Below, piece by piece: positions 1-20,000 of a stretch of DNA of 20,000 nucleotides. This DNA is from Pseudogymnoascus verrucosus (taxonomy: Eukaryota): the NCBI GenBank assembly GCA_001662655.1, contig KV460211.1; one strand, written 5' to 3'. A program made the position numbers and the translations under genes. Position 1 is the first letter of the stretch. Each line of letters opens with the position of its first letter. Below the pieces are notes generated by a model, which did no database searches, was not told the DNA's origin, and saw only the letters and a list, made by a program, of their open reading frames with translations.

Positions 1-78
1 GGGTGCTGACTGTAGATGGTGGTGGTGCGGCGAGGGCGATGGGGGTTGGGTGGGACGGTCCAGGGTAAGCGCTGTCAT
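1..78 (-). CDS. Possible 5' end of a gene running off the left edge (MTALTLDRPTQPPSPSPHHHHLQSAP...)
   Basis: ATG at 78 on the - strand, frame open to position 1, Pro/His-rich; no recognisable domain, so this may be non-coding. Confidence 0.2.
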   Translation of the reverse strand, partial: MTALTLDRPTQPPSPSPHHHHLQSAP

Positions 79-702
79 CTCCAGGGCTGGCTGTTCCTGG
101 CCACACGCTGTATGTTTCAGAGCGCCACAAGGGCAGGCAGGGTCCTGATTTGGACGGTGGTGAAGGCTGATGTTGAATGAGGAAATTGCTATGGTGGTGT
201 GCAGTAAGTAAGCAGGTTATCGTGTTGTACCCGACTTCACGCACGACAGAAATATCCCTCTCTGTACCGGATTGACCGGACGGATGAGATACTCAAAAGA
301 ACTCGAGTCCCTCTCGTTCATTAGCCGTCGTCTTTTTCGGAGATTTGATCTGTGCATCCCTTCCGCATTGGGACGACGCCACGATGGGTGGGATCGAGAA
401 GGGGGGTGTGCTTCGGCTAGGACCGGGGGGGTCTTGTAACAACCCCCTATTGTTTGTTGGTCAGGGCGGCTATTTGGGATATTATGGGATGAAAGAGTAG
501 AGTTATATATAATTGTGGGATTCCTGCATTATGGGTGCTATGGTTAAAATGTCACACGTGTGTTGGCAGGAATGAGAGAGCGGTGGATGAAGAAAAAATA
601 AGTATGTAAGGGCAGGAAAAGAAGAGGTGTGAAGAATTTGGCTTCGGTTAGGTGCAGCACGGTCGCAGTGCAGGTACTGTGCAGCACCACTGCGAACCCC
701 TT

Positions 703-712
703 TTTTCACGTG
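703..712 (+). promoter_or_regulatory. E-box matching the yeast ICRE/UAS-INO consensus (TTTTCACGTG); further CACGTG boxes at 555-560 and 1385-1390
   Basis: Matches WYTTCAYRTG, 1.6 kb upstream of INO1; short motif with no demonstrated function here. Confidence 0.2.
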
Positions 713-2088
713 TTTGCTCCATTCAGGGTCCTTGCTCGCGTGTGTAAACGGGGTACGGCATACATCGTACTTGCGTAATCCAGAAAGATAGAGATAAGAA
801 GGAACGAACCAAGGAACGCCCGGATGCCGGAAGAGAAGAGAGGGCTTTCATAAACAGATGCCGCCATTAATCCCCTAGATCCAGTTTGCTGCACCAGACA
901 ACACAGCACAACACCGCACACGATATCAACACCGCACGCACACTGGATAAGGAATTATGGAGCCCCGGCGATCAACATATGCCGGTGTTTCTTGGAACCG
1001 CAACGTTGCGCCCTCACCGCTCCTTCAACGCTGTTATTCCTCCGCTCTGGCCTCCTGCGGTTTCGCTGTAGCCTTGCTGGTGGTGCAGAATCTAACCCCT
1101 CGAACTTGCGGAATCTGGTACAAGATCTCTTCATGACAGCAGGCACTATTCCCGCTCAAGTAATCCGTGCACAACTGATCGGCTTTCCCCTCAATCCTCT
1201 CAATAGGTGGGGGGGTGTTGTTGTCTGGCGATCAGTGCTCCGTTGTTGCTCCGTTTGCTCCTGATTGCTGCTGATTGTTGTGCTGGTCGTGTGTGTGATT
1301 TGGTGTGGTTTGGTGGTATTTTGGCGGTGTTTTTGTTGCTCTGAGCTGAGACAATTATCCGTCCCCCGCTGTTGTAATCATGATCACGTGACCACCACAC
1401 ATGAAATTTTTGACAAGTTGGCGGAGGTGGGGGTGACCGCGGGGCTTTCCCCTCCTCAACCACCGGAACACCTGGAGATACTTTCAACAAACTCCACCAT
1501 AGCCATTCTGCCTCCTAATGGACCAAATTAATATGAGAAAATTGTATAAAATCGTATAAAAAATAACAAAAAATACCATCACAACCGGAAAATGTTTAAT
1601 AAAATGTCTTGGACGTACGCCAATTCACCCTTTCCGCGCGTCTTCTATACGTACACCTCTTTTGCTGCGTTACGTACTCTTCCATTTCCCTACTTTCCTG
1701 CCCCGCCAAATATGCACCACCACTTAGAGCCCAGCATGCTCCAATGACGCCTGCACTTTCCCGCCGATAGTGGAACAAAACCCACCATCCCACCTCACCA
1801 AACCACCTGCTAGCTCCTCCGAACTTTCCCTGGGCTCCCGTACAACCGCACATTCCCAAAAACACACATAAACACCCCTCCTTCCCCTCTTCCGCTCTTC
1901 TTTCTCCTGTCTTCACCCACAAACACTTCTTCGATATAACCCAAAGCTTCAAAACTTCCAAACATTCTGATACACTTCAACCCTTACCTCAAAAACACCC
2001 AATACCCGTCTTAAACCTGTTCTAGATCGTCGCTCCTGAGTGTCGATCTTCCTCAAGTCTTCAAGACGTTTTCTAATCTCCTTAACTC

Positions 2089-2173
2089 GTACGTTCCCTT
2101 TCCTCTCGGAAGAATATGAAGAAGATGAAGAAGATGGAAGAAGAAGAAGAGCTCCAAACTGACTCCCTCACAG
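2089..2173 (+). other. Putative 5'-UTR intron of INO1 containing upstream ATGs
   Basis: Donor GTACGT at 2089, branch CTGAC at 2159-2163, acceptor CAG at 2171-2173; 85 nt. Confidence 0.35.
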
Positions 2174-2325
2174 TATCCACCACCCGTTTGCTGGAGGCCG
2201 CAAGAGTGCTCCTGGTAGTTCATCGGATTTACCACACGTCAAATAATTAATCCAATACAACCAAGAACAACCAAACTCAAACCTCCACATATTTTAGTAG
2301 CTTACTACTTTTAACATACTAAAAT

Positions 2326-3918
2326 ATGGCACCACACGCTGACAATGGCACTGGTGTTGCAAACGGGAACGGTGCTTCCCCCGTCAAGGACCTTTTCACG
2401 GTCAACAGCCCAAACGTCGTGTACACCGACGAGACTATCAAGTCTAAGTACACGTACTGCACCACCTCTGTCTCTAAGGATGAGGCTGGCAAGTACGTTG
2501 CTACCCCCAAGGAGACCGTCTACGACTTCAAGGTCGAGCGTGCCATCCCCAAGACCGGTATGATGCTGGTCGGTCTCGGTGGTAACAACGGTTCCACCGT
2601 CACCGCTGGTATCATTGCCAACCGCCGCAACCTCACCTGGCCCACACGTGAGGGAAACCGTACTGCCAACTACTACGGTTCCGTCACCATGGCCTCCACC
2701 ATGAAGCTCGGTACGGATGCAAAGACCGCCAAGGATGTCAACATCCCCTTCCATGACGTTCTCCCCATGGTCCACCCCAACGACCTTGTCGTCGGCGGAT
2801 GGGATATCAGCTCCATGAACCTGGCTGATGCCATGGACCGTGCTGCTGTCCTTGAGCCCACCCTCAAGGCCATGGTCAGCAAGGAGATGGCTGCCATGAC
2901 CCCGCTCCCATCCATCTACTACCCGGATTTCATTGCCGCCAACCAGGAGGACCGTGCCGATAACCTCATTGCCGGCTCCAAGGCCTGCAACGAGCACGTC
3001 GAGAAGATCCGCAAGGACATTGCCGACTTCAAGGCCGCCAACAACCTTGACAAGGTCATTGTCATGTGGACTGCCAACACTGAGCGCTTTGCTGAGCTCA
3101 TTCCTGGCATCAACGACACTGCCGACAACCTGTTGAAGGCCATCGCTGACGGACACGAGGAGGTTGCTCCTTCCACCGTCTTCGCTGTTGCCTGTATCCT
3201 CGACAACGTGCCATTCATCAACGGCTCCCCCCAGAACACCTTCGTTCCGGGTGCCATTGACCTTGCCGAGAGACACGGTGCGTTCATCGGCGGTGACGAC
3301 TTCAAGTCCGGGCAGACCAAGATGAAGTCCGCCCTCGTCGATTTCCTGATCAGCGCCGGTATCAAGCTCACCTCCATCGCCTCGTACAACCATCTTGGTA
3401 ACAACGACGGCAAGAACCTGAGCTCCCAGCGCCAGTTCCGCTCCAAGGAGATCTCCAAGTCCAACGTCGTCGACGACATGGTCGAGGCCAACCACATCCT
3501 GTACAAGGAGGGTGAGCACCCCGACCACACCGTCGTGATCAAGTACATGCCCGCTGTTGGTGACAACAAGCGTGCCCTCGACGAGTACTACGCCGAGATC
3601 TTCATGGGCGGCCACCAGACCATCTCCCTCTTCAACGTGTGCGAGGACTCCCTCCTCGCCTCCCCGCTCATCATCGATCTCGTACTCATCGCCGAGCTCA
3701 TGACCCGTGTCTCCTGGAAGGCTGAGGGTGGCGAGTACAAGGGTTTCCACTCTGTTCTCAGCATCCTGTCCTACATGCTCAAGGCCCCGCTTGTGCCCAA
3801 CGGAACCCCAGTTGTCAACGCCCTCGCTAAGCAGCGTGGTGCCTTGACCAACATCTTCCGTGCCTGCGTCGGTCTCCAGCCCGAGTCTGACATGACTCTT
3901 GAGCACAAGCTTTTCTAA
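2326..3918 (+). CDS. INO1: Myo-inositol-1-phosphate synthase (inositol-3-phosphate synthase), 530 aa, no intron in the CDS
   Basis: MIPS signature motifs [46 protein letters not shown]; strong C-ending codon bias typical of a highly expressed gene. Confidence 0.98.
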
Positions 3919-4785
3919 GCTTGTTGTCCTGTCTTGACAATACGAGGTTGATATGCACAGCACCTGAGAAGGGATTTTTAATTCTGGGACCCCCTCTTTC
4001 TCCGCTTTTTGATGGACTGGATGGGTAGGCTTGAAAGGGCTTGCTTGTCCTTTTTGTCATGGGTGGTGATAGGGGAGTCGGTATGGAGATATGTTATAGC
4101 GATGCCATGAGCCTGCTGTTCAGCAACGGTGTCTGGTGGTAGTTGCAGCCGCTCGTTTGTAGGTCCCTTTAGTAGGGGCTGAAAATTGAAGGTTGTGCGT
4201 TTGCAAAACATTTTGGTTTTTGATGATTGTGATATGATGTGATGTGATGTGAAGTCTTTTGTATGTGCTGTTGTAGTATTGTAAACCTGATCTGTTGTCT
4301 CATGCTGGCTAAAATTGTAGGAGATTCTAAGAGGGACTGTCCGTAATATCAGTGCGTACAGCAACTGTAGTTTTGGTAAAGGTGTTCGGTCACTCAGGGT
4401 TACAGTCAATAAGCCAGTTGCTCAAGACATGTTAAGTTAAGAGAGAAGTTAGATCCTATTAGCGCAAATTGCTGGTATGATACCTCATCCTTACGATCCG
4501 CTAGAGCATAGATATACGGTACGTATTTGCTTTGCTGTATGCCTCTTCCCTATGTACATTGTAGTAGATTTGTGGGAATGAGTTGAGACGGTTGGTAGGG
4601 TGTTGTATAATTCTTGTTTTATCATATTTGCATTTTAGGAATTTATATATATATACATGCAATTTAATTAAACCATATGTCCCCGCCACAAACCACACAC
4701 TATTTATCCTTTCATTATCTACTACCTTTCTTAGACCCTGTTTCATATTTGATTTACATCCTCTACTCACTAGGCCGAGGGGCAG

Positions 4786-4900
4786 TGGTTTCGCATCACG
4801 CCACTCTAAGACCACAGCGTCCCTGTTCCTGACATGGCGCGACGAAAACCAAAATAGCCTCATCTGAAAGAGTGACTCTTAAACTAACTAAACAAACCAC
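4786..4900 (+). repeat. Conserved non-coding element upstream of F-box gene 1: imperfect arm-spacer-arm palindrome (4786-4851) plus a block that is an inverted repeat of 14814-14879; TATATAAA at 4975-4982
   Basis: 4835-4883 tggcgcgacgaaaaccaaaatagcctcatctgaaagagtgactcttaaa versus reverse complement of 14834-14879 tggtgtgataaaaccaaaatagcctcatcgaaagatgactcttaaa, with a 20-bp exact core. Confidence 0.75.
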
Positions 4901-5225
4901 CCATTAGCTCCCACATCGGGTAACTGACTAGTAGTGTAGTCTAAATTCTCATTCTGTCTATTCCAAAATGCCTTTATATAAACATCCCCATCCATCCAAG
5001 CATCCTATTCTCCATCATCAAAGTCTCATCCGTCCTTGCTTGCCGCAACTTCTTTATTTATTTATTTTCCCTCGACCTGTTCGGAGCTGGTTTTACTCGA
5101 CTCGACTAGATCAGGGATTATTATTATCAAAATACATCGCCTTGATCGGCCTGTAAGGTGAGATTGTGAGGCTTTGCAAGAGCCGCGAGCGACGCTTTTT
5201 CATGATGCCCGCCTGGAGCTGTCAC

Positions 5226-5825
5226 ATGGGGGAGTCGTCCATAGAATCGCACCTCGCAGAATTGCAAATAGCAGAACTGCCCTCTGTAGAACTACTGTCC
5301 GCAGAGTCGCTTTTCGAAGAACCACCCTCCGAAGAATTGTCCTCTGAAGAATCGTCCTTTGTCGTCCACACTACGTCCTCGTTGCTGAATCCGGCTCTAT
5401 CCTCGTCACCAAATCGCACTACAAGCCCCTATTTAGATAGAGCTGAACCGCAGCCACAGCTCAGTAGCCCTTGCTATTCGCCATTCGACCATCTACCTAT
5501 GGAACTATTCCAACTCATAATCTCATTTCTCCCTCCTCTAGCCGCCGCTTCACTTAGCCTGACATGCCGGTCAGCCCAGTCTATCATCCGAACCAAATAC
5601 TTCGATCAGCTCCAAGGAAAAGATTGGCGTAAGAGAAGACTTGAGTTCTTACATCTCCTAGCGAGAGGTCTGCCTGCCCACATCGTGTGCATTGCATGCG
5701 AAACCCTCCACAGCCGTACACAGAAGCAACTCCACAAAGCGACGCCCTGCAAGAAAGAAGAGCGGACGGGGTGCCCAATTCTCTTCAGTCTATGGTCGTA
5801 TGTGAAAGATACACGTGTAGTCTAA
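5226..5825 (+). pseudogene. F-box domain protein, 3'-truncated at about 5758 by a 5S rRNA fragment
   Basis: F-box motif SPFDHLPMELFQLIISFLPPLAAASLSLTCR and a CxxCxxLH motif shared with the 13550-14663 paralogue; the last ~20 codons are read from the antisense 5S fragment and its flank; start codon uncertain. Confidence 0.75.
5759..5803 (-). pseudogene. 5S rRNA gene fragment (5' 45 nt only)
   Basis: - strand ACATACGACCATAGACTGAAGAGAATTGGGCACCCCGTCCGCTCT matches the Pezizomycotina 5S 5' end (ACATACGACCATA...CCCGTCCGCTC); 3' half absent. Confidence 0.85.
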
Positions 5826-6196
5826 TTTAAGTAGGTTGATGTGACATGAAACCACTAAGCACTCTTCTCCGCTGTTCGCGTCCCTGTAACTCGGATCATG
5901 CCTAGGATCTTGTGCTAGTGTTACTGGTTCCTGCTTCGGGGTGGCGAGAAGTGGTGGTTGCTTGGATGACCCACCCCCCTCCTTTGACCTCACTCCTTAC
6001 GAGGTAGACAAATTTTAGGAAATTTTAATCGATGTTTAAGGAATTTTAATTGATTAAGGAAAGTCCGGCAATTTTTGGGCTATACACACGCGTTTGAGAC
6101 ATGGTAGAAAAACATTAGTTTTTTGCGCTCCTACTAGCTGTCTATTCGACGGTTCATGGGATAGACAACTGCTCTCTACCTACGAGCCCCTGATAG

Positions 6197-7161
6197 CTAT
6201 GTAGACTTGAAGAAATTTCTCATGTCAACATTCTTGTCAAAAACTCCCACCGCTGCAGCAGATCGACTCTTTGTGGCTACGTCTTTGATCCGTTGGTTGA
6301 CTTCTCCAACAACACTCTCCGGCATTCCTACCAAAACCTTTGAATCATCGGAAGTTATGACGTTACTGATATCCTGACGGGTCCGTTTAGGCTGCACTTG
6401 TGAGAAGATGACTACAGAGGAAACTTCGTCAGCCTCCAATAGGCCTTTCTGCTTCTCGACCTCTTGTGTGGCTAGGGCTCGCTGAGCACCGCCATCTTCT
6501 TCGTCCTCTAGCTCCTCCTGCAGATCTTGCATACGTCTTTGTGCTTCATCCTGCTGCTTCTTAGCGAGATCTATATGTTCTTGGATCTGTGTCTCGAGAG
6601 CCTGCAATTGGGTCTTTAGTTTCTTGCGATCAGTCCCTGACGTTCGTTCAGAGCGGAGTTGAACGATTCTTTCCAGGGCGTCAGCATGCATTCGTGATCA
6701 TGATGTCAAGGGCTCACCTACAACTGGGTACTTGTAATTGCAAACTGAACTGTGTCCTGGCAAGACTGAACCTGCATTCTAAAAGTCCGGATTTTCTCCT
6801 TGTTCCAAACGCCGACTGAAAATCGGTCTCTAAGTGAGATTTTTGTACTGGTAGAATGTTTCGTCCACCGCTTTAGATTGTCTGCAAAGTCGGCACATGC
6901 CTGCCCACAGTTGTTAACAGCTTCGACGATACCGGTTTTCTCCAGATCCACTTTCGCTGCGACATAAATCGTGGGGTCTGAAATGGTGAGTTTTTCCAGA
7001 GCTGCCAACGGGCGCTGTACGCCTTCTAAGGTCAAGGCAATATCTCGTGCGACTTCTTCAGCCTCGGCAAGATCGTTAATATTATCATAGAGTTGGGCAA
7101 TGCTGGACATAGCAAACTGTGTGATGCCTATGGCGCCTGCGGTGATGCTGAGGGGATCCAT
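6197..7161 (-). CDS. HeLo-like (HELL/SesA-type) cell-death effector with C-terminal two-repeat HET-s-related amyloid motif; exons 7161-6722 and 6668-6197; 303 aa
   Basis: N-terminus MDPLSITAGAIGITQFAMSSIAQLY is typical of fungal STAND N-terminal/HeLo-like domains; a 53-nt intron (6721-6669, GTAGGT...GCTGAC...AAG) joins the two ORFs in frame (..STQL-IVQLRSER..); coiled-coil linker, then R1 and R2. Confidence 0.85.
6200..6379 (-). other. Putative prion-forming (amyloid) domain: R1 6376-6326, R2 6295-6245, aromatic tail NFF
   Basis: R1 QDISNVITSDDSKVLVG and R2 QRIKDVATKSRSAAAVG, 27-aa period; pattern parallels HET-s R1 NSAKDIRTEERARVQLG and R2 NSVETVVGKGESRVLIG. Confidence 0.8.
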
Positions 7162-7576
7162 AAGCTCTGCACTTCGGATTTATTCTAAGATTTGGTAAAT
7201 GACTGCCATATAGAACCAGAGGAACGGCTACAGAGGAGGCAGGATATTCGTTTGATAGATGACTATTTACGAATGAATTCTGAGGAAACAAGAAAAAGAT
7301 GACCGTTGGGGGACAGCAATGAACTTTATTTGGCCTCCCCCCAGCTAAAGGCAACACTGCGGGGTTGTAGCGAATCATCGTGTCTAACTTACTGTAGCTG
7401 GAAAATGAGCCTAACGAGGCATTTTCTTTCAACTGAGACCCAGCTTGAATTGATAATGATACAGTCTTTGCCAAACATTCCTGGAGATCTTGATACACTA
7501 TTAGCGTGACGGCACTACAAGGACTGACTCTCGCACGACTAGCAAAGGCGGGGCTGTTATCGTCGCGCCAAAGCCG
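7162..7576. promoter_or_regulatory. 415-bp divergent intergenic region, probable bidirectional promoter of the effector and NLR
   Basis: ATG at 7161 (-) and ATG at 7577 (+) face away from each other. Confidence 0.55.
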
Positions 7577-10500
7577 ATGGCAGGCATCACTCAAGACATT
7601 AGCAGCGTATTCATCGACCACCATTCACGGGGCGCTGTGGGTACCTTTCACGCACCAGTGTATTTTGGGAACAAAGAAAGTGAGTAAATGTAGTTTTACG
7701 CAAATGACAAGGCTAACCAGTAGTTTAGACTTTTATGATGTGCTCAACACCCTTCCTAATGCCGTGAACGCGCGATTCAACGCATATCAGCGACAACATG
7801 ACCCGACCTGTCTCCCCAATACCCGCGTCGACCTTCTTCAAGATATATACAGCTGGGCTGACGGCCAAGATGAGCGATATATCTTCTGGCTAAACGGTCT
7901 GGCCGGCACGGGGAAGTCGACAATTGCGCGTACCGTGGCCCGTAGATACCACGAGCAGAAGCGCCTCGGAGCCAGCTTCTTCTTCTCGCGAGGCGGTGGA
8001 GATGTGGGCCACGCAGGCATCTTCGTCACAAGCATTGCGTTGCAGCTGGCGAGCAGCGTGCCCTCTCTCGACCAGTACATTTGCGATGCAATCAAAGAGC
8101 GGCGCGACATCGCGAGCCAGTCTCTCCGCGATCAGTGGCAGCAACTCGTCGTACGTCCCCTGTCGAAGCTTAGCGGAAGTGGAAGTGGTGGCCCGTTCCC
8201 ATACATTCTCGTGGTTGATGCGCTCGATGAGTGCGACAATGACAAGGACATTCGCACCATCGTTAACCTCTTGACTGAAGCTCGATCGCTCAACGCCGCG
8301 TGTTTGCGGGTCTGTCTAACGAGCCGATCTGAGGTTCCAATTCGAAACGGATTTGGTGAAGTGCCAGACGTTGAGCACCGGGACTTTGTACTTCACACCA
8401 TATCGCCACAGATCGTAGACCGCGATATCTCTCTTTTCCTACAGCACAACCTCAAGCTCATCGGAAAGGAACAATCTCTAGGCATCGACTGGCCCGGCGC
8501 AAAAGTTATCGAACAATTTGTTCAGATCGCCGGAAGTTTGTTCATTTGGGCAGCAACAGCATGTCGATACATTCAAGATGGCCTATGCGCAGGCGAGAAT
8601 CTGCAAATTTTGCTAGGAGGCAGCACATGTACCACTGCACCAGAAGAGCACCTGAATGAGCTCTATACTACTGTACTCAGAAGGTCTGTTCATCAGCATT
8701 ACTCAGTAATAGAGAAGAAAGCACTATACAGCATGCTACAGCGCATTCTTGGGAGCATTGTTGTTCTCTTCTCCCCGCTCACTGCCAGTTCGCTTCGCAG
8801 GCTACTTGATATCGATAAAGACAAGATTAACCAGGCGTTAAAGGATCTTCATGCAATTCTGGATATCCCTAGGGACGATGCTCACCCACTTTGCCTGCAT
8901 CATCCTTCATTTCGCGACTTCCTGCTCGACCCTAAAAGATGCGCAGATAAAGATTTCTGGGTGGACGAGGAGCAAGCGCATCAAATCTTAGCCGACAGAT
9001 GTATACAGCTCATGTCGATATCGCTCAAGCAAGACATCTGTGGTGTAGGTGATCCCGGCATACTTGTAGCCGATGTCGAGAGAAGTTTCATTAAGCAAGG
9101 TGTTTCTCCCGAAGTTCAGTACGCCTGTTGCTACTGGATGGATCATGTTCAGAAGAGCGGCACTCAACTCCGCGACAACGATCAAGTACATGTTTTCTTG
9201 CAAGAGCATCTTCTTCACTGGCTGGAGGCTCTTGGATGGATAGGAAAAATCTCAGATGGTGTTCATGCCATGGCATCTTTAGAGTCATTTGTTTCAGTCA
9301 GTAATATATGCTACAACTTAGGGAAAGGTCTCGCTAACAGTGTAGATAGACTAGTGAATGCCCAGGACTCTGGAGCTTCGTTCACGATGCGAAGCGGTTC
9401 GTGCTGTATAATCGAGTAGGGATCGAGCAGTCTCCGCTCCAGACGTACGGTAGTGCACTTGTATTCGCACCAGCATCGAGCATAGTAAGAAAGAATTTCG
9501 AGTATTGCATACCTAAATGGATACAAAAGCTTCCAAGAGTAGAGAATGAATGGAATACCTTGCTGCAGGTGCTTGAAGGCCACATGCAGTCCGTCAACGC
9601 CGTGACTTTCTCGCCGGACGGCAAGATGATCGCGTCGGCATCGGACGACAAGACCGTCAAGTTGTGGGACCCTGCTTCGGGCGCGCTGCTGCAGACGCTC
9701 GTGGGCCATTCGGCCTCAGTCCACGAATGTACGTTCTTACCCAACTCCAAGAGCCTGATATCGATATCGCTAGATGGGGAGGTCAACGTCTGGAATAGTG
9801 GCACAGGAGATTTGCTCCTTAAGCTTAGTGATTCGACAGCAGTCAACTCCGCCGTTTCTCATAACAAGGAAGTGGTACCGCTGTCTGGTACCTTGCAAAA
9901 ACCAGCAATTGTACAGCACGTGAGCTTTTCTAGCACAGTTTATGCCAACTTAATATCACCTAACGGCAAGCTGCGTGCGTCATGGTCAAACAGAAACGTC
10001 ACGCTACGGGATACCAACTCGGGAGCAGAAATTTGCACGCTTAATCAGAGCCCCTTTTTTCCAGTTAAGGCTATAGGCTTCTCGCAGGACAACAAGATGC
10101 TAGCGCTAGTGTCTAGCAACGAAGTCACGCTATGGGATACTAAATTGGGAGCAGAAATTTGCACGCTTAATCCGACCCTTTGGGACCCAGTTAAGACTAT
10201 AAGCTTCTTGTGGGACAACAAGATGCTAGTGTTATTGTCAAACAGAGAAGTTACACTATGGGATACTGAATCAGGAACACAGCGTTGTATGCTTAAGGAC
10301 CTTTGCTGCGAACTAGTTGAGGCTATAGGCTTCTCGCAGGACAGCAAGATGCTAGTGTTAGTGTCAAGTAGAGAAGTTACGCTATGGGATACGGAATCAG
10401 GAGCGCGACTTTGCAGGCTTAGGGACCTTTTCAACCTAGTTGAGGCTATAGGCTTCTTGCAGGACAGCAAAATGCTAGTGTTAGTGTTAAACAGAGAAGT

Positions 10501-11965
10501 TATGCTATGGGATATCAAATTAGGAGCAGAACTCTGCAGGCTTAAGGACCTTCAGTACCTAGTCGAGGCTATGGTCTTGTCACAGGACAGTAAAATGGTA
10601 GCGTTGGTGTCAAACAGAGAAGTTACTCTATGGGATACCAACTTAGGAGCAGAACTTTGCAGGCTTAAGGGCGTTCAGGGCCTAGTTAAGGCTATAGCAT
10701 TCTCACAGGACAACAAAATAGTAGCATTAGTGTTTGACAGAGAAGTCACGCTACAGTATACCAACTCAGGAGCAGAAGTTCGCAGGCTCAGGGGCGTTCA
10801 GGGCCCAGTCAAGGCTATGGGCTTCTCGCACGACAGAAAAATGCTAGCGTTGGCTTCTAGTACGACGGTTATACTGTGGGAGATTAGCACAGGAAAGGTA
10901 ATTCAGACATTTGAACGCTATGCAGGGGTAAAGTTTGCCAAAGCTACTTCTTTAGACGGCAAGCTACGAGCAGAGGTATCGGGCTCTAGGGTAGTCAGGC
11001 TCCGGAATGATGTTTCGGGAGAGGGATTTCGATCGCTTGAAGGCCATTCTAATCAGATTATAGCCCTTGACTTCTCTCCAGATACCAAGTTGCTGGCATC
11101 GGCATCGAGGGACAGAACGGTCAGGCTATGGGACACCGGCATAAAGCCAGCTCTCCCTTCACTTGATGCACACTGGGATTACGTCACTGCGTTGACTTTC
11201 TCGCCAGATGGCAAGTTTTTGGCGTCCGCAGCGAATGACTGCAGAGCGAAGGTGTGGGACACTGACAAAATAGCACTACTCAGAAATTTTACCGTTCATT
11301 TGGGTCACGTTAATAACATGATCTTCTCGCCAGATAGTAAGCTGCTGGCGTTAGCATCGACTGACGGTACAATCTCTCTACGAAAGGCCGCTGAGGGAAC
11401 AGTTGTTGAGACTCTAAAAGGCCATTCAACATGCATCATTGCAATGGCTTTCTCACCAGATGGTAAGAGACTGGCGTCGGCATCAGGCGATAAAGCAGTT
11501 AAGCTGTGGGATGCAGCAATGGGAAAGGAGCTTAAGACGCTCCAGGATCCTTCGGACCGGGTCAACGCCGTTGGCACCGTTGGCTTCTCACCGGACGGCA
11601 AGACGGTCGCGTTGGCATCGAGCAACAAGACCGTCAAGCTGTGGGACACCGCCTCGGGCGTCCTGCTACAGACGCTCAAGGGCTATTCTGGCCCCATCAA
11701 TGCTGTGGCCTTTTTGCCAGACGACAAGATACTCCACACGAACAGAGAAACCCTACTTATTTCCTTATCTTCTTCTGGCACGTCTGAAGCCCAAACACTG
11801 CCTCCGCCTTCCATTTCCATCGAAGGACATTGGGTGCTTCGCCGTACCAAACGGATCCTTTGGCTTCCTCCCGACCATCGACCAAGGGTCACCACTATTC
11901 ATGGAAGCACCATTGGTTTTGGGTACACATCTGGGAGAGTTGCAATAATTAAGTTGGCTCCATGA
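7577..11965 (+). CDS. Fungal NLR, NACHT-WD40 (NWD2/HET-E-like) with N-terminal amyloid R0 motif; exons 7577-7679, 7729-9296, 9350-11965; 1428 aa
   Basis: Walker A GLAGTGKST, Walker B ILVVDALDEC, GASFFF, HPSFRDFL, LLHWLEAL, DAKRF..PLQTYGSALVFAP, canonical GH..FSPDG..LWD repeats; introns 7680-7728 (GTGAGT..GCTAAC..TTTAG, phase 1) and 9297-9349 (GTCAGT..GCTAAC..ATAG, phase 0) both restore frame. Confidence 0.9.
7592..7642 (+). other. R0 amyloid signalling motif QDISSVFIDHHSRGAVG in NLR exon 1
   Basis: Exon 1 translates to MAGITQDISSVFIDHHSRGAVGTFHAPVYFGNKE and shares Q-x-I-x-x-V-x5-S-x3-V-G with R1 and R2 of the adjacent gene. Confidence 0.8.
9986..10855 (+). repeat. Seven tandem, mutually similar atypical WD40 units (126,126,126,123,123,123,~123 bp)
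   Basis: Unit starts at 9986, 10112, 10238, 10364, 10487, 10610, 10733; consensus SNREVTLWDTxxGAELCRL-variable-VxAIGFSQDxKMLxLV. Confidence 0.9.
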
Positions 11966-12510
11966 AACTATTTCGTTAGCCTCCTACTACAACGACATTT
12001 CGCTGATTTTACTCAAGATCTCGACCGCGATGTCGATCTTTCCTCTGGTGTTGACTCTACTATCCCTATTATAGCCTTCTGCGAATGTCAAATTGACATG
12101 TCTATGAGAAGTCCGAATGTTGTTAGTTTTATAGATATAGTTCCTTCTTCAAGTCTCTAAATCACGTGAACTTCACTACAGTTACCCGCTTTAGCTTTTT
12201 GTGGTTCCAATGTAGTACCTCTACACCATTAGGGCTCAGATTGAGTGGCTCACATATGGCGGACCATGAAATAATAGAGCAGAGTACCTAAAAGAGGCAC
12301 GCAAGCTCAGACGGCTAAGCTAAGACGGCCAAAGTTCGGTGTTGATACGAAATTGACCTGAAATTGACGGCAAACCTACACCAAAATGTTGCTTCGCCTC
12401 ACTCACCCTGCTTACCCTGCTCACCCCTGGCCTCACCCTTTAGGTGGCAAGGGGCAGCGATTCTACGCTATGCCTATTGGCACGATTGAGACTATTAGCC
12501 AGAGGATACG

Positions 12511-12571
12511 CAAGCTTGTGTATGGCAGAGCGGACGGGATGCCCAATTCTCTTGAGTCTATGGTCGTATGT
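12511..12571 (-). pseudogene. 5S rRNA gene fragment (5' ~61 nt)
   Basis: - strand ACATACGACCATAGACTCAAGAGAATTGGGCATCCCGTCCGCTCTGCCATACACAAGCTTG, then divergent sequence; TATTTAG at -30 to -24; 43/45 identical to the 5759-5803 copy. Confidence 0.85.
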
Positions 12572-12622
12572 GATTGTTATGCGTGTGTCGGGGACTAAAT
12601 ACTGATGTTCTGTGTGTGGAGG

Positions 12623-12702
12623 TAGGGCCGCACAGATTCTAGACCGATCGGATCGGTTATCAGAACCCGATCTCTGCATCGGATCTGCATGCATATCGGA
12701 TC
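12623..12702. repeat. Cluster of CCGATC/TCGGATC motifs with the palindrome ACCGATC-G-GATCGGT after TAGGGC; possible DNA-transposon end relic
   Basis: Motif cluster is seen directly; the resemblance to hAT-type termini with subterminal repeats is inference, and no transposase or partner end was found. Confidence 0.3.
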
Positions 12703-13549
12703 ACAAACCTATTTTCGTAAGGCAGGTTGTCACTTGGCTCTCATGTAACATGGTTAGCCAAATAATGTTGAGATCAGATGCAAGCCACGTCAGCACTACA
12801 TAGCGATAATTTGCTCAGATTAATTAATATGTTACCTTGGGAGGAAATAACCTGGCAAGCGTCCTGAAATTCTCCGTCTTCTTGTTTCACGGTTCGGAGA
12901 TTTTACAATGCCCCCTATAGGTAGTCTCAGACTAAATGCCTATCATGCATAGGTGAGTTCTTGGCTCTCAACTCGGCTGGACGACCCATGTGATACTGAT
13001 TCCGCCATAACCATCAACGAGATGGCCAGCTTTTTCCAAGACAAAAACCTTCACTATCTCCTCAACAGCGACAAATTAAAGCAGATCATCACCACCTTTC
13101 GCCACAGAGTCGACGCCAAAGAAATCCTCCTTGGCGGAAGCATCCCCCCGTCATGCAAAGAGACGAACGTTCTCACACAGCGATATGATCCCCTTAGCAA
13201 GCAAGAGGAAGGGGACGGGGTTGAGTGCGATTACAGGCTTGAAGGAGGGGAGTAGGGTGCTGGTTGGAGAGCCGCAGGGAGCGGTAGAGGAACAGTAAGT
13301 CAAGCAAGCAATACCAATTTGAGTAATTTCGGATAAAACGATGAATTGAAATCTGTTCCAATTCACAAAAAATAAGACAGCCATGATGATGCTACAGCTA
13401 ATAAGCTAGTTACTCAGCTAATACCCACCCTTCATGGTCTCCAACGCGGCCTGGAGTCGTCATGGGCCCTAGTCTGGGCCGCAGCCGCCGCCCTTCTCCC
13501 ACTCGCGCTGACGACCCTGCTAAATGCAAAATGAATACTGTTTTTATAG

Positions 13550-14663
13550 TCATTGCAGTTTAAGCCTAAACATGTCTGCTTTATATTTAGGGGTTAACAA
13601 GCTAGCTATATCAGCATCTGCTCCTTCATGCCCAGCTTTAATAAACCCTGCCTTAAATGGCAGCATCACGTCGTTTTCATTGTGACGAAGATGGCTTCTA
13701 TATTTGCTGTCTAGTAGATTCCAGCCTTCACCCAAGTCTAACCAACGCGTCAGTATTAACGCTACACCATGTTCAAAAGTTCATGGCGTCAATCTGGAAC
13801 TCCGTAGGGCAGTCCATGCATTGGAAAAGGCCTGAGCAATTTAGGCATCCGGAATTGAGCTGTGCATTATCCCAGTGGCTTGCACGACAGGACATTTTTG
13901 TTCTAAGCTCCATCGAATGTGGCGTTATGAAATACCAATGAGAACAAACACATGCGTATGTCCTATCAGGGACCTCTATCTTCCTCCCAACTGGGAAGAG
14001 AAGCCAGGTTTGGTGCCGTAGCAAGAAATGACCATTTGCAATCCGCGGGGCGAACTTTTTGTGAAATATATGCTGAACGTCGGAAGCTCTGCGAAAGGGA
14101 ATCGAGCGGAATCCGGATAGTGAAGAGAGCTGGTCGTCGCAATTAAGGCCGCTATGGTGAAGCTTCATAGCTAAGAGAAATGCAACAGAGTTGAATTTTT
14201 CGTGGATATACCAAGTAACAGATGACGCACGATCTGCTAACGTACACCGCATCGGCTTGCTCTGTAATCTCAAGTATTCTAGCTGGGGCCGACTATGGAG
14301 TACCTCGCACTCGAGGCATAATATGTGCCTTGGCAGATCTCTCTGCAGGAGATCTAAGAAAACAGCTCTGTCAACCCCATCAGCCACCCGAAGCTGATCG
14401 AGGTATTGGCTCCCTAGGATAAACCAGATTGGCCGGCAGGTGAGAGTAAATGAAGCGGCGGCTGAGAGGGGAAGAAATTCGGCTATAGACCCAATGAGCT
14501 CTGCTGGTAGTCGATTGAAAGGTGAGTTCTCAAGACTGCTTGGCTGAGATTGCGATTCAACAGTATCTGGTGATGGGGATATTGTGTGGGCGTGCGAGGA
14601 GGATCTTCTCCGAATGAACGAGAGGTATTTCAATAGCCCTATCGGATGCTTGAAGAGCTCCAT
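13550..14663 (-). pseudogene. F-box domain protein with a frameshift at about 13775 (about 370 aa if repaired)
   Basis: F-box SPFNRLPAELIGSIAEFLPLSAAASFTLTCR and Cys motifs; the ORF stops at CPTEFQIDAMNF* but protein-like sequence continues in another frame as EHGVALILTRWLDLGEGWNLLDSKYRSHL... to the stop at 13550; likely start MELFK at 14663 (upstream in-frame ATG at 14759). Confidence 0.75.
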
Positions 14664-14813
14664 TTTGATAACACTTGATTTAGTCGAGTGCAGAATATGT
14701 GGCCGTGAGAAAGGATGGGCGAGGGTTAAGATTTCATGGGACAACGATCCTTGAACCATGTAGATATTTATATATTTGCGATTTGAGAATGGGGGGGATA
14801 AGTAATAGTTGCA

Positions 14814-14900
14814 GTAATTAGTTTAACTAGATTTTTAAGAGTCATCTTTCGATGAGGCTATTTTGGTTTTATCACACCACTCTAGAAACATAGCGTCCCT
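14814..14900 (-). repeat. Second copy of the conserved non-coding element, upstream of F-box gene 2; TATATAAA (- strand) at 14767-14774
   Basis: 14834-14879 is an inverted match to 4835-4883, whereas 14871-14900 is a direct match (25/30) to 4795-4824. Confidence 0.75.
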
Positions 14901-15585
14901 AGCTTGCAGTATACACCCTTCTCTGGTGGCCCAACCTTTTGGCTCTTAAATATAGTAAGTAAATTATATAGACGAAGATAAAATAAATTGCAAGGCATGA
15001 CATAAGGAAGGATTGGCGGTGGGAGAGAGTAGTGTAATTAAAAAAAACTTGTATAAATGAGAAAACCATAACAAATTACGTACCTCTGCACCTACCAACC
15101 CAACCCATCTCTATAAACACTAAACACCCCTCAACAGGACATAAAATGTAGTATACGCATATAGCATGGTAAATATGTGCGTACTTCCCATGCTCGTGCT
15201 CTAAAGGGGGTTCGTACGAATGAGGTATCATACTGTAGTAGTCCTAAACTACACAACGCCAACACCAGGATATACCGCCATTTCTCGCCAGTACATCCAC
15301 AGTTAGCGACATATACATCAATACACACATCATAGTACTCATATATCTCAGGCAGAATCCACAGTTCATTCCATCCTGTCAAATTTACACTACCCTCCCC
15401 TCCCACCATCATCATGCCCTCCCTCAATAGTCCAGCCATATCAGAGTCCAGTCCCCTTTCCCTCATGCAACCCCAAACCCAAAGCCAAGCCCAACAGCCA
15501 GCTTCACCACCGGCCCTCAGCCAAATATGTATGCAGCCTATCCATGCAAAAGTAATCCATCCCGGCTGCCTTTCTAACAGCCCCC

Positions 15586-15665
15586 CCCAAATCCCAAACC
15601 CAATCCCGATCCCAATTCCCAAATTCCCATAATCCCGGTATTTCCCAGTATTCCCAAATTCCCCA
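15586..15665. repeat. Degenerate low-complexity repeat (CCCAAT/TTCCCAAA-like) downstream of PLC1
   Basis: ccaaatcccaaacccaatcccgatcccaattcccaaattcccataatccc... Confidence 0.6.
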
Positions 15666-16264
15666 TGGTGGGAGGAGCAAATCCCTGTCTCCATCCCCCA
15701 AATATCCGTTTGTAATTCGCCAGATAAACATCAAAAACAGAAGCAGAAGACAAAAGAAAAAAACAGAACAAACGATTTCGATCAGATGCCAGATCATGGA
15801 CAAGACAAAAAAGGAAATTGGTATGTCGTTAAGAGGTGCGGTCGTTGGGGACACACAATGCAGACCTGCTGCGAAAGCGCCAGGGAGTGTATATATGTGG
15901 GGGGTTTCCTGCCCCCCAGTTCTCCTCCCGTTTGAAACCGGTAAAAAATGGGTAAATAAAAACTCATAGCTATAGGGGTATGTCTCGGTGTGCTCAAAAA
16001 CAAAAAGGACGAAATATGTGCAAGGTTTTGCCCAGATGGGCGGTGTGTGTGGTTTGTGGTATCGTATCATCGAGATAGTATAGTGGTATAGTGTAGTTTG
16101 TGAGTGTGGTTGATCTCGTTGTTGCTTTGAGAGAGTAGTAGTTGATGTGTAATTTGAGGTTGAGCGGGTATTATGATGATCAGATAAGTGATGTGTTGTC
16201 GAAACAAGCCCCGAAAGGGGTGGTATAATACAAGTAAACAAGACGTCCTCCACGGCGTGCGCGT

Positions 16265-19200
16265 CTACGCACTATCCAGCGTCTTCGGCGTCACCGGCGT
16301 GCTCTGCGCACGCCCAATGATAGAGCGACCAAGACTCTTCAGCTTCCCGACTGCCTCAGGCGGGCCATCGACATAAATGCTCGTGGCCTCCTTAACCTTG
16401 ACCTTACAGCACAAAGTCGAGAAGAGAAACTGGTCACCATTCGCGTCCATCAGCGGCAACGTGCGGTATCCCTGCTTCAAGCTCCCCAACTTCGCCGTAT
16501 ACGTCGCCAGCGGCGTGCCGCGGTCGTCGTAGCTATGTCCATCGCGCGACGCGCGCACCGTCCAGCGCACGAACACGAGGTCGGGGTACTTAGTCGTCAG
16601 CGCGAACTTGAATTTCTGGTTGAAGAGCGGATTGAAACCGTTCTCAGGCACGATCTGGGTGCGCAGGCGGCGCGGGGCGCCGAGACCAGAGGAACCGCCG
16701 CGGCCGGCGGCGTCGGGTCCGCCTTCGCCTACTACGCCTGCGACGTCTTTGGCTTTGTCGTCGGCGTGGAAGACTTCGACTTCGACGTAGGGGTCGACGG
16801 TGCGGGTGGCGGGGAGGTTCTTGGGTCGCATGAGCTGCTGCGCGGAGATAACCTCGATGCTGAAGGTGACCAGCTTGCGCTCTCGCTTGACGTAGCCCTC
16901 GCCAGCGGCCTCGGGGACATTGGGGAGCATGGTGATCTCGCGCAGGCCGCTGGGCTTGAGAACGTAGCCGGAAACATCGGTGCCGCCTTCGAACATGGCA
17001 TCGTTGATCTGCATGCCAAGATCGTAGGTCTGCCAGTTAAGCGCGGCCATCTGCACGCCACGGCGCCAGTAGGTCAGCGGATCGAAGTTGGTCGAGGCGA
17101 CGCGCCACCCGTTGGGGTACACGCGCATCATGTGGCGCATGTTGTGGCGCACGAGCGCGCGCTTGGTGTCGGGCGTCTTGCTGTTCTTCGTGAATGTCGC
17201 TTCCATGAAGGAGTAGATGTGGTTGTAGGTCTTGCTCTCTGGCGTGTCGAAGCCGTGGAACTTGACGCCTGCGGTGTACACCCCTAGGTCGCCGAGAACC
17301 TTGACAATGTTGCTCTGCTGCTTGCGCTTCTCGGAACCGTCGTCGTTCATGCTCTCGCTCTCGCTCGTGCTGTTGCTCAGGCTGTCCTGGCTCTCGCCGG
17401 CATGTTGGGGGGATCGTATGCTTGTAGTCTGACTGCGGGTGATGCCCATGGTGGGACGTTGGCGAGGGCTCATCGGTGGGCTTTGCAGGATCGACGCGTT
17501 TGGGATCATGGTGTTGTCAAGCACGATCGGTCGCACGTACGGAGAGTTGACGCTGGCTCCGCGTCTCCGGCCAGCTGTCACCTCGGCGTTGAAGGCCGGC
17601 TCATCACAAGGCATCTTGACCTTGATCAGGATGCGATTCATCAGCTGTGACGGGCTTGGCAGCTGCTGGGAGTTCGGGTCCAGTGGCTCAGTGACGAGTT
17701 TCGATCCGCAGGTCGCCTTGATGATCTCCGCCATCATGATTTGCTGCTGTCGGCTGCAGTGGACTTCGAGAGAGATCAACAGCGGGAACTGAGAGCTGAC
17801 GAAAGCATACTTGCTGATCGTAGTCATGACATCGGCGAACGAGACTTGGCTCGTCAGTGTCCTGCCGTGCATGACGACAGGACCCTCGCTGCCATCCCAG
17901 CAGTCGACCTCGACGCAGCGACAACCCTTCGACAGTGCTGAGATATAGGCCTCGACGCTCGATTGGCCTGCAACCTGCCTTCCTAGAAGGTACGTGTTAT
18001 GAGAGCTTGATATATAGTACTCGTGAAGTGGTCGGTCGAGGGTGAAGTTTGCTGGAACATCTTTAATCGGAACATTATATGTAGAGGTAAGGTAGCTCGC
18101 CAGAGCGGACTCGTTCATCAATGGAGTCTCGCCGTTTTGGAGGTCTTGCTGGGCTTGCTCCTTGGTCTTCGATCTCCGGACAAACTTGCTGAACACAGTC
18201 GTCCAGTGAGTGCGACGGCCCTCGACATCCTCACCTTGCGTGTCCTTCAAGAACACCAGGAAGTCCTCGAGGGTAATGCCCTTCTTATCCGGCACGGTGA
18301 GCTCGTTATACAGAGCCCGCACGTCCTCGCGCCTCTTCATGAGATTGATGAGCTCCTGGAACTGGCCATATGTAAGTAGCCCGCACTTCAGCTCATCGAC
18401 CTGGGCAAATTTGGCACGCAAATGATTGTTGACACCATGGATGTGTAAGCTCCGGCAAAGGCGCTCAACGCCTGTGATATCAATCATCTCCTCGTCCTCG
18501 GAGTGCGCCCTGTCGCCAAACTGCTTATTCATCTCACGACGCCAGTACGCGCGGACCGCCTTGTCGTTGAAGGACGACAGCGACGCCATCAACTCGTGTC
18601 GATGTTTCGAGATGGCATCGAGGGTAGTCGTCCATAGCTCAAAGGTCCTGTCATCACCGGCAATTAAATGCATCAATTTCTGCGATCGGCCTTTCGATTT
18701 ATCAGATATCACGTAGAGGATTGAGAAAAAGCGGCGTTCGTCACAGGCCGGCACGCCAAACTCTGAGCGATAATTCCGCGCGTCTGACCCCGAGCGAATT
18801 TCTTTGATGTCGTCAATGTAGAAAGCCTTTGACGGTCTGTTCTTGTCCCATGAGACCTTTGCGGCATCGATATCGAGAGCAAATGTAAGCAGCTTCCTCT
18901 TCTTCTTCGACACCTTGAGCATCGTTGTGCCCTGGAGAAGCACTGCCGGTATAACCGGACCGTCGTTGATGGGCACCCCAGAGATGGATCCAGTGGGGCT
19001 GCCATTGCTATAGTACTCCTTCATCCCATCAGCGAAGCCATTCATATCGTCTCGTGTATCATCTCGGCTCTCATCGTCGGACTCCGTGAGCAGCACTGGT
19101 CGGACCTCCGGCGCCGTGCTGGTGCTGTCACTTCGCCTCCGCATGATGACCGGTCCCGAGCTGTGATCGCGGCTATTGGCAGCGGCAGACGACTGTCGGC

Positions 19201-19591
19201 GGCGCCCAGCAAACTGAGAAGCCTTATTTGATAGTCTCCTGATGATGCCCGGACCTTTATTTAAAGCCATTGCCTCGCTCATGGCACTGTGGCTGTTCTT
19301 TCGGTGGACAATGGATTCGGGAAGCTCGAAGGGGGGTGGAAGGTCACTATCACAGCTGCCCTTGGGTAGGTCGGGCCCAGGTGAGCCCTGCACAGAGCTG
19401 TTGCTTGTTGTGAGTTGTGTCTGAGGGGAGAGTACCGGAGACGCCTGCTGCGAGCTGGACGTCAAGGAGGAGGCACTTATGGCGGAAGTGGGGACCGAGG
19501 TGGAGGGTATAGTAGGTAGGAAGCTCGTCTGAACTTTGGAGGGCATGGCACGCCGCGGCGGCTGCGCCGGTATGGTGGGTTGGTGAGCCAT
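16265..19591 (-). CDS. PLC1: Phosphoinositide-specific phospholipase C (PH, EF-hand, X, Y and C2 domains), 1108 aa
   Basis: X-box YISSSHNTYL, GCRCVEVDCWDG, HGRTLTS, ISLEVHC; Y-box RVYP..RVASTNFDP..W..GVQMAALNWQT, GYVLKP; C2 ISAQQL..DPYVEVE..NGFNP..LKQGYRTLPL. Confidence 0.97.
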   Translation of the reverse strand: MAHQPTIPAQPPRRAMPSKVQTSFLPTIPSTSVPTSAISASSLTSSSQQASPVLSPQTQLTTSNSSVQGSPGPDLPKGSCDSDLPPPFELPESIVHRKNSHSAMSEAMALNKGPGIIRRLSNKASQFAGRRRQSSAAANSRDHSSGPVIMRRRSDSTSTAPEVRPVLLTESDDESRDDTRDDMNGFADGMKEYYSNGSPTGSISGVPINDGPVIPAVLLQGTTMLKVSKKKRKLLTFALDIDAAKVSWDKNRPSKAFYIDDIKEIRSGSDARNYRSEFGVPACDERRFFSILYVISDKSKGRSQKLMHLIAGDDRTFELWTTTLDAISKHRHELMASLSSFNDKAVRAYWRREMNKQFGDRAHSEDEEMIDITGVERLCRSLHIHGVNNHLRAKFAQVDELKCGLLTYGQFQELINLMKRREDVRALYNELTVPDKKGITLEDFLVFLKDTQGEDVEGRRTHWTTVFSKFVRRSKTKEQAQQDLQNGETPLMNESALASYLTSTYNVPIKDVPANFTLDRPLHEYYISSSHNTYLLGRQVAGQSSVEAYISALSKGCRCVEVDCWDGSEGPVVMHGRTLTSQVSFADVMTTISKYAFVSSQFPLLISLEVHCSRQQQIMMAEIIKATCGSKLVTEPLDPNSQQLPSPSQLMNRILIKVKMPCDEPAFNAEVTAGRRRGASVNSPYVRPIVLDNTMIPNASILQSPPMSPRQRPTMGITRSQTTSIRSPQHAGESQDSLSNSTSESESMNDDGSEKRKQQSNIVKVLGDLGVYTAGVKFHGFDTPESKTYNHIYSFMEATFTKNSKTPDTKRALVRHNMRHMMRVYPNGWRVASTNFDPLTYWRRGVQMAALNWQTYDLGMQINDAMFEGGTDVSGYVLKPSGLREITMLPNVPEAAGEGYVKRERKLVTFSIEVISAQQLMRPKNLPATRTVDPYVEVEVFHADDKAKDVAGVVGEGGPDAAGRGGSSGLGAPRRLRTQIVPENGFNPLFNQKFKFALTTKYPDLVFVRWTVRASRDGHSYDDRGTPLATYTAKLGSLKQGYRTLPLMDANGDQFLFSTLCCKVKVKEATSIYVDGPPEAVGKLKSLGRSIIGRAQSTPVTPKTLDSA

Positions 19592-20000
19592 TGTGGTAGT
19601 GGGGGGAGGAGGAGGAGGTATAAATAATGGCGTTGCGGGTTCGAGGAACAGTATTGATAAGTGGAAGTTCGGTGGTGAAATATTTCGTTATAACGAGGCC
19701 ATCAGCGATAGCTTCGAGGGATCGCAGGGTAGGAGACTGCAGTGCCGAGCTACGACGAGCGAGCGGTATCTTTAATTGTCTTCATATTTCTTTCTCTGGG
19801 TGCCAATTTGACAGGGATTTGGGGGACCGGAGAGAAAGGCCCTTAAGTTGTCCACGCAGCCAACGCGTTCGGTCTGTCGTTCGGCGTGTCAGACGCAAGG
19901 CTGTCGAGGGAGGCCGTGTTATGTAGGCGTAGGTAGGGTCGTAATTGTATGTATATGCGGGCGTCTGACGGTCGACCTGCAGCCGGGGGGGGGGGGGGGG

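Follow-up and report, generated by a model that had tools for sequence, protein, structure and literature searches.

Positions 6,197 to 11,965 of the window (the whole 20,000-nucleotide stretch of Pseudogymnoascus verrucosus contig KV460211.1, assembly GCA_001662655.1, that was analysed) very probably encode an amyloid-signalling pair of the HRAM2 type from a filamentous ascomycete, in which an NLR and a HeLo-like effector are transcribed divergently. The elements of this reading are the domain architecture of the two proteins, their open frames, the motif pattern common to the N-terminus of the NLR (r0) and two C-terminal repeats of the effector (r1 and r2), the recurrence of the pairing in relatives, and the co-variation of r0 with r1 and r2.

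Architecture of the gene pair

The coordinates of both genes are collected in Table 1. Residues 1-144 of the minus-strand protein match PF17111 with 65.1 bits, against a Pfam gathering score of 27.2 (E 7.8e-18); the available text of a 2022 survey gives PF17111 as the HeLo-like family of HELLF and HELLP. Its predicted splice junction (...TSTQL/IVQLRSE...) is the same as in 20 annotated homologues. The two repeats form the C-terminus of the minus-strand ORF 6697-6197 and stop 13 residues short of the end of the protein. In 20 full-length homologues from four ascomycete classes, 53-84% identical, both repeats and the loop between them are kept; together with this effector, these homologues make up the alignment of 21 sequences used below. 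The best match is that of Mollisia scopiformis, with 84% identity over exon 2.

Table 1. Features of the gene pair, in window coordinates (introns are predicted from sequence signals)
Feature	Position	Strand	Remarks
Effector gene, HeLo-like	7161-6197	-	302 aa, one predicted intron; PF17111
Effector exon 1, HeLo-like (HELL) domain	6722..7161	-	begins MDPLSITAGAIGITQFAMSSIAQL; PF17111 match
Effector intron, predicted	6669..6721	-	53 nt; GTAGGT..CTGAC..AAG; supported by collinearity with homologue proteins
Effector exon 2	6197..6668	-	stop codon 6199-6197; coiled-coil/acidic linker, then predicted prion-forming region
r1 repeat	6320..6382	-	TRQDISNVITSDDSKVLVGMP; HRAM positions 1-21
r1-r2 loop	6302..6319	-	ESVVGE, 6 residues; both V residues invariant in the effector alignment
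r2 repeat	6239..6301	-	VNQRIKDVATKSRSAAAVGVF; 21 residues
Divergent intergenic region	7162..7576		415 bp between the two start codons
NLR gene, NACHT-WD40	7577-11965	+	two predicted introns; divergent from effector
NLR exon 1	7577..7679	+	34 codons and 1 nt; P0022 and P0032 have collinear N-termini
r0 motif	7586..7648	+	ITQDISSVFIDHHSRGAVGTF; NLR residues 4-24
NLR intron 1, predicted	7680..7728	+	49 nt; GTGAGT..CTAAC..TAG
NLR exon 2, NACHT-type NOD	7729..9296	+	Walker A GLAGTGKS 7896-7919
NLR intron 2, predicted	9297..9349	+	53 nt; GTCAGT..CTAAC..TAG
NLR exon 3, WD40 repeat domain	9350..11965	+	stop codon 11963-11965; PF00400 E 1.4e-79, 8 stretches
Seven tandem WD-type units	9985..10851	+	123 nt (41 aa) each, 78% matches; inside the WD40 domain

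The NLR has a NACHT NTPase with a Walker A motif followed by a WD40 domain, the arrangement of the fungal NACHT-WD40 (NWD) type. Its exon 2 matches PF24883 (E 3.1e-30) and the NACHT model PF05729 (E 1.3e-6), and has 2255 homologues at E <= 1e-20, the best of them 70% identical. The motif r0 lies within the plus-strand ORF 7505-7687, in which the first in-frame ATG is at 7577; exon 1 is 41% identical to residues 1-34 of the homologue P0032 (E 5.6e-5), and the closest NACHT relatives (P0022, P0032, P0042 and P0048) begin with HRAM2-like motifs at the spacing given by the spliced model of the NLR. The end of exon 2 corresponds to residue 554 of P0022 and residue 4 of exon 3 aligns with residue 558, so that in the homologue one exon runs directly into the other. 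The 415-bp spacer is presumed to be a shared promoter of the effector and the NLR.

Most of this arrangement had been proposed from the sequence alone. The original prediction had located the three peptides, and ORF translations confirm each in its place and frame. It had also postulated the effector intron and the first NLR intron, both of which carry standard fungal signals and would restore the frame, together with an NLR exon 1 missing from the ORF list; this 103-nt exon is collinear with homologue N-termini. The second NLR intron was absent from that prediction. Its further claim, that no effector domain stands at the N-terminus of the NLR besides r0, is correct: Walker A lies about 90 residues in, and the Pfam NACHT-type match starts at residue 39 of exon 2. 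The likeness that it had drawn to NWD2/HET-S and FNT1/HELLF also holds, a PF17111 effector with a double repeat standing head to head with a NACHT-WD40 NLR that bears r0. Finally, the module had been called intact; judged by its uninterrupted frames, its canonical splice sites and its collinear homologues, it appears to be so at the level of sequence.

Assignment of the motif to HRAM2

The HRAM rules were set out by Daskalov, Dyrka and Saupe (2015, Sci Rep 5:12494, PMC4518210), whose available text requires G at position 19 and hydrophobic residues at 5, 8, 10, 16 and 18, T being tolerated at 10; R or K is preferred at 15, Q at 3 marks HRAM2, Q at 18 or 16 marks HRAM4 and HRAM5, and the loop has 6-18 aa. 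The proteins catalogued there are HeLo, HeLo-like or SesA proteins under 310 aa, with two repeats in the last 80 residues. The effector described here has 302 aa, a PF17111 domain, both repeats within the last 80 residues and a 6-residue loop. Its r1 carries Q3, I5, V8, T10, K15, V16, V18 and G19, and r2 carries Q3, I5, V8, T10, A16, V18 and G19, the preferred R/K at 15 being missing. In r0, the key residues are Q3, I5, V8, I10, R15, V18 and G19, with one exception, a non-hydrophobic G at 16. Thus Q3 is found in all three motifs, and Q neither at 18 (V in all) nor at 16 (V, A and G in r1, r2 and r0). G19, also common to the three, is invariant in both repeats of 21/21 aligned effectors, as are I5, S14 and P21 in r1 and I5, T10 and S14 in r2.

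A single copy of the motif stands at the extreme N-terminus of the NLR, 415 bp from the effector, ATG to ATG; in the catalogue, an r0 on an adjacent NLR was found for 98 of 155 proteins, and is therefore common, not obligatory (PMC4518210, available text). The same source describes r0 motifs as poor in D/E/K and rich in S/H; the r0 found here contains three S and two H, and neither E nor K. It also states a rule of charge complementarity between r1 and r2 at the outward-facing positions 4, 6, 7, 11, 12 and 13. Here, charges are opposite at 4 (D/R) and 13 (D/R) and alike at none, the remaining positions 6, 7, 11 and 12 reading S/K, N/D, S/K and D/S, a pattern that fits the in-register stacking described in PMC4518210.

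The pattern Q-x-I-x-x-V-x5-S-x3-V-G, which the original prediction had read from the three peptides, has exactly 3 matches in the window (564 six-frame ORFs of at least 20 aa, 30,666 residues) and 0 in every one of 1000 shufflings of the residues; as the pattern came from those same three peptides, this test is post hoc. Pairwise identity is 8/21 for r0-r1, 8/21 for r0-r2 and 7/21 for r1-r2. With an independent HMM built from r1 and r2 of 20 homologues, the window left out, r0 is the best non-effector match in the window, but at 7.5 bits and E 0.45 among 2941 ORFs; firmer support comes from the comparison with relatives, given below.

The HET-s prion domain model PF11558 does not match effector exon 2 or NLR exon 1 even at E <= 1. 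This absence of a match, together with Q at position 3 where canonical HET-s/HRAM1 has N, is the reason why the pair is not filed as HET-s/HRAM1; PF11558 matches just 38 of the 155 double-repeat proteins of the catalogue (PMC4518210, available text). The PP (NxGxQxGxN) and PUASM (FxGxGxQxxGxGxF) motifs, as given in the available text of the 2022 survey, were ruled out, neither pattern occurring in r0, r1, r2 or their flanks, and sigma, a motif of about 40 aa, was set aside on length and layout.

HeLo-like/NLR pairs of the HRAM2 type had already been catalogued (PMC4518210, available text). In supplement file 2 of that paper, five orthologues of the effector appear (rows 34, 79, 87, 105 and 156), each with an r0 from the adjacent NLR, the orthologous pairs being those of Capronia epimyces, Cochliobolus heterostrophus C4, Corynespora cassiicola, Karrh1 and Westerdykella ornata. 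Exactly two supplement rows are from Corynespora cassiicola; one of them, Corca1_537746, is the orthologue of this effector, and Table 1 of PMC4518210 scores both as HRAM2. Loops of the published orthologues likewise have 6 residues (ESVVGK, ASVVGK, EAVVGK; PMC4518210 supplement). The r0 of Capronia epimyces, SNQDISGVSITDHSRAAVGTF, is identical to the r0 described here at 14/21 positions. The JGI code Karrh1 we take to denote Karstenula rhodostoma. The catalogued HRAM2 pairs and this one are alike in effector family (exon 2 being 59-71% identical to P0004 and Dothideomycete relatives), in the 21-6-21 layout with Q3/I5/V8/T10/S14/V18/G19, in the conserved loop, and in the r0 on the adjacent NLR. 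They differ in that the pair of this genome is not among the supplement rows, as available. Whether the motif belonged to a described family or to a new one had been left open by the original prediction; by Q3 and the published orthologue, its sequence assigns it to HRAM2, a described subfamily. The effector family and its r0 partners are, on the same comparison, already in the published catalogue, to which the pair adds one more HRAM2 module.

AF2 predicts four strands in the last 77 aa of the effector, at 18-26 and 31-37 in r1 and at 44-53 and 58-64 in r2 (block pLDDT 84-88). Searches with this model gave nothing significant, either with Foldseek (best E 1.4; 2RNM 2.5, 6EKA 7.5) or with VIA-align (Z 2.3 and 2.1). 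The effector-family profile, compared with all PDB sequences, had as its top match 6EKA, the prion domain of HELLF; the alignment spans both repeats, but its E value is 0.083.

Pairing and co-variation in related loci

An effector relative is present in ten metagenome loci. Its C-terminus is of the HRAM type in 7, and in 6 of these the sequence continues for at least 400 nt upstream. In each of these 6 informative loci, a head-to-head ORF starts with an r0-like motif. A NOD follows r0 in 5 of them (NACHT-ANK in L001, L005 and L006, NACHT in L004, P-loop plus TPR in L002), while the contig of L009 stops before any NOD could show. In L004 and L005, r0 and NACHT lie within one uninterrupted ORF; r0 therefore belongs to the NLR without any assumption about splicing. 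Adjacency and motif co-conservation in homologues, set beforehand as a test of the original prediction, are both found, in the five published orthologues and the six loci. A loose motif regex gave 14 matches in 149,970 residues of six-frame ORFs, 10 of them in effector r1/r2, 4 in head-to-head upstream ORFs and 0 elsewhere.

This last count argues against the reading that the three peptides resemble each other by chance or composition, the effector C-terminus being an ordinary disordered tail with no amyloid signalling. Pairwise identity of just 7-8/21, the E value of r0 against the profile and the structure searches of the C-terminus would all allow it. Nevertheless, the motif positions stay the same throughout four fungal classes, every non-effector regex match (4/4) falls at the start of a head-to-head upstream ORF, and the family is classed in print as HRAM, with r0 partners (PMC4518210), all of which makes a chance resemblance extremely unlikely.

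Co-variation of r0 with r1/r2 had been proposed as a check from the outset. The summed BLOSUM62 score of each r0 against its own r1 and r2 is 348, the permutation mean being 282 (sd 25); this score is reached by 35/5040 permutations and by 0/1854 derangements, in a test of just 7 triplets, three of whose r0 motifs were recognised by eye and not by regex. All three motifs of L005 have a hydrophobic residue at position 3. On this comparison of sequences, r0 co-varies with its own r1/r2.

The co-variation with cognate repeats and the head-to-head position of r0 in all informative loci also speak against an unlikely reading in which the architecture is real and the pair does not operate here: the NLR would be translated without r0, from the in-frame ATG that is indeed present at 7704, or the effector would serve a non-adjacent HRAM2 NLR, adjacency being a relic. 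According to the available text of the 2022 survey, NLR-side and effector-side motifs do co-occur in genomes without adjacency, and there is a hint in that direction: among the best 120 of 2255 matches, the best NACHT homologues from effector-bearing species are on contigs that differ in length from the contig of the effector. The r0 exon, however, has an open frame from its first ATG and canonical signals for splicing, annotated N-termini align collinearly with it, and a near-identical metagenome strain keeps r0 (X2 contigs cover 7436-7615 and 7657-7837). A further point for a non-operating pair comes from a close relative that has the effector at about 96% identity, on a contig unlike the window from 7347 on, 230 nt before r0.

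Since that contig diverges before r0, pairing is not fixed among close relatives. The related loci, moreover, join effector relatives to NACHT-ANK or P-loop plus TPR receptors, whereas the NLR described here is NACHT-WD40, and the effector relatives of L007 and L008, which over exon 1 have 70% and 60% identity, end in one PP-type motif (NxGxQxG) in place of the HRAM2 repeats. Because of this departure in the close relative, and because related loci use other receptors or a PP motif, it is conceivable, though doubtful, that the locus is a polymorphic recognition module whose effector is retained while close relatives exchange the NLR partner.

Proposed mechanism and its bearing on the HRAM2 family

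The reading of the locus as an HRAM2 signalling pair can be given a mechanism by analogy with HET-S/NWD2 and HELLF/FNT1 of Podospora, from which we infer that oligomerisation would drive the templating, that the effector would behave as a prion and attack membranes, and that the pair would serve immunity or incompatibility. The NLR would detect some ligand through its WD40 repeats and oligomerise, gathering N-terminal r0 motifs that would stack as a cross-beta (HET-s-like beta-solenoid) nucleus. This nucleus would template the natively unfolded r1-loop-r2 region of the HeLo-like neighbour into a two-rung solenoid, and the folding would free the hydrophobic N-terminal helix of the HeLo-like domain to attack the plasma membrane, leading to cell death. 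The effector has its highest 19-residue Kyte-Doolittle mean, 1.35, at residues 4-22, and AF2 models its N-terminal domain as a helical bundle (pLDDT 78.9, pTM 0.76).

HET-S/NWD2 of Podospora anserina (HRAM1; 2RNM, 2KJ3) is the paradigm of this mechanism, with a two-rung beta-solenoid formed from two 21-residue repeats. As in the pair described here, r0 is on a NACHT-WD40 NLR and the genes are adjacent and divergent; HET-S differs in having a HeLo and not a HeLo-like domain, N and not Q at position 3, a longer loop (15 aa), and an HRAM1 model, PF11558, without a match to this effector. HELLF/FNT1 (Podospora anserina, HRAM5, 6EKA) shares the HeLo-like N-terminal domain, the C-terminal double pseudo-repeat and the neighbouring NLR that bears the motif at its N-terminus. 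Available text on this system reports that HELLF(209-277) forms a prion, that full-length HELLF moves to the membrane and kills, and that hellf adjoins the NLR gene fnt1. The HELLF hallmarks given there are QxFG and Q-G, in contrast to Q-D/R-I and V-G in the pair described here, and the profile match to HELLF is just the one noted above. Cross-seeding barriers between HRAM subfamilies are expected from the HELLF work, as far as its available text goes, and HELLF and this pair would therefore signal independently. The HELLP/PNT1 PP system of Chaetomium globosum, as described in the text available, likewise joins a HeLo-like effector with a C-terminal amyloid motif to an NLR partner, its motif being a single pseudo-palindromic PP motif related to RHIM, whereas this effector has no NxGxQxG.

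The kinship with HELLF through PF17111, a HeLo-like family that includes this killing and membrane-relocating protein, has to be set against the current Pfam name of the family, 'PigL_N', and against homologues named 'azaphilone pigments biosynthesis cluster protein'. These names suggest that the motifs could mediate a non-lethal interaction, for instance the recruitment to the NLR of a protein of the PigL_N pigment-cluster type, and not a pore-forming death signal. No polyketide synthase or other pigment-cluster gene was seen near the pair within the window, where the neighbours are an inositol-1-phosphate synthase, an F-box fragment and a PI-PLC. Fold searches with the N-terminal domain gave generic helical-bundle scores only: Foldseek had no match at E <= 0.001, and in a wide structural search of 48,161 chains, cell-death four-helix bundles took 4 of the 9 top rows, tied with unrelated bundles. 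These four, MLKL 4BTF (Z 8.5, rmsd 3.1, 100 aligned), MLKL 6UX8 (Z 8.2), NRG1.1 CC-R 7L7V (Z 8.1) and Rx CC 4M70 (Z 7.9), would be in keeping with a death-type bundle, in a Z range that is not decisive for helical bundles. On balance, a non-lethal role is improbable, and a lethal HRAM2 effector remains the preferred reading.

A literature search for 'HRAM2' found no experimental test of any HRAM2 member in the text available. If the NLR partner is indeed exchanged between close relatives, the amyloid tag would be the sole fixed 'address' in a rapidly reshuffled receptor/executioner system, and the pair could function in allorecognition, as a het-like locus, and would be the first HRAM2 system amenable to experiment. 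More generally, the effector family, being well conserved and having a loop that is short and invariant, may be a suitable model for learning if the HRAM2 fold resembles that of HET-s and HELLF, and if HRAM2 is insulated from the other HRAM subfamilies, and the comparative loci show one effector scaffold joined to different receptor types, and even to different amyloid motifs.

The divergent gene pair and its surroundings

The window carries two divergently transcribed genes with 415 bp between their start codons, one encoding a HeLo-like protein (hereafter the effector) and the other a NACHT-WD40 receptor (the NLR). Exon 1 of the effector matches PF17111 in a Pfam search (E 7.8e-18), the accession by which published work denotes the HeLo-like domain; its present Pfam name is PigL_N. 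The NLR contains a NACHT-type NOD (PF24883, E 3.1e-30; PF05729, E 1.3e-6) and WD40 repeats (E 1.4e-79). The tandem WD-type units in the middle of its repeat domain have canonical, more divergent WD40 units on either side, and some of the tandem units have degenerate WD dipeptides (LRD, LQY). The motif regions, that is r0 at the N-terminus of the NLR and the repeats r1 and r2 that end the effector, match no Pfam model, the HET-s prion-domain model included. That the NLR has no other N-terminal effector domain, as originally predicted, is borne out, there being no room for one. The three peptides described in that prediction were likewise found in the frames given for them when the ORFs of the window were read; their common pattern has 3 matches in the 564 six-frame ORFs of the window and none in 1000 shuffles, a post hoc test since the pattern was drawn from these same peptides.

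Coordinates of the features of the gene pair, its neighbourhood and related loci
Feature	Position	Strand	Remarks
Effector gene	7161 (start) to 6197 (end)	-	one 53-nt intron; 302-aa protein
Effector intron	6721-6669	-	53 nt; GTAGGT..CTGAC..AAG
NLR gene	7577-11965	+	start at first in-frame ATG of ORF 7505-7687; 1428-aa protein
NLR exon 1	7577-7679	+	103 nt, from first in-frame ATG
NLR intron 1	7680-7728	+	49 nt; GTGAGT..CTAAC..TAG
NLR intron 2	9297-9349	+	53 nt; additional intron, identified in the present analysis
Conserved stretch after r0, HAPVYFGNKE	7649-7678	+	outside the 21-residue HRAM frame
Walker A of the NLR	7896-7919	+	within the NACHT-type NOD
Seven tandem 123-nt WD-type units	9985-10851	+	78% matches; middle of the NLR repeat domain
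60-nt direct repeat	5759-5818 and 12527-12586		copies 88% identical, one on either side of the gene pair; starts 6768 nt apart
F-box ORF	5157-5825	+	PF00646, E 2e-7
Myo-inositol-1-phosphate synthase gene	2323-3918	+	PF07994, E 6.6e-144
PI-specific phospholipase C gene	16265-19687	-	X, Y and C2 domains
Effector relatives with PP-type end	L007:403-1323; L008:9053-9622	+; +	exon 1 70% and 60% identical
Upstream head-to-head ORFs starting with matching PP-like motif	L007:112-2; L010:194-105	-; -

All three introns are predicted on the basis of homology and splice signals; four sequencing runs compared with the window, consisting entirely of contigs, showed no joint at any of them. The effector junction (...TSTQL/IVQLRSE..., the slash marking the splice) is identical in 20 annotated homologues. 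Exon 1 of the NLR aligns with residues 1-34 of the database homologue P0032 and exon 2 resumes at residue 36, which leaves one codon for the junction; the end of exon 2 corresponds to residue 554 of a second homologue, P0022, in which exon 3 resumes at 555. In two of the metagenome loci described below (L004 and L005), a single uninterrupted ORF encodes both the r0-like motif and the NACHT domain, so that the membership of r0 in the NLR does not depend on any assumption about splicing.

The genes flanking the pair are housekeeping genes, so its neighbourhood is an ordinary one and no secondary-metabolite cluster. Over 108 residues, the F-box ORF shares 51% identity with a segment of a 349-aa ORF at 13773-14822 (minus strand); since the window showed no continuation of the F-box ORF elsewhere, this ORF looks like a truncated duplicate. 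The left copy of the 60-nt repeat starts at about the point where the similarity of this fragment to its paralogue ends. Scans of the window with Rfam and for tRNAs gave no match, which means that the repeat is not a known RNA gene; it could be the footprint of an insertion or duplication.

Assignment of the motif to HRAM2

Amyloid motifs related to HET-s (HRAMs) were defined by Daskalov, Dyrka and Saupe (2015, PMC4518210) as 21-residue pseudo-repeats with a glycine at position 19, hydrophobic residues at positions 5, 8, 10 (or T), 16 and 18, R or K favoured at position 15 and an inter-repeat loop of 6-18 residues. Position 3 distinguishes HRAM1 (N), HRAM2 (Q) and HRAM3 (H), and Q at positions 18 and 16 is the mark of HRAM4 and HRAM5 (PMC4518210). 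When r0, r1 and r2 are anchored on G19, all three have Q3, I5, V8 and V18. Position 10 is T in r1 and r2 and I in r0, and position 15 is K in r1 and R in r0, with two exceptions to the rules, namely A15 in r2 and a glycine at position 16 of r0. The loop joining r1 to r2 is 6 residues long, and the two repeats bear opposite charges at positions 4 and 13. In composition, r0 has two H, three S and neither E nor K, a bias also reported for NLR-side motifs (PMC4518210).

Supplementary file 2 of the same paper contains five orthologues of the effector (rows 34, 79, 87, 105 and 156), all with a 21-6-21 layout and a loop reading ESVVGK, ASVVGK or EAVVGK, and in each case with an r0 taken from the adjacent NLR (PMC4518210). 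Row 34 is the Capronia epimyces protein, our homologue P0004, whose r0, SNQDISGVSITDHSRAAVGTF, shares 14 of its 21 positions with that of the window. Exactly two rows of this supplement are from Corynespora cassiicola; both are counted as HRAM2 in Table 1 (PMC4518210), and one of them is an orthologue of the effector. Whether the motif belonged to a described HRAM family or to a new one had been left undecided; judged by the text rules and Table 1 of PMC4518210, together with the published orthologues, it is HRAM2 and not a new family.

A database search with exon 2 of the effector found 21 proteins, 20 of which are 278-319 aa long, 53-84% identical and distributed among Leotiomycetes, Eurotiomycetes, Sordariomycetes and Dothideomycetes. 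P0021, which at 1289 aa is either a fusion or a misprediction, was excluded from all alignments, and P0010, P0012 and P0016 from alignment A5 only. In the effector alignment, I5, S14, G19 and P21 of r1, both valines of the loop, and I5, T10, S14 and G19 of r2 are invariant. A phmmer search with the last 77 residues of the effector against 1.84 billion representatives returned 61 clusters at E <= 0.001, and the two inspected members P0145 and P0174 have the double repeat and are HeLo-like proteins of full length. Four others (P0142, P0156, P0192 and P0202) were read as unrelated, being long multi-repeat proteins that score through many weak stretches. With regard to P0142 and P0156, the top match of this query is a protein of 1041 aa made of about 13 near-identical repeats, each about 60 residues long and with many V, I, D and E; its score is the sum of many weak stretches, and it is probably either a repeat protein without relation to the effector or a spurious translation.

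Pairing and co-variation in related loci

A scan of metagenome contigs yielded 10 loci with relatives of the effector. The C-terminus is of the HRAM type in seven, and six of these seven extend 400 nt or more upstream of the effector; in all six, a head-to-head ORF starts with an r0-like motif. This motif was detected by regular expression in L001, L006 and L009 and by eye in L002, L004 and L005, where it differs in a single position or has its spacing shifted by one residue. In five loci r0 is followed by a NOD, as NACHT-ANK (L001, L005, L006), NACHT (L004) or P-loop with TPR (L002); in L009 the contig ends before any visible NOD. A loose regular expression, applied to 149,970 residues of six-frame ORFs, gave 14 matches, of which 10 are effector C-termini, four are head-to-head upstream ORFs and none lies elsewhere.

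Across seven r0/r1/r2 triplets, r0 resembles the r1 and r2 of its own locus more than those of the other loci: the observed score of 348, where permutations average 282 (sd 25), was reached by 35 of 5040 permutations and by none of 1854 derangements. Adjacency and co-variation of r0 with r1 and r2 were both observed. On the other side, a profile of r1 and r2 gives r0 only 7.5 bits (E 0.45).

The receptor itself is not orthologous across loci, although r0 is kept, since the neighbours of the effector are NLRs of other NOD and repeat types. Searched by tblastn with the NACHT region of the NLR, none of the 10 loci showed a close relative beside the effector; the single match, in L005, was weak (E 5e-4). 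The closest NACHT relatives of the NLR (P0022, P0032, P0042 and P0048) start with HRAM2-like motifs in the same spacing. Most relatives also have a second conserved stretch after r0, with the consensus G-x-V-Y-F-G (alignment A4), of which no discussion was found in the literature passages covered.

The effectors of L007 and L008 end in a single NxGxQxG (PP-type) motif and have no HRAM2 double repeat; no NLR was found within 1.5 kb upstream in L008. Two different amyloid signalling motifs thus occur within one effector family. In organism B, a related organism from the same study, a 4543-nt contig matches the window at 6100-7347 with 45 differences, mostly C>T and G>A, and one gap, and is unlike it for about 3 kb beyond 7347, that is from 230 nt before r0, suggesting that the NLR there may be replaced by a different one or absent.

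Structural comparisons and proposed mechanism

When a profile of the effector family was compared with PDB sequences, the top match was the HELLF prion domain (6EKA), with both repeats aligned, at an E-value of only 0.083. AlphaFold2 models the last 77 residues of the effector with four strands on the two repeats (block pLDDT 84-88). Foldseek found nothing for this model at E <= 0.001, 2RNM ranking second (E 2.5) and 6EKA 32nd (E 7.5); VIA-align kept these two alone of 61 chains, with Z-scores of 2.3 and 2.1 that are too weak to use. The HeLo-like domain is modelled as a helical bundle (pTM 0.76), for which Foldseek found no match at E <= 0.001. Compared with 48,161 chains, it places MLKL, the NRG1.1 CC-R and the Rx CC in the top nine (Z 7.9-8.5), tied with unrelated bundles, scores compatible with the known HeLo/MLKL relationship that do not demonstrate it. 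A complex prediction for the last 77 residues of the effector with NLR exon 1, made with alignments unused, speaks neither for nor against binding (score 0.01, mark 0.34).

If the pair works like HET-S/NWD2 and HELLF/FNT1, a ligand would induce the NLR to oligomerise and thereby stack r0 into a cross-beta nucleus, which would convert r1, loop and r2 into a two-rung solenoid, and this conversion would free the HeLo-like domain to attack membranes. For HELLF, whose gene adjoins fnt1, it was shown experimentally that the C-terminal region forms a prion and that the full-length protein moves to the membrane and kills. No experimental test of these steps for any HRAM2 member was found in the papers retrieved for this subfamily. 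The original prediction of an amyloid-signalling NLR/HeLo-like pair is supported by the domains, the motif and the conserved pairing, and the pair very probably works by the mechanism proposed here. Since the effector family and its r0 partners are already in the published catalogue (PMC4518210), the pair adds a member to a known kind of system.
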